Source: a virus. Taken from it: a stretch of 64,000 nucleotides of DNA. The stretch lies in IMG/VR virus record IMGVR_UViG_3300034093_002316, positions 3,930-67,929 of that record. One strand, 5' to 3'. The position numbers and the translations under genes are program-made. Positions 1-64,000 of the stretch are shown here, piece by piece. The first letter of the stretch is position 1. Each line of letters opens with the position of its first letter. Below the pieces are notes generated by a model. It saw only the letters and a program-made list of their open reading frames with translations. It was not told where the DNA came from and made no database searches.

Positions 1-158
1 TCTCGAGCTGTAAGTAATACTAAATTAGTTTTATCATTGCTTCCACTTAAACATTTAGGAATAATATGATGGCGTTCAAAATATATTCCGCGACCTTTTT
101 TACGATTCTCAGATTGAGATCGATCAATTAACTGATTGTATATTTTTTTATAATTCAT
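1..158 (-). CDS. HNH homing endonuclease (N-terminal part; runs off window edge)
   Basis: Manual translation MNYKKIYNQLIDRSQSENRKKGRGIYFERHHIIPKCLSGSNDKTNLVLLTARE; the HHIIPKC..G.N...NLV.LTARE motif is typical of T4 Mob-type HNH nucleases. Confidence 0.85.
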   Translation of the reverse strand, partial: MNYKKIYNQLIDRSQSENRKKGRGIYFERHHIIPKCLSGSNDKTNLVLLTAR

Positions 159-165
159 TACTAAA

Positions 166-2661
166 TCATCGTGCGTATTTTAATACTCCTAATATTTGAT
201 TTACCGGTGCAAATGCTCCCGTCATCTTGTACGTATTACCTTGATACGTAAATACAACGCCTTCTGCAGGAACGATTGCATCAAATCCTCCTAATTTTTG
301 AATTCTTTGAAGTTCTAATTTCAGTTTATCTAACGTAGCTTGATTTGGAGATGATTGTAGTTCCCCAATCAATTGATTCATTTCTGCTTTGATTGTCTGT
401 ACGGTTTGATTTGGATTTGCTGCTAAGAAATTAGATGCATTTTGCAAAACCAATACTCCTAATCTTAAAAAGATAGATTCAAATGGTTCTAAATTTTGTT
501 TTTTATACTTTTTAAAATCAGATTTATCAAATTCAGTTACCCAATTTTGAAACTCCGGATTATCAATTTGTTTCTTAAGCATTGCAATATTAGTAGATTT
601 ATCATCAAATGCCCAACGATACATCAATTTTTCTAAAATGTCATTCGGAATTGCATATCCCAACTGTTGTGCTTTGCTTTGTATTACATCTCTCCACCAT
701 GCTTTATGATAATCACTTAACAAATCCGTTTCTTTTAAACCGTAACGTTTTTGTAATTGATCTATTTCATTAAAAAATGCAGCTTGTTGGTCTTCGAAGT
801 CGTAAACTCGTCCTAATTTAATTCGTTGTGGAGGAATAAATGAAAATGTGTTTTGCATGTGCGCATTTGCATCTTGTATAACCGATTGCATTAATGTTCC
901 TCCAGTTAAGTCAGTTTCTACAACATTTCCTTTTTCATCATATTCAACTAAATTATGAAATTGTAAATGTGCTTTATCATATGCAATTACGTTACGAGTT
1001 GCTGGATAAATAATTTCCATGTTTGCAAATACTCGTCCGTTTTTAAATATTTGATTTAGTTTTTGCGTATCAATTTTATTTAAAGATTCAGTTAAATCTT
1101 CCGCACATGCACGATACGCATCTACTACTAATTTATATCCTGCAGATGCTTCAGCGCCATTTTTTTCTATAGACTCTCGATACTTACGTTCAAAATCCGC
1201 AACCAATTGTTCCGGAGTCATTGGATTAATTATAGTACCTTTATTACGTGCAAATCCTGGCTGTCCGTCTTTCCAAGTTACAAATATATTTTGTCCATCA
1301 GTTTTTTCAGTTACAGCTTGTTCAATATCTAAACGTCCTGCTAATGCACGTGATACAATTTCTCGTACATCATTAAAAGATAATCCATGATCGTCCCATG
1401 GATGTGCCATATGTCCTGCCGCACCGCCTTCGGTTAAAACGTTTCCGGTACTCATTGCAGATTCTATTCTATATATAATATCTTCTGGATTGTTTGATTG
1501 CCAACGTTTTCTTTGTTTTTTGATAGTTCTAGGAATCAATTCAATCATTTTTTTACCAGGATTCCATTGCAACATGAACGGCATATGAATTGGAATATCA
1601 AATTGATAATCAGATCCGACAGCCGTTGGTCGTTCTAAATCCAATTGTCTTGCAATTTTATCTCCATACTCGTTAGCTAAATCTTCAAAAAAGTCCTTAA
1701 GTTCATCCGTATATATTGGAGCTTCATTTCTAGGATCATTTAGTCTATCAATAAAATGTGTAAATTTACCTTGAAAGTCTACATCAATATTGTATTGTTT
1801 GAAAAAATTATCTACTGCGGTTTCGATTGACGATAATTCTTGTCGAGTAATATAATTTTCTTTGATAATATTTTCTATTAATTTAGCGCCAACTACAGTT
1901 TTTTGAAAATCATCAAAATCATATACAAAATCTCGTCCGCGATGTTTATCTAAAAACGAACGTAATTTTTTTATTTTAGTAGCATGGCGTTCTTTTTCGC
2001 GAGGAAACATCATAGATTCCAAAACATCATCAACATCTTCTTGTAAAGTCTTAATCCACCATTCTTTAGTAAATAAAGATTCTTGTAAACCTAATACAGT
2101 CTGCCATGCATTTTTTACTTTAGCATCATCATATTGCGGATATGATTGTCTAAATTGTTCGTATGAATTATTAGCAATCGCATTTCTAACTGCAGTTGCT
2201 GATATTGGATCTCCGTTAGAATTGGTTAATGGATCTACATTGATATTTAATTCTACAGCATCAACGCTACGTGGTATAGTACGGCCTTTTTTATCGCCTA
2301 TAGTAGCATATTTATCTACATTTGGAATAAAATCTTTTGCACGTACGTAATCATCACCTTTAGTAGATGCCGCCATCGCATAACGTCCTGTCGCATCTTG
2401 TGGTAATGCAAACAAATATTCATATGCAGCCATGATAGGAGAATTAAATTCCGTAGGTTGTATTTCTATGTTTGGATTATCATTTAAAATATTGAATAAT
2501 TCTATGGTTTTTTCTCTGGTAATTCCATCTCGTTCTTTAGGACCGATTAAAAGTATTACTCGATCTACTTGTGGATCTGCCACATACCGATTGGCTAATT
2601 CTAAATGTGCTCCAGTTAATGGTTTAAATCCTCCAGGAAAAAGTACTGTTATTTTATTCAT
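166..2661 (-). CDS. Multidomain protein: N-terminal cytidylyltransferase-like domain plus C-terminal ligase-like (KxDG) domain
   Basis: FPGGFKPLTGAH (HIGH-like) and ISATAVR at the N-terminus; GGAAGHMAHP and TEKTDGQNIFVTW in the C-terminal half. Confidence 0.6.
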   Translation of the reverse strand: MNKITVLFPGGFKPLTGAHLELANRYVADPQVDRVILLIGPKERDGITREKTIELFNILNDNPNIEIQPTEFNSPIMAAYEYLFALPQDATGRYAMAASTKGDDYVRAKDFIPNVDKYATIGDKKGRTIPRSVDAVELNINVDPLTNSNGDPISATAVRNAIANNSYEQFRQSYPQYDDAKVKNAWQTVLGLQESLFTKEWWIKTLQEDVDDVLESMMFPREKERHATKIKKLRSFLDKHRGRDFVYDFDDFQKTVVGAKLIENIIKENYITRQELSSIETAVDNFFKQYNIDVDFQGKFTHFIDRLNDPRNEAPIYTDELKDFFEDLANEYGDKIARQLDLERPTAVGSDYQFDIPIHMPFMLQWNPGKKMIELIPRTIKKQRKRWQSNNPEDIIYRIESAMSTGNVLTEGGAAGHMAHPWDDHGLSFNDVREIVSRALAGRLDIEQAVTEKTDGQNIFVTWKDGQPGFARNKGTIINPMTPEQLVADFERKYRESIEKNGAEASAGYKLVVDAYRACAEDLTESLNKIDTQKLNQIFKNGRVFANMEIIYPATRNVIAYDKAHLQFHNLVEYDEKGNVVETDLTGGTLMQSVIQDANAHMQNTFSFIPPQRIKLGRVYDFEDQQAAFFNEIDQLQKRYGLKETDLLSDYHKAWWRDVIQSKAQQLGYAIPNDILEKLMYRWAFDDKSTNIAMLKKQIDNPEFQNWVTEFDKSDFKKYKKQNLEPFESIFLRLGVLVLQNASNFLAANPNQTVQTIKAEMNQLIGELQSSPNQATLDKLKLELQRIQKLGGFDAIVPAEGVVFTYQGNTYKMTGAFAPVNQILGVLKYAR

Positions 2662-2677
2662 GTATGTTTCTTTTTAT

Positions 2678-2685
2678 ATAAATAT
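2678..2685 (-). promoter_or_regulatory. Putative late promoter ATATTTAT (representative copy)
   Basis: Same sense-strand octamer a short distance upstream of starts at 5399, 11392, 13530, 15538, 23968, 26297, 29462, 38539, 41110, 41936 (minus) and 30563, 32647 (plus). Confidence 0.7.
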
Positions 2686-2691
2686 TACATT

Positions 2692-5379
2692 TTATAATAC
2701 TGGACCTCCAGCTGGGGGTTGTGTTGATGCTCCAACAGATCTGCTAGATCGATATACTATATCTTTAATTTTAATCGTCGGATTTACTGTTAATGTTGAT
2801 GAATAATAAACGACAAAATAAATTAAACAATACATACCTTGTCTATCACTTATAGTAGTATTTGAAAAATTTAAATTCAGTACTCCGGATGATATTCTAT
2901 TAGAAGTCGTAGTACCTAGGTTAGTTGTTGATAAAATAGAAAAATTAGAAAATACATCATAATTCGTTGTTAACTGGCTTGATTGATATAAACTTCCTGT
3001 AGCAATATAATGTCTAATTGTTAAATCAGGAATACTACTTCCTCCAGCACTGTTGTCAATTTCAATATTAAATGAACATTGTATACTAGTTTCACCAGGC
3101 AATAAAAATGTATGAAATAAACTACCAGTTATACCATTTATTTCACCATTATCTATAGTTTGTCCTGCAGCAGAATATTCAGAGGTATCGTAATATAGTA
3201 ATCTACCGATATTTAATCCATCTGCATATTCTGCATTTGAATTAAATAATATATTACCATTATTCACTGCAATAAATGATGATGCAGTTACATCGCCATC
3301 TGCAGTTAAATAAAATCCACTTGATGAAATTTCTAAATTACCATTACTTCCGGAAATATATTGAGATGTAGGATCTCCAAAGAAAAATGTTTCGGTATGT
3401 ACATCTAATTCAGATGGAATAGTTGAATAACGAAAATAATTATTAGCATCTCCGTATAATTCTAATCCAACGCCACTATATGGTACGCCTCCTTTAGTAC
3501 CTGTAGATCCAGCTAGTGCAGAACCACTCCATAATAAAAATCCAGGAAATCCTGCAGCAAATCCTTCATATCCTAATGAACGAATAAATCCAGTATTTTT
3601 ATATCCGGATATAGCTACACCCGATTGCAGTGAATCTGCTACATACAAAGAACCGGTAAGCATAGAATAATCGCCATCGATATATCGATTACCGCCTTCC
3701 CAATTTTTATTATAAACATAACTAATTTGTCGACTTTTTTCTCCGTTAACGTTGTAATATTCGGCTTTGAATGTAAGTTGATTATCAGATTTATGTGCCG
3801 TTGGTACTAAGGTTCTTAATCTAGTATAATTAGGAGAATAACCAGAATCGTTGTCCGTTGTGGTTCTAACATCAGCTACTTCCCAAGTTCCAGATTCTAC
3901 TACTAATAACAATGTCCCAACGCCTTCTCTGTCAGTTTCAAAATTAAAAACAACATCATCATATCGTTGAGAATTTTGAGATATCGTTAATTCGCCAAGA
4001 CGTTTACCAAAACGTACGGGAAACTGTTGATTGAAATAGTCCGTTGCATCATAATCAAATGCACTACCGGACATGTATAAAGATAATTTCGCAGTGCTAG
4101 AGCCTGATAAAGCACCTATAGCATCGATAGTAATTTTGTATTCAGAATTTGCAATAAAAATGCCGTTGTATGTAGATTTTATTTTTGCAATGCTTACAGA
4201 ATTTTTTGCAGATATATCTACGTTATTTTGTATTTGCATTGCATTGTTTAATGATGCAGTTGACCAAGTTAATGTCGGTGCTGTTGCTGATATACCATTA
4301 ACATAAGAAACACCTTCCCAATATGTATTAATAACACTTTGTGTTGTAAATGATCCAATGCTAACATCCGGAAATAAAGATGAAGTGTCAGAAACAAATA
4401 TTTCCGTTTCTTCTAATTCAACATCATTTAACAATTCCCATGTACCAACAGTACCGTTGTTGTTCATGAAAACTTTTATTCGAGAAACATCTCCAGTTGC
4501 CGGGTCTAATCCTTTTATTTGCATCAAAGCAAATGATTCAGAATTTTGCGTAGCAACATAAGTAGGAGTAGCTTCGTATGAAATACTATATGCAGATGCA
4601 TCAAAACTAGAATATGTATGTCCCGATATGCTTTGGCTGCTATAAACTGTATATTCTGTATCTAACAATGCTACGGTTGAACTTAATATCTTTTTAATCG
4701 TACTCGAGTACGTAGTTGTAGATGGAGTGTATGCAGGGTTAGGAGCAGGATTTACTGGTGCAGTAACAGTTAAAGTACCAGTAGACATATCATTAGTAAA
4801 TAATCCTCCCGCTAATTCAACAGCTGGTTGACCATTATATGTAAAATACTTAACCGTGCCGGTGTTATACGTAGGAAATTGTCCGCCGGTTCCATATGTT
4901 CTAGCTAATTGAACTCCTACTTGTTCTTGTACAACTAAAGTTGGAGTAGTTTCAAAAATTATTTCTGATATGTTCGATACGTTAGGATTAACTGGTACAC
5001 TTCTGCTCCATTTAACATTAGGTTTACCTTGCCATTCTGCGGGAGCATTAACTGCTTCGCCTATCAATGTTATAGTGCAATTTCCAGGAGACGTTTCATC
5101 ATAAACGTAAATCGCTACAACCCTAGATTTATCGTCATCTATGTAATTGATAACTTCAGAATAAATAGGATTGCCGTTGTAATCTAAAACTTCTATGTTT
5201 AAAAAACTACCAGGACGTAAACTAGTTGGATTTCCTCGTAATTTAAAAAGATTTTTTCCGGAAGTTAATCGCGTAGGAAATTCGGATATTTGAAAATAAT
5301 CCGGAGATGTCGATGATGTATCTTCAAACCAAACCGGAACAAATTGTAAACCTTTATAAACCGCTTCTTTACGTTTCAT
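2692..5379 (-). CDS. Virion structural protein (tail/baseplate-associated)
   Basis: 895 aa, S/T/G-rich beta-type composition with SGS/TGS motifs like the neighbouring tail genes; late-promoter motif upstream. Confidence 0.55.
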   Translation of the reverse strand: MKRKEAVYKGLQFVPVWFEDTSSTSPDYFQISEFPTRLTSGKNLFKLRGNPTSLRPGSFLNIEVLDYNGNPIYSEVINYIDDDKSRVVAIYVYDETSPGNCTITLIGEAVNAPAEWQGKPNVKWSRSVPVNPNVSNISEIIFETTPTLVVQEQVGVQLARTYGTGGQFPTYNTGTVKYFTYNGQPAVELAGGLFTNDMSTGTLTVTAPVNPAPNPAYTPSTTTYSSTIKKILSSTVALLDTEYTVYSSQSISGHTYSSFDASAYSISYEATPTYVATQNSESFALMQIKGLDPATGDVSRIKVFMNNNGTVGTWELLNDVELEETEIFVSDTSSLFPDVSIGSFTTQSVINTYWEGVSYVNGISATAPTLTWSTASLNNAMQIQNNVDISAKNSVSIAKIKSTYNGIFIANSEYKITIDAIGALSGSSTAKLSLYMSGSAFDYDATDYFNQQFPVRFGKRLGELTISQNSQRYDDVVFNFETDREGVGTLLLVVESGTWEVADVRTTTDNDSGYSPNYTRLRTLVPTAHKSDNQLTFKAEYYNVNGEKSRQISYVYNKNWEGGNRYIDGDYSMLTGSLYVADSLQSGVAISGYKNTGFIRSLGYEGFAAGFPGFLLWSGSALAGSTGTKGGVPYSGVGLELYGDANNYFRYSTIPSELDVHTETFFFGDPTSQYISGSNGNLEISSSGFYLTADGDVTASSFIAVNNGNILFNSNAEYADGLNIGRLLYYDTSEYSAAGQTIDNGEINGITGSLFHTFLLPGETSIQCSFNIEIDNSAGGSSIPDLTIRHYIATGSLYQSSQLTTNYDVFSNFSILSTTNLGTTTSNRISSGVLNLNFSNTTISDRQGMYCLIYFVVYYSSTLTVNPTIKIKDIVYRSSRSVGASTQPPAGGPVL

Positions 5380-5405
5380 TGGCTGATATTCTTTTTATAT
5401 AAATA

Positions 5406-8400
5406 TCAGTTGTGACTAATATGGCTGTATCCGTCAGTTTTATTAACTTCTATTAAATTATCAACCATATCTCGCATAGTATCAACGTGAGAAATGATAA
5501 TAGAAAAATCAAATTTACTTCTAAAGTAATCAAACAAATTAACTACTGCAGAAATGTGTTCCGCATCTAAAGAACCCCATCCTTCATCGATTGCAATGAA
5601 ATTAGGACGTGGTAATGCTGAAACATTGATAAGTGCTATTCTAATTGCCAAAGATGAAATAAAACGTTCCATTCCACTTGTTAATTCTAATGGCCAAAAA
5701 TTATCTTCATCATAAATAATATAACCGTTGATGTTTTTACCATCACTTTGAAGCACCATATTAAAATCTACTACTTGATTCAATACATTGTTGATTTCAG
5801 ATTCTATTTTTGGCATAGCTTTTGAAATCAATTCATATGGCACTCCGTCTCTTTTAACCGATTCTAAATAATATTCAAATGCTTTATATTCAGTTTCAAG
5901 TTGTTTGTATGAATCTAATTGAGTCATAGCTAAAGATTTATTAGTTTTAGCTACTTCAATTTTACCATGTTTACTTCGAATTGATTCCGTAATAGTTTTT
6001 ATGTTTTCATTTTCCGTTTCAATTTTAGATTTTAATGCAATGATTTGTGAGTCAACAACATCATTATGTTTAATTGCAGTTTCATTGGCTCTAAATGATT
6101 CTTGACGTTCTAAACAAGTTTCTAATTCCGATTCTCTTGTTTGTAAATCACTTTCTAAAATTTGAAGTTGAAGTTCTTTAACATCTAAACTATTAGACGC
6201 AGTTTCAAGTTTTTGTTTTAATGCAACATATTCTTTGTATTGCATTTCGTGTATTTGTAAATCTTCAATTGAATTTTGTATGTTTTCATATTGTTCGAAT
6301 AAATCATCTAATACTGTTCTATCTTGATTAATCGTATTTTGGGCTTCGATTGCATTTTGAACGAATACGTTAGATGTACAGTATTTACAATTTGAATCGT
6401 ATTCATGTTCGGCAAGGTGATTAATTTTTTCTTGTTTTGCATTGATTACTCCTTTTTGCAATTTAACGTTTTGTTGCATTTCGTCAATTTGTATTTCTAA
6501 AGACCGTAACATATCTACCGCTTGTTGCAACTCTGTTAAATTGTATTGAGATTTGATTTTGCTTTTATTTTCTGTTATGTTTTGTTTTAATTCGAATATT
6601 TCATGTTCTGCCGTTTCAATTTGAGTTTGCAACGTTTCGATGCTATCTGTTAAATTCGATTCTTGTTGTTCTAATATTTTAATATTTGGTCCGGTATATG
6701 TTGTCGGTAATTTAGTTTCAATCAATGATACAATTTCATTTTGATGTGCATTTCTTCGTTCTTGTGCTTCATTTTCTAACGTTTGAAAATCTTCAATTGA
6801 TTGTTGATTTTCTGTGATAATGATGTCGGCATCTAAAATTATTTTAGCAAAATCTGTTTTTTTGTATTCTTTTAATTTACCGGCAGTTTCCTTGATTTCG
6901 TCAGCTCCTAATTGATACAATTGTTCGAACACTGTGATATCTAGGAATTGAGAAAGTAAATCTTTTCGTTCTTTTTGCGATTTTTCAATAAAATTGTTGT
7001 TGTCAGCTTGAAGTGAAAATGCAGTTAAAATAAAATCATCATATGTACCTAAATATCTACGTATGTTTTTATTTGTTTCACTGCGTTCTTCTCCGTTTAA
7101 ATTTTCTGAATCTGTATAAAAATCAACATCTACTTTTACGTGAGTTTCTTTCTTTTTGTTTTTTGTTCCTCGTCGTTCTATGGTATACATAACGCCGTTC
7201 ATTTCAAAACGAAATGTTCCGCGGAACCATGTTTTTTTGTTGTTTAAAACTTCATTTGCTTTGCCAGTTTTGCTACATTTATCAAATATAGTATATGTAA
7301 TTGCATCAAGCAAACTAGATTTACCAGATGTATTTGCAGCAAACAATCCGCACACATCTTGCAAATTTTCAAAATTTATAACATTGCCTTCGCCGTATGA
7401 AAACATGTTATCGAATTCAAATGAAACTGGATGCCATGTTATGTGACGTATAGATTCTACTGCCGGTAATTTTGAATTTACGGTGCGATTGATGTGACGA
7501 ATTGCATCTGTTTCTTCTGCGGTTGCTTGTGGAAAATTAACTGAAATGTAATCAGTAATTAGCGTATTTTGATATTCTACATCTCGTACGTTTCCAATAG
7601 TATAAGATGACGATGAGTCTGTATTAACTATGGCAGTTGATCTTTGTATTGTGATGTCTTGTACATCGTATTTTTTACGAACCGTTGCAATTAATTTTTT
7701 CATATCAGCTGCTGACGTATCTTGAAACTTGATACGTATTCTCGGTTTAGCTGGCATTCGATGCGGTGCATTAATTATTTTAGTACCTCGAACTTCTAAA
7801 GTTATATAACCATAATCATTTTCGATTTCTACAAATTTAGCAGCGCGATCAGGTAAGTCCCATACTAGTATGCCATGGTCTAATGCTTCTCCGTGGTTCT
7901 GCTGGATGAGACTACCAGGATAAGCAATTGTTTTGGCTTCATTTAAAAACTGTGCTGGTTTATGAATATCGCCTAACAACGTAATGTCATGTCCATCGAA
8001 TAAATCAACGCCTACGTGTTCATTTGAAATTTGATACCCGATATCAGTGCGTGCCGTATTAACTGCTCCGTGATGCAATGCAATTTTATACGCAGCTTCG
8101 AATTGATTGGCTCTAATGTATTCGCTAGGTGGAACATCTACTGCCATGTGATTGAAAACGACGTTGGCAATTTCAAACAATCCGTTTTCTTTAACAAAAA
8201 TAATGTTAGGATTTTTTATAACATTGAGAATTGGACTTATAGCATCAACGCGATGCATATTGTTCAAATTCATATCATGATTGCCTAGTATCACTACGGT
8301 TGGAATCGTAAACCCATCGAAAAATTCAACTAACATATCGATAAGTTCCGGAGACATATCCAATTTGCTATGAACGATATCTCCAGTAACTACAGCAATA

Positions 8401-8555
8401 CTATTATCAGTAGCGTGTTGTGCTATGTAGTTAAACATGTTTTGAAACACTTCTCGATATTCTCGATGTCGTTTCAATGTTCGTATATGTACGTCGGAAA
8501 TGTGATAAATTTTATCAATCCACTTTAATCCAATATCATAATGTTTTATGTCCAT
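5406..8555 (-). CDS. Fused SbcD-SbcC (Mre11-Rad50, T4 gp47-gp46-like) recombination nuclease/ATPase
   Basis: Phosphoesterase motifs SDVH, GDIVH, GNHD, LGDIH; Walker A AANTSGKS; coiled coil with CKYC hook; signature TSGMERF; Walker B IAIDEGWGSLD; IISH. Confidence 0.92.
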   Translation of the reverse strand: MDIKHYDIGLKWIDKIYHISDVHIRTLKRHREYREVFQNMFNYIAQHATDNSIAVVTGDIVHSKLDMSPELIDMLVEFFDGFTIPTVVILGNHDMNLNNMHRVDAISPILNVIKNPNIIFVKENGLFEIANVVFNHMAVDVPPSEYIRANQFEAAYKIALHHGAVNTARTDIGYQISNEHVGVDLFDGHDITLLGDIHKPAQFLNEAKTIAYPGSLIQQNHGEALDHGILVWDLPDRAAKFVEIENDYGYITLEVRGTKIINAPHRMPAKPRIRIKFQDTSAADMKKLIATVRKKYDVQDITIQRSTAIVNTDSSSSYTIGNVRDVEYQNTLITDYISVNFPQATAEETDAIRHINRTVNSKLPAVESIRHITWHPVSFEFDNMFSYGEGNVINFENLQDVCGLFAANTSGKSSLLDAITYTIFDKCSKTGKANEVLNNKKTWFRGTFRFEMNGVMYTIERRGTKNKKKETHVKVDVDFYTDSENLNGEERSETNKNIRRYLGTYDDFILTAFSLQADNNNFIEKSQKERKDLLSQFLDITVFEQLYQLGADEIKETAGKLKEYKKTDFAKIILDADIIITENQQSIEDFQTLENEAQERRNAHQNEIVSLIETKLPTTYTGPNIKILEQQESNLTDSIETLQTQIETAEHEIFELKQNITENKSKIKSQYNLTELQQAVDMLRSLEIQIDEMQQNVKLQKGVINAKQEKINHLAEHEYDSNCKYCTSNVFVQNAIEAQNTINQDRTVLDDLFEQYENIQNSIEDLQIHEMQYKEYVALKQKLETASNSLDVKELQLQILESDLQTRESELETCLERQESFRANETAIKHNDVVDSQIIALKSKIETENENIKTITESIRSKHGKIEVAKTNKSLAMTQLDSYKQLETEYKAFEYYLESVKRDGVPYELISKAMPKIESEINNVLNQVVDFNMVLQSDGKNINGYIIYDEDNFWPLELTSGMERFISSLAIRIALINVSALPRPNFIAIDEGWGSLDAEHISAVVNLFDYFRSKFDFSIIISHVDTMRDMVDNLIEVNKTDGYSHISHN

Positions 8556-9490
8556 ATGAGTCCCATTTTTAATTGCATTAAACGTTCAAATGTTAATACA
8601 TCGGTATTTTCAATAATTTCCGTAATGCGTTCGAATCCTAATTCAGCTGCATCTTGATTTTGCAATTCTACGAAATAAACATTTAATCCTTCTGCCATGA
8701 AACGTTCTGCAATACTAATTGCATTCTTCAATGCATCGGCATCCAAACAAATATAAATGTCTCGTACTCGTTCTTGTATGATTTTCTTTTGTAGTGCAGG
8801 TTGTATTATTTTTCCAAATAATGGAATTGCATTTCGTTTTACCGCAATTGCATCAAATGAACCTTCGCATAACACTATCGGCTGTGACCAATTAATTGTT
8901 AAATCAAAACCAATAATGTCTTTAGATACTTTAGGATTTTTATGTTTTTGTGTATCTGCCTTATAAAAAGCACGGCTTACAAAATAATTCAATTGTCCGG
9001 CCGCGTCATAACTAGGTATGATTATCTTACCAGCATATTCTCCAGCTTCGCAATATCCAATTCGATATTTAACTATATCAAAAACAGTAACGTTGCGATT
9101 ATTTAAATAATGTATTGCGTTTTTATAATCCGGAGTATTTTTTTTAATCCATAATGGTTTGTAATCTACCGGTAATTGTACAACATCTGGCTTAGATACG
9201 GTAACTGTAGTTTGTCGGTATTTTGTAGATTCAATTATCCGTTCCAATTGTTCGAAACGTTCTTTGGGAAGATTTAATTGTTTGAATAACGACGCAATGC
9301 TGCGTCCTTTTTTATCAGATATCCAACAGTGCCATGGATTTTCTCCGTTAGAATTTGTGTGAATATCAATTTCTAATTTTGGTTTATAGTGAGAAACAAA
9401 CGGAGAAAAGAATGCGATATTATTACCAGAAGTAGATTTACCTTTACCTAGAATTGATTCTAATAATTGTAATAATTTAATATTCTTCAC
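8546..9490 (-). CDS. DNA primase (DnaG-like TOPRIM)
   Basis: IIIPSYD..GQLNYFVSR, KHKNP, LCEGSFDAIA and CLDADA motifs. Confidence 0.88.
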   Translation of the reverse strand: MKNIKLLQLLESILGKGKSTSGNNIAFFSPFVSHYKPKLEIDIHTNSNGENPWHCWISDKKGRSIASLFKQLNLPKERFEQLERIIESTKYRQTTVTVSKPDVVQLPVDYKPLWIKKNTPDYKNAIHYLNNRNVTVFDIVKYRIGYCEAGEYAGKIIIPSYDAAGQLNYFVSRAFYKADTQKHKNPKVSKDIIGFDLTINWSQPIVLCEGSFDAIAVKRNAIPLFGKIIQPALQKKIIQERVRDIYICLDADALKNAISIAERFMAEGLNVYFVELQNQDAAELGFERITEIIENTDVLTFERLMQLKMGLIWT

Positions 9491-9678
9491 TAATATAATA
9501 TAAATAAAATACTGTATTAATCCAATTATTTATATTAATATATTATAATTAATAATATTGGTTAGACACATACATTACATTTCTGGTCTAACGATCGATT
9601 CAATACTGAATCAATCATTAATTAATATGAAACATTAATTTCATTGAATGTATTAAAAATTTTTCACATTTCAAATCT

Positions 9679-10161
9679 TTACGTAAAAAATTTCTTAACA
9701 TCGATAACTTCTTCTCCGTCACGTAGACATTCCGCGAACCATTCTGCAGGAATTTCTTTTTTTGCAACATGTTTAATTCCTAATTTTGCAGCATATGCTT
9801 CATATGTAGTTTGGCTTCCTTTAGATATTTTTTGAGTAGGAGTTTGAAATACCATGCGAATATCAATTCCAGGATTCGATGCTAATACATGTTTCATTTT
9901 TAAACGATCCGCACTAGTCCATCGTCCTTTAGTTTCAATAAACATTAATTCGCCGTTACGTTTAACGAATACAAAGTCTGGAGTATATTTTGCTTGACGC
10001 TCCGGTACTATGTAATTTAATGTTTCAGTTTCATATTTCAAAGGATAATCAGCTGATTTTATTTGTTCAGCTACAACATGTTCTAATCCTGATTTGTAAC
10101 CGTATTTATATGCAGCAGCTCGTTTTGAACTACCAGCGCTGTGCCAATGATTTTTTGCCAT
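9679..10161 (-). CDS. T7 endonuclease I-like Holliday junction resolvase
   Basis: YKSGLE, YTPDF, IETKGRW, IRMVFQ and IPAEW motifs. Confidence 0.9.
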   Translation of the reverse strand: MAKNHWHSAGSSKRAAAYKYGYKSGLEHVVAEQIKSADYPLKYETETLNYIVPERQAKYTPDFVFVKRNGELMFIETKGRWTSADRLKMKHVLASNPGIDIRMVFQTPTQKISKGSQTTYEAYAAKLGIKHVAKKEIPAEWFAECLRDGEEVIDVKKFFT

Positions 10162-10180
10162 AACTATTATTTTATTTATT

Positions 10181-11386
10181 CTAATTAGATTTTTTCCAAT
10201 CTATATATTCTTTCCAAGTACTAGTTTTTCCATTCGGCTTCGTTATCGTTGCCGAATCTACAAAAACTCCATTTTCTACATCTCCTGATACTAGATAATC
10301 TTTCATTATGCCGCCGCCTTCTTCCCAAAATTTAAAATCAGTAATTGTTCCTTGCCAAAAACGATACTCTAATTCTAGAGTAGCAGAATTATAAGCTTCA
10401 GCTTGTATCGTTCCAATAAATATTTTATTCATCGTAACTGGATCTGTTACAGAACCTATATATTGAATTATATCTTGTTCATATTTATCATCTAATATAT
10501 CTCCTGTAAATAAAAACGTTTTTGTAACTTTACTTAAAATTTTATCTGCTAAAAATGTAAAAATAATTGTTATTTCTTGATTTTCCATTTTACTATATAG
10601 ATCTACATCTTTGCCGTTTAGGTTGATAGTATATATTTTTTCAATTGGAGGATCTGGCTCGTTAACTGGCGCTTCTGGTAATTTGCTAATATCTATTTTT
10701 GTAAAATCTACGGTTGGTAATGTAATATTAATTTTTTTTAATTTGTTGTACCATTCTTCATATTGTTTTAATCCATTTGGATCTACATTTTGTCGATTTA
10801 AACCTTTTTCTAGTAACAATTGTTTCGCATAATATTCTCCATTTTCAAATTTGTTTATTGAAGAATCGCCTATTCGTTCGAGGGTTCGTATGAATATTTG
10901 TACCTGATCGCCAGTTGTATCTTTATCTTTCTTTAAAAACAATTCAGTTTGATTAGCAAAAAATTCACGGTCAAATACCCAACATCTAAAAGAAAAAACT
11001 CTAGCAGATGGTCGTAAATCTCCACTTATCAGTGCCACATGATCTTGGTTTAAAATATTTGTTACTTTAGCAAATTGCGGTTGTTTTAACACATCATTAA
11101 TAGATTTAAATAAAACATCTTCAGAAGCACGTACTTTCGGTAATTTAGATTTTTGTTTATCCGTGCCAGGTTCTTGTTTTGGTTTGAATTTTTTTGCAAT
11201 AACTCTTACATCAAATCCATATACCGCACCTGCAGCTTCGTATTCTGATCTTTCAGTTGTTTTATCAGCACCATTCATCAATGAAATTTTTACCGGGATA
11301 TCTTCTGGATCATATTCAATTGGAGTAACTTCGCTTTGTTCAAAAAGCATTGTTCTAATAATACGTTCTAATAGGTTCTGTTTCAT
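10181..11386 (-). CDS. Hypothetical protein, possibly virion-internal (start probably MKQNLLE at 11386)
   Basis: Long ORF; late-promoter motif at 11392-11399 lies just upstream of the second ATG. Confidence 0.6.
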   Translation of the reverse strand: MKQNLLERIIRTMLFEQSEVTPIEYDPEDIPVKISLMNGADKTTERSEYEAAGAVYGFDVRVIAKKFKPKQEPGTDKQKSKLPKVRASEDVLFKSINDVLKQPQFAKVTNILNQDHVALISGDLRPSARVFSFRCWVFDREFFANQTELFLKKDKDTTGDQVQIFIRTLERIGDSSINKFENGEYYAKQLLLEKGLNRQNVDPNGLKQYEEWYNKLKKINITLPTVDFTKIDISKLPEAPVNEPDPPIEKIYTINLNGKDVDLYSKMENQEITIIFTFLADKILSKVTKTFLFTGDILDDKYEQDIIQYIGSVTDPVTMNKIFIGTIQAEAYNSATLELEYRFWQGTITDFKFWEEGGGIMKDYLVSGDVENGVFVDSATITKPNGKTSTWKEYIDWKKSN

Positions 11387-11399
11387 ATATAATAAATAT

Positions 11400-11936
11400 T
11401 TACCAATCAACTAATACTAAATTTCCGGTCCACATCATGACATTATCGGATCGAAAATCTAAATCTAAATCAAATTCCGGTATTCCTATTCTATTAACAT
11501 CAGTTTTAAGCGCATTTAAAAAATTATCTAGTAGCGGATCTATAGAATCTGTTTCATCTAAAAAATCAAATATGGAAACTTCTCCGCCTTCACTTCTTGC
11601 AAACACAGCAAAGTCTTGCATAAACAAATCTATTTCACGTTTTGTGCGCGTTGGTAATTCCGTTGCATTTGCCATGATATACATGTTTTTACCATCAACG
11701 TAATAAACAGGAATAAACGTAGTAAATTCAGTATAACGATTCACGATATTACGTGCTACTTCATATTCATCTTGTTCTTTAGTAATTTTAAATACTTTGT
11801 CTTCATCGTTAATTTCATAAACTCGACCATTATCGCCTTGTGCTATAAGTTTGAATTGTTTGTTTTGAATTTTATCCAAACAACGACGAATATCCGAATC
11901 AGACATTTCTCGCAATAATTGTTTTAAACGTATCAT
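11400..11936 (-). CDS. Protein-kinase-like fold protein with N-terminal MIRLKQLLRE leader
   Basis: Gly-loop AQGDNGRVY, VFKIT lysine, catalytic-loop-like DFRSDNVM, terminal LVDW. Confidence 0.65.
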   Translation of the reverse strand: MIRLKQLLREMSDSDIRRCLDKIQNKQFKLIAQGDNGRVYEINDEDKVFKITKEQDEYEVARNIVNRYTEFTTFIPVYYVDGKNMYIMANATELPTRTKREIDLFMQDFAVFARSEGGEVSIFDFLDETDSIDPLLDNFLNALKTDVNRIGIPEFDLDLDFRSDNVMMWTGNLVLVDW

Positions 11937-11939
11937 GCA

Positions 11940-13502
11940 TTATCCCGGTAAAATATTTTTATCAATATCAAGTCGTATGAAAAAATTCATATCAACATCA
12001 TCTCGTTTTTTAATAGGTTGTGCTAATTTAGCAATTGCTAACAATTGTCCGTAATCGTCATACAATCCAATTGTAGTTATGTAAGGAGAAAACGCACTAG
12101 AACTAGCAAACGTTTGATACGTAACGTCATCATCCATTGTTAAACTAGGATTCAATGATAAATTAAAATCTCCCGCATCAATTTTAGTTACAACACCTAA
12201 TTCATACATTGATAGAGTACTACGATAACTTGCAGTATACGGTGCATTTAAAATATTATTATATCGATAGTCTGGACTAGATATTACAACCATTCCTTGT
12301 TTAGAAAATACATTTCCAACTTTATTAGTTTGCAACATAGTTCCGCCTTCTGTTCGATCTGCTAAATATCCAATTTGTGTAGCATTCAATGCTTTGTTAT
12401 AAATTCTTATTTCATCTAAAGAACCTTGCAAATTATTCGATGTTGCAGAATATCCTCCTATATACATCGGATGTTCGTTATCTATTCTTGCAGATGAAGT
12501 AAATGGGCCGTTTGGCATTGCTAACAACGTACTACTAGCAGATGCATGAAGCGTGCCGTTAATATACATTTGTAAATTACTTCCAGTTTTTTGACATACA
12601 ACATGATACCAAGATGCAGTAACGAAAGTAGATGAAGTAATTTGTGTTTTAAATGTAGTACTGCCAGCAGCTGAAAAAATTAATTGATTGCTACCGCTTA
12701 ATTCTATTCGAAATGGATATTTTGGAGTATTACTTCCGGAAGCTTTAGTTAATACTAACTCATTATTTATTGTAGAATTTGCACCAGATATAAAAAATGC
12801 AATACTATAATCATTACTTCTATTGTATTGTCCTAATATATCATCTTTTATGTAACCGTTGCCATTGAATTTAGCTGATAATCCAATTGAAGAAGTTGCT
12901 CCAGTTGTAGTTGTAACTCCGGGCTGATATGTTACGTTTTGACTTTTATACGTAATACGTGTTGTATCAAAATATTCATTGAAACCTTCGTAATATTGCG
13001 TTTCGGAAACAATAGATGCTGTATTAAAAGCAGTTTCTATTACATTTCCGTAAATATCTGAAGCTAAATTAACACTGCCAGTAAATGTAAATGATGCAGG
13101 TTTTATTCCTTCGCCAACTCGTATGTTAGGTATCGATAAAACGGAAGCAGTTTGATACAAATACTTAGGTGTTCGTATGAAATTAGTTGGACCGAAAGTA
13201 TTATACGGTTCGAATTTATTTTTATAAAAAAGATGATTAATAGAAAAATAAGTTACGGATCTTAAACTTCCATCTACATTGGATGCACTATTATAAGCAA
13301 CATCGGAATCTAGTGCTGGAAGATTGTTTAAATCGGAATAAATACCAATTAATGGCAAACAACTTGAAGTTGCGCTACCCGAATAAAACGTCCACAATTT
13401 ATATGTTTGAAACGGATTGCTAGATACATCGCTAGAATCCACTTTTTTAAAAACGGTTGGATTGATTCCTTGATATATATCTATGCTATTTGTATCTGCC
13501 AT
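11940..13502 (-). CDS. Baseplate/tail protein with LamG (ConA-like) domain
   Basis: WYHVVC..YING, GSLDEIRIYNKAL; C-terminal YITTIGLYDD..LLAIAKL shared with the adjacent gene. Confidence 0.75.
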   Translation of the reverse strand: MADTNSIDIYQGINPTVFKKVDSSDVSSNPFQTYKLWTFYSGSATSSCLPLIGIYSDLNNLPALDSDVAYNSASNVDGSLRSVTYFSINHLFYKNKFEPYNTFGPTNFIRTPKYLYQTASVLSIPNIRVGEGIKPASFTFTGSVNLASDIYGNVIETAFNTASIVSETQYYEGFNEYFDTTRITYKSQNVTYQPGVTTTTGATSSIGLSAKFNGNGYIKDDILGQYNRSNDYSIAFFISGANSTINNELVLTKASGSNTPKYPFRIELSGSNQLIFSAAGSTTFKTQITSSTFVTASWYHVVCQKTGSNLQMYINGTLHASASSTLLAMPNGPFTSSARIDNEHPMYIGGYSATSNNLQGSLDEIRIYNKALNATQIGYLADRTEGGTMLQTNKVGNVFSKQGMVVISSPDYRYNNILNAPYTASYRSTLSMYELGVVTKIDAGDFNLSLNPSLTMDDDVTYQTFASSSAFSPYITTIGLYDDYGQLLAIAKLAQPIKKRDDVDMNFFIRLDIDKNILPG

Positions 13503-13562
13503 GATAGTAAAAACCCTGCTACATTTATAATAAATATAACAGGGCTCAAATCATTGATTATT

Positions 13563-14870
13563 TTAGTAATCAAGCTTAACTCGAATCAATGCTTCTCTTT
13601 GAAATGATTTCAATAATGGTTTACTTAATTTAGCAACTGCTAATAATTCTCTACTATCATTGTATAAACCAACCGTAGTAATATAAGTTTTAGGATCTCC
13701 GATAAATGTGTTTTGTGAAATCTGTCCAACACTTCCAGTTACATAAGATGGATTGTTTGAAAAATTATATTCTGCATTTTTTACTCTTACAAAATAGTGT
13801 GTACTAGTAATTTTTTCTGAATTTCTTGCTAAAAATTGATTAGATAATGCACCAGATCCGGAAATTGAATGATATAAAAGGAAATGATTATTACCTTCTG
13901 CTCCAGCAGTCGTACTGCCACTTAAATTAGTAGCAAAACTTAATTGTCCGTCTAACATTTTTCCATCTAATACCAATACTCCATGATCTGGATAAGCTAA
14001 CCCATAATATATGGGTGTCGTAGAGTTGAAAACTCCATTTGTTATAGAACCAGAAACGACGTTATAGACTTTTCCAGAATCTCCTATAGTTGCAGATGCA
14101 ATTGAAGAATCGTCTATCAATTTAATTACGGTAGATCCCACGGTTACGGATCCCGTCGCATTAACATCATGAGTTGATATAGATAATAAAGGTAGTTCGA
14201 AATTGCCAGCATCTAAACGTTCCTTTAAACGATTTCTTTTAAAATTTAATACGTATATAGAATCTGTACTACCAGATCCGGCTGTCGTAAATCTGGATTG
14301 ATTTGCACTTAATAAAAGTTGTCTATATTGAGAATAAACAGCTTTAGTAGGAGAATCATTTTGAGTACCTAGTGCCGAAGAACCACTTCCCAATGCATGT
14401 CCATATGCTAAAGCAAATTGTACAGCAGCGCCGTCAGCACTAGGAGTTTCTTGATATACATCTACATAATATCTTCTCTGCGATGTAGTTTGTGCTGACG
14501 AAGAAAAATACGTAGTTAATCCAGCAACATTATCACTCCATAAACCTGCAGTAACAGTTTCGGTCTGATTAGATACTACATCATTAGTTTGATCAAATCT
14601 AGTATAGATACGTCCGTTTCTTGCAAGAATCGTAGTTTGTTGTTGTTCTGCAATTATTTCGTTAGCAAGTTGTTGTGCTAATTGTTGTACTTGTTCATTA
14701 AATGCAGCACCTGCTTGAGCAGCTATGTTTTGATTTTGTGATAAACTAGCTCCAGATACGCGTCCTGGCCCTCCTTGCGTATTTCCAAGTGGAAATCCGC
14801 CTTGCTTAGGTTGTTGTTTTAATTTTTTAATAAAATCTTTCATATTTACTTCTTTATTAACTAGTTGCAT
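13563..14870 (-). CDS. Virion structural protein (baseplate/tail)
   Basis: C-terminal YITTVGLYND..LLAVAKL paralogous to 11940..13502; structural operon context; true start may be 14843. Confidence 0.65.
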   Translation of the reverse strand: MQLVNKEVNMKDFIKKLKQQPKQGGFPLGNTQGGPGRVSGASLSQNQNIAAQAGAAFNEQVQQLAQQLANEIIAEQQQTTILARNGRIYTRFDQTNDVVSNQTETVTAGLWSDNVAGLTTYFSSSAQTTSQRRYYVDVYQETPSADGAAVQFALAYGHALGSGSSALGTQNDSPTKAVYSQYRQLLLSANQSRFTTAGSGSTDSIYVLNFKRNRLKERLDAGNFELPLLSISTHDVNATGSVTVGSTVIKLIDDSSIASATIGDSGKVYNVVSGSITNGVFNSTTPIYYGLAYPDHGVLVLDGKMLDGQLSFATNLSGSTTAGAEGNNHFLLYHSISGSGALSNQFLARNSEKITSTHYFVRVKNAEYNFSNNPSYVTGSVGQISQNTFIGDPKTYITTVGLYNDSRELLAVAKLSKPLLKSFQREALIRVKLDY

Positions 14871-15519
14871 TATTTGTTACTGCAGTAACTTTTTTAACTG
14901 TTAAATTAATAGTAACGCTACCACCAGTTTCGTTTCCAATAATAGTAATGGTTGCAGTTTTATCTTCAATATATTGTGCTTTTGCTACAACTCGGAATTC
15001 AAATCCAGCGACTGCAACACTTTGTGCATCTTCATTATCTCCAATAAATCTAGGACTAGTTGGCAACACGGAATTTTGTAATGCACGTGTTACTTGAATA
15101 TCGGCAACTGTAGAATCTGATAATATTGCTGTATATCCTAAATTAGAATTACCTCCAGTTAAATTGCTAGTATTTGGAGAAATTGCTGAAGCGTCGCCAG
15201 ATGCTAATAAAGTAATAGCAGTATTTCCTACAGTAACTACTGGTATATTAGTAGTTTGTTTTGGCAATGTAATTAATTTGTAACGAAGCGCTTGAGTTTC
15301 ATCAGCAACTGCTTCTACTATTGGCATATTCTCAATGATTACGCCGTAGTAGTTAGTTCCTAATGGATGATTTGGATTCCATAACGAATAATCTACTTCA
15401 TCATCCCCTAAAGCAAACTGAGTAATTTTAAATGCATCCCCGCCTCTTGCTAGCAATTCTCGGCCTTTAAGAGTTAAGATAGCATCAACAGTTACAGAAC
15501 TATTATCTAAGTATCCCAT
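14857..15519 (-). CDS. Virion structural protein
   Basis: DAILTLKGRELLA..KITQFALGDDEVDY motif typical of baseplate/tail-fibre-attachment N-termini; operon context. Confidence 0.6.
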   Translation of the reverse strand: MGYLDNSSVTVDAILTLKGRELLARGGDAFKITQFALGDDEVDYSLWNPNHPLGTNYYGVIIENMPIVEAVADETQALRYKLITLPKQTTNIPVVTVGNTAITLLASGDASAISPNTSNLTGGNSNLGYTAILSDSTVADIQVTRALQNSVLPTSPRFIGDNEDAQSVAVAGFEFRVVAKAQYIEDKTATITIIGNETGGSVTINLTVKKVTAVTNNATS

Positions 15520-15558
15520 ATTTTATTCCTATTTAAAATAAATATCTACTATTAAAAT

Positions 15559-18500
15559 TTATACTAAAACAAAACTTCCTTGTTCTCCTAAGGTTTGATA
15601 TATCAACTGATTAGGATTTGCAGTCTTCCATTCTACTGCCGGACCACCGTCGACGGTTTGCGTAGAATTGATATTAAAGTCTGGAGAAGTTAGTTTAGAA
15701 CCATTATATTTTTGATTGCCAATTCCAATTGGTAAATAATTTTGTACTTGTGCTAAACTTCCGGTAAATTTATATGATACTGTTGCATAACTACTAGTTC
15801 CGTAAGATCCAGATCCATAAACAGGTCCAGTATATACTGCTACATAACTAGAAGAAATGATTTGATATTCAGATGTAGTACTATCAATTATTACCGGATC
15901 TAATGCTTCACTTCTCCAATACGGAGTTGATGCTGTAATATAAGTAGTACCATTAAATATAAGATAATCGTATGAATAAGTAGTACCGTTGTATCTTTTA
16001 GAATCAGACGCAGTTAAGTATGCTTGGTATTGATCATCGTCATTTGCTGACAATGTTAATATACGTCCATCAATTCCTCCTACATATTGTAAATAATCTC
16101 CAGATGCGGTTGGAGGGACACTTTGCAAAGTAACATTTAAAACATTGTCTTCATATGATACCTTAGGCAATGCTACGTCTTTACTACGTTCTAATATATT
16201 TGGTTGAATTAAAATACCAGTTAATTTATCAACACGTGCGGGTAGTAATTGTTCTAATTGTCGAAAGAATGATAAATCAAACAATGTGAATATTTTTATA
16301 TACGCATTAATATCATTAGCTTCTGCATATTTTTTCCAATACGATTGCGCACGTTGAATTAATCGAGGATATGATTTTGATTCGGTTTCTCCTGGATCTC
16401 CAATAAAACTATCTAATTCAGTAAATCCTAGTTGTGCAATGATATCTTCATCAATCATTGTTTGCGGAGAAAAATAAACTCCTAATTTTTTACTATCTAA
16501 TGGAGCTTTATCAAATTGACTTCGTTCTGCTCTAGTTTTGAAATCTAAAGTTCCAACTAATTCGTTGTCTTCTAGTCTTATTTTATTATCATCATACGTT
16601 CCTGCGGCTAATGATATTCCGTCAAAATAATATGTTTCTTCAATCGAATCATACGGAGTAGCAATAGACCAAAATTGCATCGACGCACTGAAGTCAGTGG
16701 CTACTGGTTGTACGCCTTGCAATGAACCGGTTAATGTGTGATTAACTTGTTGCGTAAGCGGCAATCTAAATAACAATTCATTGTACGGATCTGTACTGTT
16801 ATAAGCAGATGGAGCTTTTACGTGATTATCAAAATACGGTTCAATTGAAGATGCGCGATTCCATAAACGTATTTCTTGAAGTTGACCGTCTAAACGAGAT
16901 GCATTGACCGAATCGCCAAACGTAATAGTACTATTAGCAGTTGGAATTGTAATGCTAGACGCAGTTGCCGATGTTTCTGCTACAATTTTTCCATATTTAG
17001 AACGTTTAACTATTGCATACGAATCTCCAGTATTTGGATCATATGTTACTAACACACTTAACCATCCGCCATCAAACATTTCAATCGGTGTCGATACATT
17101 ACCATTTAATGAAATAGTGCCTTTAGTTCCTGATACAAAATCTACAGTAGCGTACATTTGACCGCCATTAATATCAAATAATTCCATTGTAGACGGTATC
17201 GTAGGATTGGTAATTACGTTGTCCGTACGAAAACGAAATTCTATGTCAGTTGGAGTAGTAGTATATATAATTTTTACAATTCCAGCTGTAGTATTAATTA
17301 AATCTAAAGCATAATCGAAATTTAATTTTTCATATATAGGTGCCCTATTGAGTCTTGGACCGCCATATTCTTTAATTGTTATTAATGATTGAGGAATTCC
17401 ATAACAAGATAATAATGCTTGTACACTTCGTTTAGTTCCTTTACTTTTTAATAACAATGGTAAATTGTTTATGATGCGACGCCATACTGTGTATGTCATA
17501 TCTCGTCCCGGGACGCTAGGATCTCCTACCGTATTAGAACCAGTTAACGGCGTACCGGCAGAATCAGTACCTAAAACATATCCCCATAAATCTTGATACT
17601 GATTACCGTCTGTTAAGTTCCATCCAAATTGTTTTGCTACAGAATATAACAATTCATTTGGCATACCTAATTTAGGATTTTCTTCACGATTATGTATTTT
17701 GGTCATGTGATTAATATACGTATAAAGTATATCGTAATGATGCCCTAACATGTTAACGAATGTAGATAAATTTTCATTGCCGGAATCAAATCTAATAAAT
17801 TCCGGAACTGCTTTAATTAAAGAATGAATATTTCTGTTATCATACAAACTAGCACTAGAATAAACCAACGAATACCATGATTGGAATTGCGAACTAGATA
17901 TCGGATATAATGAATATGGTTTTGTTGCGTTAGCTTTTGGTACCGGTGCAATATAACTACCGGTTAATTCCGGCACTGTTGGTGCTTCTAATGCAATATT
18001 GTAAGTTGTTAATTTAGATGACGATTCATAGTATAAAAACTTTTCAAATGCATCGAAACCACTAATTAATGCTGTTTTTCTGTCTGTATAATCTGCGGCA
18101 TTAGTAGTAGCAGTGGAACCAGATATATATGATAATGCCGTGCTTTGTGCATCGTAATATTCTAATAATTCTAATTTGTATTTAAAATTTTCTAAACGTT
18201 CTGTTGCCGAACTATAAAAAATAAAATTATTAAAATCGGAAAAATCTATATTTAATTTAACTCCAGATAAACTTCCAGAAAAATATGCATCTATGATTTG
18301 TTGGGATGTTTGTACGGACGATCCTAATAATTCATTCCACGAATCAAAATTAGTTCCAGAAGAAATATTATAATCTGAATTCGCATACCAATTTGGATTC
18401 GATAATTGATTGTATTGCGGTCTAGTAATTGCCGGTAAGATAGAAATTCTATCAATGTATGACGATTTTTGTTCTTCTACTACCCAACATTTAAAATCAG

Positions 18501-19146
18501 TTTCTATATTAGATGGTAATGGTTCGTATAATTTTACATACAAATATTCGCCAACAACGACACTATTAACAAAAACAAAACATTGATTTCTGCTAAAATT
18601 TAACAAATAAGATTTATACGATACTCCATTAGCCGTTTGATTAACTGTATCGATATAATTTGTTATTTGTTGTAAAAATTCAGAATCTTCAGCATCAATT
18701 GCACGTAAACGTATTTCCGTACGATCTGGTGAAATTTCATCAATTCTTAAGTGTTGACGTTCAAAACTTCCAATTAAATTTTTAAAGAAATTAACTGCAA
18801 TTCTAAATGTGCCAGCAGTTAAATTTAATTTAGAAAATTCATCATATACATCGATTGCAACTGGCTGTGCACCAAATGTAATTAATTGATTAGTAATTTT
18901 ATCGCGATATTCTGGTATACTATTTTTTATGCCAATTTTATGCGTACCAGTTAACCAAGTATCGTTGGAATAAACATGCATTTCAATTCGAGATGCATCT
19001 GTTTGCGTAGTTATATCCGTATTAAAACGTATGGATTCATTGATATCGTAACTAGCAAATTGAAGTTTACGATTTGCAATACGTTCTCCGGATAATGACC
19101 GAACCGCATTTTTTATTTCATCGATATTTTTATATTGCGTTAACAT
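15559..19146 (-). CDS. Large baseplate wedge-like protein
   Basis: 1195 aa; LLKSKGTKRSVQALLSCYG (P2 gpI/T4 gp7-like wedge motif); LamG-like segment. Confidence 0.65.
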   Translation of the reverse strand: MLTQYKNIDEIKNAVRSLSGERIANRKLQFASYDINESIRFNTDITTQTDASRIEMHVYSNDTWLTGTHKIGIKNSIPEYRDKITNQLITFGAQPVAIDVYDEFSKLNLTAGTFRIAVNFFKNLIGSFERQHLRIDEISPDRTEIRLRAIDAEDSEFLQQITNYIDTVNQTANGVSYKSYLLNFSRNQCFVFVNSVVVGEYLYVKLYEPLPSNIETDFKCWVVEEQKSSYIDRISILPAITRPQYNQLSNPNWYANSDYNISSGTNFDSWNELLGSSVQTSQQIIDAYFSGSLSGVKLNIDFSDFNNFIFYSSATERLENFKYKLELLEYYDAQSTALSYISGSTATTNAADYTDRKTALISGFDAFEKFLYYESSSKLTTYNIALEAPTVPELTGSYIAPVPKANATKPYSLYPISSSQFQSWYSLVYSSASLYDNRNIHSLIKAVPEFIRFDSGNENLSTFVNMLGHHYDILYTYINHMTKIHNREENPKLGMPNELLYSVAKQFGWNLTDGNQYQDLWGYVLGTDSAGTPLTGSNTVGDPSVPGRDMTYTVWRRIINNLPLLLKSKGTKRSVQALLSCYGIPQSLITIKEYGGPRLNRAPIYEKLNFDYALDLINTTAGIVKIIYTTTPTDIEFRFRTDNVITNPTIPSTMELFDINGGQMYATVDFVSGTKGTISLNGNVSTPIEMFDGGWLSVLVTYDPNTGDSYAIVKRSKYGKIVAETSATASSITIPTANSTITFGDSVNASRLDGQLQEIRLWNRASSIEPYFDNHVKAPSAYNSTDPYNELLFRLPLTQQVNHTLTGSLQGVQPVATDFSASMQFWSIATPYDSIEETYYFDGISLAAGTYDDNKIRLEDNELVGTLDFKTRAERSQFDKAPLDSKKLGVYFSPQTMIDEDIIAQLGFTELDSFIGDPGETESKSYPRLIQRAQSYWKKYAEANDINAYIKIFTLFDLSFFRQLEQLLPARVDKLTGILIQPNILERSKDVALPKVSYEDNVLNVTLQSVPPTASGDYLQYVGGIDGRILTLSANDDDQYQAYLTASDSKRYNGTTYSYDYLIFNGTTYITASTPYWRSEALDPVIIDSTTSEYQIISSSYVAVYTGPVYGSGSYGTSSYATVSYKFTGSLAQVQNYLPIGIGNQKYNGSKLTSPDFNINSTQTVDGGPAVEWKTANPNQLIYQTLGEQGSFVLV

Positions 19147-19148
19147 GT

Positions 19149-19985
19149 TTATTCAATTGTTTGATTCCATAAATCAACATTTTTAGATGCATCCGTAATC
19201 ACCCAATATGTTTGATCTGCAATTATAATATGTGTATCTTGTCCCGAAAAAGCACCAATTCCGAATGTGTCCCCAATTTCAAATTGAGAATTTGGTATGA
19301 TTTCATCAATTATCAATGTTTGCGTTTCCTCCGTACGTATTAAACCAAAACCATCTGTACTTAAATGACCATCTGCCGGAAAATTAGCAAATGGACCTTT
19401 AAAGGATCTATTCAACCCTTCCGTGTCCGGACCATTTTTTATTATAGTAAAATATGCAGATCCATATGGCACATCTCCGTCATATCTATGATTAATTTTA
19501 ATTCTAAATCTTAAATCCGTTCCTGAATTTTTTATTTCTTTAGTTACGTAATATGCATTGGTATTATTTTGTGGTTGGCCATCAACCACTTCACTAAACT
19601 CCAATCCACCAGGAAATGATGTTACAGGAATTTGTTGATTATCGACAGGTTTAAATCTAGAATAAACTAAATCCGTAATAGAATTTGTTAATGCATCGAT
19701 ATCAGTATCTAATGTAACTGTTCTAGCGGTTGTACTAACGGGAAATTTAAAATATTCAAAACGCGTATTTAAAATTTTTAACATGGAATTGTTAGAAATT
19801 TTCGTAGCAGTTGGCTCAATAATTAATAACGGATTAGTTTCAGATCCTTCTTGTAACGTAATGTTGCCAGCAGCATCGCGAGGATGAATGCTAACATTAT
19901 CAGAAGTAACAGTTAATCCATTTTTTAAATACTTTGCATTTTTTCGTAAATTAACCGTATCAAATTGTCTTGTTATTTCTGCCAT
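19149..19985 (-). CDS. Hypothetical structural protein
   Basis: Tightly coupled ORF inside the baseplate operon. Confidence 0.5.
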   Translation of the reverse strand: MAEITRQFDTVNLRKNAKYLKNGLTVTSDNVSIHPRDAAGNITLQEGSETNPLLIIEPTATKISNNSMLKILNTRFEYFKFPVSTTARTVTLDTDIDALTNSITDLVYSRFKPVDNQQIPVTSFPGGLEFSEVVDGQPQNNTNAYYVTKEIKNSGTDLRFRIKINHRYDGDVPYGSAYFTIIKNGPDTEGLNRSFKGPFANFPADGHLSTDGFGLIRTEETQTLIIDEIIPNSQFEIGDTFGIGAFSGQDTHIIIADQTYWVITDASKNVDLWNQTIE

Positions 19986-21103
19986 TATCGAATCACTTTA
20001 AAGTAAATTTGATCTGTGATGTAATCTTCAACAATGCCATCTTTAATTTTTAATTCTAAACGATAATACCGTTCTGGCATTAAACCGTTTAAATCTAAAT
20101 ATATAAAATTACTTGTTGAATCACAACTCAATTTACTATAAATATCATCGTACGGAATTATGGTTTCTTCTGTTAACGCATCGATAACTGTGTAATAAGT
20201 AGTTTGAGGTAAATATTTTACAGTTTCTATTGGAAATACATTTGTTGGGGATTTTTGTGGATACTTATCTCTCGCAAAAATTCTTATTTTTGCAATTTCT
20301 GTATCTTTATAAGTAGGTTTAACGCGAGTATATGTTGTATATGACTCAGTATTAACCGCAGTTAATGATCCCGTTGTAAATGTAGTGTCATCCCAATACA
20401 TTGTTATCCTAGGAACATATATAGTATGAGTTTCTCTACTAAAGAAACGTATATATCCTTTTACAGCACTATCCGCTTCATCCGGATCCGAATATTGCAA
20501 TAAAAATCCGTAATTAGGTATAGTTGCGCCACCACTGCCACTTAACCATACTTTTACAGCATTTGTAACATCCATATTAATATCAGATGGTCGATAAGAA
20601 AAAGATTCAGAAGTAATTAATCCTGCAGTAGACCCTCCAGACGCAGATTGAAACATCCACGAACCCCCAGCACCAGATCCCGACACATACAATGTGCTAG
20701 AACCAATTTGTATGTTTTGACTACTAGAATACCAAGAACTAGCAGATATTGGATAATTCCAACTTACACCATCCGTCGTTGCTCCTGATTGAAAACCAGT
20801 ACCATTTATCCAATTTTGGCCAACTAGTTTTGCATATATAGAATATTCTGATGGTAAATTTTTTGCATGTGACGTAAACAATTGTAAAACAAATTTACAA
20901 TTATTAACCGTTTTTCCATATTTAGATAATGATGCAGAAATTTCTGCCATATCAAATTTTACGACAGATCTAGATTTTAATAGATTTTCGCCATCAGTAT
21001 CTAATCGTTTACCAATTTCTAATATTTCATCAATTCCCGTATTATAGTTAGGAGCTGATTCATATAAAGTAGCATCTTGTTGTGCGTAAAATATTCTAAA
21101 CAT
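19985..21103 (-). CDS. Virion structural protein (DNRLRE/CBM-like beta domain)
   Basis: QDATLYE..NTG, RSVVKFD, NYGFLL, FFSRET..PRI pattern; baseplate operon. Confidence 0.55.
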   Translation of the reverse strand: MFRIFYAQQDATLYESAPNYNTGIDEILEIGKRLDTDGENLLKSRSVVKFDMAEISASLSKYGKTVNNCKFVLQLFTSHAKNLPSEYSIYAKLVGQNWINGTGFQSGATTDGVSWNYPISASSWYSSSQNIQIGSSTLYVSGSGAGGSWMFQSASGGSTAGLITSESFSYRPSDINMDVTNAVKVWLSGSGGATIPNYGFLLQYSDPDEADSAVKGYIRFFSRETHTIYVPRITMYWDDTTFTTGSLTAVNTESYTTYTRVKPTYKDTEIAKIRIFARDKYPQKSPTNVFPIETVKYLPQTTYYTVIDALTEETIIPYDDIYSKLSCDSTSNFIYLDLNGLMPERYYRLELKIKDGIVEDYITDQIYFKVIR

Positions 21104-21115
21104 TTATTATATCCT

Positions 21116-22996
21116 TTAAAAAGCAGTTACTTTACCGCGTATATCTTGATTTGGAAATCTAACTTCAAAAATACTAGGGTCTAGAGACGGATAAATTACT
21201 CCATTTCTCGTAGCTGTATTTAAATCATAAACATTTCCAGAATAACCGTCACTAGTTTTATATAAATTTTTAAATTCAACTCCGATTACGGACTGTACTC
21301 CAGGAACATTAGCTAATGTAGTTAAAGCATCAGATTTTATAATAGGTTGGTTTATTTGCCAACGATCCACATTAAATAATTTTTTAAGTTCATCGATACA
21401 ACGAAGTTTAACTACATTGCTATTGAAATTCGGTAATACTGAAATTTCAAAATTGATTCCAATATTAATTATAAATGCATCTTTAATATTTATTGCATCT
21501 GTTAAAATTCTATAATAATCTAAATACGTTTTTAAATTTTCTTTAACCGCATCATTCAATGCAATTAATTGTTTGTTTTGATCATATCCTAAAATATACA
21601 TGTTTAATGCTAATGGATTTGGCACTCGAGATTGTACTAATTCTTGTTGAGTAATTTGATCATCAGGTACGATATATGCTTTAGCTATGCTTCCGTATTT
21701 TGATGGCATCGAATATGCACGTATAATGTAATCTTCTCTTGTTACTAAACGATTTTGTGTTGCAAAATTTGCCAATGCGTTGTTTTTAATATCAATCAAC
21801 GTATCCGCAGTTTTCCCGCCGGCTGCTGGATCTGGATTAGTAACGGCTACTGATGTTTTAACAAAATTTACTAGTCCTGCATTATTTGCTGAATTAACGT
21901 TTTCATTATAATCGATAAAACTAATAGTTTTTAAAGTAGCTGCAGGAACATTATCTTGTATTCCGTTACCAACAGTATATGTAACTGTTAATGTTGTATT
22001 TGCAGGTGCTTGTCCATATGCTCTTGTATATAAAAAATTTGAAGGATCAATATCAATGTCTACGGATCTTCTAAAACCAGCTAACCCGTTACCAACATTA
22101 TCTGGATTAGGAATTATTTCTTCATCATTATTGTCAGATATCCCCGCACCAAATTGCAATTCTAAACGATTGTCACTTCTTAATCTAGTAACAAAACGTT
22201 TTGAAGTTTTTCTCATTTTAAGAAGTGTCGGTGCTGAATCTCGATATCCAACTAAATCTGGATCATTTTCTAAAAGATTTGGAACGTCTTCGAAAATAGT
22301 ATCTTGTGCTAAATATGGAACTTGATACCAATTATCTCCATCTGCTTCCGTAACAGAAATAATTTCTATAATGTTGGTATCTGGTAACAATATTTTATCA
22401 TATGCTACGGCAGAACCAAATGTAAACGTAGCAGTTTTTACTTGTCCGGAAACAGCTTTTGCTGATTTTTTAAGTAAATAGTATGTAGGTTGATTGGTTG
22501 CAGTATTAGTTTCATATATAGTAACTTCCGTAGGATTAAATGATGATGAAAATCCAAAATCCACATCTTCTAACGTTCTAAATACAGCCGCTCCGGTTTG
22601 TTGTTTTATTTGCATTCCAGATTTTATAGAAAGTGCATAGTTAAAATCAGGTGCTACAGATGCGCCAGATCCAATTGCAGGTACTAATTGAAATACATCT
22701 AAACTTGTTTGTGCTGCTACGGAATTGTTTGGTTTATATCCTAATGCACGTGCTAAATCAAAAACATTTCCTCGTTCCGTAGCACGTTCTAATAACGATT
22801 CTCGCAAATTAGTATCAGCATAAAATGAAAGCACGTCGCCAACATATGATGCCAATTCTATAAACAACATACCAGGCGAAGATTCATTAAAATCTGTGTA
22901 AGAGTTTGGAAAATACTGTTTAGTAAATTCAATTAGATTTTTTCGGAATTGTCCGAAATCTTTGCCTAAATATGATACATCTTTTTTTGTTTCCAT
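21116..22996 (-). CDS. Baseplate wedge subunit (T4 gp6 / baseplate J-like)
   Basis: DFNESSPGMLFIELASYVGDVLSFY, ARALGYKP, QNRLVTREDY motifs. Confidence 0.9.
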   Translation of the reverse strand: METKKDVSYLGKDFGQFRKNLIEFTKQYFPNSYTDFNESSPGMLFIELASYVGDVLSFYADTNLRESLLERATERGNVFDLARALGYKPNNSVAAQTSLDVFQLVPAIGSGASVAPDFNYALSIKSGMQIKQQTGAAVFRTLEDVDFGFSSSFNPTEVTIYETNTATNQPTYYLLKKSAKAVSGQVKTATFTFGSAVAYDKILLPDTNIIEIISVTEADGDNWYQVPYLAQDTIFEDVPNLLENDPDLVGYRDSAPTLLKMRKTSKRFVTRLRSDNRLELQFGAGISDNNDEEIIPNPDNVGNGLAGFRRSVDIDIDPSNFLYTRAYGQAPANTTLTVTYTVGNGIQDNVPAATLKTISFIDYNENVNSANNAGLVNFVKTSVAVTNPDPAAGGKTADTLIDIKNNALANFATQNRLVTREDYIIRAYSMPSKYGSIAKAYIVPDDQITQQELVQSRVPNPLALNMYILGYDQNKQLIALNDAVKENLKTYLDYYRILTDAINIKDAFIINIGINFEISVLPNFNSNVVKLRCIDELKKLFNVDRWQINQPIIKSDALTTLANVPGVQSVIGVEFKNLYKTSDGYSGNVYDLNTATRNGVIYPSLDPSIFEVRFPNQDIRGKVTAF

Positions 22997-22998
22997 GC

Positions 22999-23439
22999 TT
23001 ACACTATCGATATTGTATTGTCGTTATTTGCATATACAACTATACTGTCAGTACTAAAATTTTCAATATTATATGTTATCGTAATTGAAAGAAGATGCGG
23101 AAGTGTTGGATCTTCTTCTGCGGTTACTACATTGATATTTTCTATAGAAATGTATGGCAACCACGTGTTAATTGGATCTACTAGTAGTTCCGAAACATCT
23201 TCTTTAATTTGTATGGTATTTGGTTCGAACAACAAATTTAACAAGCTAGTACCATATGATGGTTGCATATATCGTTCGCCAATTCTAGTAAACAACAATG
23301 TTTTTAAATTTTCTTTGGCTTGTTCTCGTACCGAATATATAGGTTTGAAAATAGATTCTGCATTAGTGAATTTTACTCCTAATACAATTTCGTTGACAGA
23401 ATCAACAGCTTGAGCTATATTTTCATAAACAAATGCCAT
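22999..23439 (-). CDS. Baseplate wedge / sheath initiator (T4 gp25-like)
   Basis: NLKTLLFTRIGERYMQPSYGTSL..LLFEP; WLPYI. Confidence 0.9.
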   Translation of the reverse strand: MAFVYENIAQAVDSVNEIVLGVKFTNAESIFKPIYSVREQAKENLKTLLFTRIGERYMQPSYGTSLLNLLFEPNTIQIKEDVSELLVDPINTWLPYISIENINVVTAEEDPTLPHLLSITITYNIENFSTDSIVVYANNDNTISIV

Positions 23440-23951
23440 TAATTAGTTTTCTTTTTATTTATTGCTTTCATTAACGCAGAATAATCTCGCGTCATAGCTT
23501 GTTGTACGACTGGGTCAACTTCATATACCTTTCCAGTTTCTGGATCTTCCATTACTTTTGGCGCCGATGGGGTCACGCCCATTGCTTCTTTCATGTTTTG
23601 TCGCATTGCTCCGAAATTCATAGCATCTTTCGATGTCATGCGAATTTCATCCATACCTTCTGCCATTAACTCTTTAAAGCTATTCATGGCCATAGGTCCT
23701 TGTTCCGTTAATGGATCTGTTTCATTTAATACTGATGCCCATTTATTTTCCGTAAATTGTACATTAGATTTTCTTCCAGATTCAGAAACCATTCTTGGAG
23801 CAACTCGTACCGTTTCGGTTGTCGAACGTTTTGGTTGTTTCATTTCCGTAATTGTAGATTGTAACCCTTCTCGAAGAATTTCAGTTAATTCTTCTTTAAT
23901 AACTTCACGCACTGCTGTTTTTAGTGCTTTTATCAATGTTTTTGAATCCAT
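23439..23951 (-). CDS. Hypothetical protein (start probably MDSKTL at 23951)
   Basis: Late-promoter motif at 23968-23975 precedes this ATG; helical N-terminus rich in I/L-x-E. Confidence 0.6.
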   Translation of the reverse strand: MDSKTLIKALKTAVREVIKEELTEILREGLQSTITEMKQPKRSTTETVRVAPRMVSESGRKSNVQFTENKWASVLNETDPLTEQGPMAMNSFKELMAEGMDEIRMTSKDAMNFGAMRQNMKEAMGVTPSAPKVMEDPETGKVYEVDPVVQQAMTRDYSALMKAINKKKTN

Positions 23952-23995
23952 ATGTATATTATTTATTATAAATATCAAATTGCGTAAAATATGGT

Positions 23996-24817
23996 TTATA
24001 ACCAACTAGAAGAATCTGTCTTAGGGCCATATACGGTTTGATCCGTAGTATCTATGTAATAATCTCCGATTTGACCGATATCAGTCGTAGGAATACCCGA
24101 TCCATATAAAACTCTAGATGGGGCTTCATTTAAATTGGCAACAACATCAATTTGATTAACGATTAAATCTTGTATAACGTCAAATCTTTGTTGCAAATCT
24201 TCATCAGATACATTAACTTTTTTATAAAAATCGCTCGGATATACTTGTTCTAATCTTACCAATGTAATGTTTTCTGATAAAAGTGTGATATCTGGAGAAC
24301 TAGTTGCTATTCCATTACCGCAAGTATTTGAAATTACGTAATCTGTTTGTGCTATTACATCTAATGTTTTTTCTATAAATCCAACTACTATTTCAATGCT
24401 ACTAGTTAATACATTTATACATGCACTCGATATCGTTATTATATCTAAAAATGTGTTTAAAAATTGTACTAATGGTCCATTTGGCACTCCTGGTATCATT
24501 GGTATTAAAAGTTGTGCATTAGCTGAGGTAGTTGCAAAATTAATTAAAAATCTGAACGCGCCGCTTATGATAGGTACGAATTGAAATATTGATTGAATTT
24601 GATTAATAACGGTTTCTAAATTTCGTAACGCATTTTTTAATTGTAAGATATCACCATCATCACAATTAGCATTTGGGGATATAGATAACAATGAATTTTG
24701 CAAATCCGTTGTTAGTTTGTTTAATTCTTCAGTTTTTTCATTTATTAATGGTTGAACGGAATCTAGTATACGTGCCGGTATTTGCGAAATTTGATTGTAT
24801 GGAAATAATGATGCCAT
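23996..24817 (-). CDS. Hypothetical structural protein
   Basis: Helical hydrophobic core; C-terminal G.P....G..GDYYIDT motif seen in tail proteins. Confidence 0.5.
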   Translation of the reverse strand: MASLFPYNQISQIPARILDSVQPLINEKTEELNKLTTDLQNSLLSISPNANCDDGDILQLKNALRNLETVINQIQSIFQFVPIISGAFRFLINFATTSANAQLLIPMIPGVPNGPLVQFLNTFLDIITISSACINVLTSSIEIVVGFIEKTLDVIAQTDYVISNTCGNGIATSSPDITLLSENITLVRLEQVYPSDFYKKVNVSDEDLQQRFDVIQDLIVNQIDVVANLNEAPSRVLYGSGIPTTDIGQIGDYYIDTTDQTVYGPKTDSSSWL

Positions 24818-24819
24818 TG

Positions 24820-25851
24820 TTAATACGTATCCTGTTGAATGTTATTATTTTTTAATTTATTTAGTTCCGTTTGATACTTGCTAAAAAATGTAGCATCTGA
24901 AATAATTATTGGAGCTCCGTTACTATCACGCAAAGACGTTGACATTACTTGTAAAAATAGATTAAATAAATTTTCTACCGCAGTACTATGTAATCCTGGT
25001 TCTTTTTCTTTTTTAACGCCTATAGATATAACGGGCGCATTTAATTCAACAGCTTGTTGAGAATCTAATACTACTACATCCGTTTTGGCTTTAAGTGTGA
25101 TTCGTTCAGCTACTCCAATAAATTGCGATCTAGAGAATGCAGTTTCCCCGTGTTTAGATTGACGTATTGTATTATTTAATCTAAAATCTGGTAATGTTTG
25201 TGTACTAGTTAAATACAAAGATGCATCATCTTGTTGAATGTTTTCCGTTACAAATTTTCGGTTAGGTTGATTTTTACGACCATTCGATAAAATGATAATG
25301 GGTTGTGTAGTTAAATGATCTTCCGAAGTTTCTCCGCGCCACGATGCGGGAATGCTATATACACCCCCAGGTCTAATAGTATTGGAAAATCGTATGCTAT
25401 TACCCGTACGACCTTCTAATATAAAATCGCCTTCATATGGTTGTAACGGAGAAACAGATTTAAATTGAAATGTTTTACCTGGTTTTATTTGCAAAGAAAT
25501 TTCATTTGCAGTTCTGTCAGATATACCAGGTAATAAATTAGCATTCATTGATGACTGTACATCGACTGCAGATAAATAAAACCAAGATTCTCTTCTTTTA
25601 GTTGGAGTAGAATCTTGATTAAACGTTCTATAAATTAAAACAAATTCGCCTACTAAAGGAATTCGTTTCATGTTCATATTAACAGGCCTGGCTAAAAATG
25701 GTTTTTCATTAAAATAGCTATTACATGACCTAACTCGTAATGCAAACAATTTGTTAACATTCCCATCTGATTGAGATGGATCTATGTATTGATATGTATA
25801 ATCATATTCTAATACTTCTGCTACGTCAAACTGAATGTTACGTTGTTCCAT
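24820..25851 (-). CDS. Baseplate hub/spike protein (gp5/VgrG OB-fold-like)
   Basis: IPLVGEFVLI, EGDFILEGRTGNSIRF, beta-helix-like C-terminus; upstream of the gp25-like gene. Confidence 0.65.
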   Translation of the reverse strand: MEQRNIQFDVAEVLEYDYTYQYIDPSQSDGNVNKLFALRVRSCNSYFNEKPFLARPVNMNMKRIPLVGEFVLIYRTFNQDSTPTKRRESWFYLSAVDVQSSMNANLLPGISDRTANEISLQIKPGKTFQFKSVSPLQPYEGDFILEGRTGNSIRFSNTIRPGGVYSIPASWRGETSEDHLTTQPIIILSNGRKNQPNRKFVTENIQQDDASLYLTSTQTLPDFRLNNTIRQSKHGETAFSRSQFIGVAERITLKAKTDVVVLDSQQAVELNAPVISIGVKKEKEPGLHSTAVENLFNLFLQVMSTSLRDSNGAPIIISDATFFSKYQTELNKLKNNNIQQDTY

Positions 25852-26278
25852 TTACATCCTTTGACAATTTAGATTTTGCATCGGCAATTTTTTGATGTAA
25901 AACGACGTCTTCTTCTTGTATTCTATCTATCTCATCTTCTAATTCACTATTCAATGTAGCTTCGGCAACTTTAAGTAATTGTTGTTTTTCTTCATCACTT
26001 AATAATCCATCCGCTCCGGATATAGTTTGTTTGGTAGAAATGTATCTTTGGACAATAGCTGTTAATTTGACTAAATGATCATCATTTTTAACAGCTACAT
26101 CCAAATATTCTTTGATAAGGGGTACAATGATAGTAGCATCCGATGCATTACGGATAAGTGGTTGTAATTGAGCAATCAGCTGATTGATTTGTCTATCTTT
26201 CTTTTTGGAATTGTGATAAACATCGGACATTAAATCTGCAAAGCTAGTACCTTTGAATAATTCATCATTCTTGTCCAT
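25838..26278 (-). CDS. Conserved hypothetical protein
   Basis: Helical ORF with late-promoter motif upstream. Confidence 0.6.
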   Translation of the reverse strand: MDKNDELFKGTSFADLMSDVYHNSKKKDRQINQLIAQLQPLIRNASDATIIVPLIKEYLDVAVKNDDHLVKLTAIVQRYISTKQTISGADGLLSDEEKQQLLKVAEATLNSELEDEIDRIQEEDVVLHQKIADAKSKLSKDVNGTT

Positions 26279-26303
26279 ATCATAAATCCTTTATAAATAA
26301 ATA

Positions 26304-27014
26304 TCAAAAAGGCAGTTTTACGAAGTTTTGTTGTTCATACTCTTTGAAGTTGTCTTCATAAAGTTGTTTTAGTATTTTAACTACTCGAGTTACCGAATTT
26401 GTTTGTGATGCATCTAATCCAGTACGTTCTCTAATTAATATGTATAAACGTTTTTTGTTAAAGTCTTCAACGTGTTCTCGATTTTCAAAAATATGAAGAA
26501 TAGAATCAGCTACGTGTATATCCGTTGGATTGGTAAAAATAAAATTTAAATTGTTGTAACAATAATCAACATAACCATCCATGAAATATTCTAAAACTTC
26601 GCGCATTTCTTCGTTATGCATTTCCGTAAGAACATTTCGTTGTTCATCAATATCCAATTCTTGCGTAGCTGCTTTAAGCTTCTTATAAGCTTTTTCATTT
26701 TCGCCTATTAAATAATTGTATGACGTTCTTGTGTAATATGAATATGCTTTACCCGCGTCTGGATTAAATTTAGATAAACGTTCCGTTAAAAATGTAACTA
26801 AATCCGTTTGAAGATCTGTAAATGTAGAATCAATGTAAGTAGGTTTAATGGTATTAATCAAATTCTCTGCCATTTTCATAAATGCTGGATAAATGAAACG
26901 ACGGTATATTTTTTCTCGAGTTATTGATTTTTCGGTTTTATTGTATGCCAATATTGCTATTTCCGTAATCTTAGTAAAATAAACATTACTTTTCTTCTTG
27001 CGCTTCGCCATCAA
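26304..27014 (-). CDS. Late-transcription sigma factor (T4 gp55-like)
   Basis: N-terminal YFT, KMAENLI, KFNPDAGKAYSYYTRTSYNYLI resembling gp55 region 2. Confidence 0.7.
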   Translation of the reverse strand: MMAKRKKKSNVYFTKITEIAILAYNKTEKSITREKIYRRFIYPAFMKMAENLINTIKPTYIDSTFTDLQTDLVTFLTERLSKFNPDAGKAYSYYTRTSYNYLIGENEKAYKKLKAATQELDIDEQRNVLTEMHNEEMREVLEYFMDGYVDYCYNNLNFIFTNPTDIHVADSILHIFENREHVEDFNKKRLYILIRERTGLDASQTNSVTRVVKILKQLYEDNFKEYEQQNFVKLPF

Positions 27015-27303
27015 ATTCTTCTTTAAGTTGCGTAATTACTTCATTTAATAATTGAAATGTAGTTCCAGCTTCGTCATCTTTTTCAAATGCACCCAATCGG
27101 TCAATTTTTTGCATAACTTCGTATGATTCCGAAATTTTAGAATACATGTAAAGATTTGTTACTTCTAAATTTTCTTCATATGTTTGCATTTCTTCGATGT
27201 ATTCTTGTGCTTCGGCTAATGTACCGGCTAAAAACCACATACGATACGCAAAAAAGATGCTTGTTCCTAGCAATAAACTGCTAATAATTATTAATGCTAT
27301 CAT
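26986..27303 (-). CDS. Membrane-anchored hypothetical protein
   Basis: N-terminal hydrophobic helix followed by coiled coil. Confidence 0.6.
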   Translation of the reverse strand: MIALIIISSLLLGTSIFFAYRMWFLAGTLAEAQEYIEEMQTYEENLEVTNLYMYSKISESYEVMQKIDRLGAFEKDDEAGTTFQLLNEVITQLKEEFDGEAQEEK

Positions 27304-27305
27304 GA

Positions 27306-28082
27306 TTAGTCTTGATTAAATGCACTAAAAATATCCGTTAATGTCTTTTCAACATCTGGATTATTTTCAGCTAAATTCTTAAGTCCATTGCTTTTAGTTA
27401 CTTTGCTTTTTTCAGTAACTGGTTTTGGAGTTGAATTGTCTCGGTTTCTCCATCGTTCATATTCAATTTGTGCTGCCATATGATCTGCATGATGCAATAA
27501 TACCGGTAAATTGGTTTTTAATTTAGCTTGTGCGGATCTAGCAACAAAATACGGTTTATTTGCATCATCATACATTCCATCATGAATCTTAATTGCTTGA
27601 TATTCGTTCCAAGACATTTTAACATCATACGCTTGTAGCAACCAAATAGAAAGATCCGGTACCATTGTAAACGGAATGTTTTCATTGTGACGATACATTT
27701 TATTTTGATTCTTACGGTGCCAATCTGAAGTTTCTATTTGATATACTTCATTGCCTTCGCCTGGAAATCCTACTTTACCTAAATCATGATGCATTGCCGC
27801 AAATATCATTTCTTCTTCAGTATAACCAGACATATCAGAACCCATTGACTTCCAAGTTATGTATAATGCTTTTGTGCAATCAATAACTCGAAGTATGTGG
27901 TCTACATAACCTCCAGCAAATGCATTGTGAAAATGTGCTACGGAAGATGCCGGCATCATTGCAATACGATCTTCGAAATCATCATACATTTTATTAAGTG
28001 CATCTTTACGGGTAGGAAATGTTGCATTAACAATTGCACGATACATTTCCCAATTGGATTTTATCTTTTCTGCTTCTAACAT
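27306..28082 (-). CDS. HD-domain phosphohydrolase
   Basis: HNAFAGGYVDH, HHDLGK, HDG, LHHAD motifs. Confidence 0.85.
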   Translation of the reverse strand: MLEAEKIKSNWEMYRAIVNATFPTRKDALNKMYDDFEDRIAMMPASSVAHFHNAFAGGYVDHILRVIDCTKALYITWKSMGSDMSGYTEEEMIFAAMHHDLGKVGFPGEGNEVYQIETSDWHRKNQNKMYRHNENIPFTMVPDLSIWLLQAYDVKMSWNEYQAIKIHDGMYDDANKPYFVARSAQAKLKTNLPVLLHHADHMAAQIEYERWRNRDNSTPKPVTEKSKVTKSNGLKNLAENNPDVEKTLTDIFSAFNQD

Positions 28083-28104
28083 AGTTTATATAAATAATAT
28101 AAGA

Positions 28105-28269
28105 TTACTTGCGTAATTCCAAAGTTTCGCCATTAACCAATTTCATTGTGCATTTCCAACACGTAACGGCAGTTGCATTTTCATCAACTCTAGGAGAAAT
28201 TTCTTCACAATATTTGCATTGTAATTGTTTAAAACCTTTAACTTTATTTTTTTCTTTGCGATCTTTCAT
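28105..28269 (-). CDS. Small zinc-finger protein (54 aa, not in ORF track)
   Basis: Manual translation MKDRKEKNKVKGFKQLQCKYCEEISPRVDENATAVTCWKCTMKLVNGETLELRK with two CxxC pairs. Confidence 0.7.
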   Translation of the reverse strand: MKDRKEKNKVKGFKQLQCKYCEEISPRVDENATAVTCWKCTMKLVNGETLELRK

Positions 28270-29230
28270 TTCTTAATTTATTCCAATAAGACAGTATTTC
28301 TGGTTGTTTTTGTGGGGTTGGCTCAACCTTAATCTTTTCAGTAACCGTTTCGATTTTTGGTTCTTCTTTTACTACAATAGGTTCTACGACATCTATTGAT
28401 GGAACTGTTTCGAGTATTGATATCGTTTCAATATGTTTGCGTTCTTTTAATTCAAAAGCACGATTTGCTGATATTAATAATATTATTGCTAACGGGTCAA
28501 ACACTGCAATTAATAAAATTATCAACCAATTAACTACCGAATCCATTGAAGATCCGGATAATTCGGCAATATATTGCAATGGACCAATTTCTGCAGATAC
28601 TTCCGAATTAGTTCGTTTATCTAGTATTTCAAAATCAATTTTAGTAATAGAATCGGAAATTGCTGTTTGTTTTTCTGTCAATGCATCTAATCTAACGTTC
28701 GCATTACTTAATTGAGTTTCATACGCTTTTCTGTTAGCATTCGATGTTTTTCTAACTTGATTACCATTTCGATCCGTGTATTGAATTACGTTGTTTGATA
28801 ACGCAGATGTTAATTCCGTGATGTTATTCGTAACGGTTTGTTTTTCAGTTACAATTAATTGCAATTGTTCATCGTATCTGGTTTTTTTGGATTCTAAGTT
28901 ACTTATAACGGTTTCTTGATTTTGAAATTTATAAGCAGTATCTTGATAAGCTGAAACTAAAAATCCATAGATACCTAACGAAGTGATACACATTAAAATA
29001 AACACCGCAATCATCATGTAAACTTTAATTGAAGTGGTTATTTGTTTCCAGTATCTATGCAAATAAGATGCTGTAATTAACTTGGAAGCTTCTAAAGAAC
29101 CTGCAAGAACAATTACAGCTGTTGATTGTGATGAAAACAATTTGCTTAATCCAAATACACTATAATATGCAGCAGATCCTGCCAATACGAATGATGCTAA
29201 TAGCACAACATACGGAAATATACGTTTCAT
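28244..29230 (-). CDS. Multi-TM coiled-coil membrane protein
   Basis: Three N-terminal TM helices, long coiled coil, C-terminal TM (FDPLAI). Confidence 0.7.
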   Translation of the reverse strand: MKRIFPYVVLLASFVLAGSAAYYSVFGLSKLFSSQSTAVIVLAGSLEASKLITASYLHRYWKQITTSIKVYMMIAVFILMCITSLGIYGFLVSAYQDTAYKFQNQETVISNLESKKTRYDEQLQLIVTEKQTVTNNITELTSALSNNVIQYTDRNGNQVRKTSNANRKAYETQLSNANVRLDALTEKQTAISDSITKIDFEILDKRTNSEVSAEIGPLQYIAELSGSSMDSVVNWLIILLIAVFDPLAIILLISANRAFELKERKHIETISILETVPSIDVVEPIVVKEEPKIETVTEKIKVEPTPQKQPEILSYWNKLRNERSQRKK

Positions 29231-29233
29231 TGT

Positions 29234-29413
29234 TTATTCACGGTCGATGTAATAACGAGCAGATTCCAATTTTTTAAATGCGGTTGCTAAATTTGATAGA
29301 GCCGACGCTTTATCAGTTTTACCTTCATTCATTGCTTTACCAATCATTTGAATGATGTTCATTGCATCTTCAATGTCATCTGTAATTTTTGCTTTGTACT
29401 TGTAATACGCCAT
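29234..29413 (-). CDS. Small hypothetical protein (59 aa, not in ORF track)
   Basis: Manual translation MAYYKYKAKITDDIEDAMNII...YYIDRE; late-promoter motif at 29462. Confidence 0.65.
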   Translation of the reverse strand: MAYYKYKAKITDDIEDAMNIIQMIGKAMNEGKTDKASALSNLATAFKKLESARYYIDRE

Positions 29414-29470
29414 AACAATTTGTGTTTTTAATTTATACTATATTATATATTATTATTTATTATAAATATA

Positions 29471-30493
29471 TTATGATAAAATAATAGGCGTTGCGTGACA
29501 GTCAATACCAACATTCATAATAGCTTGTTCTTTTGCCTTAGCCTCAACTTCAACATCTAACGCATCGACACCGTAAGTATCAGGAAGTCGCAAAATAAAG
29601 TCAGCATGAGCCTGTTCTTTGATCTTGCTGAACTCCTTGTACATCTTAGCAAATGTCGGCCATTTCGGTAAATCTTCTTGCGCAATACCATGTTTATCGC
29701 AAATGCCTTCGATAAGTCGTTGTGCTTCGCGTCGACGAGATTCGCTGTAATGAGTGCATTGCGTAACACCATGACGCGTCCAAGTTTCGCGAGCCATGAA
29801 GAATGCTTCCTTCTCGGATAAGTCACCAGTATTGAATGTATGATGCCAATAGTCAAACGTAATCGGAATAGCAATATCGCCGTGAAGCATTTCATACAAG
29901 TCACGCACCGAATACATGGATGCTTTATCGTCATTTTCTAAAACGAGACGGCGTTTAAGATTGTCGGATAATCTATCCCAAGTGCGTAACCATCGTGCGA
30001 CAGTCGTTGCCTTATCGCCATAAGTAGCACCTATGTGAATGTTGATAAGATTGTCAAAGCTAGGAGCAAAACCCATCATATCAAACATCTCGGAATGTCG
30101 TTCTAATCCAACGATGCTATTTTCTACAACTATAGAATCGGGACTACCTAAGATGTGAAACGGACCAGGATGCGTAGTAAGACGATGGCCGTGTGCCTTG
30201 GCATAATCACCGGCGATGCGAAGATGACTTACAATTTCATCGATACCTGGTAAGTCTGCTAACTCGTAATGATTCCATCGAGGAAATATTTCTGAACCAA
30301 TACGAAACAAACGAATGTCATGTTGTTCATTCCATTGGAGAATAGGCAACAAGTCACGTGCATTGGCAAGTGCAATGTCAGAAGCTAATTGCAAACCGCC
30401 TTGACGGAATTTGCGGTCAATCATCGCACGTCCTGTGCGGATGCCTTGAGAACCTAGTTGTGAGTTAATACAACAGTAACCGAATCTAATCAT
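29471..30493 (-). CDS. uvsE: UV-damage endonuclease (UvsE/UVDE family)
   Basis: GYCCIN, LFRIGSEIFP, RLTTHPG, LVLENDD, FDYWHH, HYSES, AHAD, EAKAKE motifs. Confidence 0.92.
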   Translation of the reverse strand: MIRFGYCCINSQLGSQGIRTGRAMIDRKFRQGGLQLASDIALANARDLLPILQWNEQHDIRLFRIGSEIFPRWNHYELADLPGIDEIVSHLRIAGDYAKAHGHRLTTHPGPFHILGSPDSIVVENSIVGLERHSEMFDMMGFAPSFDNLINIHIGATYGDKATTVARWLRTWDRLSDNLKRRLVLENDDKASMYSVRDLYEMLHGDIAIPITFDYWHHTFNTGDLSEKEAFFMARETWTRHGVTQCTHYSESRRREAQRLIEGICDKHGIAQEDLPKWPTFAKMYKEFSKIKEQAHADFILRLPDTYGVDALDVEVEAKAKEQAIMNVGIDCHATPIILS

Positions 30494-30599
30494 AGTATTT
30501 TTTTATTAATATAAGAAAAAATATCCGTAATACAAAATAAAATGTTTTTTTTTTCCGATTCAATATTTATTTAAAAAAAGAAACCTTAAAGGAATAAAA

Positions 30600-31220
30600 A
30601 TGATACGACTAAAAAACATCTTAGCAGAAAACATGTTGAGATTTGGACCAAAGAATTTGTCTGAATCGGAGAAAAGAAGATTAAGAAATTTAAATTTATT
30701 AACAGAAGCTACATTGAAAGATTTAGATTCTACAGGAATGGCTTCGGCTCAAAAGTTTTTTGCTGCTGAATATGAAAAAGGCACAAATGGGCCACAATAT
30801 GCTACTGCGAATCTAATATATGTAGCACATAACACTGGTAAGCCTGAAATAGGAATGAAATATAATATCAACATTTTTAAACTAATGTCGATTAATTTTG
30901 GAGTTGCTCAATTTATAATTCCAGCATTCTACGGAATGATAGATTATACTTTGAATTACGGACTTACCGATGCGGGCGATTTGCAACTTGGTATCGATCC
31001 TACGTATGCTAGCGAAAAAACTGTGGCAGACGCAGCATCTAGTATTAATTTCTATTATGAAGATATACTTCCGGAAACGTTAACAACTCATTTCAACGGA
31101 CAAAAAGCAAAATTAGCTACGTCAATTGCAACAACTAAAGCAGCACAAAATTTTGCAGCATTAGGACCATTATTAAAAGGTTCTGCGAAAACTGCATATG
31201 ATTTAATAGCTGCTAGTTAA
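30600..31220 (+). CDS. Putative internal virion protein, paralog A
   Basis: MIRLKNILAE leader; strongly similar to the next gene after LLTE/LLSE; late promoter at 30563. Confidence 0.65.
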   Translation: MIRLKNILAENMLRFGPKNLSESEKRRLRNLNLLTEATLKDLDSTGMASAQKFFAAEYEKGTNGPQYATANLIYVAHNTGKPEIGMKYNINIFKLMSINFGVAQFIIPAFYGMIDYTLNYGLTDAGDLQLGIDPTYASEKTVADAASSINFYYEDILPETLTTHFNGQKAKLATSIATTKAAQNFAALGPLLKGSAKTAYDLIAAS

Positions 31221-31251
31221 ATAAAATAAATAAATCTAAAAAGGAACAACA

Positions 31252-31929
31252 ATGAACAAAACTTTATTATCAGAAAATATGCTTCGATTTGGAACTAAAA
31301 ATTTATCTGATTCTCAACAAAAACAATTGATCGTTAAATCTATCATGGAAACGATCAATCAAAACGGCTTAAGTTATGAAATCCGTAAACAATTAAGAGA
31401 ACAAAATTTATTGTCAGAAGCTACATTGAAAGATTTAGATTCTGCAAACATGGCGACAGTTCAAAAGTTTTTTGCTGCTGAATGGAAAAAATATACAAAT
31501 GGTCCACAAATGTCTACCGCAAATTTAGTATATGTAGCACAGACAACTGACATGGAAAAAGCGATGAAATATTTTATTAAAATTTTTAAAATGATAAATG
31601 TAAATTTTGGAGTTATTAATTTTCCAATTACAGCATTTTATGGATTCGTAGATTATTTTCCAAACACCGGACTTTCAGATTCAGGAGATTTGCAACTAGG
31701 TATCGATCCATCAGGAGCTAGCGAAAAAACCGTAAAAGATGCGGCAAGTACTATTAATTTCTATTATGAAGAAATACTTCCCGAGACTATAACAACTCAT
31801 TTCAACGGACAAAAAGCTAAATTAGCTACAGCAATTGCATCTGCAAAATCATCAGCAAATTTTGCAGCATTAGGTCCAATGTTAACGGGTGCCGCTAAAA
31901 CCGTATACGATTTGATAGCTGCTAGTTAA
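31252..31929 (+). CDS. Putative internal virion protein, paralog B
   Basis: Tandem duplicate of 30600..31220 (ENMLRFG.KNLS, EATLKDLDS, GDLQLGIDP, YDLIAAS). Confidence 0.65.
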   Translation: MNKTLLSENMLRFGTKNLSDSQQKQLIVKSIMETINQNGLSYEIRKQLREQNLLSEATLKDLDSANMATVQKFFAAEWKKYTNGPQMSTANLVYVAQTTDMEKAMKYFIKIFKMINVNFGVINFPITAFYGFVDYFPNTGLSDSGDLQLGIDPSGASEKTVKDAASTINFYYEEILPETITTHFNGQKAKLATAIASAKSSANFAALGPMLTGAAKTVYDLIAAS

Positions 31930-31950
31930 TAAAATTAGAATTAAAATAAG

Positions 31951-31982
31951 AAAAGCTAACCCGAAAGAGTTAGCTTTTTTTT
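31951..31982 (+). terminator. Rho-independent terminator (likely bidirectional)
   Basis: aaaagctaac-ccgaaaga-gttagctttttt hairpin between convergent genes. Confidence 0.8.
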
Positions 31983-31998
31983 ATGTTTGATATTTCGA

Positions 31999-32553
31999 TT
32001 ACGGTATCGTACACATAGGACAATCTAAAGATGTATCATTTTCATCATATGATAAAGTAGTCCAAATGCCATCTAGTTTTTCAATAAAAATCATATGATA
32101 TATATAAGTACATCCTTGATATTTAGTCATATGAAATTCTACAATTTCAATTGATTTTATACCATCTCGATTAATATCGAAATGAATCTTTTGCAAAAGA
32201 TGATGCGAGTCATTTAACAACCAACCAATTGGAGCTTTGTCTTCTGTTAAAATTTTATCTTTAACATATTCAGTACCGGTTGATATAATTAAATTAGTAT
32301 CTGGAATTGTTTGCAAGTTTCCATCATTCCATTTAATAAAACGATCGTACGATTCAATCATTCCATTTTTAGTGTCGATGTCAGAAATAACATTAATTCG
32401 ATTTGTAGACATAATATATCTAGTTTGCAAACCGGTATAATCAATTCCATATTTATCCAACAATTTATTTTGAGATTGAGTTAGTGATGTATAACACTGC
32501 GCATTGCCAATTGAAGAAAATGCAATCGTAACAATAAAAATTAACTTTTTCAT
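31999..32553 (-). CDS. Exported hypothetical protein
   Basis: Signal peptide MKKLIFIVTIAFSSIGNAQ. Confidence 0.6.
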   Translation of the reverse strand: MKKLIFIVTIAFSSIGNAQCYTSLTQSQNKLLDKYGIDYTGLQTRYIMSTNRINVISDIDTKNGMIESYDRFIKWNDGNLQTIPDTNLIISTGTEYVKDKILTEDKAPIGWLLNDSHHLLQKIHFDINRDGIKSIEIVEFHMTKYQGCTYIYHMIFIEKLDGIWTTLSYDENDTSLDCPMCTIP

Positions 32554-32675
32554 AGCCGTAAAATTTAAATGAATAACTCTCTTATTATACTATAAATATA
32601 ATGATTATTTCGATTGTTTCCTAATTTATATAAAAAAACGTAACAGATATTTATTATAAATAATACTACATCATT

Positions 32676-34679
32676 ATGGCAAAAAATATCAAGCTAAAAG
32701 ATTTATTAAATGAGCAAGATCCTAGAATTGCTGGATATAAGACTCCTTCGGATAGATATCTTAGTAAAACTGGACCTGATGCACAAGGAAATTATCAAAT
32801 CGATCCTAGATTAGCTAAAGTAACTGCGGCCGCAACGGCTCGTGATTCTACAAACGTAGTACCAGCAAAATTACCAAAAGCTGCCATAGAACGTACTTGG
32901 ATAGATGATATTGAAGATGTTGCACAAACTATACATGATGAACACGGATATCTTTACGATGATGAAGCTACAGCATTAAAAGCTATTAAAACTGTAAAAG
33001 ATTTGGAACAATGGGAATACTTAGAACAGTATTTTGAAGATACTTATTTAAAACCATTGAATGAATATTTAAACTATTTTTTAAATAATGAACCAGTACG
33101 TAAAGATTTTGAAAACTGGCTGAAATCTAGAACATGGATGCCAGAAGATGTTAAGAAAAAATACATCGAAGCTATTAGTTTTGCAGAATTCGAACCTAGA
33201 GTCTTTGGCCCAGGAGGTATTGGTCAAGCAATGTGGCAAAACTTTGGCAAACCTACGGTAACATTGGATGATATTCATGAAATAATAAATGAAATAGCAT
33301 TCTGGGGCATGTTTATACCTGTAGTAGGATGGTTTGTGTCTGCAGGATTTTCCGTATTAAGTGGAGTAATGTATGCTGCAAAAGGCGATTTATACAATGC
33401 CGGAATGCAAGGAGTATTTGCAATGCTTCCAGGCGTTCCTGGATTGATATCAAAATTAGCTAAGTCCGGCGTAAAAATAACTCAAACTGGAGTTAAACAA
33501 TTATCTAGTAAATTAAGTACCATGTCTAAAGGCATGGATATCGCATTAACTGGAACTGAAATTGCAGCAATAAAAGCTTTAAATTCACCAGCTGTACAAC
33601 AAGAAATAGTCGGAGCGTTTGCAAAAGATCTTTCAAAGCAATTGGCAAATCCATCCGGAGCTTCTAAATTTATAAATGCATTTAAAACTTCAACAAAAGC
33701 CGCAAAAACTAAATTAATTGGAGGACTTACTAAGGCTTCTTCAAATCCATATGTACAAAAAGTACTTAATTTTGTATATGAAAATGCAGCCATGATGGGT
33801 GCATATACAGCAGCCGATAAAGCTCTTCGAATAGCAAATCGAGTAACTGATACGGAAATGAAAACATTGTTTCAAAATGCGTCTAACGAATTAGCTGATT
33901 ATTTTAGATACAACGTAAAAATTACCGGCCGCGGCATAAAACTTGAAAATGCCAATACAAATTTAAAATTAACTAGCATACTAGCAGTCAACAATGTAAC
34001 AACGTTACATGAACAAAAAGAATGGAGTTACGATGATGCAGTAAACAAAGCTAAAAAAGATCGTGCTGCGGCAAAGGCAGAAGAAAGTATTGTTGGTATA
34101 GATGATATAATATATTGGGGCACATTTGCGGCATATGGCATAGGAGCGTATGTTACATATAAAGCTGGAAAAGGACTTTTAAAATCATTGTTAGGGGCTA
34201 GTGCTAAACAAGGATGGGGGTTATTATGGGAAAATGGATTCAACTTCAAAAAATGGAGAGATGCCCTAACTAGTAAAAAAGGTATAGCTGCTTTAGAAAA
34301 ATATGGCATCACGTTAACTAAAACGGAATTTGAAAACATGACACGCGCGTGTGTGGTAAGATCACAAGCAGAAATTGATTTAGTATTAAGCCGCGTAAGA
34401 TCAGGAGAATTAAATCCAAAAGAAGCAATTAAACTGTTACGTAATTTAACTCCAGAAACTTTAGAAAAAGAATATTTAGCTTTATACGATATATACAAAA
34501 CATCGACACCAAAAGCGACTGCAGCAACACCTACCGCAACTGGCGCGCCAGCCGGTGCCACCGCTGCAGCTGCAACTCCAAAAGGTATGCCAACGGGAAC
34601 AAAATTATCGATTAGTCAAGCAGCAGCATTTAGACAAAATCCTAATTTAACTTGGAGACAATTAAGAGATAATTATTAA
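32676..34679 (+). CDS. Putative ejected/internal virion protein with hydrophobic segments
   Basis: MAKNIKLKDLLNE leader, late promoter at 32647, hydrophobic helices, Ala-rich C-terminus. Confidence 0.55.
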   Translation: MAKNIKLKDLLNEQDPRIAGYKTPSDRYLSKTGPDAQGNYQIDPRLAKVTAAATARDSTNVVPAKLPKAAIERTWIDDIEDVAQTIHDEHGYLYDDEATALKAIKTVKDLEQWEYLEQYFEDTYLKPLNEYLNYFLNNEPVRKDFENWLKSRTWMPEDVKKKYIEAISFAEFEPRVFGPGGIGQAMWQNFGKPTVTLDDIHEIINEIAFWGMFIPVVGWFVSAGFSVLSGVMYAAKGDLYNAGMQGVFAMLPGVPGLISKLAKSGVKITQTGVKQLSSKLSTMSKGMDIALTGTEIAAIKALNSPAVQQEIVGAFAKDLSKQLANPSGASKFINAFKTSTKAAKTKLIGGLTKASSNPYVQKVLNFVYENAAMMGAYTAADKALRIANRVTDTEMKTLFQNASNELADYFRYNVKITGRGIKLENANTNLKLTSILAVNNVTTLHEQKEWSYDDAVNKAKKDRAAAKAEESIVGIDDIIYWGTFAAYGIGAYVTYKAGKGLLKSLLGASAKQGWGLLWENGFNFKKWRDALTSKKGIAALEKYGITLTKTEFENMTRACVVRSQAEIDLVLSRVRSGELNPKEAIKLLRNLTPETLEKEYLALYDIYKTSTPKATAATPTATGAPAGATAAAATPKGMPTGTKLSISQAAAFRQNPNLTWRQLRDNY

Positions 34680-35245
34680 TCTCGTTTAACGAAACCATTC
34701 AAAAAGTCTCGTTGTCGTTGTATAGCATCTTCTAACGTAGGTTTTGCAGCGTGTTTTCGTTTTTTTGAATTGTCTGGGTTAGTTCTGACAGAGCTAGGTG
34801 GTACATCATCCGTAATGCCGTTTCGTGATTTTCTAGTTTTAGTATCCGGGCAGTTATTATTTGCATTGCTTGTTCTGCTGTCTGTATTGTTAATTGCGCT
34901 TGTAATTGTTGGCCTTCTGTAGTTTTTAGAAATGCGTTCATTTTCTTTGATTTCTGCAATTCGTCGTTGGATTTCATCGTTTCCAAGTTCTCGGGTGTCT
35001 TCGTAATAGATATATCCGACATGATAATCGGTTTTGACGTTTTGAATTTGTATACCACACGGATAACGAACCCCTTCACATGATTCCACAGTATATTGAA
35101 CGCCCCACGAGTTTTGTTTTGTTTTCGTAACATAACCATATTGTTTTTGTCCCATCCAAAAAAAGAAAACCGCATCTCCTGGTTGAAATTGCGGTTTATT
35201 GAATTTTGCTTGTATTTTATCGGAAACTTTTTGTTTTTTTGCCAT
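34676..35245 (-). CDS. Hypothetical protein (SH3-like N-terminus, disordered C-terminus)
   Basis: FQPGDAVFF..YGYV pattern. Confidence 0.5.
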   Translation of the reverse strand: MAKKQKVSDKIQAKFNKPQFQPGDAVFFFWMGQKQYGYVTKTKQNSWGVQYTVESCEGVRYPCGIQIQNVKTDYHVGYIYYEDTRELGNDEIQRRIAEIKENERISKNYRRPTITSAINNTDSRTSNANNNCPDTKTRKSRNGITDDVPPSSVRTNPDNSKKRKHAAKPTLEDAIQRQRDFLNGFVKRD

Positions 35246-35251
35246 TAATGC

Positions 35252-35689
35252 TTAATTAGTGCATATTCCTACGTAAAAATCTATGATGCGAAATATCCGT
35301 AGATATCTAGTAATTTTGTCTTTCCGGAATGATTTTTCCATCATGATGTCTCTTCGAAGAATGTATCCAGATTCAACAAATTTATAAATTACATGACGCA
35401 TTGCTTTGAGACTATTAGATTCAATCATAATATTTTCATCGTCAATCATTATATCGACGCGGTCTACATCTTGCATCGAATCGTCATATGAAATAATAGG
35501 ATGAGATTCTTCTTCAATTATGTATTGTTTAACCGAATCAAAAAATGTGCTTAAATCTAATCCGCTTTGTTTAGTTTGTTCCGAATCATAAATATCAAAT
35601 AAATATTTAACTTGATCGGCACGATTTAAAGTCAAATAATATTGATATTCTGAATAATTTACATGTATATAAGAGAATAATGTTTTCAT
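35252..35689 (-). CDS. Hypothetical protein (start probably MKTLFS)
   Basis: ORF track; the upstream extension looks non-coding. Confidence 0.55.
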   Translation of the reverse strand: MKTLFSYIHVNYSEYQYYLTLNRADQVKYLFDIYDSEQTKQSGLDLSTFFDSVKQYIIEEESHPIISYDDSMQDVDRVDIMIDDENIMIESNSLKAMRHVIYKFVESGYILRRDIMMEKSFRKDKITRYLRIFRIIDFYVGICTN

Positions 35690-35856
35690 AGCGTTACTCT
35701 TTGTATTGTAAATAAATCTAGAATTTGCGTTTCGTTTAATCGTTTTATAATAGCTATTTTCGCAACGGCATCGTCTAAACACGTTGCACGAACAGATCCT
35801 AATACTTCTTGTTTAGAATCTGTTTTATATGCGTATGTATAGATGCCCATCTTTTA

Positions 35857-36243
35857 TTATAAATATAAACCTAACTCATATGCCCGCATCGAAGATGATG
35901 TAGCTTCTGACAAAGTTTCGCTTAATTTTCTTAGTTCGTGACGTTTCAAAGAAAATGTTTGAGATTTTATACGTACATCATATGAATCATTTTTTGATCC
36001 GTGGATATACGCTTCATCCATAATTGTTTTAACGGATTTAGAATAATTAACTAAATCTTTGTACAACATGTTAATTTTTTGATTGTATATGAATAATTCT
36101 CCAATTGAAGTATTCATTGGGTCAGTTTTAAAATTTTCTTCTGAAATTTTTTCAGCAAATACAAAATCCAATGTAGACCAAATAGTGCCATATTTTTCTT
36201 GATATTTTTCACTGATTGCCCACGGATGATTGATACTTTTCAT
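35857..36243 (-). CDS. Hypothetical protein
   Basis: ORF coupled to the methyltransferase gene. Confidence 0.55.
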   Translation of the reverse strand: MKSINHPWAISEKYQEKYGTIWSTLDFVFAEKISEENFKTDPMNTSIGELFIYNQKINMLYKDLVNYSKSVKTIMDEAYIHGSKNDSYDVRIKSQTFSLKRHELRKLSETLSEATSSSMRAYELGLYL

Positions 36244-36247
36244 GTTA

Positions 36248-36910
36248 TTAATGTTTATAAATTGTTACTGTGTATATGTCTTTTGAATAATTGTGTCGTA
36301 TATTAACAAATTGATACTTTTCTAATAGCATATCCATTATCAATCCAGGATGCACGTAGAAGAAGCCTTCATGTATGTTATTGTTGATTGGCGATAACAA
36401 ATTGAAAGTAACGGCGTGATTTGCAGCTTGATACATTTTTTCTATATCCGTAAATAGTTTTTGTAAATCCGCATCTTCATCTTCGCATTTTCTTTGTGTG
36501 AAATATCCGGATGCTACAACCCAATCATGCACAGGTAATTCAAAGTTTTCAAATGACCCAATTTGTATGTCTAAATCGTATTTTTGTTTAGCTAAATCTG
36601 CCATTATGGGATTATGATCCAATCCAGTATATGCAAATACATGATCATGAATTTCAGCCAAATATCCGTAAAGATCGCCTCTTCCACATCCTATATCCAA
36701 AACGGTAAATGTAGTAGCATCTAGCCCCATTATTAAGTTTTGAAACAAGAAATTTTGTTCAGCGGTGCTATTGTATCCAACAACAGTTGGGCTATATAAC
36801 ATGTAATCTGGATCTGTTCCTGCTTTTAACGAATCTCGCCTAGAATATTCAGGATCATCGCCATATACGATTTTTTGTATTTTAGTTTGTAGTGCTTTTA
36901 AGGCATTCAT
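36248..36910 (-). CDS. Class I SAM-dependent methyltransferase
   Basis: VLDIGCGRGDLY, YTGLD, DWVVASG. Confidence 0.85.
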   Translation of the reverse strand: MNALKALQTKIQKIVYGDDPEYSRRDSLKAGTDPDYMLYSPTVVGYNSTAEQNFLFQNLIMGLDATTFTVLDIGCGRGDLYGYLAEIHDHVFAYTGLDHNPIMADLAKQKYDLDIQIGSFENFELPVHDWVVASGYFTQRKCEDEDADLQKLFTDIEKMYQAANHAVTFNLLSPINNNIHEGFFYVHPGLIMDMLLEKYQFVNIRHNYSKDIYTVTIYKH

Positions 36911-36974
36911 AGAACTTTGATATAAAAGATATAATTTAGATTAAATAAGTTCATTACATGTTTGTTTTTGGGGC

Positions 36975-37250
36975 TCATGCTCTAACAATTGGCAATTGAT
37001 TATTTTCAAACAATGTAGAATAATTCATAGTAGGCGTTATGATGCCAGAATCACAAAGTTTTTCGGTTAAATCTTTGTTAATGAACGTTTTCTTGGTTTT
37101 TGAAGTATTTATCATGGTCATTGCAGATCTATTCTCAAACAAGATATCATACATTGTAGATTTATTGACGATAAACTTGTCTAAAATGATAGCTACATGA
37201 TTAACGCCTTCATGTGATACGATAACGGGAGTTCCAACTTTGTAAGACAT
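36975..37250 (-). CDS. Hypothetical protein
   Basis: ORF coupled to 37250..37459. Confidence 0.55.
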   Translation of the reverse strand: MSYKVGTPVIVSHEGVNHVAIILDKFIVNKSTMYDILFENRSAMTMINTSKTKKTFINKDLTEKLCDSGIITPTMNYSTLFENNQLPIVRA

Positions 37251-37459
37251 TATTCTAGAATTTTAATGATTTTACTTGCATTAACTGCTTTCACTTCGAA
37301 GTCAAAATTGTAGCCTTGAAAGTCTTTAACTACTTTAGCTTCTGCCTCTGTTACGGACATTGCTTCTACTAGATAAGTTTCGGTGACTTTTTTCTCTTTT
37401 GTACCTTTTGGGGTATCAAATTCTTGTGTTAATTGTACTTTTGCTGTGTAATAACTCAT
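37250..37459 (-). CDS. DUF4494-like protein (Bacteroidota family)
   Basis: KKVTETYLVEAMSVTEAEA..FEVKAV..SKI pattern. Confidence 0.75.
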   Translation of the reverse strand: MSYYTAKVQLTQEFDTPKGTKEKKVTETYLVEAMSVTEAEAKVVKDFQGYNFDFEVKAVNASKIIKILE

Positions 37460-37533
37460 TTTTTAATTTATTAAGGTTTATAACTTATTATAAATATAAT
37501 AAAATAAATTGAATAATCAAATATTTGTTCAAT

Positions 37534-38331
37534 TTATCTTTTTATGAATTCTTGTAAAGATTTTTTCTTTTTGTAGTGGTCAAATGACTTACGTATCTCT
37601 GCTGGCTTCATTTTTAATGAAGTTTGAAGTGCATAAATTACGTCAATTATCATGTCGATGCGTTCCGAAGCAGTTTTTGGTGCATTTTTCATGCGATTAA
37701 TGATTTTTTTCAAATCTTTTAAATACTCTGTAGGTACTTCGTCGATAATTTTTACTGTTTTTTTGATTTTTTCAGATTTTTCTGATGATTTTGATTTAGA
37801 CTTACCTTCAACAAGCAAATTTTGTGCAATTATTGCAGATTCTCGCAAAACGTCGCCATATTTTACTACCCAAGCTAGTTCTGGACCTGGTCCTCCGGGG
37901 GGTGGAGCTCCGCCTTCTGCACCTCCACCTTTGCCTTTTTCAATTTTTTCTTTGTCAGCAGCGCCTAAACCTTTAACATCATCCAAGCTAAGCTGTAATT
38001 CTATGGTGTAATCGTTATTACGACCCCATCCAGTATAAGGAACTAGTTTGATTACTTCTTGTCTTAACAAATTTAGCAATATTCCTGGATTCAAATTGAA
38101 TTCTTTGCCGCTTCTAGCTAGAAATTCGCGTATGCCGATATCAGAAATGGAATAAATGACGCCCAGATGCGTGCTACCATAGGCATCAAATTTTCCTAAA
38201 AACTTTTCTTCTGCTGGAGTAAACAACGAATCAACGGCATCTTTACTAGCATTGTCAGTTTCTAACTCCGATTGTTCTCGAAGCATCAATTTTAATGTAG
38301 TTTCTACTCGTTGATTCAATGTTTTTTTCAT
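37534..38331 (-). CDS. Hypothetical protein, possibly head-associated
   Basis: LKLMLRE near the N-terminus; Gly/Pro linker; further L-x-E sites. Confidence 0.5.
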   Translation of the reverse strand: MKKTLNQRVETTLKLMLREQSELETDNASKDAVDSLFTPAEEKFLGKFDAYGSTHLGVIYSISDIGIREFLARSGKEFNLNPGILLNLLRQEVIKLVPYTGWGRNNDYTIELQLSLDDVKGLGAADKEKIEKGKGGGAEGGAPPPGGPGPELAWVVKYGDVLRESAIIAQNLLVEGKSKSKSSEKSEKIKKTVKIIDEVPTEYLKDLKKIINRMKNAPKTASERIDMIIDVIYALQTSLKMKPAEIRKSFDHYKKKKSLQEFIKR

Positions 38332-38332
38332 G

Positions 38333-38518
38333 TTACAATGCTTTAGTTTCAGCTAATTGAGTTGAACGATATTTCGTTGCCAATTTTTTCATTTCGTTGA
38401 TAGACTTTCTAGCTATAACTCCTGCTTTCTTAACTCCTTTTGCTTGAAATCTTTCATGGTTTTCTTTAAATGTTAACCAATGTGATTCCAATACTTCGTA
38501 AATTTCTTGTGATGTCAT
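38333..38518 (-). CDS. Histone H1-like Hc1 (Bacteroidota-type) small basic protein
   Basis: KGVKKAGVIARKSINEMKKLATKYR resembles the KGNKAAGTRARKASLELEK motif. Confidence 0.65.
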   Translation of the reverse strand: MTSQEIYEVLESHWLTFKENHERFQAKGVKKAGVIARKSINEMKKLATKYRSTQLAETKAL

Positions 38519-38547
38519 ATTAACCTTTTTTATTTATTATAAATATG

Positions 38548-38742
38548 TTACTGTACAAAACGGTCCATAAATGCATTTATGTTTTGATCAGAAACTTTTA
38601 ATGTAGTGTAACCATCTAATTCCATGTAAATGATATTGTCATGTTGATATATTTGTTGTATGCACGCACAATTAACATAACGTTGTTCAATAACGTCGTT
38701 AGCTGTTATAACATTAACCAATATAAACATGTTATGTTTCAT
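38548..38742 (-). CDS. Hypothetical protein
   Basis: Coupled ORF. Confidence 0.5.
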   Translation of the reverse strand: MKHNMFILVNVITANDVIEQRYVNCACIQQIYQHDNIIYMELDGYTTLKVSDQNINAFMDRFVQ

Positions 38743-39338
38743 TAATCACCGGTCCATTTACCACCCATGTAACCTTTAGATGGACTTCCTCCTGGCATAC
38801 TGTAAGGATCCATTCCGGTACCGCTACTAATATCAACATCTAATTTAGGCGCATCTTCAATATCTTTAAAATTGATTCGAACACCTCGTTCGATTAATTC
38901 TGCAATAACTTTTGCTATGTAATATTGAGACGGATTTCCTTGTTCTAAAAATTTGATTACTCCATCAACAGACTGTCGTGCTTCCGGATATAATATTCCA
39001 GATCCTAATTTAGTTCTATTAGTTTTCATCCACTCTGCTAATTTAGATTTTGATACTCTTTTTGGTAAAGCAAAATCCGATAAGTTTATACGATTAGTTA
39101 TAGTGTCTGGAATTCGCATCCAATCCATATTCGCATATTCATCTGCAAAATCCGGTCCCATATCATCATCAGCAGATGATAATGCTACTCGACGTAATGG
39201 TTCTGGCATATTGTTCCACATTTCATTTTCGTTGTATTCTCTTAAGATACGTTTTGCACGAACTAATTCTTCTTTAAGAATTTGTACATGTTTTGGATTT
39301 TTAAAATCAAATATTTTCATGTTATTGTAGGTTTTCAA
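38742..39338 (-). CDS. Hypothetical protein (start probably MKIFDF)
   Basis: Coupled ORF; ILKEE/ILRE sites near the N-terminus. Confidence 0.55.
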   Translation of the reverse strand: MKTYNNMKIFDFKNPKHVQILKEELVRAKRILREYNENEMWNNMPEPLRRVALSSADDDMGPDFADEYANMDWMRIPDTITNRINLSDFALPKRVSKSKLAEWMKTNRTKLGSGILYPEARQSVDGVIKFLEQGNPSQYYIAKVIAELIERGVRINFKDIEDAPKLDVDISSGTGMDPYSMPGGSPSKGYMGGKWTGD

Positions 39339-39696
39339 GTTTATAAATAGTAGTATAAATCAAATCTTTGAATGCGTCCAATTGATTAATAATGTTCGTA
39401 TCTTCTTTAGGTATTTTAGTATAAGATCTATCTACATATGTTGCTAATGCTTTAAAATATTTAATTGCGGTATCTTGTCCGTATTCATCAAATTTTTCTG
39501 CCGGGACAAAACCTTTAAGTATTCCATGTTTACCTTGATATGCTTCTACTAACGCATCTAACATATCAGGAATTGCATCATAATATTTACATAAAGCTTT
39601 ATGCGCAGCAAAAGATCCCGGTCCGGTTGTTTGCCAATGGAATACGTGTGCTTGGTCTCTAGATGCCATTAGCGTTGATATTAATTTTTCAAACAT
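39322..39696 (-). CDS. Ferritin/Dps-like protein (DUF5856-like)
   Basis: HVFHWQT..SFAAHKAL..YD...D.LVEAYQG. Confidence 0.75.
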   Translation of the reverse strand: MFEKLISTLMASRDQAHVFHWQTTGPGSFAAHKALCKYYDAIPDMLDALVEAYQGKHGILKGFVPAEKFDEYGQDTAIKYFKALATYVDRSYTKIPKEDTNIINQLDAFKDLIYTTIYKLENLQ

Positions 39697-39699
39697 TGT

Positions 39700-40911
39700 T
39701 TACCTTTTTAATAGTTTTTTTAATTTTATGTTAGATATTGATTCCGTTACAGTTTCTCCGCCAGCAGCTAACACATAATTAGCTTCTTTGTTTCTTCGTT
39801 TTTTATTTACTCCACTATTATCGCCTTCACGTGCGCGAATTGCATCTGCAATTGCTTGTATGTCTTCTGACTGTGCTGCGGTTTTTATAGAATTAGGCAA
39901 TGACCCGTAATTGTATGCAACAGATACTAATGCTGCAACAACTCCAGCTGGTAAATCAGCCGAATTGATAGCTCGTATCGTTTGTGGAATAAATTCGTTT
40001 TCTAAACGACGCTTTAAATCGCGCGCGGCATCGTCTTGTGTTATAACAATACTAGGCCGCACTGATCGATTGCTACCTAATCGTATAACATCACCATCTG
40101 CTGTAGTTATTGTACTACTACCATGTCCAATTCTCCAAGCATTAACGTCCCATCCTGGTTCTGCAGAAAATCCTTCAAACCTAGCTAATAAACGAGTTGC
40201 TTGATTTTCCAAACTGTCTGAAAAATTTGCTCCCGATACTATATCCGAAGTGTCAACAAATATTGGTTTAGATAAAGATATTTTTTTCGTTTTTGTTTTT
40301 AACTTCGCATCTATAGGTTCGATATCGTAATCTTTAACAAGTTTATACCATTTATCTGATAATTCTTGATGTCCATTTGAATTTAATTCAGTACCATCAC
40401 TTTCAAAATATGATGAATTAAATTCGGATAAATCAATTACATCGTCGGTAATACGTTGCGACGCAACCCATTCCGATAATTCTTGTAATTCTTGTAATTC
40501 GGAATCGTCTGCAGAATCTATATCCATTGAAATAGGATTGGTTATTGCAATAACTTTGTTTACGTGTTGTTTTGCAAATTTAAATATTTCTTCAAGAATC
40601 CTAGTAGTTCTACTTACGTTTTTATTTATTGAATTGCTAACCATGATGCTAACTACATCATATTTATCTAATTCTATAGCACGTCTTACCGTTTTAGCTA
40701 AATCTATAACATCCATGTTAGCTTTTGCTACAATATCTCCGGTTACATATTCAGCTTCTAATAAATTGTTAGCATAGCTAATATCATCTCCAGTTTGTTC
40801 GTCACCGATAAACAATACATTGACTTTTTGGTTAGTATCATTTCCGGATAATACATCTGCTAACGGAGTTTCGTTAATGTCAGATTCTAATATTTGTTTT
40901 AAACGTATCAT
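39700..40911 (-). CDS. Two-domain protein: SGNH-like domain plus lysozyme (GH24-like), with MIRLKQILE leader
   Basis: VLFIGD and DG.ELN..GH (degenerate SGNH); FEGF..W.D..WRIGHG, ALVSVAYNYG, RRNKEA lysozyme motifs. Confidence 0.75.
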   Translation of the reverse strand: MIRLKQILESDINETPLADVLSGNDTNQKVNVLFIGDEQTGDDISYANNLLEAEYVTGDIVAKANMDVIDLAKTVRRAIELDKYDVVSIMVSNSINKNVSRTTRILEEIFKFAKQHVNKVIAITNPISMDIDSADDSELQELQELSEWVASQRITDDVIDLSEFNSSYFESDGTELNSNGHQELSDKWYKLVKDYDIEPIDAKLKTKTKKISLSKPIFVDTSDIVSGANFSDSLENQATRLLARFEGFSAEPGWDVNAWRIGHGSSTITTADGDVIRLGSNRSVRPSIVITQDDAARDLKRRLENEFIPQTIRAINSADLPAGVVAALVSVAYNYGSLPNSIKTAAQSEDIQAIADAIRAREGDNSGVNKKRRNKEANYVLAAGGETVTESISNIKLKKLLKR

Positions 40912-41054
40912 CTGCCTTGTGCTACATATGGTTTAACGTAATTAGTCGCATTTTTGCTAGCACTTCTTTTAGTTTTAGCATGAATACCTGGTCTTTTTAC
41001 CTTTGATTTTTTAATGTGTACTTTTACGTTGTTTGTTTTAGTTTTTGCTGCCAT
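40908..41054 (-). CDS. Small highly basic protein (48 aa, not in ORF track)
   Basis: Manual translation MAAKTKTNNVKVHIKKSKVKRPGIHAKTKRSASKNATNYVKPYVAQGR; ATGA overlap with the next gene. Confidence 0.7.
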   Translation of the reverse strand: MAAKTKTNNVKVHIKKSKVKRPGIHAKTKRSASKNATNYVKPYVAQGR

Positions 41055-41187
41055 TACATTTTCCTTTTGTTATAACATGGTAACTAATTGAAAAACGTAA
41101 CTATTTAATATAAATATCAAACAATAAAAAAACCTGATGCTTTCACACCAGGTCCTAACTATATTCGCCTAAGGTAGCAGACGTTCT

Positions 41188-41919
41188 TTATTTTTTAAAT
41201 GTTTCTCGCAAAATGTAATCGTTGCCTTTAAGATTTCGAAGGATTCTATCTTCTAAAGGAAGTGTGCGCATTTCTTGTAATCCGCCTTTTGTAATTAAAG
41301 AGGATTCGTTTTTATGCATCTTGTCTTTGATTGAATCAATTTGATCGTCAATGTGTTGCAAAGCTTCTCCGTAATAATCGGCTACTGGTCCTCCTTCCGG
41401 TTCAGCTTCTTGTTCCATATCAAACTCAATTTGTTTGCGTTGTGCTTTAAGTGCCGCTAATTTTTCACGATAAAAATCGCTAGGAGCTTTTTCTGAAGAT
41501 TTGCTAGAGTTAGGCATGTTACTTGATTTCGTACCAGTTGCCATTTGTGAAGTGTTAAATTGACGTTGCCATCTTTGTTGAGGCGTATTCCAACGTGCAT
41601 CAATCTCTTCATCGGACAATTCATTGATAGATTCATTTTTAGCTTTTTTATCTTTAAAAGCTTTTTTCATCGATTCCTCTTCATCACCATCTCCGTCTGC
41701 ATCAATATAATCTGGTTTAGCCGATTCGTCTACTTCTTCTTCATGTTCAACTTCATCCTCAACGTCTTCAGAATCGCCGGTAAACGGCATATTCAATTCT
41801 GCTTGTTCTCGCATTTTGGCTTCATATGCTGCAGTTGTATCAGCTATGGTAGGCAAAGACCCATCTGCTTTACGTTCCCACGCAAAACCTTCAGCTAATA
41901 TGTTTTTAAGTTTTATCAC
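41188..41919 (-). CDS. Acidic putative head-internal/scaffold-like protein
   Basis: MIKLKNILAE leader; KPDYIDADGDGDEEESMKKA EF-hand-like motif; several I/L-x-E sites. Confidence 0.6.
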   Translation of the reverse strand: MIKLKNILAEGFAWERKADGSLPTIADTTAAYEAKMREQAELNMPFTGDSEDVEDEVEHEEEVDESAKPDYIDADGDGDEEESMKKAFKDKKAKNESINELSDEEIDARWNTPQQRWQRQFNTSQMATGTKSSNMPNSSKSSEKAPSDFYREKLAALKAQRKQIEFDMEQEAEPEGGPVADYYGEALQHIDDQIDSIKDKMHKNESSLITKGGLQEMRTLPLEDRILRNLKGNDYILRETFKK

Positions 41920-41953
41920 GGTTATTCCTTTTAGTATAAATATATTAACGTTA

Positions 41954-42406
41954 TCATTTTATATGTGCATCAAAGCAAAACAACTTACGCATTCGATTTA
42001 TTTCACGCGCACTTATATCAAAGTTCATGCTTAATGCATTAAGAGTTGAATCAAAATCATGTTTATCGTGTTGTTGTTTATATGCATCATGTTCTGTATC
42101 TACTAAATGTTTTGCATCAGCAATTGCATTTAATAATGCATCATAACATTGCAATACATTTTCAATCGCATTTTGAGTATCTGGAAACATGTTAACGGTT
42201 ACTTGTTTCAATTCAATTAATTTCCAACCAGAATTCAAACAGTGTTGAAACATACCTGTCGGATCTAATAAATGTTCTCCCGATGCATCGGCTGAAATTT
42301 CTCGGCTGCCGTTTGATTTGGGCAATTTAGAATTAAGCAACGTATAAGTATAACGTTGATTGGGTTGAACTTGTTTAACGGTTACGATTACATTTTGTCT
42401 TTTCAT
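41954..42406 (-). CDS. Hypothetical early protein
   Basis: Preceded by TTGACA-N17-TATCTT promoter (42435-42463). Confidence 0.6.
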   Translation of the reverse strand: MKRQNVIVTVKQVQPNQRYTYTLLNSKLPKSNGSREISADASGEHLLDPTGMFQHCLNSGWKLIELKQVTVNMFPDTQNAIENVLQCYDALLNAIADAKHLVDTEHDAYKQQHDKHDFDSTLNALSMNFDISAREINRMRKLFCFDAHIK

Positions 42407-42563
42407 AGCTTATTGTTTTAAATTATTTAAAATAAAGATAATAAAAAAACTCGTACGTGTCAAGCAAAACGTAAAAAAAGTTTAAGTACGTTTGTTTATG
42501 CATAGTATATAGTGCGCCCTTCCAGGTCCGCACGGAACGCTTCCAGCACCGCACAAGCCGTTT

Positions 42564-43088
42564 TTAATTTGCGTCGTCCGCAACACCAGACGCATCATAC
42601 TTGTTAGTTCGCACCAACCAAAGCTTACCGTTGCGATCCAACACCGTGTACCCAGCAGAAGCAACAGACGCCGAATTAGCTTGAAGCATGCTTCTATATA
42701 TGCGAGTCTTTTGAAGATCCTTCGCAGTACTAGTAGTATCCGATCCCGTAATGTCGATTGCCATGGGAGCATAGATTCTCGCAAAGTCCATGATGGCTTC
42801 TGCCGCAGTTCGCAACAGCCGTAAATAATTGATGTTACCCGACGCCGCACTACGTGCATGCGATACGGTGAATCCTTCTCTGCTACGATCTTGCGACATC
42901 ATGGCAAATGACCATTCTCCGCCATCCATGTGCGATGTGCGAACAAAAGCAAATATCATGGGTTCGTTGTCCGCCATGATGCGGGCCTCCCAATGATGAG
43001 TGCCTTCTTGCGTCCATGTAAATTGCGTAGCATATGGTTGTATGTTACGCAGTGTGATTTCCGTGATTAAGTCTCGTAGTCGTATCAT
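42564..43088 (-). CDS. Hypothetical protein with MIRLRDLITE leader
   Basis: Leader motif; ORF track. Confidence 0.6.
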   Translation of the reverse strand: MIRLRDLITEITLRNIQPYATQFTWTQEGTHHWEARIMADNEPMIFAFVRTSHMDGGEWSFAMMSQDRSREGFTVSHARSAASGNINYLRLLRTAAEAIMDFARIYAPMAIDITGSDTTSTAKDLQKTRIYRSMLQANSASVASAGYTVLDRNGKLWLVRTNKYDASGVADDAN

Positions 43089-43099
43089 GATGTTGTCGT

Positions 43100-43441
43100 T
43101 TAATAGTTTAATCCGGTTTCGATGCGTTCCGCTAGGGTAGTAGCATTTTCATTGACAATGTCATAATCCGTGGCTTCCGATGTAGCATACTCGCGAATAG
43201 TAGCACGAGTGTTGTTGATGTATTCCAAGTATGCATCAGCCAATATCTCAGCATTGTTCTTAAGTATCATTTTAGCTTCATCCGACAACCCCATGTAATT
43301 TGTAGAACTCAAATCCATTTGTAGCGCTTTGAATGCCGCTTCTTGTTGTGATAACGCGTCTTCGATGCCAACGGTATCAACACGTTGTTCCGTGATGCGA
43401 TGACGTGTGTTTTCTAGTAATAGGTCTTTTAATCGTTTCAT
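43100..43441 (-). CDS. Hypothetical protein with MKRLKDLLLE leader
   Basis: Leader motif; ORF track. Confidence 0.6.
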   Translation of the reverse strand: MKRLKDLLLENTRHRITEQRVDTVGIEDALSQQEAAFKALQMDLSSTNYMGLSDEAKMILKNNAEILADAYLEYINNTRATIREYATSEATDYDIVNENATTLAERIETGLNY

Positions 43442-43679
43442 ATTAATATATATCAGTTTCCGCTGAAACGCTGGAAACGGGAATCGGCCGCAACATGTAC
43501 GTTAAGGAGAGATTCTAGAGTTGTTCTTAGTATGGGTACTAGCTACGTGCTAGGGAATTCTAAGCTATATTAATAGTACATGTACTAGGGAGGCTTGTAT
43601 GACACCGTCATATTCAATAAAGAGACCCTATATAGCAAAATTTCTCCCCGTGCAAGGAAAATATATATAACCACCCGCA

Positions 43680-43805
43680 TCAATCAGGGGGTGCCTTACC
43701 CCTTTAACGAAACCCTCCCCACCCCCCCAGAACAAGGGGGGTCTATGGGGTCAAATCAGGGGGGGCTATACCCCATGTTGTTAGGGGGGCTACCTACCCC
43801 CCTTT
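43680..43805. other. G/C-tract-rich non-coding region with hairpins
   Basis: G-runs at 43687, 43736, 43747, 43759, 43784; matching C-runs; hairpin AGGGGGG-CTACCTA-CCCCCCT. Confidence 0.8.
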
Positions 43806-43828
43806 ACTAGTACTATATGTGGTTCTGC

Positions 43829-44071
43829 TTAACCTCGAATGCGTTCTATGATTATGCGGGTTGCTTCTTCTGCTTCTGGCAATGTGTGGTCTGCTTGTAT
43901 GCCTAGGGACTCCATCATGTTGTGAACAGTGGCCCATCGTGCACGCAGCGTGCCAACCAATTCATCTTCGTGGCCATATCGCTGTTCGGCTTGCTTTAAC
44001 TCTAACCACATCATGGCGTCTGTCTTTTGAATCTCTGTTACCATTGCTGCTTTTGTCATTGTCTTTTTCAT
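43829..44071 (-). CDS. Early hypothetical protein
   Basis: AGAGAGAT-ATG leader. Confidence 0.7.
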   Translation of the reverse strand: MKKTMTKAAMVTEIQKTDAMMWLELKQAEQRYGHEDELVGTLRARWATVHNMMESLGIQADHTLPEAEEATRIIIERIRG

Positions 44072-44116
44072 ATCTCTCTTGTTACGTATTATTACTCTAC
44101 TCTCTCTTATATTATA

Positions 44117-44320
44117 TTACTTGCTTAGTGCTTTAAGGCATTCCGGACATCCTACTTCTTCTATTCCGGCAGCGGCTGCGTGGTTGCTACTTAATGCTGG
44201 TGTACCACATAGGTTGCCTTTGCCGGATAAATATGCATGTGCCGTATTGGTCCACACATTGCCTTTGTTACCGAAAATCATAAACCCTTTTCCTAACTCT
44301 TTTACATTTACCTTTGTCAT
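44117..44320 (-). CDS. Early hypothetical protein with putative Zn ligands
   Basis: H..LCG...GCPEC; promoter cassette upstream. Confidence 0.7.
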   Translation of the reverse strand: MTKVNVKELGKGFMIFGNKGNVWTNTAHAYLSGKGNLCGTPALSSNHAAAAGIEEVGCPECLKALSK

Positions 44321-44386
44321 ATCTCTCTCTTTTTAATTTATATAAATATAATGATTTAATCTGTGCGTGTCAACCGAATAGTCAAC

Positions 44387-44545
44387 TTATTTGTGACTGT
44401 CTAATACGTACATCATGAACGTCGTATTCGGATACTTTGCTTTGTATATTGTATAGTCTACATAGCTTATTGCTAATGCTATCGCCGTTACTACTAAAGC
44501 TGCTACTACTAATTTGATTTTTACTTTTCTGCTTAATTTATACAT
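44387..44545 (-). CDS. Small membrane protein (52 aa, not in ORF track)
   Basis: MYKLSRKVKIKLVVAALVVTAIALAISYVDY...; own promoter cassette. Confidence 0.65.
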   Translation of the reverse strand: MYKLSRKVKIKLVVAALVVTAIALAISYVDYTIYKAKYPNTTFMMYVLDSHK

Positions 44546-44623
44546 CTCTCTATCTTTTTAATTATACTTAAATATAATGATAATAAGCACACGTGTCAAG
44601 CATTTTGCTAACTTTTTTTTACA

Positions 44624-44675
44624 GTGCAAAGCCGACGCCTTTCAGCGCCGACTTGCTATGTTGAGAGATATGTTT
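44624..44675 (-). ncRNA. Anti-leader element copy 1 (AAACAUAUCUCUCAACAUAG plus GAAA-capped stem)
   Basis: Follows the ATPase stop codon; stem AGUCGGCGCU-GAAA-GGCGUCGGCU with G-U pairs on the minus strand. Confidence 0.6.
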
Positions 44676-44677
44676 GC

Positions 44678-45628
44678 TTATTCTGCTGCGATGATTTGTT
44701 CTGCTATCATCTCCTCTGCGTTATCAAATCCCATCGCACATATTCTTGCCGCTTTGATAAAGCTTCTGAGGTTAATGTCAATGCCGGCATACTTCGCATC
44801 CAACGACTTCATTATCTCTAATGCCTTTTGCTTAGCCGCTAACGGAATGCTACGCTCCATACCTTCCATCAATTGCTCCATTCGAGTAAACATTTGCGTC
44901 GTGTTCATTGTGATATCCGACACGAAGCTTCTACTACGGATAGCCTCATCCAAGCGGCTTTGGTGGATGTTGCTGATGAATATGATGCGTCCTGTAAATT
45001 CGAAATGCGGTGGGATCGGATCGCCATACTCATCCTTAAGCGGCTTCGAAGAGATATAAGATATCTTGCGAGTGTCATAGCTGTCTAATGCCGCTTTAAG
45101 AATATTCACAGCATCGTCATCTTTGAATACCGAATCACAGTCATCCAATACGATTATCTTATCCGAGTTTTGATATAGCGTAATAAACAATCCGGCTGCG
45201 GTAGCACGACCCTTAAAGTGTACGAAGTCTTTGGACTCTGACAAACCTAATCCTTTAAGTGTCTCCTTAACCAAATGCGTCTTACCTACGCCAGCCATAC
45301 CCGTAATTACTAAGGAAGGTTGGATACCTCTACCTACCATCTTTGTGAGGCGCTCCAAGTTGCCAAACATCACTTGCGGATCTCTTGACTCTAATACTGT
45401 CATGAACGACATCTTTGCTGGAGCCGTGCTAGCTGGAGCCGTGCCGGCTTCTTTGCGGGACATTCTAGTTACTCTGCCGGAGCCGCTAACAACTAATACT
45501 TCCTTGTTCGCCTCAGCATTTCTTAACTGAACTGGACGGATTGCATCCTTCGGTGCAAACTCACCTGTCTTAACATTCTTTGCAAATAACTTGCCTTTTA
45601 CTCTTACTGGTTCAAATACATTTAACAT
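44678..45628 (-). CDS. AAA+ ATPase
   Basis: Walker A GMAGVGKT, Walker B IIVLDDCD, sensor IIFISN, Arg finger AIRSRS. Confidence 0.85.
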   Translation of the reverse strand: MLNVFEPVRVKGKLFAKNVKTGEFAPKDAIRPVQLRNAEANKEVLVVSGSGRVTRMSRKEAGTAPASTAPAKMSFMTVLESRDPQVMFGNLERLTKMVGRGIQPSLVITGMAGVGKTHLVKETLKGLGLSESKDFVHFKGRATAAGLFITLYQNSDKIIVLDDCDSVFKDDDAVNILKAALDSYDTRKISYISSKPLKDEYGDPIPPHFEFTGRIIFISNIHQSRLDEAIRSRSFVSDITMNTTQMFTRMEQLMEGMERSIPLAAKQKALEIMKSLDAKYAGIDINLRSFIKAARICAMGFDNAEEMIAEQIIAAE

Positions 45629-45716
45629 ATCTCTCTCTTTTTAATTTATATAAATATAATGATTTTTTTGGTACGTGTCAACCGTTTCGGTAACTTTTTT
45701 TAAGAAAAGTTTCTGG

Positions 45717-45971
45717 CTATTCTTCGCCAGCTAACTCCTCATGTAGATCCGTTAACCACTGCCGATCCATCATCTCTTGCTTATATGTCTTAACACAATA
45801 CAATTCGAATGGAGCAATTGGATCCTCTGATTTGAACTCGACATGGAATTCATCCCATACCTGACGCGACTCTTCGAAGGTTGCTAATACATCTGCCGGA
45901 GCTATGTCTAATTCATACTGCTGAACGATCCCTCCGGTTAACTCTCCCTTTACTGTTACATTTACTTTCAT
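45717..45971 (-). CDS. Early hypothetical protein
   Basis: Promoter cassette and AAGAT-ATG leader. Confidence 0.7.
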   Translation of the reverse strand: MKVNVTVKGELTGGIVQQYELDIAPADVLATFEESRQVWDEFHVEFKSEDPIAPFELYCVKTYKQEMMDRQWLTDLHEELAGEE

Positions 45972-46064
45972 ATCTCTTATCTCTTATTATTATACTTAAA
46001 GATAATGATAATAACCGTGCGTGTCAAGCATTTTGCAAACTTTTTTTAAACTTTTTTTTTTTTG

Positions 46065-46178
46065 TAGTCAGGGAGGACTCGAACCCCAATCTCTCGGCAA
46101 GACTTAATGTATATTCTCGGGTCATGACTCCTCACCTTTTACTGCTCACCAAGCGCGTTACCAATTAGCTACCTGACT
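46065..46178 (-). ncRNA. tRNA-like RNA 1 (AGUCAGG/CCUGACU-A family), enlarged interior
   Basis: Acceptor AGTCAGG/CCTGACT, D-like TAGCTAATTGGTAACGC, T-loop GGTTCGAGTCC; no canonical anticodon arm. Confidence 0.7.
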
Positions 46179-46257
46179 GTAATAAGAGGCTTCGTCAACG
46201 GTGCACTGCGATAAGGTCTTCTGAAATTATCTGTGTACAAAGTATCCACCTCTTACA

Positions 46258-46313
46258 CGTCCGCAAGGGCCAACATCGCTGCTGACCCGGGGACTATGTT
46301 GAGAGATATGTTT
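46258..46313 (-). ncRNA. Anti-leader element copy 2 (AAACAUAUCUCUCAACAUAG plus GCGA-capped stem)
   Basis: 20-nt identity with copy 1; stem GGGUCAGCA-GCGA-UGUUGGCCC. Confidence 0.6.
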
Positions 46314-46755
46314 ACTCCTCCGTTTGGGTTCCTAACCCGTCATTAACCGACTGCATTATTTCTTCCTCGCTAGGACCGCAGTCATCGTCTTCTTCGCCCT
46401 TCTCCAACTCTACAATGTCATCTGCAGCTTCCTCAACCAATTGGTCCAAAGCGCCGGTGACGTGCTCCATAATTTCGTACACATTAACATCGACACGATT
46501 TAATTCGATGCGGTTATCCCAATTTAACTCAAACTCCGCGGAACTTAAATCGACCAAGTCGCTGCTGTTATAGTCGAGGGCACGTTCGATTTTATTAGCA
46601 ATTTCCTCAGCAAACTCCGGAGTCAATTTGAATTCCTTCTCGACAACAACTACCGGCTCGATGCTTTGGATCAATGCAATAACATTGTCAATGCTTACTA
46701 CTGAGGTTAACTCCTTTGCTCCCTCTAACTGTGCAATTAAATTTTCTTTTGTCAT
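46312..46755 (-). CDS. Early acidic hypothetical protein
   Basis: AGAGAGAT-ATG leader; very acidic. Confidence 0.7.
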   Translation of the reverse strand: MTKENLIAQLEGAKELTSVVSIDNVIALIQSIEPVVVVEKEFKLTPEFAEEIANKIERALDYNSSDLVDLSSAEFELNWDNRIELNRVDVNVYEIMEHVTGALDQLVEEAADDIVELEKGEEDDDCGPSEEEIMQSVNDGLGTQTEE

Positions 46756-46828
46756 ATCTCTCTCTTTTTAATTATATTTAAATTTAATGATTTTTTTGTT
46801 CGGTTCCTAATTTTTTAGCAACTTTTTT

Positions 46829-46945
46829 TTAATAAATTACAGGCTCAATAAAGTTACCAATTACCAATTGAACTGTGGCATACAATGCCGATACGGTGAA
46901 CAATGTTACGAAAACTACGTCTACTACTTTTTCTACTCTTTTCAT
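46829..46945 (-). CDS. Small membrane protein (38 aa)
   Basis: MKRVEKVVDVVFVTLFTVSALYATVQLVIGNFIEPVIY behind its own promoter cassette. Confidence 0.6.
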   Translation of the reverse strand: MKRVEKVVDVVFVTLFTVSALYATVQLVIGNFIEPVIY

Positions 46946-47030
46946 ATATCTCTCTTTTTAAATTTATAATATAAAAATAATGAATTAAATAATGCGTGTC
47001 AAGCTTTTTTGAAACTTTTTTAAACTTTTT

Positions 47031-47177
47031 TTACTTGAATCGAAACTCGTCTAATTCGGCTTCAACATCTTTGAGTGCCTGGCCAACTTCATCGTCTTGC
47101 TGGAATAAGTCATATGACTCCATGATGTTTCTCAGTTCTCGTACTTTTGCTTCTAATGCTTTTAGTTCTCTCTTCAT
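47031..47177 (-). CDS. Small coiled-coil protein (48 aa)
   Basis: MKRELKALEAKVRELRNIMESYDLFQQDDEVGQALKDVEAELDEFRFK. Confidence 0.6.
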   Translation of the reverse strand: MKRELKALEAKVRELRNIMESYDLFQQDDEVGQALKDVEAELDEFRFK

Positions 47178-47180
47178 TTC

Positions 47181-47273
47181 TTAATTGTAAAGTTCCACAT
47201 AAATTAAAGCGTCAATCATCAATTCGGACTGACATATCATCATTCTGATTTCTCTTATTTCCTTTGCTGTCAT
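47181..47273 (-). CDS. Small protein (30 aa)
   Basis: MTAKEIREIRMMICQSELMIDALIYVELYN, tightly packed between neighbours. Confidence 0.45.
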   Translation of the reverse strand: MTAKEIREIRMMICQSELMIDALIYVELYN

Positions 47274-47274
47274 G

Positions 47275-47394
47275 TTAAGCCGTTTTAAGTGTGAATACTA
47301 TTGCCGGGATCAAACCGATAACTCCTAATACATTACCGAATGCTAACATTGTGCCTCCGATTACTGCTACTGCGAAAATTAATGCGTTTCTCAT
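47275..47394 (-). CDS. Small membrane protein (39 aa)
   Basis: MRNALIFAVAVIGGTMLAFGNVLGVIGLIPAIVFTLKTA behind a promoter cassette. Confidence 0.6.
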   Translation of the reverse strand: MRNALIFAVAVIGGTMLAFGNVLGVIGLIPAIVFTLKTA

Positions 47395-47478
47395 ATCTCT
47401 TATTTTTTTATCTATACTTAAAGATAATGATAATAACCATGCGTGTCAAGCATTTCGGCAAAAAAGTTTAAAAAAAGT

Positions 47479-48219
47479 TTATAGGTATTGTTCCAACAAT
47501 TCGATGCCTGGAAGCGATGCCAATGCCAATTCAGCACCTCTAACTAACTGTCTGGCTCTTTCATTGGTTACTCCCATCTCCTCAGCAATCTGATCCATAC
47601 ATTGTGGATACTCCCGTCCAATGCCATAGAATCTGCGTATAGCTTCTTCCTGCTTCGGCTTAAGCTGCGCTAAGACTCTGTTTAAGTCGTATTGCAAATC
47701 AGCCATGTCCCTCGAGGATTTCACGCTATCCGCAGCCAAGTAACGATCCGCATAGGTTTCCTTGTTCTCATCATCGCCTACCGGAGTGTGGATACTCTTT
47801 GTAGAATACTCTTCGGTTGCTGTGCGATGTGAAGGAATCCTAACCACTCTGGATAAGTCATTGAGTGCCTTTTGCAATTCGGCTCTGATGTACCACACCG
47901 CAAAGGTAATGAATTTGACACCTTTCTCCGGATTGAATCTTTCAGCCGCTTCGAAGAGTCCTACATTGCCGAATGCGATGAGATCCTCCAATGCCAATCC
48001 CATTCCTTGATACTGCTTTGCTACTTGAATCACAAAGCGAAGGTTGGCTTCTACCAAGGCATTAACGGCCTTTCTGTCTCCGGCGGCTGCGGCTCTGCCT
48101 AATGTGGTTTCTTGTTCTCTGGTAAGGGCACCAATCTTCTTGGTCTCTTGGATATATCTCAATGTGCTTGCTACATCCGTTACAATTGCTCCTGTGCTTA
48201 CGTGAATTTTCTTTGCCAT
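47479..48219 (-). CDS. RNA polymerase sigma-70 family factor (RpoD/RpoS-like regions 1.2-4)
   Basis: LTREQE, LVEANLRFVIQVAKQY, DLIAFGNVGL..AAERF, KFITFAVWYIR, VRIP, IAEEMGVTNERARQL. Confidence 0.93.
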   Translation of the reverse strand: MAKKIHVSTGAIVTDVASTLRYIQETKKIGALTREQETTLGRAAAAGDRKAVNALVEANLRFVIQVAKQYQGMGLALEDLIAFGNVGLFEAAERFNPEKGVKFITFAVWYIRAELQKALNDLSRVVRIPSHRTATEEYSTKSIHTPVGDDENKETYADRYLAADSVKSSRDMADLQYDLNRVLAQLKPKQEEAIRRFYGIGREYPQCMDQIAEEMGVTNERARQLVRGAELALASLPGIELLEQYL

Positions 48220-48260
48220 AACTCTCTTTTGTTTTTAAATGAATAACTAATTGCAACCGA

Positions 48261-48458
48261 CTACTTGCCGGTTGCTAAGAACTTAAATGATACTCTCGTC
48301 GGCTTCTCAACCTTCGCCCGGTACTCTGCGTTGCGTTCTCCTTGACGAATAGCTTGTGCTACTGTGGCAGTGTTGCCTCCGGTTCTTGCATCTTTACTCA
48401 TTTGAGCCATTACTGCTCCTTGTCTTTCGAATCCTGAATTTCTTCCTTTTTTTGCCAT
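48261..48458 (-). CDS. Early basic hypothetical protein
   Basis: Promoter cassette; likely co-transcribed with the sigma gene. Confidence 0.65.
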   Translation of the reverse strand: MAKKGRNSGFERQGAVMAQMSKDARTGGNTATVAQAIRQGERNAEYRAKVEKPTRVSFKFLATGK

Positions 48459-48531
48459 CTCTCTTATTTTTTAATTATAATATAAATATAATGATTATTT
48501 CTGTGCGTGTCAAGCATTTTCGAAACTTTTT

Positions 48532-48741
48532 TTAAGCTTCGATAATATCGGATTCCTGGAACTCGCGGATGTCAAAACTAACCATCTCATCCAATTCCTC
48601 TTCATCATAGCCAAAATCCTCAGCTACCAATTCGCGTGTTTTTTCCTCAGCGTCTATTTCGCTAGCAGCTTTAATGTAATACAAACTAGAATATTCAACG
48701 CCTTCAACATCGGTAACAATTACTACAAATAACTTTTTCAT
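48532..48741 (-). CDS. Early acidic hypothetical protein
   Basis: Promoter cassette. Confidence 0.7.
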   Translation of the reverse strand: MKKLFVVIVTDVEGVEYSSLYYIKAASEIDAEEKTRELVAEDFGYDEEELDEMVSFDIREFQESDIIEA

Positions 48742-48815
48742 ATATCTCTCTTTTTAAATTAATACTTAAATATAATGAAAATAATAATGCGTGTCAAGCA
48801 TTTTGCAAACTTTTT

Positions 48816-49046
48816 TTAATCTTTTTTTATGCCGTAACGCTTATCATACTGTTCACTGTCATACACATCAGCCGCTACCTCAGCTTCCGTCTCAACCATA
48901 TAAGCTAAGCAAGCAATGATATCCTCAATCTCAAAGCCATCCATTAATGCCTGGCGAGTTAAGTTTTTCGCAGCTACGGCTAAATCATTTTGGTAAATAC
49001 GATTTGTTACACTTGCAAATCTGTCTAATACATTAATGTCTCTCAT
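48816..49046 (-). CDS. Early hypothetical protein
   Basis: Promoter cassette. Confidence 0.7.
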   Translation of the reverse strand: MRDINVLDRFASVTNRIYQNDLAVAAKNLTRQALMDGFEIEDIIACLAYMVETEAEVAADVYDSEQYDKRYGIKKD

Positions 49047-49121
49047 ATCTCTTTCTTTTTTTATTAATACTTAAATATAATAAATAAAACGATGCGTGTC
49101 AAGCATTTTGCTAACTTTTTT

Positions 49122-49412
49122 TTAACTTATTTCAACACATTCAAAATACACACCTTCCGCCAAAGCCAAATTAAACGTCGTGTCATCTACGTCAATAATC
49201 AATTCCAATAAAAACTCATCGTCAATTTGCTTATCCCAATCGTCACTTCCCTCAATCCATTCTACTAACTCCGTATTACTATAACAATATTCGGCGAATC
49301 TCCTTCTCACTTTTTTCAACAAATCCAATTTGTCTTCTGCGAACATTTCTATTCCGCTTTCTACTACTCCACCTCCAAATGCGTAACCAATTTCCAATTT
49401 AAATTCTCTCAT
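49122..49412 (-). CDS. Early acidic hypothetical protein
   Basis: Promoter cassette (TTAGGA variant). Confidence 0.7.
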   Translation of the reverse strand: MREFKLEIGYAFGGGVVESGIEMFAEDKLDLLKKVRRRFAEYCYSNTELVEWIEGSDDWDKQIDDEFLLELIIDVDDTTFNLALAEGVYFECVEIS

Positions 49413-49492
49413 ATCTCTTATTTTTAAATTAATACTTAAATATAATGAAAATAATAATGCGATCCTAATAAAAAGTAAAAAAAGTTTGCCGG

Positions 49493-49873
49493 CTAATTAA
49501 AGCCAACAAACCCTCGTTCTAATTCTAATCCCAAATCCTCAGCTATTTCCTTTAATCGGTAATACGGAGCATTCTCAATCTCTTGTGTTACAATGTTATC
49601 TATTCTTGCAATGCTATAACCGCATCCGATACCATAAAGGGTAACGGTCTTTTGGATAACTTCCATTGCGCCGGAAGACTGATCCCAATCAAATTCGCCC
49701 AACTCAGTCACGGTAACACCTAATGCAAATGCTGTGGACTCTACGGCTTCATTCCACAATGCGAATACTTTATCGCGTACCACATCAGCTACTACATCAT
49801 TGTGGTCATACATTTCGCGGCTCCATGGTTTTGTGATTTGGATTCCGTACTCTACTTTTGCTGTCTTTTTCAT
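49493..49873 (-). CDS. Early hypothetical protein
   Basis: Promoter cassette. Confidence 0.7.
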   Translation of the reverse strand: MKKTAKVEYGIQITKPWSREMYDHNDVVADVVRDKVFALWNEAVESTAFALGVTVTELGEFDWDQSSGAMEVIQKTVTLYGIGCGYSIARIDNIVTQEIENAPYYRLKEIAEDLGLELERGFVGFN

Positions 49874-49944
49874 ATATCTCTCTTTTTAATTTATATAAAG
49901 ATAAGGAAAAAAGAGATGCGTGTCAAGTATTTTGACAACTTTTT

Positions 49945-50148
49945 TTAACTTATTTCAATTACGGTAACTGGTACACTCGGATCCATGCCATAATAACATG
50001 TAATGTCGATATCCTCTAATTCGACAATACGTGCATTTTTTCTAGTTTTTACTACTTTTGCCCGTATTAATACATCCGGCGTGTTATCCCAAGAAAATTG
50101 TACAATTTGTCCTTTTGCTACAGTTCCTAATATTACTAAATTTTCCAT
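49945..50148 (-). CDS. Early hypothetical protein
   Basis: Promoter cassette. Confidence 0.7.
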   Translation of the reverse strand: MENLVILGTVAKGQIVQFSWDNTPDVLIRAKVVKTRKNARIVELEDIDITCYYGMDPSVPVTVIEIS

Positions 50149-50234
50149 GTCTCTCTTTTAAATTAATACTTAAAGATAATAATAAAAAGCACACGTGTCA
50201 AGCAAAATCCAAAAAAAGTTTGAAAAAAGTTTCG

Positions 50235-50595
50235 AAAAGGAGTCCCGGGAATAAGAGAGAGAAACCCAGGACCCCATTATCAACACAGTGCCTCAACACT
50301 GCCTTACCTAACCAACCGATCCGCCGGGAGTGTCTTTCGAGCACCATGATCCCGGACCCTGTCGGTTTATTTGAGAGATATGTTTTCATACAAAGGCCCG
50401 GAGGTGTTAGCTTGTGGCTTTTCCCTCGGGAGTGCGTAGCTTGTGGTTACCGGGCCTAGGTTCCATGTGATCGACGCTCAATACCCGTACCCGATATCCG
50501 GAGGCACTCAAAGACTAATACGACACACTTACCAATGTCTGATCCTTAAGGTCGCTCTCTTACGGCATTTGGTTGGATCAACCTTCCTTCTTATT
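50235..50595 (-). ncRNA. Candidate ~360-nt structured ncRNA carrying two anti-leader sequences
   Basis: Promoter-like TTGGAA..TATTAT at ~50605-50633; stems UGAUCC/GGAUCA, AGGCCCGG/CCGGGCCU, AACCGA/UCGGUU, CAGUG/CACUG; terminal hairpin plus U-tract. Confidence 0.65.
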
Positions 50596-50616
50596 TACAC
50601 TTATATAATATGAAAT

Positions 50617-51344
50617 CTAAAAATGAATTCCAACCGAATCCAAAAATAAATCTAAAAATCGTCTAAAAATAACGGCGCGTTGGACTAAAAATAGACCCGG
50701 GATGGTGCCGGTTTCGTCTAAAAATACGAGTCGCTATAGCTAGGTCAGCAAATGTAACGTGCTTATAGTGCATCTTCGTCTAAAAATCAAAACCCCATTT
50801 CGTCTAAAAATAGCCTGATTTCGTCTAAAAATAGCAGGGAGGAGCGGATATGCATCTAAAAATAGCCTGATTTCGTCTAAAAATAGGACTCGCTATATAT
50901 AGCATCTCCATCAGTAGTTGCACTATAACACATATAGCACATCTATATACCGAGACGTATAAGCTAGCGATCACGTAGATCCATCAGTATAGCTACCGTT
51001 AATACACCTACACACAACACTAAAAATGGCAATCCTAATCCAGACATATGATTCGTTTTCTATAATATAAGGAAACCCATCTAAAAATCAAACCTGGAAT
51101 TGAACTAAAAATCGTCTAAAAATAGCCGGAACGGTTGGAATTGTGGATTCCCTTTTACACTGCGTATACGTGCGTCTAGGCGGCTTGATATATACGTATA
51201 TACCGTGCCTTGTAATAAAGAGTCTATGCCCCATGGAAACATTGTATTGGGAGGGTGATATATATAACCAATCTGGACTACCTATACTAGACACAATTTC
51301 GTCTAAAAATAGACTGCCATATCTGCGTATTTTAATCTAAAAAT
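50617..51344 (+). repeat. Array of 16 same-orientation CTAAAAAT repeats (often TTTCGTCTAAAAATAG)
   Basis: Copies at 50617, 50652, 50663, 50685, 50718, 50780, 50804, 50825, 50856, 50877, 51020, 51081, 51105, 51116, 51303, 51337. Confidence 0.9.
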
Positions 51345-51408
51345 AATCTAGAGATGCTGAGGGATTCTCGTTACTAGACACGTGGTCGATTGCGGTGCTG
51401 GGTACTAG

Positions 51409-51657
51409 TTAACCTACGATACTTTGCATTATGGCTTCGCCTACCGCCCAACACATAGCTACACACATCACTACTCCGGCTGCGATTGCTACGCCCAATA
51501 TGCCTGATAACGTGCGTAACACATAGGGCCATATCCACGTGTGTTCTGGTTCCTCTTCTTGCAATATGTATCGTTCTGTTATGATTCCTGTTAAGTATAT
51601 CATGTACCACGTAGCTATTATGCTTATTGCGCCTATTAAAGTTTCTATTACTATCAT
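51409..51657 (-). CDS. Membrane protein
   Basis: Two hydrophobic helices. Confidence 0.55.
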   Translation of the reverse strand: MIVIETLIGAISIIATWYMIYLTGIITERYILQEEEPEHTWIWPYVLRTLSGILGVAIAAGVVMCVAMCWAVGEAIMQSIVG

Positions 51658-51833
51658 TTACTCTGGCATTTGACGGTATATTTCATCTATCATATAACAT
51701 ATTGTCATATTAAACAACACGTATGTTATCATGCTTATTGCTATTAAGCCTATCGTTGTCTTTGTCTTCATCCGTAGTATTATTTAGCATTATCCGGAAC
51801 TTACTACGTATTTTTATTAGTTTGCGGATCCGA

Positions 51834-52226
51834 TTACTTCTTTTTAAATTGTTCAAGCCAATAGTTAAATTCTTCTATATCTTTCATACCACCACCATTA
51901 AAAAATGCTGATTTTAAATCTTCCTCACTATACATTCTTTCAGCTTGCCATTTAGCTCCTGCAATAAAATGCTTTATAACTTCTTTGTCATAAAAATCAT
52001 TTGAGCCATCATACGGAACTCTAAATCCATACTTATCAGCAGCTTCTTCAAGTGTTTCTTGTTTAAGTTCGTTTCCACCACACTTACCGCATCCAACCAA
52101 TCCGACTCCTTCACATCCGGCACACACACCAAATTCCGATTTTTTCTCACCATCACATCCTGGACATGTTATTATCCCATCGACGCAACAATAAGCTGGG
52201 TTCTTAATTAGTTTTGATTTTTCCAT
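51834..52226 (-). CDS. Hypothetical protein with DnaJ-type CxxCxGxG zinc finger
   Basis: CPGCDG, CAGCEGVG, CGKCGG; then ETLEEAA..FIAGAKWQAERMYSEED module. Confidence 0.65.
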   Translation of the reverse strand: MEKSKLIKNPAYCCVDGIITCPGCDGEKKSEFGVCAGCEGVGLVGCGKCGGNELKQETLEEAADKYGFRVPYDGSNDFYDKEVIKHFIAGAKWQAERMYSEEDLKSAFFNGGGMKDIEEFNYWLEQFKKK

Positions 52227-52227
52227 A

Positions 52228-52734
52228 TCAAATCTTTTTAGTTAATATAAGACATCCTTCTGAGTCAAGTTTTGGTGTTGAATATGGTACATCATGAAAT
52301 TGAAACATAGCATCGGGTGTTTTTACCATCTCAATCTCAACTTCAATTTCTGTTGGTTGTAATAAAGCAACTAATTCGGTAAATGTTCTATTAGGATGAT
52401 TTTCTAAGGAGTTAAATGCTTTTCTAAGATTAGATAAAGTAAACACCTTGTCTTTATTCAACTCCATTGCTTTGTTGAAGCCTTCTCTGAAACCTTTTCT
52501 TTCTCTTGGGCTAAAAGAATCTCTCCATCCAGGTTCTGACTCATCAGGAAATGCTTCATTAGCTAACTTCTCAACATCAACTACTCCAAATATCTCATCA
52601 CAGTTTTGTTTGGAGAGTTTATACCAACCATGACCTACACCGCTTTTTGCGTGAATATCTATTTCACCATCAAGATGAAGAGTATATTCATATTCACCTC
52701 CACTAAATATTTTCTTAATTAGTTTTGCTTTCAT
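52228..52734 (-). CDS. Hypothetical protein (start probably MKAKLI)
   Basis: ORF track; promoter-like sequence upstream. Confidence 0.6.
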   Translation of the reverse strand: MKAKLIKKIFSGGEYEYTLHLDGEIDIHAKSGVGHGWYKLSKQNCDEIFGVVDVEKLANEAFPDESEPGWRDSFSPRERKGFREGFNKAMELNKDKVFTLSNLRKAFNSLENHPNRTFTELVALLQPTEIEVEIEMVKTPDAMFQFHDVPYSTPKLDSEGCLILTKKI

Positions 52735-52791
52735 ACTATAAATATAATGATTATTTCGCACGTTTCCTAATATTTACAGTATAATAAGAGA

Positions 52792-53484
52792 TTATTCATT
52801 TAAATTTCCGGTGCCGTAAAGCGTTGCCCATGTTGAAAATGATTTCATTATGTCTTCTTCCATCTTAGACAATTCCAGATCGAGTGATGGCAACCAATCT
52901 GATGTGAAGGTTGCCGTCCTTCGAGTTACTTGCATACTTGCCGTACCAACCTGCCCGGTTACAGGAAATTGTCGTATAAATTCATGTCTCTTAGTCTCAA
53001 ACTGACACACATTTATGTATCCTCGTACGTATCTATATATTTTATCCGTTACACCAACGCGCCACGACTCATCTCGTAGTCTCAAGTTGAATGGGCGTAT
53101 ATGCCATGACTCATCTCGTAAGCTCAAATCAAATGGTCCATATGGTTGGACGGGTCTGGTATAAGTTATTTCCCAAGCGTATACCAATCCTTTATCCACA
53201 TTGCTTTGTATGTACATGATCCACGTGCTTAGATCCGTTAAGTATATGGTTGTGATGCCGTCCAGATTGCTATCAGGTATATGCAGGTTATGATTATTAT
53301 GCGTTACTCCGTCAATTGGAACCCAGAATTTTGCTGCAGCTATACGTGTCAGACAGTTGCAAGGAACGGGTTGTTGCAACATATCTTGCAGTTTCAAGTT
53401 CAATGCGTTTGAATGCAAATCCGGGAATTGATCGCATAATACGTTGTACATCTGCAGTGCCGTTATCATTATGGGTCTTTGCAT
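52792..53484 (-). CDS. Hypothetical protein with an internal PF.L.LRDESW duplication
   Basis: ORF track. Confidence 0.55.
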   Translation of the reverse strand: MQRPIMITALQMYNVLCDQFPDLHSNALNLKLQDMLQQPVPCNCLTRIAAAKFWVPIDGVTHNNHNLHIPDSNLDGITTIYLTDLSTWIMYIQSNVDKGLVYAWEITYTRPVQPYGPFDLSLRDESWHIRPFNLRLRDESWRVGVTDKIYRYVRGYINVCQFETKRHEFIRQFPVTGQVGTASMQVTRRTATFTSDWLPSLDLELSKMEEDIMKSFSTWATLYGTGNLNE

Positions 53485-53488
53485 CGTG

Positions 53489-53845
53489 CTATTGTTTTTG
53501 TTCTACAATCTCAATTAGTTTATCAAGACAAGCTGCTTCTGCTTCTTCATGGGTGCTATAAGCTGCAGATGTATAGTATTTTTCTTTAAATTTTTCAATG
53601 TAAAATCTATATCTTTCTTTTGAGGATTCTTTTATGTAAGAACAATACTTATGCTTCTCTCTAAACCATCTTAAGGCTTGTTGGTATAGTGGGGCTTTAA
53701 AATCATTTGTTCTTGCTTCACCATCAATAAGGTCTGCAAGAATATACTCATTTTCACCTTTCCACCAATACATAAAGCAAGGCTCATTAAATCCAAGTTG
53801 CTTCATCCTTAAAGCTAACTCATAAGATATAAATTCTTTTTCCAT
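53489..53845 (-). CDS. Hypothetical protein, MEKEF.YELALRMKQLGF family, copy 1
   Basis: Paralog of 55368..55703. Confidence 0.7.
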   Translation of the reverse strand: MEKEFISYELALRMKQLGFNEPCFMYWWKGENEYILADLIDGEARTNDFKAPLYQQALRWFREKHKYCSYIKESSKERYRFYIEKFKEKYYTSAAYSTHEEAEAACLDKLIEIVEQKQ

Positions 53846-53865
53846 ACTATTTGTTTTCGAATCGG

Positions 53866-54078
53866 TTACATTGGCAATGTTGGTGAATACGTCTTATCCG
53901 CGATATCGCGTTCGAACACTATGAAGTATCCACCTCGGATAGTCTGACTGCTACCGGTTGTAACATGTTGTGCCGTTACTGATACTACTCGCCAACCTTG
54001 TGCCATGACATCATCTAACTTATTTTGAACGTCGGAAGTATATTCATTACCGATTACTAAGACTCTTTGTTCTTTCAT
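53866..54078 (-). CDS. Hypothetical protein (DUF4177-like)
   Basis: LDDVMAQGWRVVSV...YFIVFER pattern. Confidence 0.5.
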   Translation of the reverse strand: MKEQRVLVIGNEYTSDVQNKLDDVMAQGWRVVSVTAQHVTTGSSQTIRGGYFIVFERDIADKTYSPTLPM

Positions 54079-54079
54079 C

Positions 54080-54301
54080 TTATTCTGATTTAAATGTTTC
54101 GTTGTAGTATTGTTCCGAATTTGTTTTTGGCAAATAGTTTAACCATCCAACTCTATAAGCTTCCACAATTTGTTTCTTCTCCATTTCTTTGGCTTGTTGA
54201 ATAATTTCATCTCTTTGCCAACGTGGTAAATCTCCCCAAGTTTTCATCTGTTCTTCTAACCATTCTACTGCCGTCAGTTTCATACTACTTAATGTTTTCA
54301 T
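54080..54301 (-). CDS. Hypothetical protein, TAVEWL..QAKEME family
   Basis: Paralog of 59982..60188. Confidence 0.65.
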   Translation of the reverse strand: MKTLSSMKLTAVEWLEEQMKTWGDLPRWQRDEIIQQAKEMEKKQIVEAYRVGWLNYLPKTNSEQYYNETFKSE

Positions 54302-54536
54302 CGTGACGATTATTCTTACCGGAAGTGTACGTTGTCATTGTCTCACCCAATGTAGTAAAATAATGATAACGTGAACCATCGCGGAAACGATACACCTTTA
54401 CGCCGTCTTGTTCAAAAAGAAATGACACATCAAAGTTACCTTGTTTCGTGGTGCTTTGTGGTTCGTTGTAACAGCTGGTAAGCATCAATCCGGTTAATGC
54501 AATTAAAAAGATTCGTTTCATATTTCTAATATCCAA
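54285..54536 (-). CDS. Lipoprotein (DUF4884-like)
   Basis: Lipobox LTSC; FLFEQDGVKVYRFRDG..HYFT. Confidence 0.7.
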   Translation of the reverse strand: MDIRNMKRIFLIALTGLMLTSCYNEPQSTTKQGNFDVSFLFEQDGVKVYRFRDGSRYHYFTTLGETMTTYTSGKNNRHDENIK

Positions 54537-54730
54537 TTAAGTACGTTTACTTTGCTAGTTAATATTGCTACAGCATCATTTGCTGCATACATTTCTCCAG
54601 GATCAGCTTCTCCCCAGTTTTGTTTATCTTTATGATATCTTTCATAAGCATCTTTTGCCCAATCTTGTGCATCTTTTAAATCTAATAGAGTTTCATCTAG
54701 ATTAGCTTTTATTTTTTCTTCCGTTATCAT
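54518..54730 (-). CDS. Hypothetical protein
   Basis: ORF track, coupled. Confidence 0.55.
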   Translation of the reverse strand: MITEEKIKANLDETLLDLKDAQDWAKDAYERYHKDKQNWGEADPGEMYAANDAVAILTSKVNVLNWILEI

Positions 54731-54741
54731 TTTAAGTTAAT

Positions 54742-55110
54742 TTAAAATTCAACATCATCACACATTTGATTTTCTTCTCGTATTCTTTCTTCTGCTAATT
54801 CATAAACCGCAAAGAAATCCTTACGATCCGTTTCGTCTAATTGTAACAATCTAGCACCAACCGTATTCATATCACAACACATTTCATCTGCATCGTATTG
54901 CAACGTTGCAACGGTATAACATTGTTCCGGCGAATTGAATATAGATTCTTGTATGGATGTATTGTTACGACGTAGGAAACCGCCATCAGATTGCCAACCG
55001 TCTGCAATGTATTCTTCTCGCTTACCGTAATAAGGATTGGGTTGCCATTTAACAAATTCATAACGGCTTTGACTGAAACGGCATTCGATGTTGTTAACTC
55101 TTATTTTCAT
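54742..55110 (-). CDS. Hypothetical protein
   Basis: ORF track, coupled. Confidence 0.6.
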   Translation of the reverse strand: MKIRVNNIECRFSQSRYEFVKWQPNPYYGKREEYIADGWQSDGGFLRRNNTSIQESIFNSPEQCYTVATLQYDADEMCCDMNTVGARLLQLDETDRKDFFAVYELAEERIREENQMCDDVEF

Positions 55111-55119
55111 AACTTTTAT

Positions 55120-55362
55120 TTATCGTTTATCTACTAAGAAAAATTCTTCGAACTCTGTCGGCGTGAAATATGTTAATTCATCATCCTGATAGTCCTCATC
55201 ATATCGTACTCCGTATTCACCGGTCTTCTTGGTAATAGTTTGCAATGTACCAAACATTACATTACGACTCGCAATAGCATCACCAATCTTAACATTTCCT
55301 GTTTTGAGATTTACTGGTTCGAACCCTTCTGCTAACATTTTCTTTATTGTCTGTTCTCTCAT
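55120..55362 (-). CDS. Hypothetical protein
   Basis: AAGAGTT-ATG leader. Confidence 0.6.
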   Translation of the reverse strand: MREQTIKKMLAEGFEPVNLKTGNVKIGDAIASRNVMFGTLQTITKKTGEYGVRYDEDYQDDELTYFTPTEFEEFFLVDKR

Positions 55363-55367
55363 AACTC

Positions 55368-55703
55368 TTATTTATTTTCTACAATCTCAATACAGTATTT
55401 AAGACAAGCAAGTTCTGCTTCGTCGTATGTGTACTCACCTGTATCTGACAATTCATCCATAATCCATATATGTTTCGATCTGTGCTTCTCTCTAAACCAT
55501 CTAAATGCTTGTGAGAATGTTGGTGCTGAAATATGATTTGTTTTATTATGATTATCATACTTAAACATTACAACTTCACCAATATTAGGGATTTTATACA
55601 TTAATTCTTTTGTTGTAAAATCATACAAATTAAAACAAGGTTCATTAAATCCAAGTTGCTTCATTCTTAAAGCTAACTCATAAGGTACAAATTCTTTCTC
55701 CAT
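55368..55703 (-). CDS. Hypothetical protein, MEKEF.YELALRMKQLGF family, copy 2
   Basis: Paralog of 53489..53845; TTGGA-type promoter upstream. Confidence 0.7.
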   Translation of the reverse strand: MEKEFVPYELALRMKQLGFNEPCFNLYDFTTKELMYKIPNIGEVVMFKYDNHNKTNHISAPTFSQAFRWFREKHRSKHIWIMDELSDTGEYTYDEAELACLKYCIEIVENK

Positions 55704-55754
55704 AACTCTTATTTTTATACTTTAAATATAAGAATTATTTTGCAAACGTCCAAC

Positions 55755-55946
55755 CTATTTGTCGGATTTAAACCAACGTTCATATGCTGACGGATCTATA
55801 ACAGCACGACTCCGATGCCTTTCTGACACCGGAGCCTTCATTAGTTTGTTGTATAAGTCTTGCATCGATGCGGATGCTTTGTTTTGATATGGCACATGTT
55901 CTTTGTGCTCATTATCGAAATTCATGTTAGGCCGGATCGCTGTCAT
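55755..55946 (-). CDS. Hypothetical protein
   Basis: ORF track. Confidence 0.45.
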   Translation of the reverse strand: MTAIRPNMNFDNEHKEHVPYQNKASASMQDLYNKLMKAPVSERHRSRAVIDPSAYERWFKSDK

Positions 55947-56151
55947 CGTTTCTATTGAATAATGCAGTGAATACGTCTCGCCAATACAAATACGTCGGAA
56001 CGAATATCAACCAGGATAACAATAAAGCCGGTACCCATATGTACCAAAGTTCCAATTTAGTTTGTGCAGCAACCAATGCTCCGATAAATGCTACAAACAT
56101 AACAAGGTATGAGCATACAAATACAGCTAGGTCTTTAAGAAATAATTTCAT
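55927..56151 (-). CDS. Two-TM membrane protein
   Basis: Two hydrophobic helices. Confidence 0.6.
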   Translation of the reverse strand: MKLFLKDLAVFVCSYLVMFVAFIGALVAAQTKLELWYIWVPALLLSWLIFVPTYLYWRDVFTALFNRNDDSDPA

Positions 56152-56176
56152 GTATTTAAGTTTAAAAGTTTACAAT

Positions 56177-56539
56177 TTACCAATAATATCTGTAACATAT
56201 ATCATCATACATTACTATGACATACGATCCGTCAGTACTACTTGATATGGTTACTACACAGTCTGTTTGAGTTTCATCAACTGCTGACCAAGATACGTAT
56301 TCTCTTCTATTAGCTATTCTATCATATAGCAAATAAACAGATCCGGCAAGGTCGCTTACATACATTCTGCCATCTTCCAACAAGAACGTTATCTCACACG
56401 CTTTAAAGTCATCCCAGAACCATTCTTCGGTTTCCGAATCCCAAACGCCAAACTCACTTGCATACGCTTCAATCGTTGTTTGTGCATTAGATACTAGCGA
56501 CACCATCGCCAACATCAATATTAAAAATAGTTTTTTCAT
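56177..56539 (-). CDS. Exported hypothetical protein
   Basis: Signal peptide MKKLFLILMLAMVSLVSNAQ. Confidence 0.65.
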   Translation of the reverse strand: MKKLFLILMLAMVSLVSNAQTTIEAYASEFGVWDSETEEWFWDDFKACEITFLLEDGRMYVSDLAGSVYLLYDRIANRREYVSWSAVDETQTDCVVTISSSTDGSYVIVMYDDICYRYYW

Positions 56540-56541
56540 GT

Positions 56542-56862
56542 TTATTTATTTTCGTTTTTTATTTTTTGTTCATACTCCCATCGGCTGATGATTAATTCCC
56601 TTTGCATTCTTCCTCGATTGCTTTGACGTGCTTCAACCAAATTGTATTCCGTTTCCAATTCTTCCAACGTCATGTTAGCAACCTCACGTTGCGTCGGTGT
56701 CATGAAGTCTCTAGGATCTCGATTTCGATACTTGGCAAGAAATTCTTGTAACTGTGCTAGATCGGTAGGATCCATTTCTTGCAACTGTTTAACGGCATCT
56801 TCATACATTGCCTTTACTTGAGACTCTTGGTTCTCTAATTCTTCGTTTTCTGTTTCTGACAT
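56542..56862 (-). CDS. Hypothetical protein
   Basis: ORF track. Confidence 0.6.
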   Translation of the reverse strand: MSETENEELENQESQVKAMYEDAVKQLQEMDPTDLAQLQEFLAKYRNRDPRDFMTPTQREVANMTLEELETEYNLVEARQSNRGRMQRELIISRWEYEQKIKNENK

Positions 56863-56881
56863 ATTATGTATTTATTAAAAT

Positions 56882-57424
56882 TTAATTAAGTTTCCAATCA
56901 ATTTGATGATTATATACTCGGTGTGCATATCCGTTAATGCAAGGACGTCCTGTATTGTAACAACCAAACACCGTTTTCCAATCGCCATATTTATTATACA
57001 GTTTGCGTAATACTTTCATCGATGTCATAACATTGTATTCGATGTCATTGCGTAAACGTTGGCGTGATACATTGTCTCGATTGTTACTTCTCGCAGTAGG
57101 TAACATGATTTGCATTGGACCTAAGGCACCTGCCGATGATCCTTGTGCTGGATTGTACTTCCAATGAAATGGACCTCGGTATCCTGTTTCTGCTTTAGCT
57201 ATGCCATATGCAAACCGTTTAGGAACGTTGAATGAATCTGCATATTTTTCTATGTTAAAATACATTTGAAGACACGGAGGATCCGTTGATGTGATGGCAT
57301 TATATGACCTTGTAGACAATTCCGGTGTTGACGAAACTACACTAATAGAATTAAAAAAAAGATTGATAGCGACTAACGATGCAGCCGCTATCAACAAAAC
57401 TTTAAGTTTAGTCATGCTTTGCAT
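56882..57424 (-). CDS. Lytic transglycosylase (SLT domain) with N-terminal membrane anchor
   Basis: IAKAETGY catalytic Glu, SSAGALGPMQIM, YNTG. Confidence 0.85.
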   Translation of the reverse strand: MQSMTKLKVLLIAAASLVAINLFFNSISVVSSTPELSTRSYNAITSTDPPCLQMYFNIEKYADSFNVPKRFAYGIAKAETGYRGPFHWKYNPAQGSSAGALGPMQIMLPTARSNNRDNVSRQRLRNDIEYNVMTSMKVLRKLYNKYGDWKTVFGCYNTGRPCINGYAHRVYNHQIDWKLN

Positions 57425-57728
57425 TTTGATAAATACGATTCGTATACATCTTGAATATTGTCATTCCAACGGAATCGGAATACACAACATACTTTCCGGT
57501 GTTTCTTTCAACCAGCATGAGCTCATTGGCATCATTTACTGCAATTGAAATTTCACTTGGTGCAAAGGCCTTTGAGTATGGATTAACTTCTACTACTTCC
57601 TTAGGCGGATAATTCTGAGTATATCGGCCAATGAAGAAGCCTAGTACCAATGCTCCAACTAGAATAACATAATTAATTACGCGTTTCATAGCTGTTACAA
57701 ACTGTTCTTTACTTACAGGCATTTTCAT
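57408..57728 (-). CDS. Membrane-anchored protein
   Basis: Single TM helix; overlaps the SLT gene start. Confidence 0.6.
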   Translation of the reverse strand: MKMPVSKEQFVTAMKRVINYVILVGALVLGFFIGRYTQNYPPKEVVEVNPYSKAFAPSEISIAVNDANELMLVERNTGKYVVYSDSVGMTIFKMYTNRIYQNAKHD

Positions 57729-57746
57729 ATATATTTGGTTTTGGGA

Positions 57747-58025
57747 TTACTTGGTTGTGTTGCATTTAACTGCAAACGCTTCAATTGATTTTACCCCACA
57801 CGGACATGTGCGAGTAACGCTATCAAATTTGCAATTGGTTCTTGACTTCAATTTGCTTTGAATCCATACGTGCTGTTCTGCTTCTATGGACGTCATTTCC
57901 ACATCCGGATACACCGTACGTGCAATTCTTAACTTGGGTTTTTCTTGCCTAGGCAGTTTGCATAACATACCGAAACGGCGTAACAACAATAAAAAAGATG
58001 TGTTTATGTTTCTTTTTCTTTTCAT
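57747..58025 (-). CDS. Hypothetical protein
   Basis: TTGGA-type promoter upstream; Cys-containing C-terminus. Confidence 0.5.
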   Translation of the reverse strand: MKRKRNINTSFLLLLRRFGMLCKLPRQEKPKLRIARTVYPDVEMTSIEAEQHVWIQSKLKSRTNCKFDSVTRTCPCGVKSIEAFAVKCNTTK

Positions 58026-58088
58026 GGCTTCTTATTTTCTATAATATAAGAAGTCTTTTTAAATAATCCAACCGGCCTGGATGATTAA

Positions 58089-58424
58089 TTAATCTTTAAG
58101 TAAGTTTTTCTTTGCGTTTTTAATGTCAAAATATGTATCAACTAATTTGTCAATACGTTTATCCGTATACGAAGTGCATGCACGTTCCGTTTCATTGCAT
58201 ACGAGATGCATTGTTTCAACGCCATGGTTCAATTGATTTCGTAAGGTTTGTTCTACCATGTTAATTTCGCGTGATAGTTCGCGTTCGTCATCTTCTAAAC
58301 GACGTTTTAGTTTAACTACTTCTCTAGTTATCGAAACAACCTTAAGCATTCCTATAACAGTTGCAACTGCTAATGCAAATACAACCATCGTAACAATACC
58401 TATAGCAAATGATTCTAAGTTCAT
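58089..58424 (-). CDS. Membrane-anchored coiled-coil protein
   Basis: N-terminal TM plus coiled coil. Confidence 0.6.
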   Translation of the reverse strand: MNLESFAIGIVTMVVFALAVATVIGMLKVVSITREVVKLKRRLEDDERELSREINMVEQTLRNQLNHGVETMHLVCNETERACTSYTDKRIDKLVDTYFDIKNAKKNLLKD

Positions 58425-58461
58425 ATATTCTCCTTTGTTAATCCAGGCCGGATTGAATCAT

Positions 58462-59076
58462 TTAGTCCCACCAATCTCCGATTCGTTGGTCCAATATTTT
58501 AAATAGTAATCTTCTTGAACGTTCTTGATTGTCCCATGCAATACAGACTGCCAATGAGGTTCTGTCTTCCGGTACCGTTTCATCGCCCCACCATGCAATT
58601 TTTCCTTGTAGTGCACGTTTATATTGTAGAGGATACAATGCAAAGTATTCATCTAAATTGTCTTTGACAATTGTCGATTCCACCGTATAGTGTCGTTTAG
58701 TTTCATCTGTTGCAACAAATTCATGTTTCCTTTCAACATAATCTAAGTATTCATCTGCATACGATTCTTTTTGTTGAATGTAACATAATCTGGCACATAA
58801 TAACATCACTTCAACATCCCGTTGAGATGACACGTGCCGATCTCTCGATGCCATTCCATATGCTTGTTGTTCCAATTTGAATTGTAGCATTCGATAAATG
58901 TATGCTGAATCATAGTCGCGATCCTTCCATATTACCGGAAACCATTTCCATAGATTTTTTATTCCCGTAACGAAGCTTTTAGGCCAATGTTTAGCATCAT
59001 AGTGCCACCACAACTTAATTTTCTGTATCACTGTGTTGTAATTTAAATAGTTCGTATGTACTGTTTTCCGTATCAA
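58462..59076 (-). CDS. Conserved phage hypothetical protein
   Basis: GIKNLWKWFPVIWKDRDYD ... WWD C-terminus pattern. Confidence 0.65.
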   Translation of the reverse strand: MIRKTVHTNYLNYNTVIQKIKLWWHYDAKHWPKSFVTGIKNLWKWFPVIWKDRDYDSAYIYRMLQFKLEQQAYGMASRDRHVSSQRDVEVMLLCARLCYIQQKESYADEYLDYVERKHEFVATDETKRHYTVESTIVKDNLDEYFALYPLQYKRALQGKIAWWGDETVPEDRTSLAVCIAWDNQERSRRLLFKILDQRIGDWWD

Positions 59077-59365
59077 ACTTGATATAGTCTTCTCGTTGTT
59101 CTACAATACGCGTAATGGTAGTAGTTTGCCAGGTGAAGAAATGATTGAATGGCGACATAATTAAAGATCTTCCAACAGCTGGCTCATTGTGTTTTGCTTT
59201 GAACCATCCCATATCATCAAATTCAAGCCACATTACTTCAGCCGACTTCTTAGTTAATCCGTCTCGTTCTCTGACAAGTTTCCAATTAAGCGGAGGCGAT
59301 GGCGGTATCATGTCACTTAAATCTTCCAATGTTACCGGAATGCGTTTTTGCTTTAGTTTACTCAT
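59015..59365 (-). CDS. Hypothetical protein
   Basis: WQTT.I..I...IKF.TENSTYEL pattern. Confidence 0.6.
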   Translation of the reverse strand: MSKLKQKRIPVTLEDLSDMIPPSPPLNWKLVRERDGLTKKSAEVMWLEFDDMGWFKAKHNEPAVGRSLIMSPFNHFFTWQTTTITRIVEQREDYIKFDTENSTYELFKLQHSDTEN

Positions 59366-59366
59366 A

Positions 59367-59591
59367 TCATTCTAATGTTAATCCGCTTTCGCCACGTAAC
59401 TCATGTAACTTTTCTCTAATTTTTTCTACAGCTACATAAGCTTCGCCGATTAACTTGTCATTATATTTAAGTTCGGATCTTAAATGTTGATCTAAATCCC
59501 AAACCAACATCTTCCACTTCCAACCGTTGATAGCAGATTCCATATCTTCTCTATCTTCAAACGGATCAAATTCTATTGTTACTTTTGCCAT
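59367..59591 (-). CDS. Hypothetical protein
   Basis: ORF track. Confidence 0.6.
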   Translation of the reverse strand: MAKVTIEFDPFEDREDMESAINGWKWKMLVWDLDQHLRSELKYNDKLIGEAYVAVEKIREKLHELRGESGLTLE

Positions 59592-59767
59592 ATTATTTCA
59601 TTTTAAAAGTTATCTCTAATTAAATTACATTTTTCACATGATTCAAAGCTTGAACCATTATCCTTTCTGTATATCCATTTATATTTATGAATACAAAAAA
59701 AGTGCTGATGAAAAAATGTTTTTATTGATATCCATGTATTTCCTAACATTTTATTCTGATTTAAAGG

Positions 59768-59980
59768 TTATCTATATACTGTTGGTTGTCTGCTTGGCAA
59801 AAATTTATCCATCATGTTAAAAAACTCTCTATATTCTTTGAGTCTTTCATTCTGGTCTTCAATCCATTTTTCCTGTTTGCCAATATAGTATTTGATTAAT
59901 TTATTTTCTTCCGAATCATCTAGATTATCAATAAGTTTTTTAGCTTCTTTTAATTTGTAATCTGGTTTAAAAAATGCCAT
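59768..59980 (-). CDS. Hypothetical protein
   Basis: ORF track, coupled. Confidence 0.55.
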   Translation of the reverse strand: MAFFKPDYKLKEAKKLIDNLDDSEENKLIKYYIGKQEKWIEDQNERLKEYREFFNMMDKFLPSRQPTVYR

Positions 59981-59981
59981 C

Positions 59982-60188
59982 CTATTCTGATTTAAAGGTT
60001 AATTCTTTTATCCAATCTTCAAATTTTACCAATGGCAAACTGGCTCTATCACATCGTACACAAAATTCTGCATACTCAGTAGCCTTTGTTTCCTCCATTT
60101 CTTTGGCTTGTCGAATAATTGTGCTTAATTCTTTACCACTATGTAATTGTTCTACCAACCATTCTACTGCTGTCTGTTTCATAGCCAT
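59982..60188 (-). CDS. Hypothetical protein, KQTAVEWL..QAKEME family
   Basis: Paralog of 54080..54301; same TFKSE end. Confidence 0.65.
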   Translation of the reverse strand: MAMKQTAVEWLVEQLHSGKELSTIIRQAKEMEETKATEYAEFCVRCDRASLPLVKFEDWIKELTFKSE

Positions 60189-60931
60189 GTTATTTCATTT
60201 GTTATGTTATCCCACTCAAAATTAAATGGTAAATTTGCATATTCATATCGTTCATTTAAAACGGCTGCATTAAAGAAATGTGTATGTCCATCAAAATAAT
60301 ATCCGTATCCTTGATGTATATGTCCACAAACATGAATTTTAGGACGAATTTCATCTACTCGTTGTCTTAACATTTCACAACCAACATTAATTCTATTGTA
60401 TCGAACAAAATCTAAATGCCCATATGCTGGTCCGTGTGTCACAAGAATATCTGTATTGTCAGGTATTGCATCCCAACGCTTTTGCATTTCTTCTCCGTTA
60501 CGAGGTAAATTAAATGCCCAATTACAAAATTCCGGTTGCCATGGCGAACCATATATGCGAACATTTTCTTCTGGTGTATCTCCGTTAACGCCATCGTAGT
60601 ACAATACAAGTTCGTCATCTTGCAAGTACTCAATTGTTTTGTATCCAGTTAAATAACCTTTAGCCCAATCTGGATCATCTTGCATCATACGGTCATGATT
60701 GCCAGCAATGAATACTTTGGTATCATAGTTATTAATTGCATCAAACCAATTGAAAAACTCAACGGCTTCCGTTTTATAATAACCAGAATTCATAAAGTCA
60801 CCGGCATGAATCAAAATATCTCCACCCGGCAAATCTAGCGGTTGATCAGACTTGCGTAACGACTTTGTAGTTGAAAGTTGGTTATGTTTTGTGTGCGTAT
60901 CTGATATCAATGTAACTTTATGCTTTCCCAT
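60179..60931 (-). CDS. Metallophosphoesterase (MPPED/239FB-like)
   Basis: ISDTH, HAGD, AGNHD, YGSPWQP, THGP, CGHIH. Confidence 0.9.
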   Translation of the reverse strand: MGKHKVTLISDTHTKHNQLSTTKSLRKSDQPLDLPGGDILIHAGDFMNSGYYKTEAVEFFNWFDAINNYDTKVFIAGNHDRMMQDDPDWAKGYLTGYKTIEYLQDDELVLYYDGVNGDTPEENVRIYGSPWQPEFCNWAFNLPRNGEEMQKRWDAIPDNTDILVTHGPAYGHLDFVRYNRINVGCEMLRQRVDEIRPKIHVCGHIHQGYGYYFDGHTHFFNAAVLNERYEYANLPFNFEWDNITNEITWL

Positions 60932-60953
60932 ACTTTAATATAACCAAAATAAT

Positions 60954-61208
60954 TTAATAATCAAAATCTTCATCTTCTAATCCGTCCAACAAAGTATTAT
61001 CCCAGTCTGATAAGTCTTCTTCTGCTGGTAAATTAAATAAATAATGTTCCGTATGCAAATCGATAGCTTCAATCAATGTTTGTAACGGAATCCGGATAGG
61101 ACCATATTCGCCATCCGAACAATCAAATTCAACTGTATCATCTTCTATGGTCAAATATGCCTTACGACTCCAAGCCGCATCACCTTTATATACTACGGTT
61201 CGTTTCAT
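60954..61208 (-). CDS. Hypothetical protein
   Basis: ORF track; acidic tail DWDNTLLDGLEDE. Confidence 0.55.
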   Translation of the reverse strand: MKRTVVYKGDAAWSRKAYLTIEDDTVEFDCSDGEYGPIRIPLQTLIEAIDLHTEHYLFNLPAEEDLSDWDNTLLDGLEDEDFDY

Positions 61209-61440
61209 TTTGTTTCAAAATTTCAAATATTTTGTTTTGTATTTCTTCAATATTTGTCTCTGTCGCATCATCTGCATTGTAACATTCGAATTCCGATTTC
61301 CCCGTATCACTATCTGCAACAAGCAAAACATGATAATCAGTTAGTTCTTTTTTCAAGTCGCGTCTGAGTTTATCAAGCATTTCAACTTCTCCTAAAAAGT
61401 CTCTTTTAGGTATCCTAACTATAAAAATTGGTTTACTCAT
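61186..61440 (-). CDS. Hypothetical protein
   Basis: ORF track. Confidence 0.55.
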   Translation of the reverse strand: MSKPIFIVRIPKRDFLGEVEMLDKLRRDLKKELTDYHVLLVADSDTGKSEFECYNADDATETNIEEIQNKIFEILKQNETNRSI

Positions 61441-61443
61441 TTC

Positions 61444-61962
61444 TTATCTATTTATTCCTAATTCTATCAATGACTTAGGTGTGTAACTAACTCGTTCACA
61501 GGATACGCAAATATAACGTTCATCTGGTATTGGATCTTTTTTATATCCCCATTCGTAGACATCTTTCATAACTACTTTCTCATGAATGTGTCCGTGAATG
61601 TTATACTTTACTCGGTAATCCATTTCCATGGGATGTATTGGACAATGCGTTAAGAATAAGCCTTTGTATTGCACCATACCGGCAACGCTATCAACGTGTT
61701 GCATAAGTTTAACGACATGTGCCATTCTATCGTGGTTACCTAACACTACGTGCTTGCGGCCGTTAAGGCGATCCAATATATCATAGTTGGCCTTTTCCAT
61801 CGTCACATCCCCCAGAATATAGGTTACATCACGCTTATGCACGGTTTTATTCCATTGCGCCACAATGTATTCATCTTGTTCAGTCACCGATTCAAAACCT
61901 CTGTGACGAGCCATGTTCTCATGACCAAAATGTAAATCTGCTATGAATCTTACCGTACTCAT
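61444..61962 (-). CDS. Calcineurin-like phosphoesterase (start probably MSTVRF)
   Basis: ADLHFGH, LGD, LGNHD, THCP, HGHIH. Confidence 0.88.
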   Translation of the reverse strand: MSTVRFIADLHFGHENMARHRGFESVTEQDEYIVAQWNKTVHKRDVTYILGDVTMEKANYDILDRLNGRKHVVLGNHDRMAHVVKLMQHVDSVAGMVQYKGLFLTHCPIHPMEMDYRVKYNIHGHIHEKVVMKDVYEWGYKKDPIPDERYICVSCERVSYTPKSLIELGINR

Positions 61963-62371
61963 TTTATATAATATAAGAAATAAACATAAAAAACCCAAGC
62001 AGTTTCTGTTGATCAGACAGGCTTACTTGGGGTGATAATTGGTTATAAGGCTGAATGGTTGGGCCTCGTCAGGCAGCGCCAAAGCAGATTCTTTTTCCCA
62101 ATATCGAAAAGACCAGGTCGGGTGCGCAGATCTTACGGTATGCGTTCTGGTACTTGACCTGCAGATACTATCCACAGGGGAACTGTTACATCGATTACGG
62201 GTTCAATGTAAAAAACCTTTGTAGACTCCAGACCATAAAGTAAAGAGCAACTCTAGAACCGGAGAACTAGAGGGTTCCGTTATTTTCATAACGGTGAGTT
62301 ACATATAAATATCTGGATTTGTAAAACCCATCTCCGTTGAGGTAAGGAAACTCCATCCAATGTTTTTTGCG

Positions 62372-62464
62372 TAGTCAGGACAGGATTCGAACCTGTTAGG
62401 AGTTATTTATTGACTATTACCTCCGCCGCTCACTCGGTGCGTCTACCAATTCCGCCACCTGACT
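62372..62464 (-). ncRNA. tRNA-like RNA 2 (Leu-type D arm, aberrant anticodon arm)
   Basis: AGTCAGG-TG-GCGGAATTGGTAGACGC ... ACAGGTTCGAATCCTGT-CCTGACT-A. Confidence 0.75.
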
Positions 62465-62654
62465 ATTTTTTCATTTCTTCTAACATTCTATCTAACTCTT
62501 TACCATACTTCTTTGACTTCTCTAATCGTTCTTCAGATTGTTTAATTAACTCCTGACAGTCAATTGAGGGTTTTGACTTAAATAAGTTTATTGTGATTAA
62601 TACAATTAAACTACCCACCAAGCTTCCAATAATTCCGTACAATATTAATTCCAT
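62463..62654 (-). CDS. Small membrane-anchored protein between two tRNA-like RNAs
   Basis: N-terminal TM plus short coiled coil. Confidence 0.6.
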   Translation of the reverse strand: MELILYGIIGSLVGSLIVLITINLFKSKPSIDCQELIKQSEERLEKSKKYGKELDRMLEEMKK

Positions 62655-62669
62655 AGTTTTTAATTTTAG

Positions 62670-62815
62670 TAGTCAGGACAGGACTCGAACCTGTAAGACC
62701 GAAATTCCCACGGGCGAATAGCTAATTCCCTCGTACCCAGTCGCTTTCCAAGCGTTGCGTTTACCATATCAAGCACATACCATTACTCTTTGTACTATCA
62801 TTCCGCCACCTGACT
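62670..62815 (-). ncRNA. tRNA-like RNA 3 (146 nt; insertions in D-loop and variable region)
   Basis: AGTCAGG-TG-GCGGAAT[insert of roughly 33 nt]TGGTAAACGC; CGC-TTGGAAA-GCG; ACAGGTTCGAGTCCTGT-CCTGACT-A. Confidence 0.7.
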
Positions 62816-62823
62816 ATATTTTG

Positions 62824-62895
62824 CACGCCTCCAAGGACTCGAACCCTGACGAATGGATTTGGAATCCATTATGCTACCAATTACATCAAAGACGC
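62824..62895 (-). tRNA. tRNA-Trp(CCA)
   Basis: Full cloverleaf; anticodon arm ATGGA-TTCCAAA-TCCAT. Confidence 0.92.
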
Positions 62896-63024
62896 AAATA
62901 AAAACATTCAGAGGCCAAACGGGGTCAAAACATTGGGCTATTTTTTCCTAAGCCTTCCTATTTCTAGAGCTTCGGACTCCGTTCCTTTTCCCAACTTACA
63001 ACCTTTTACGCTTGAATGTTTTTG

Positions 63025-63103
63025 TAGTCAGGGTAGGATTCGAACCTACACTCGGTGATACTTTCTAGAATCGCTCATTCCGATGCCTCAACTTTTCCTG
63101 ACC
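63025..63103 (-). ncRNA. tRNA-like RNA 4 (no recognisable D arm)
   Basis: GGTCAGG ... GTAGGTTCGAATCCTAC-CCTGACT-A. Confidence 0.65.
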
Positions 63104-63168
63104 AATGCACTGGTTATATTCTTCGGAATAACCCAACCATCATACTGCGCCTGGCGTGCCACCAATCG

Positions 63169-63241
63169 TTGCGGAGGCAGGACTCGAACCTGCGATCCTA
63201 GCTTATGAGACTAGGCGGATAACCATCTTCCACACTCCGCG
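63169..63241 (-). tRNA. tRNA-Met(CAT), initiator-like C1-A72 mismatch
   Basis: CGCGGAG/CTCCGCA acceptor; CTAGT-CTCATAA-GCTAG anticodon arm. Confidence 0.88.
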
Positions 63242-63247
63242 ATATTG

Positions 63248-63329
63248 TACTCAGGGAGAGACTCGAACTCTCACGCCTTGCGGCACCGGATCCTAAATCC
63301 GGAGTGACTACCAATTCCACCACCCAAGC
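63248..63329 (-). tRNA. tRNA-Leu(TAG)
   Basis: CCGGA-TTTAGGA-TCCGG arm; variable arm GCC-GCAA-GGC; A73. Confidence 0.93.
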
Positions 63330-63403
63330 AAATTGCCTGTCTTTCCAGGCTGTACAACAAGGATATTCTTATGCGCTTCACGGACTCTCTTGTGCTTCCT
63401 TTG

Positions 63404-63475
63404 TATTCCGTACGAGATTCGAACTCGTGCCTCTGCTTAGAAAGAGCAGCGTGTTAACCACTTCACTAACGGAAC
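63404..63475 (-). tRNA. tRNA-Glu(TTC)
   Basis: CTGCT-CTTTCTA-AGCAG arm; full cloverleaf. Confidence 0.9.
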
Positions 63476-63478
63476 ATT

Positions 63479-63631
63479 TTAAATACCTGTATACGATAAA
63501 AAATTGCGATACTCATCATTTTCAATTTCACACAAACGATCCGAACATTCATCATATGTGCCTATTTTCAAAATGCGGCCGGTATAATCTACCAATTGCC
63601 AAGCTGTGTCGCCAAATTTAATAATCTCCAT
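63479..63631 (-). CDS. Small hypothetical protein (start probably MEIIKF)
   Basis: AAAGAG-ATG leader downstream of the promoter at 63652-63680. Confidence 0.5.
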   Translation of the reverse strand: MEIIKFGDTAWQLVDYTGRILKIGTYDECSDRLCEIENDEYRNFLSYTGI

Positions 63632-63651
63632 CTCTTTATTTTTATACTTTA

Positions 63652-63680
63652 AATATAAGAAATAAATCAATCGAATCCAA
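63652..63680 (-). promoter_or_regulatory. TTGGAT-N17-TATATT promoter probably driving the tRNA cluster
   Basis: Same architecture as the early cassette with a TTGGA -35; similar sites near 9521, 55750, 58066 and 63995. Confidence 0.65.
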
Positions 63681-63685
63681 CCTTT

Positions 63686-63952
63686 TTATAAACTTTTTGC
63701 CAAATTAATTAATATGTCTTCTTGTTCTGGAGTTAATTGATAACGAGATTGATTAATCTTGTTCATCATTTCTGCCCATTCGTGGTCCACAGGATTACCG
63801 TCGATGCCATCGGCATCTTCACTAGCACGGAATACTTGTTTCTTTTCTAAGAAACCATCTTGTTCTAGCAACTCGATTAATTCTTCTTTTTCGCAACGAT
63901 TTAATTCATCATAAAAATCATCTACGTCAATATCAATATCAATGTATGGCAT
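63686..63952 (-). CDS. Acidic hypothetical protein
   Basis: AATAAGAGATT-ATG leader and promoter upstream. Confidence 0.6.
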   Translation of the reverse strand: MPYIDIDIDVDDFYDELNRCEKEELIELLEQDGFLEKKQVFRASEDADGIDGNPVDHEWAEMMNKINQSRYQLTPEQEDILINLAKSL

Positions 63953-64000
63953 AATCTCTTATTTTTCTATAATATAAGAATAAAAATTCAAATATCCAAC

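Follow-up and report, generated by a model that had tools for sequence, protein, structure and literature searches.

T4-type phages serve as the textbook example of gene expression in timed stages. Among phage RNAs, the c4 antisense RNA of phages P1 and P7 (Rfam RF01695), reportedly described by Citron and Schuster in 1990, is cut from its target's own transcript, and its exposed stretches pair with the ribosome-binding region and block translation. In bacteria, small RNAs of the CpxQ and SroC types are base-pairing RNAs derived from 3'UTRs, and base-pairing small RNAs typically join an invariant seed to a variable stem. The icaR mRNA of S. aureus carries a 3'UTR motif antisense to its own ribosome-binding region (5'-3' UTR pairing). 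In Bacteroidota, Shine-Dalgarno sites are largely absent.

According to the available text of a 2010 review (PMC3014915), upstream sequence in longer transcripts of T4 genes e, soc, 49 and I-TevI pairs with the gene's ribosome site or AUG, and the T4 RegA protein shuts off the translation of many early messages by binding on or close to their AUG; the same text notes that for T4 no functionally characterised small regulatory RNA acting in trans was yet on record, and asks for candidates from related genomes. The CcsR1-4 RNAs are cut from the ccaF1 3'UTR (PMC8034643, available text). PeSL cassettes of T4-type phages, in the available parts of PMC2839356 and PMC4122927, combine a repeated stem-loop, an AT-rich tract, an early promoter and a start region, flank small orphan genes and act as recombination points. 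A first-pass annotation of the DNA analysed here knew of no described phage system like it; to say that there is none would be too strong: c4 RNA of P1/P7, the buried T4 starts, the CcsR RNAs and the PeSL cassettes are kin in kind.

Antisense copies of the early-gene leader

We analysed a window of 64,000 nt from a freshwater T4-like phage (IMG/VR record IMGVR_UViG_3300034093_002316, positions 3,930-67,929). The early leader GAGAGAUAUG has an exact antisense, CAUAUCUCUC, present in three copies on the transcribed (minus) strand. The features are:

44069-50155, minus: sense leaders (A)GAGAGAU-AUG of the early genes, with exact 10-mers at 44069-78, 44318-27, 45626-35 and 46753-62
44626-44655, minus: hairpin following copy 1, capped by GAAA; it has three G.U pairs and no U-run (-20.0 kcal/mol, z -4.6)
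44656-44675, minus: anti-leader copy 1 (AAACAUAUCUCUCAACAUAG), within the AAA ATPase 3'UTR, starting 2 nt past the gene's TAA
44678-45628, minus: gene for an AAA ATPase of 316 aa, related to nrdC.10 of the T4 group, with a start region that can pair over 12 bp with copy 1
46259-46293, minus: hairpin after copy 2, GUCC..stem-GCGA-stem..UUGC-GGAC, called from covariation and fold energy
46294-46313, minus: anti-leader copy 2, the same 20-mer as copy 1, overlapping the TAA of the 147-aa ORF
46312-46755, minus: 147-aa ORF upstream of copy 2, for which no Pfam match was found
50236-50598, minus: structured non-coding RNA of ~360 nt that heads the early block and carries copy 3
50239-50275, minus: terminator hairpin of this head RNA (-20.8 kcal/mol, z -3.6)
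50310-50365, minus: GAAA-capped compound stem after copy 3, called from a consensus fold and a single fold
50371-50385, minus: anti-leader copy 3 (AAACAUAUCUCUCAA), within the conserved non-coding RNA

The antisense match was exact and non-random. CATATCTCTC had seven matches in the window over both strands, against 0.13 expected from shuffles, and none of 100 shuffles reached seven. Three matches lie on the minus strand (44663-72, 46301-10 and 50373-82), and the four on the plus strand are the sense leaders of the minus-strand genes starting at 44071, 44320, 45628 and 46755. The 20-mer AAACATATCTCTCAACATAG is identical at 44656-75 and 46294-313, and its first 15 nt are shared by copy 3 (50366-85). 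These results confirmed the earlier reading of three exact minus-strand reverse complements, of a 20-nt identity placed by stop codons and of an element that is a true antisense of the early leader, AUG included.

The leader itself also proved to be as annotated, with 9/10 matches (AAGAGATATG) at starts 45971, 47394, 49046 and 49412 besides the four 10-mers. Beyond 44069-50155, the whole 67.9-kb record holds just two leader matches, each with one mismatch, and the non-early genes of this phage have plain A/U-rich starts. A seed duplex at or below -12 kcal/mol was predicted at 7 of 14 early starts, compared with 0 of 84 other starts. The early block consists of one-gene cassettes, each with a promoter, a UP-like A-tract and a leader; 11 strong promoter-like sites (10 or 11 of 12 matches) lie on the minus strand.

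On the plus strand, a frame of 129 codons starts from the ATG of copy 1 and runs antisense to the ATPase gene, as expected if plus-strand GAGAGATATG sites started real peptides. The probability of this is close to negligible: across 36 distinct relatives the frame ranges from 3 to 129 codons and its phase shifts with the stop-to-motif spacing, and copies 2 and 3 open frames of about 12 and 19 codons (manual reading of the window).

Hairpins following the copies

The stems after the copies are 9-13 bp long with tetraloop caps, GAAA, GCGA and GAAA for copies 1, 2 and 3, respectively. Folding was much stronger on the minus than on the plus strand for copy 1 (-20.0 vs -7.5 kcal/mol) and copy 2 (-16.7 vs -8.6 kcal/mol), whereas the asymmetry for copy 3 was small (-19.4 vs -17.8 kcal/mol). 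The GNRA-capped stems of the first-pass annotation were therefore recovered with all three loops, and their minus-strand preference was clear for copies 1 and 2 but slight for copy 3. The copy-2 stem covaries, with both-side changes in 5 of 10 pairs and 96.4% of cells paired, a value as high as which was seen in 0 of 500 shuffles.

A simple terminator scan did not call the hairpins of copies 1 and 2, and a U-run is absent after both stems, so 3' ends are not predicted there by termination. The copy 1 hairpin is followed by A-tracts and a promoter-like TTGACA-17-TATATT at 44599-44571. A conserved seed between a stop codon and a stable hairpin, with sibling copies sharing one seed, resembles the 3'UTR-derived small RNAs; those come from bacteria, depend mostly on Hfq or RNase E and have true terminators at their ends, whereas the hairpins here lack U-runs.

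Conservation and co-change among relatives

More than 100 relatives (individual ones bear L numbers) carry short RNA stretches antisense to the early-gene start region, and all three seed sites are orthologous in relatives. The exact 12-mer was retained in 70 of 92 distinct contexts. The post-ATPase copy was orthologous in 58 of 71 distinct leader/3'UTR pairs and the seed absent from 13 of 71 distinct ATPase 3'UTRs, while the copy-2 module was found in 42 distinct versions. A 95%-complete relative of 160 kb had only three sites, two exact and copy 3 with one mismatch, with no reverse-strand match found; no seed at all was found in the 10.8-kb contig L006. The motif is constant before a gene or gene leader, a tRNA, a promoter or a structured or non-coding RNA, and likewise inside non-coding RNA, indicating independence from any single neighbour.

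In the L010/L062 and L071 clades the post-ATPase copy is missing and CAUAUCUCUC(UCUUAU) is displayed in large hairpin loops of the head RNA, and L012 has one linear copy plus two anti-leader loops. Across the clades with loop-borne copies, the loops span 15-29 nt, on unrelated stems. A conserved seed, predicted to be single-stranded in differing scaffolds, is what one would expect if an antisense seed had many partners; seed conservation and several complementary targets (by predicted pairing) are both present.

Divergent clades change the leader and its antisense together. In L022 the leaders are AAUUAAGAGAUAUG, and AUCAUAUCUUUUAAUUUUU, located after the sigma gene, pairs with ~17 nt of them with one G.U (manual reading of the sequences). 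The predicted duplexes of this element reach -13.0 and -14.8 kcal/mol on the L022 and L098 leaders, compared with -7.8 and -9.5 for the window's seed. With a weaker parallel in L025, the clade-level co-change is based on two or three lineages. The co-variation proposed as a check on the first-pass idea was thus seen between clades, but not as a general covariation with adjacent leaders.

The same sequences bear on a protein- or factor-binding linear RNA motif with a hairpin, namely nut-like antitermination (boxA-like CUCUCAACA with a GNRA stem), a site of Rho entry that follows stop codons and is rich in C and poor in G, or a signal for mRNA processing or stability, the likeness to the leader being incidental. 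The invariant 12-mer by a variable stem with a constant GNRA loop presumably resembles boxA-boxB, and the hairpins, missing U-runs, are not plain terminators. The CAA that follows CUCUC in the seed is conserved although most leaders lack matching bases, and leader pairing leaves both the CAA and AUAG flanks unexplained. We nevertheless consider such a motif quite unlikely, because an exact 10-nt reverse complement of a conserved motif of the same block would very rarely arise by chance, the architecture is not fixed, as the loop-borne copies show, and the divergent clades alter the sequence together with the leader. BoxB is a 5-bp stem with a pentaloop, unlike the stems of 9-13 bp with tetraloops found here. 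A lambda-type nut site (boxA plus boxB) was rejected on these stems and on the position of the sequence, which elsewhere lies inside loops and not 5' of a stem.

A DNA-level feature was also weighed, either a PeSL-type cassette boundary kept alike by recombination or a double-strand site bound in both orientations, with the antisense arising from an inverted cassette start. The one-gene cassettes of the early block are like PeSLs as these are described in the available parts of PMC2839356 and PMC4122927, and at copy 1 of this T4-type phage an intergenic stem-loop is followed by an AT-rich tract and an early promoter that is sigma-70-like. The module joins many differing neighbours and is duplicated around a tRNA insert in L009. 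Copies 1 and 2 are more alike within a genome than across genomes (window vs the L014 group), which suggests gene conversion. However, every copy lies on the transcribed strand, the stems contain G.U pairs and fold far better as transcript, and among variant motif types nine core transitions preserve wobble pairing (C>U, A>G) and one loses it. The seed also persists across ATPase divergence to about 72% protein identity and reappears in the loops of unrelated stems, for which recombination alone is insufficient. A DNA-level origin is thus improbable. The available PeSL descriptions include no sequence antisense to the cassette's own start region (PMC2839356; PMC4122927); the anti-leader is an extra feature, at only two or three junctions, outside the PeSL definition.

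Pairing in cis

The 12-bp pairing GAGAGAUAUGUU/AACAUAUCUCUC spans the ATPase gene at -18.0 kcal/mol and ranks first among 34 gene starts. Matched ATPase leader/3'UTR pairs were stronger than cross pairs (-14.07 vs -13.18 kcal/mol), and the seed paired better with its own leader than with that of the next gene in 40 of 56 distinct cases (2 ties, 14 worse). Position +4 pairs with the base 5' of CAU (U:A, A:U or C:G) in 20 of 24 distinct standard-register pairs (manual reading). On the tree, the own-leader test comprised four independent contrasts, two or three in the same direction and none opposite (sign test, P at least 0.25). The suggested circularisation of the ATPase mRNA thus gains weak support: the 12-bp pairing is real and matched pairs were the stronger, but the contrasts on the tree did not reach significance. 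Copy 1 against the ATPase start resembles icaR, which is a single bacterial gene, whereas covariation of the own-leader pairing here has weak support.

In the MFE folds of relatives, copy 2 paired with the following leader and AUG in 11 of 14 distinct cases, three of which covered just the purine tract; L003, L020 and L040 had no such pairing. A clean compensatory case was found before the same downstream gene, where L007, L031 and L057 have CAUAUC with AGAGAUAUG and L043 has CAUGUC with AGAGACAUG. Across 28 modules, copy 2 and the adjacent leader showed no general covariation (matched -10.74 vs cross -10.83; P = 0.71), and pairing with the leader of its own upstream ORF was moderate (-12.11 vs -11.85).

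These pairings could be explained purely in cis. Copy 2 would form the 5' side of a long stem enclosing the start region of the next gene, and ribosomes finishing the upstream ORF would open it (translational coupling); copy 1 would close the ATPase message 5'-3' or mask the next start in read-through; and no trans action would occur. The seed begins 2-8 nt past a stop codon in every case listed, and buried start regions have a T4 precedent (PMC3014915, available text). We regard a purely cis mode as unlikely, given the missing general covariation with adjacent leaders, the merely moderate pairing of copy 2 with its upstream ORF's leader and the four contrasts of the ATPase test. Moreover, the seed is equally conserved without a following leader (before tRNAs, promoters and structured RNA, in the head RNA, and at the window's copy 2, after which no gene comes), and loop-displayed copies have no nearby cis partner. 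The predicted folding of the relatives' copy 2 onto the next gene is like that of the buried T4 starts, which in the available text of PMC3014915 are single-gene cis hairpins with an internal promoter; here one invariant sequence occurs at three sites, including a non-coding RNA and sites without an adjacent gene.

The head RNA and a proposed brake on early translation

The head RNA lies downstream of a promoter-like TTGGAA-17-TATTAT (50633-50605), and copy 3 was kept in 8 of 9 distinct homologues, the exception being L107. The consensus fold of seven sequences, on which the compound stem after copy 3 was called, gave 42 pairs, 17 of them changed on both sides. RNAalifold paired the seed's UAUCU with an invariant AGGUA, and single-sequence prediction put seed accessibility at only 0.3-0.56. 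The terminator hairpin carries a 15-nt loop, UUUCUCUCUCUUAUU (50250-50264), antisense to the AAUAAGAGAGA part of the leaders. Its core is invariant in 7 of 7 homologues while the stems covary, and it is predicted to be unpaired with P > 0.78 at each position. Duplexes of this loop at or below -10 kcal/mol were predicted at 12 of 14 early starts, compared with 3 of 84 others.

We propose that the seeds act as antisense RNA on the translation starts of early genes, most probably across the set and to some extent in cis, a reading to which we give an even chance. Early transcripts would carry the seed in two 3'UTRs and in the non-coding RNA heading the block, and the GNRA hairpin after each copy would shield the fragment from 3' exonucleases. 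The seed would pair with the common leader and AUG of early messages, so ribosome entry should be blocked. The anti-leader RNA is probably a base-pairing brake on early protein synthesis, whose chief action, slowing or shut-off, would fall on the early genes as a group. For the ATPase message some action in cis is likely too, as it is in relatives for the gene directly after copy 2. The seeds would be made together with their targets, three or four against ~15-20 leaders, and shut-off would thus need unequal stability. The antisense module first suggested for early mRNAs was partly supported, by the RNA strand, the three orthologous sites, the true antisense and the co-change; we infer the stable small RNAs, their action in trans and their repressive effect.

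The proposed role, translational shut-off of many early messages, is comparable to that of T4 RegA; RegA is a protein, whereas RNA would play that part here. Searches of the records of two relatives, 95% and 100% complete, turned up no homologue of RegA or RegB, and the same RegA search did find the RegA of Acj9. The likeness to c4 is that of a phage-made antisense RNA from the target's transcript, here predicted from sequence, directed against the ribosome-binding region. They differ in that c4 serves one operon (icd-ant) of a temperate phage, whereas the present seeds, three or four in number, would face ~15-20 early genes of a T4-like virulent phage.

More tentatively, a widespread freshwater T4-like lineage, probably of Bacteroidota phages, may tag its early messages with a private leader and control the whole set through sibling seeds borne by the head RNA and by 3'UTR fragments that a hairpin protects. 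Such a system would be the RNA equivalent of RegA and, for a T4-type phage, the first regulon run by a regulatory RNA in trans. If true, it would show phage control of translation in a host type largely without Shine-Dalgarno sites, and the element could serve as a compact, portable translational switch. The candidate offers one short seed, sharply defined targets, natural variants from which compensatory mutations can be predicted, and over 100 sequences from relatives.

Searches against Rfam 15, over the window at gathering score and over 43900-51200 at E up to 10, gave no family for the three modules or the head RNA and no match to RF01695 (c4). The region's sole match above gathering score was a tRNA-like one at 46065-46178 (31.5 bits), downstream of copy 2.

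Early-block leaders and their antisense copies

Small early genes formed a block on the minus strand at 43.8-50.6 kb, every one with a promoter-like site (eleven fit TTGACA-17-TAT(A/C/T)TT at 10 or 11 of 12 positions) and with a leader ending in (A)GAGAGAU-AUG, cited here as the GAGAGAUAUG leader. Elsewhere in the whole record (67.9 kb), gene starts were A/U-rich and without Shine-Dalgarno sites, so that the GAGAGAU leader is peculiar to the early block. These Shine-Dalgarno-less starts point to a host with Shine-Dalgarno-independent initiation, such as Bacteroidota. The reverse complement of the leader, CAUAUCUCUC, hereafter the seed, was located at three sites on the transcribed strand.

Copies of the seed CAUAUCUCUC in the window
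44663-72, minus strand: copy 1, 2 nt 3' of the stop of the 316-aa AAA ATPase gene
46301-10, minus strand: copy 2, overlapping the stop of a 147-aa ORF
50373-82, minus strand: copy 3, within a ~360-nt GC-richer non-coding stretch (the head RNA), downstream of iteron-like repeats and a promoter-like site

Both strands together held 7 matches to CAUAUCUCUC against 0.13 expected, and an identical 20-mer was common to two of the three seed copies. A seed duplex of -12 kcal/mol or better was predicted at 7 of 14 early starts compared to 0 of 84 other starts. The leader, the three antisense copies and the stems that follow them, as described in the first-pass annotation, were correct in every detail checked.

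Conservation of the seed among relatives

Homologues of the ATPase were found at 26 IMG/VR loci (62-89% identity) and 80 metagenome loci, and all ATPase-bearing relatives apparently originated from fresh water (24 lake-water DNA sources listed). The set comprised 107 sequences, 97 of which held both ends of the ATPase gene and yielded 71 distinct leader/3'UTR pairs. The motif followed the ATPase stop in 58 of these 71 pairs, and the exact 12-mer CATATCTCTCAA was kept in 70 of 92 distinct contexts, all three site types together. In a 95%-complete 160-kb relative, the seed occurred only at the three orthologous sites (two exact, copy 3 with one mismatch), indicating a fixed three-site set and not a dispersed repeat; three further one-mismatch matches were taken as chance, and the reverse strand had none. 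Among named phages, megablast with the 6.6-kb region returned no match, and protein searches returned only distant T4-group nrdC.10 relatives of the ATPase, all below 60% identity.

The ATG within the seed was also considered as a start of plus-strand peptides. This idea was rejected for the frame's lack of conservation, its length ranging from 3 to 129 codons in relatives. A 160-codon plus-strand frame (44577-45059, plus strand) lies antisense to the ATPase gene and is likely a codon-usage artefact, since relatives do not keep it at a constant length.

Structure of the hairpins and the head RNA

Every seed copy was followed by a GNRA-capped stem, the two forming a module. For copies 1 and 2, the stem was predicted to be far more stable as RNA of the transcribed strand than of the other strand (copy 1: -20.0 vs -7.5 kcal/mol; copy 2: -16.7 vs -8.6 kcal/mol). 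Across 28 distinct copy-2 modules, 5 of 10 stem pairs were changed on both sides, with 96.4% of cells pairing; none of 500 shuffles scored as high, and slid controls gave at most 2 two-sided pairs. In the head RNA (7 sequences), 17 of the 42 pairs of the 3' domain showed compensatory changes, and the terminator loop, with core UUCUCUCUCUUAU, was invariant while its stem covaried. This core is the antisense of AAUAAGAGAGA within the leaders, and a duplex at least as stable as -10 kcal/mol was predicted between the loop and 12 of 14 early starts, compared to 3 of 84 others. Predicted thermodynamic accessibility of the seeds in long contexts was equivocal. No Rfam family matched either the modules or the head RNA. 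A scan for plain intrinsic terminators called neither the copy-1 nor the copy-2 stem.

Seed display and co-change in divergent clades

The clade of L010 and L062 lacked the post-ATPase copy and carried a 12-bp stem with a 29-nt loop, UUUCAUAUCUCUCUCUUAUCAUAUCUCUU; L071 had a similar loop, and L012 had one linear copy plus two loops. All these copies lay within the RNA heading the early block. The same seed sequence is preserved, and presented single-stranded, in scaffolds unrelated to one another.

The first-pass annotation had proposed checking related phages for co-variation of leader and anti-leader, and both partners were indeed altered in divergent clades. The leaders of L022 and L098 take the form AAUUAAGAGAUAUG. 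In L022, AUCAUAUCUUUUAAUUUUU lies after the sigma gene, with a second seed and then a true terminator behind it. Read by eye from the sequence, AUCAUAUCUUUUAAUUUUU pairs with ~17 nt of AAUUAAGAGAUAUG-type leaders with one G.U. Its predicted pairing with the L022 and L098 leaders was far better than that of the window's seed. In L025, leaders lack GAGAG and CAUAUAUCUUUU is present. Core transitions among motif variants were wobble-compatible in 9 cases vs 1. Together, the variety of scaffolds, the co-change between clades and the wobble-compatible transitions are the hallmark of an antisense seed under constraint from many partners. A site for a protein or other factor (nut-like or rut-like) is at odds with both the loss of a fixed architecture and the exact antisense relation to the leader.

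Pairing in cis

In relatives, the next gene's leader comes after the copy-2 hairpin, and the minimum-energy fold joined copy 2 to this adjacent leader in 11 of 14 distinct cases folded. L043 differed from L007, L031 and L057 by a clean double change between the two, A-U being replaced by G-C, and CAUGUC with GACAUG occurred as a natural seed/leader variant. Over 28 modules, matched pairs from one genome were no better than cross pairs between genomes (-10.74 vs -10.83 kcal/mol, p=0.71). Copy 2 against the leader of its own upstream ORF gave a weak matched advantage (-12.11 vs -11.85). The invariant seed also stands before tRNA genes, promoters or structured RNA; in the window, copy 2 precedes a structured RNA of ~115 nt and, beyond it, a tRNA-like element.

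For copy 1, the pairing across the ATPase mRNA suggested by the first-pass annotation was real, with 12 bp predicted at the ATPase's own start, first of 34 gene starts; covariation on the tree was not significant (ATPase codon 2 vs seed flank: 4 independent contrasts only, 2-3 in the same direction and 0 opposite). The base 5' of CAU tracked ATPase codon 2 (U:A, A:U, C:G), matched pairs exceeded cross pairs (-14.07 vs -13.18, relatedness being uncontrolled in this comparison), and the ATPase's own leader paired better than the next gene's in 40 of 56 cases. The next gene's leader showed a marginal matched advantage (-12.19 vs -11.94 kcal/mol, p=0.05). These results make cis pairing plausible for the ATPase message; it cannot account for the invariance of the seed.

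Proposed action on early translation

We propose that the seeds would base-pair across leader and AUG of the early mRNAs, thereby preventing initiation. We infer that, as stable small RNAs, the head RNA and hairpin-protected 3' fragments would outlast the messages and damp or shut off early translation. We regard the scheme as evenly poised between right and wrong. In T4, RegA has the role proposed here for the head RNA and 3' fragments. In two near-complete relatives, a search that recovered RegA in Acj9 as positive control detected no RegA homologue; a RegB search was blank and, run without a positive control, does not establish absence.

Known precedents comprise anti-RBS phage RNAs (c4, cited in PMC2864571), the buried start regions of T4, sibling small RNAs derived from 3'UTRs, and PeSL cassettes. 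Our literature search, with term look-ups in the 2025 review PMC12197685, turned up no T4-type phage in which several sibling seeds accompany one private leader common to a set of genes, and no described anti-leader regulon in a virulent phage.

Modules as possible cassette boundaries

A DNA-level cassette boundary fits the modules in part: it agrees with the cassette shuffling observed among relatives, including L009, and with the PeSL literature (PMC2839356, PMC4122927), and leaves unexplained the strand bias, the G.U-rich stems and the seed's reappearance in loops. tRNA or tRNA-like genes were inserted directly before the seed or directly after the module in L040 (1034-1496), L010 (~4040-4115) and L009 (post-ATPase). 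L009 has the module duplicated, one on each side of the tRNA, a pattern suggestive of cassettes being acquired through recombination at this site.

Other features of the early region

The tRNA-like element (46065-46178, minus strand) scored 31.5 bits against Rfam tRNA (gathering 29); its acceptor stem and T-arm are perfect, with ~50 extra nt at the anticodon-loop position, and ARAGORN made no tRNA call for it. The ~115 nt structured RNA (46179-46258) between it and copy 2 is a stretch common to L069. The early promoters (43800-50650, minus strand), readable as TTGACA-17-TATATT, also fit Bacteroidota-style TTG-N20-TAnnTTT(A), and in some relatives the TTGACAC box is swapped for AGATTAGGAT(CC). 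An early sigma-70-like gene lies within the block at 47479-48219; just before it, the hairpin GCAACCGGCAAGUAGUCGGUUGC (48253-48275, minus strand) overlaps the stop of a 65-aa ORF, and this motif was found also before the sigma gene of L022. Directly upstream of the head RNA, non-coding DNA (~50620-51400, minus strand) holds ~15 direct copies of (C)TATTTTTAGA(CGA), an array that may be an origin, packaging site or genome end; arrays of this kind occupy the corresponding position in L001 and L010.

What the first reader, a model, noticed from the sequence alone, without database searches (positions are those of the whole stretch)
50235..50595. ~360-nt structured ncRNA at the head of the early block, displaying anti-leader sequence twice
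Seen: a GC-richer non-coding stretch downstream of a promoter-like site (~50605-50633). It has nested stems: UGAUCC/GGAUCA; AGGCCCGG/CCGGGCCU enclosing two CCACAAGCUA direct repeats; AACCGA/UCGGUU enclosing CCGGGA/UCCCGG and a GAAA loop; and CAGUG/CACUG. The AACAUAUCUCUC sequence sits between stems. The terminal hairpin GGGGUCCUGGG/CCCGGGACUCC-UUUU has the loop UUUCUCUCUCUUAUU, complementary to the AAUAAGAG(AG) leaders at starts 48458, 47394, 49412, 55703 and 63952. Inference: a multi-target regulatory RNA, with the CCACAAGCUA repeats as possible protein-binding sites.
Basis: partly seen in the sequence, partly recalled or inferred. Interest (0 to 1): 0.82.

Follow-up and report, generated by a model that had tools for sequence, protein, structure and literature searches.

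The report
Phage RNA antisense to early-gene leaders
An uncultured freshwater phage carries a conserved, folded, non-coding RNA of about 365 bases whose exposed pyrimidine-rich segments mirror the short start-site leader shared by the phage's early genes, so it probably controls that whole gene class, although no experiment shows this yet.

Summary
Rfam 15 has no match.

Pattern scans found 57 distinct low-GC relatives in viral and lake metagenome contigs. Compensatory changes support the helices: the core (9 of 17 pairs, 0 of 500 shuffles), the module B outer stem (11 distinct stems), the 5' helix (modest) and the terminator stems.

The 15-nt terminator loop UUUCUCUCUCUUAUU stays fixed while its stem varies. 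It has at least 8 nt of perfect complement in 10 of 13 early-gene start regions and in 0 of 37 other starts. The linker CAUAUCUCUC matches 9 of 13 and 0 of 37.

A distant relative keeps only the antisense motif plus a terminator at the same position. The best reading (about 0.5) is a base-pairing regulator of early-gene translation.

Points against it:
- No RNA data exist.
- The match is weak in some relatives.
- The repeated CCACAAGCUA is not conserved.

This scan found the same RNA family before on other DNA, and I reach the same reading independently.

The parts
50605..50633 (-). Promoter of the RNA: TTGGAA (50633-50628), 17-nt spacer holding one ATTTTTAGA iteron, TATTAT (50610-50605). The wider conserved form is GGTTGGA-N16-19-(C/T)(A/T)TAT(T/A)ATAT.
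   Evidence: Consensus scan. The regex for this promoter matched upstream of the RNA in 51 of the 57 distinct relatives (about 47 in the clean form; four rows are regex matches at the mismatch limit, e.g. L129-type). The 6 without a match had too little upstream sequence or another context.
50235..50600 (-). The non-coding RNA, about 365 nt. The 5' end is inferred to lie 5-8 nt after the -10 box. The 3' end is at the U tract.
   Evidence: No Rfam family matches. No tRNA or tmRNA is called here. The ORF is not conserved.
50540..50598 (-). 5' domain. It has a leader-like AAAUAAGAAGGAAGG. Helix UGAUCC/GGAUCA (50580-50575 with 50545-50540) encloses the invariant AACCAAAUGC and a small hairpin whose loop GUAAGAGAG (50563-50555) is itself complementary to the terminator loop.
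   Evidence: Alignment A3 of 18 sequences. In the helix, 3 of 5 pairs show compensatory change and 96.7% of cells are paired. A rival local hairpin GGUUG/CAACC is also compatible, with 1 compensatory pair. The internal site was seen in the duplex scan.
50458..50539 (-). Variable insert between the 5' domain and module B. It is absent or replaced in many relatives.
   Evidence: L134, L193, L115 and L176 lack it; L116, L150 and L160 carry other inserts.
50394..50457 (-). Module B: outer helix AGGCCCGG/CCGGGCCU, conserved internal loop UAACCACA opposite UAACACCU, and a variable inner hairpin that holds the two CCACAAGCUA copies in this phage.
   Evidence: in 26 of 27 sequences all 7 outer-stem positions pair, with 11 distinct stem sequences. 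The offset was chosen as the best of a few. The module lies 5' of the core in one subgroup and 3' of it in the other.
50370..50387 (-). Linker with the 'anti-start' sequence AAACAUAUCUCUCAAAUA. CAUAUCUCUC (50382-50373) is the exact complement of the GAGAGAUAUG leader plus start codon.
   Evidence: at least 8 nt of perfect complement in 9 of 13 early starts, 0 of 37 other starts; 2 of 2000 shuffles reach this. Predicted unpaired probability is 0.56 here, and 0.5 or more in 12 of 19 relatives.
50314..50367 (-). Core element: helix AACCGA/UCGGUU, invariant internal loop (CAGGGU opposite CGGA), helix CCGGG/CCCGG, a 5-nt linker, then a hairpin GUG(C)UC-GAAA-GACAC with a bulged C.
   Evidence: Alignment A1 of 49 sequences. 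9 of 17 pairs show compensatory change, 90.9% of cells are paired, 0 of 500 shuffles reach this, and slid controls give 23-47% paired. RNAalifold gives the same helices. The middle helix cannot vary by construction, because it was part of the search pattern.
50281..50313 (-). Module D: invariant GGUUAGGUAAGG, hairpin CAGUG-UUGAGG-CACUG, then UGUU.
   Evidence: The hairpin changes in relatives with pairing kept (CGAU-GUGA-AUCG, CAACG/CGUUG, CAGAG/CUCUG, CAGUAGA/UCUACUG). This was read from the sequences; no formal count was made.
50235..50275 (-). Terminal hairpin with an 11-bp stem and two G-U pairs that are valid only on this strand. The 15-nt loop UUUCUCUCUCUUAUU (50264-50250) is followed by a U tract.
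   Evidence: 63 such hairpins in 57 sequences, 27 distinct stems, near-invariant loop. (the loop motif with at most 1 mismatch in 53 of 57). (10 of 13 early starts, 0 of 37 others). Unpaired probability is 0.87.
44040..50175 (-). Putative targets: the early block. 13 start regions were examined (starts 50148, 49873, 49412, 49046, 48741, 48458, 48219, 47394, 45971, 45628, 44545, 44320, 44071), each with a leader of the form A-rich + (AAUAAGAGAU / AAGAGAGAGAU) + AUG. Most sit behind a repeated promoter.
   Evidence: Starts 46755 and about 46946 carry the leader too, but the script missed them.
50616..51344 (-). Context: an array of 13 same-strand ATTTTTAGA(CGA) repeats directly upstream, reaching into the RNA promoter.
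   Evidence: 16 copies in the window against 3.2 expected; 13 of them here.. Conserved upstream of the RNA promoter in relatives.

Best explanation
This is the gene for a modular, structured, non-coding RNA of about 365 nt. It stands as the first transcription unit of the early region of a large (about 160-175 kb) uncultured freshwater myovirus.

The RNA shows two single-stranded pyrimidine-rich sequences. One is the 15-nt loop of its terminator hairpin. The other is a linker, CAUAUCUCUC. Both are antisense to the roughly 12-nt purine-rich leader plus start codon shared by the phage's early mRNAs.

Inferred mechanism: the RNA pairs in trans with these start regions and covers positions of about -15 to +3. 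This blocks ribosome loading and/or creates double-stranded cleavage sites. One stable RNA would then damp or shut off translation of the whole early class, playing a role like the T4 RegA/RegB proteins but made of RNA.

The other modules (core, module B, 5' domain) are inferred to give stability, bind proteins or gate access to the loop. The 5' domain loop GUAAGAGAG can pair with the terminator loop.

Shown: conservation, covariation, complementarity and synteny. Inferred: transcription, pairing in vivo, and the direction of the effect.
For: (1) Real RNA family.
- nhmmer finds homologues on the same strand upstream of the sigma gene in 18 of 49 related loci.
- A core pattern finds 17 viral and 88 metagenome stretches. 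After removing high-GC chance hits, 57 distinct sequences remain.

(2) Covariation.
- Core: 9 of 17 pairs compensatory, 0 of 500 shuffles.
- Module B outer stem: 26 of 27 fully paired, with 11 distinct stems.
- Terminator hairpins: 27 distinct stems around a fixed loop.
- 5' helix: 3 of 5 pairs compensatory.
- G-U pairs fit this strand only.

(3) Not coding. The window's ORF start and frame are kept in 2 of 51 sequences.

(4) Complementarity in the window.
- Loop: 10 of 13 early starts and 0 of 37 other starts have at least 8 nt of perfect complement; 16 of 2000 shuffles reach this.
- Linker: 9 of 13 and 0 of 37; 2 of 2000 shuffles.
- In an RNAduplex scan of the whole minus strand, most of the 25 best loop sites (about 21 by my count of the coordinates) lie in 44-50.6 kb, most at early start regions.

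(5) Same relation in relatives. Each locus's own loop was compared with its own early starts: 15 of 18 (L003), 12 of 18 (L005), 7 of 7 (L010), 13 of 15 (L030), 11 of 15 (L031).

(6) The antisense motifs outlast the other modules.
- L024 and L027 have the anti-start plus two CU-loop hairpins and no core.
- L034 (sigma 62% identical) has, behind the same repeat array and promoter, only about 100 nt holding AAACAUAUCUCUCUCU and a terminator.
- Several relatives carry two CU-loop hairpins in tandem.

(7) The loop is predicted to be open: unpaired probability 0.87 here and 0.8 or more in 15 of 21 relatives, against a whole-RNA mean of 0.36-0.47.
Against: - No transcript evidence. All 24 listed runs that hold the stretch are DNA, so expression, ends and timing are unknown.
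- The single-sequence fold is not more stable than shuffles (z = -0.93).
- Loop and leaders are both low-complexity (CU against GA), so part of the match comes from composition. 16 of 2000 loop shuffles do as well.
- No regulator-target covariation was seen, because both sides are nearly invariant.
- Where the leaders have drifted, the loop has not followed: own loop against own early starts gives L014 1 of 10, L027 1 of 11, L009 3 of 9, L040 3 of 6.
- More distant relatives (L032-L041) keep the leader, but no CU-loop hairpin was seen within 10 kb either side of sigma. The leader therefore has a function of its own, and the RNA is not needed for it.
- About two thirds of the RNA (core, module B, 5' domain, module D) is conserved and is left unexplained by an antisense role.
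- In 31 of the 57 sequences the element is the 3' part of a small-ORF mRNA, so action in cis cannot be excluded.
- The core model did not match the two nearest cultured phages, so no culturable system is at hand.
Confidence: 0.5

Rival explanations
1. Protein-binding or scaffold RNA. The invariant CU loop, the ACCACA/AACAC internal loop and the core's internal loop would be docking sites for host or phage proteins, for example a pyrimidine-binding RNA-binding protein, ribosomal protein S1 or RNA polymerase. The resemblance to an antisense of the leaders would then follow from purine-rich leaders and pyrimidine-rich loops.
For: - Most conserved positions lie in internal loops flanked by co-varying helices, as in protein-binding RNAs.
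- The loop does not track leader drift in L014-type and L027 relatives.
- Composition-matched shuffles sometimes reach the observed match (16 of 2000).
Against: - The linker motif includes the complement of the start codon, and only 2 of 2000 shuffles reach its match.
- Two different antisense registers of one leader occur in one RNA.
- The minimal orthologue L034 keeps only the anti-start sequence.
- No protein partner is identifiable here.
Confidence: 0.18
2. Cis-acting 3' untranslated element. The ancestral and main role would be to fold back on the leader of its own mRNA, or of the mRNA it ends. This would control translation or decay of a small membrane peptide, as in hok-type type I toxin mRNAs. 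The window's copy would be a derivative that lost the ORF.
For: - In 31 of 57 sequences the same promoter drives one or two small hydrophobic ORFs (27-35 aa, conserved GAYLDYRFN in one group). Their stop codon lies in or next to the first helix of the core.
- In L183 the element follows a longer protein gene.
- In the window, CAUAUCUCUC follows directly after the stop codons of genes 44678..45628 and 46312..46755, and both genes start with the exact complement.
- A 27-aa hydrophobic ORF (50964-51047) lies just upstream behind a promoter of the same type.
Against: - The window's RNA has no conserved ORF. Its own 5' leader-like segment matches the loop for only about 7-8 nt.
- 26 sequences share this ORF-less architecture with a conserved 5' domain, so it is not a decayed copy.
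- I saw no complementarity to the start region of the upstream 27-aa ORF. This was checked by eye.
Confidence: 0.14
3. Transcript tied to DNA-level functions of the neighbouring repeat array. It could be an origin-activating or primer RNA, or a polymerase-modifying (put-like antitermination) RNA at the head of the early region.
For: - 13 phased repeats lie directly upstream, one of them inside the promoter spacer.
- The order array, promoter, RNA is conserved even in distant relatives.
Against: - The RNA ends in a strong hairpin plus U tract, and each downstream early gene has its own promoter. Read-through control is therefore not needed.
- Nothing in the RNA matches a known origin or put RNA.
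- This reading does not explain the antisense motifs.
Confidence: 0.08
4. The stretch encodes the 63-aa protein of ORF 50198..50389.
For: An ATG-initiated open frame exists in the window.
Against: - The same start and frame are found in 2 of 51 relatives.
- Frame 0 has any upstream ATG in 13 of 51.
- The ends scatter from +0 to +206 nt past the core.
- Indels among relatives are not multiples of three.
- Substitutions are compensatory in helices.
Confidence: 0.01

Closest known systems
Staphylococcus aureus RNAIII and RsaE-type sRNAs. Their pyrimidine-rich hairpin loops, including a terminator loop, pair with ribosome-binding sites of several mRNAs. Basis: PMC2837412 and PMC2790875, for which I saw only the search listing and the start of the abstract; the details are recalled.
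   Same: A large, multi-hairpin RNA. The seed sequences sit in hairpin loops and are repeated within one RNA. They are complementary to the translation start regions of many mRNAs. The expected outcome is translation arrest plus decay.
   Different: - This RNA is phage-encoded and its targets are the phage's own early genes.
- The target is not a Shine-Dalgarno sequence but a GA-repeat leader next to the start codon.
- There is no sequence or Rfam relation.
- The host is probably one that does not use Shine-Dalgarno pairing.
c4 antisense RNA of phages P1/P7 and CI RNA of satellite phage P4 (recalled knowledge; my search returned no primary paper).
   Same: A phage-encoded antisense RNA, made at the head of the operon it controls. 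It acts on more than one complementary site in phage mRNAs. It is linked to tRNA-type processing: here, some relatives start the RNA with a real tRNA-Ser.
   Different: - Those RNAs are about 70-80 nt immunity factors of temperate elements and act on one operon.
- This RNA is about 365 nt, in what looks like a virulent large myovirus, with 13 or more separately promoted targets.
- Processing was not tested here.
T4 RegA (translational repressor of early mRNAs) and RegB (nuclease cutting early ribosome-binding sites). Basis: review PMC3014915, search listing only; the details are recalled.
   Same: The proposed biological role: class-wide post-transcriptional shut-off of early genes through their start regions.
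   Different: Those are proteins. Here the specificity would come from RNA-RNA pairing.
hok-type type I toxin mRNAs with a 3' fold-back element (recalled knowledge).
   Same: In 31 of 57 relatives a small hydrophobic ORF is followed by a structured 3' region that carries complements of the 5' leader.
   Different: The window's copy has no ORF. No separate antitoxin RNA was seen. Toxicity is unknown.
Earlier entries of this scan for the same RNA family in other genomes (e1-5644735, e1-5668669, e1-5668699, e1-5678904), and the csRNA catalogue of Fremin et al. 2023 (PMC10690425; abstract and outline read).
   Same: The scan entries share short words with this stretch and the same loop, and reach the same reading. 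The catalogue screened the IMG/VR collection in which this phage lies, so it may list this RNA.
   Different: The scan entries are AI notes, not publications.

Membership tests
Any Rfam 15 family | Covariance-model match at the gathering score | tested here: not met
   At gathering score, only four tRNAs at 62.8-63.5 kb match in the window. At E up to 10 over 49800-51100 there are only microRNA-type noise hits of 19 bits or less. Eight related loci gave only tRNAs.
Trans-acting base-pairing sRNA with loop seeds (RNAIII / RsaE kind) | Own promoter and terminator | tested here: met
   By sequence only. The promoter is conserved in relatives. The stem-loop plus U tract has co-varying stems.
Trans-acting base-pairing sRNA with loop seeds (RNAIII / RsaE kind) | Conserved single-stranded seed presented in a hairpin loop | tested here: met
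   The loop is near-invariant across 27 distinct stems. Predicted unpaired probability is 0.87.
Trans-acting base-pairing sRNA with loop seeds (RNAIII / RsaE kind) | Complementarity to start regions of several mRNAs, beyond chance | tested here: met
   10 of 13 and 9 of 13 early starts against 0 of 37 others; 16 and 2 of 2000 shuffles. Weak in L014, L027 and L009.
Trans-acting base-pairing sRNA with loop seeds (RNAIII / RsaE kind) | Expressed as a discrete RNA that changes target translation or stability | not testable with these tools
   No RNA run holds the stretch, and the host is not cultured.
c4 / CI type phage antisense RNAs | Cut out of the operon leader by RNase P-type processing; immunity function in a temperate element | not tested
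   The only hint is a tRNA-Ser fused upstream in L129, L146 and L163. I did not look for lysogeny genes.
Type I toxin mRNA with fold-back 3' element | Small hydrophobic ORF on the same transcript | tested here: not met
   There is no conserved ORF in 50235-50600. The feature is met in 31 of 57 relatives.
put-like processive antitermination RNA | Lies between a promoter and the operon it lets polymerase read through, without its own terminator | tested here: not met
   The RNA ends in an 11-bp hairpin plus U tract. The next gene has its own promoter at 50201-50173.
tRNA / tmRNA | Cloverleaf or tmRNA called by ARAGORN | tested here: not met
   ARAGORN calls five tRNAs at 62.3-63.5 kb and none here.

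The most novel reading that the evidence does not exclude
The RNA may act on the ribosome rather than, or as well as, on mRNAs.

- Its invariant 5' segment AGAAGGAAGGU (50591-50581) is identical at 9 of 11 positions to the Shine-Dalgarno oligo AGAAAGGAGGU that was used to probe the Flavobacterium johnsoniae anti-SD. By eye it can pair at 10 of 11 positions with ACCUCCUUUCU (passage of PMC7797042).
- Bacteroidia ribosomes keep that 3' tail sequestered. Only ribosomes lacking bS21 read strong SDs (abstracts of PMC7797042 and PMC9976891).
- A phage RNA that carries both an extended SD and CU-rich tail-like loops could capture or re-programme a ribosome subpopulation for, or against, the GA-leader early mRNAs.

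The host, and so its 16S tail, is unknown. The segment is absent from the ORF-bearing subgroup.
Probability: 0.06. Interest if true: 0.9.

Novelty: new variant of a known kind. Interest (0 to 1): 0.62.

Why it matters
If the reading holds, a virulent phage times its whole early programme with one RNA that recognises a sequence tag shared by the early mRNAs. This would be an RNA counterpart of the protein-based early shut-off known from T4.

It would do so in a host lineage (probably Bacteroidota, inferred) where translation starts without Shine-Dalgarno pairing and where almost nothing is known about phage post-transcriptional control.

The family is abundant in lake metagenomes. Its modules can be compared across about 57 natural variants. 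The minimal forms (L034, L027) mark out the part to test.

The conserved core, module B and 5' domain are new RNA motifs without a known function.

Tried and rejected
- **Rfam.** Searches at the gathering and permissive thresholds gave nothing.
- **Phage collection.** A blastn search of the phage collection with the RNA region found no match.
- **Exact 20-mer scan.** A scan of viral contigs with an exact 20-mer of module B found nothing.
- **Bacterial genomes.** The core pattern gave 45 hits in bacterial genomes, all in regions of GC 0.55 or more and without the rest of the element. I take these as chance, so no host or prophage copy was found.
- **Cultured relatives.** The core model R1 did not match Microcystis phage Mel-JY01 or Flavobacterium phage immuto, the nearest cultured relatives by baseplate protein (54% and 42% identity). 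With no positive control among such records, this shows little. R1 also missed the divergent L018 version.
- **Expression.** No RNA holder was listed among 24 runs, all lake-water DNA.
- **Alignment A2.** The MAFFT alignment of the 3' half (A2) misplaces the stem strands, so I did not count pairs on it and used per-sequence folds instead.
- **16S 3' end.** I tried to obtain a Bacteroidota 16S 3' end by a family search. It returned only a tally for control genomes and no loci, so the anti-SD idea is untested.
- **Rejected: repeated protein sites at CCACAAGCUA**.
- **Rejected: the 63-aa ORF**.
- **Rejected: module B's AACACCUCC as an anti-SD mimic.** Its CCUCC part is a co-varying stem.
- **Rejected: the GA leader as an ordinary SD.** It lies only 1-4 nt from the AUG.
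- **Papers.**
  - PMC10690425: abstract and outline read.
  - PMC9976891 and PMC7797042: passages read.
  - All other papers: search listing only.
  - Searches turned up no paper that describes this RNA, though these searches are far from exhaustive.
  - Supplements are closed, so the csRNA catalogue could not be checked.
Full report
**What the window is.** The window is part of an IMG/VR virus record of 67.9 kb, judged about 40% complete.
- Relatives reach 158-176 kb.
- It has myovirus baseplate genes, an endolysin, five tRNAs and a sigma-70-type factor at 47479-48219.
- The nearest cultured phages by the baseplate wedge protein are Microcystis phage Mel-JY01 (54%) and Flavobacterium phage immuto (42%).
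- Runs that hold the DNA are lake-water metagenomes.
- Late genes have A-rich leaders without a clear Shine-Dalgarno sequence.
- The repeated early promoters read TTG-N20-TATCTTTA, which fits the Bacteroidota type as well as sigma-70.
- A Bacteroidota host is my inference, not a result.

**The observation.** A promoter-like site lies at 50633-50605. It is followed by about 365 nt without a conserved ORF, and then by an 11-bp hairpin with a 15-nt loop and a U tract. The single sequence does not fold better than shuffles (z = -0.93), so the case rests on comparison with relatives.

**Relatives.**
- The sigma protein brought in 49 loci. nhmmer found the RNA on the same strand upstream of sigma in 18 of them.
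- A pattern for the most conserved part, the 'core', found 17 stretches in viral contigs. 16 of these were on contigs already found through sigma.
- The same pattern found 88 stretches in metagenome contigs.
- It found 45 in bacterial genomes. All 45 lie in DNA of GC 0.55 or more and are chance hits.
- After filtering, 57 distinct sequences of GC 0.34-0.42 remain.
- No Rfam family matches the window or eight related loci, apart from tRNAs.

**Architecture.** The family is modular.
- 26 sequences, including the window, are ORF-less. Their order is: 5' domain, a variable insert, module B, the anti-start linker, the core, module D, and the CU-loop terminator.
- 31 sequences have the same promoter followed by one or two small hydrophobic ORFs. 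The core follows at the stop codon, then module B, then one or two CU-loop hairpins.
- Inserts vary. Three sequences begin with a real tRNA-Ser, and two carry a tRNA-like insert that ARAGORN does not call.
- L008 has module B inserted into the core.
- L024 and L027 have the anti-start plus two CU-loop hairpins and no core.
- L034 has, behind the same repeat array and promoter, only about 100 nt with the anti-start and a terminator.

**Covariation.**
- Core: in 49 sequences, 9 of 17 pairs show compensatory change and 90.9% of cells are paired. 0 of 500 shuffles reach any of the five measures, and slid controls give 23-47% paired. RNAalifold agrees. The middle helix could not vary because the search pattern fixed it.
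- Module B: the 7-bp outer stem is fully paired in 26 of 27 sequences, with 11 distinct stem sequences.
- Terminator-type hairpins: 63 hairpins have 27 distinct stems around a nearly fixed loop. The loop motif occurs with at most 1 mismatch in 53 of 57 sequences.
- 5' helix UGAUCC/GGAUCA: 3 of 5 pairs are compensatory, but this comes from few sequences. A competing local hairpin is not excluded.
- Module D's hairpin changes with pairing kept. I read this and did not count it.

**Not coding.** The window's ORF start and frame recur in 2 of 51 sequences. An upstream ATG in that frame occurs in 13 of 51, and the ends scatter.

**The antisense relation.** Thirteen early start regions were examined.
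- The loop has at least 8 nt of perfect complement in 10 of them. The linker has this in 9. Neither has it in any of 37 other minus-strand starts.
- Among 2000 composition-preserving shuffles, 16 (loop) and 2 (linker) do as well.
- In a duplex scan of the entire minus strand, most of the 25 best loop sites (about 21 by my count) fall in 44-50.6 kb. Most are early start regions, and one lies inside the RNA's own 5' domain.
- The leader motif is confined to the early block, apart from a few starts at 55703, 63631 and 63952.
- The loop is predicted to be open, and the linker moderately so.
- In relatives, the own loop against own early starts gives a strong relation in most loci (15 of 18, 12 of 18, 7 of 7, 13 of 15, 11 of 15). 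It is weak in L014 (1 of 10), L027 (1 of 11), L009 (3 of 9) and L040 (3 of 6).
- More distant relatives keep the leader, but no CU-loop hairpin was seen within 10 kb either side of sigma.

**Reading.** The antisense motifs are the parts that persist when all else is lost or reshuffled. This favours a base-pairing function on the early start regions (confidence about 0.5).

The direction (repression) and the timing are inferred. The repeat array reaches into the promoter, which suggests that a DNA-binding protein sets when the RNA is made.

The rivals are listed with their evidence: a protein-binding RNA, a cis-acting 3' element of small-ORF mRNAs, and an origin- or polymerase-linked transcript. 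The large conserved remainder of the RNA is not explained by any of them.

**Comparison with what is known.**
- In working principle it resembles RNAIII/RsaE-type loop-seed RNAs and the c4/CI antisense RNAs of P1/P7/P4.
- In biological role it resembles T4 RegA/RegB.
- It is a member of no catalogued family.
- This scan met the same family before on other genomes and read it the same way. A wider set of CU-loop RNAs facing GA-rich leaders was noted in marine T4-like phages. Those are AI notes, which I did not use as evidence.
- A published screen of IMG/VR for structured RNAs may list it, but I could not see the tables.

**Verdict.** This is a new variant of a known kind of regulator, of good but not exceptional interest until a transcript and an effect are shown.

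Noticed in passing
window 50616-51344 (minus strand): An array of 13 same-orientation ATTTTTAGA(CGA) repeats, one of them inside the spacer of the RNA's promoter. The order array, promoter, RNA is conserved in relatives, including distant L034. It may be a regulator-binding array, an origin or a packaging site.
   Followed up: partly
window 50964-51047 (minus strand), promoter 51091-51064: A 27-aa hydrophobic ORF behind a promoter of the same type as the RNA's. In 31 of 57 relatives, small membrane-peptide ORFs (one group with conserved GAYLDYRFN) are fused upstream of the core element, with the stop codon in the core's first helix.
   Followed up: partly
window 44663-44672 and 46301-46310 (minus strand): The anti-start sequence CAUAUCUCUC also sits directly after the stop codons of genes 44678..45628 and 46312..46755. 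Both genes begin with its exact complement GAGAGAUAUG, so 5'-3' pairing within one mRNA is possible. The second copy opens a non-coding stretch of about 240 nt that ends in a tRNA-like element (46065-46178).
   Followed up: partly
L129 3072-3153, L146 7095-7176 (and L163): In these relatives the RNA begins with a genuine tRNA-Ser(GGA) instead of the 5' domain. L115 and L124 carry a tRNA-like insert between module B and the anti-start that ARAGORN does not call. This suggests RNase P/Z-type processing of the transcript.
   Followed up: partly
L034 5740-5890: A distant relative has, at the same position, only an RNA of about 100 nt: the anti-start motif followed by a terminator. It is a natural minimal form.
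   Followed up: partly
window 50581-50591 (minus strand): The invariant 5' segment AGAAGGAAGGU is identical at 9 of 11 positions to the Shine-Dalgarno oligo used on Flavobacterium johnsoniae 30S subunits (PMC7797042). It lies 12 nt before an invariant AUG that opens only a 2-codon frame here. In L010 an upstream 58-codon ORF ends at the UGA inside GGUUGAUCC.
   Followed up: no
window 50555-50563 against 50250-50264: The loop GUAAGAGAG of the 5' domain is complementary to the RNA's own terminator loop, so a loop-loop contact or self-masking is possible. It is present in about half of the ORF-less members only.
   Followed up: partly
window 44040-50175 and loci: Early genes form one-gene cassettes. 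Each has a near-identical promoter (GGTTGAC/GGTTGGA ... TTATCTTTA) and a leader of 17-24 nt ending in GAGAGAU 1-4 nt before the AUG. That is too close for a normal Shine-Dalgarno element. The leader is kept in relatives where no such RNA was seen nearby.
   Followed up: partly
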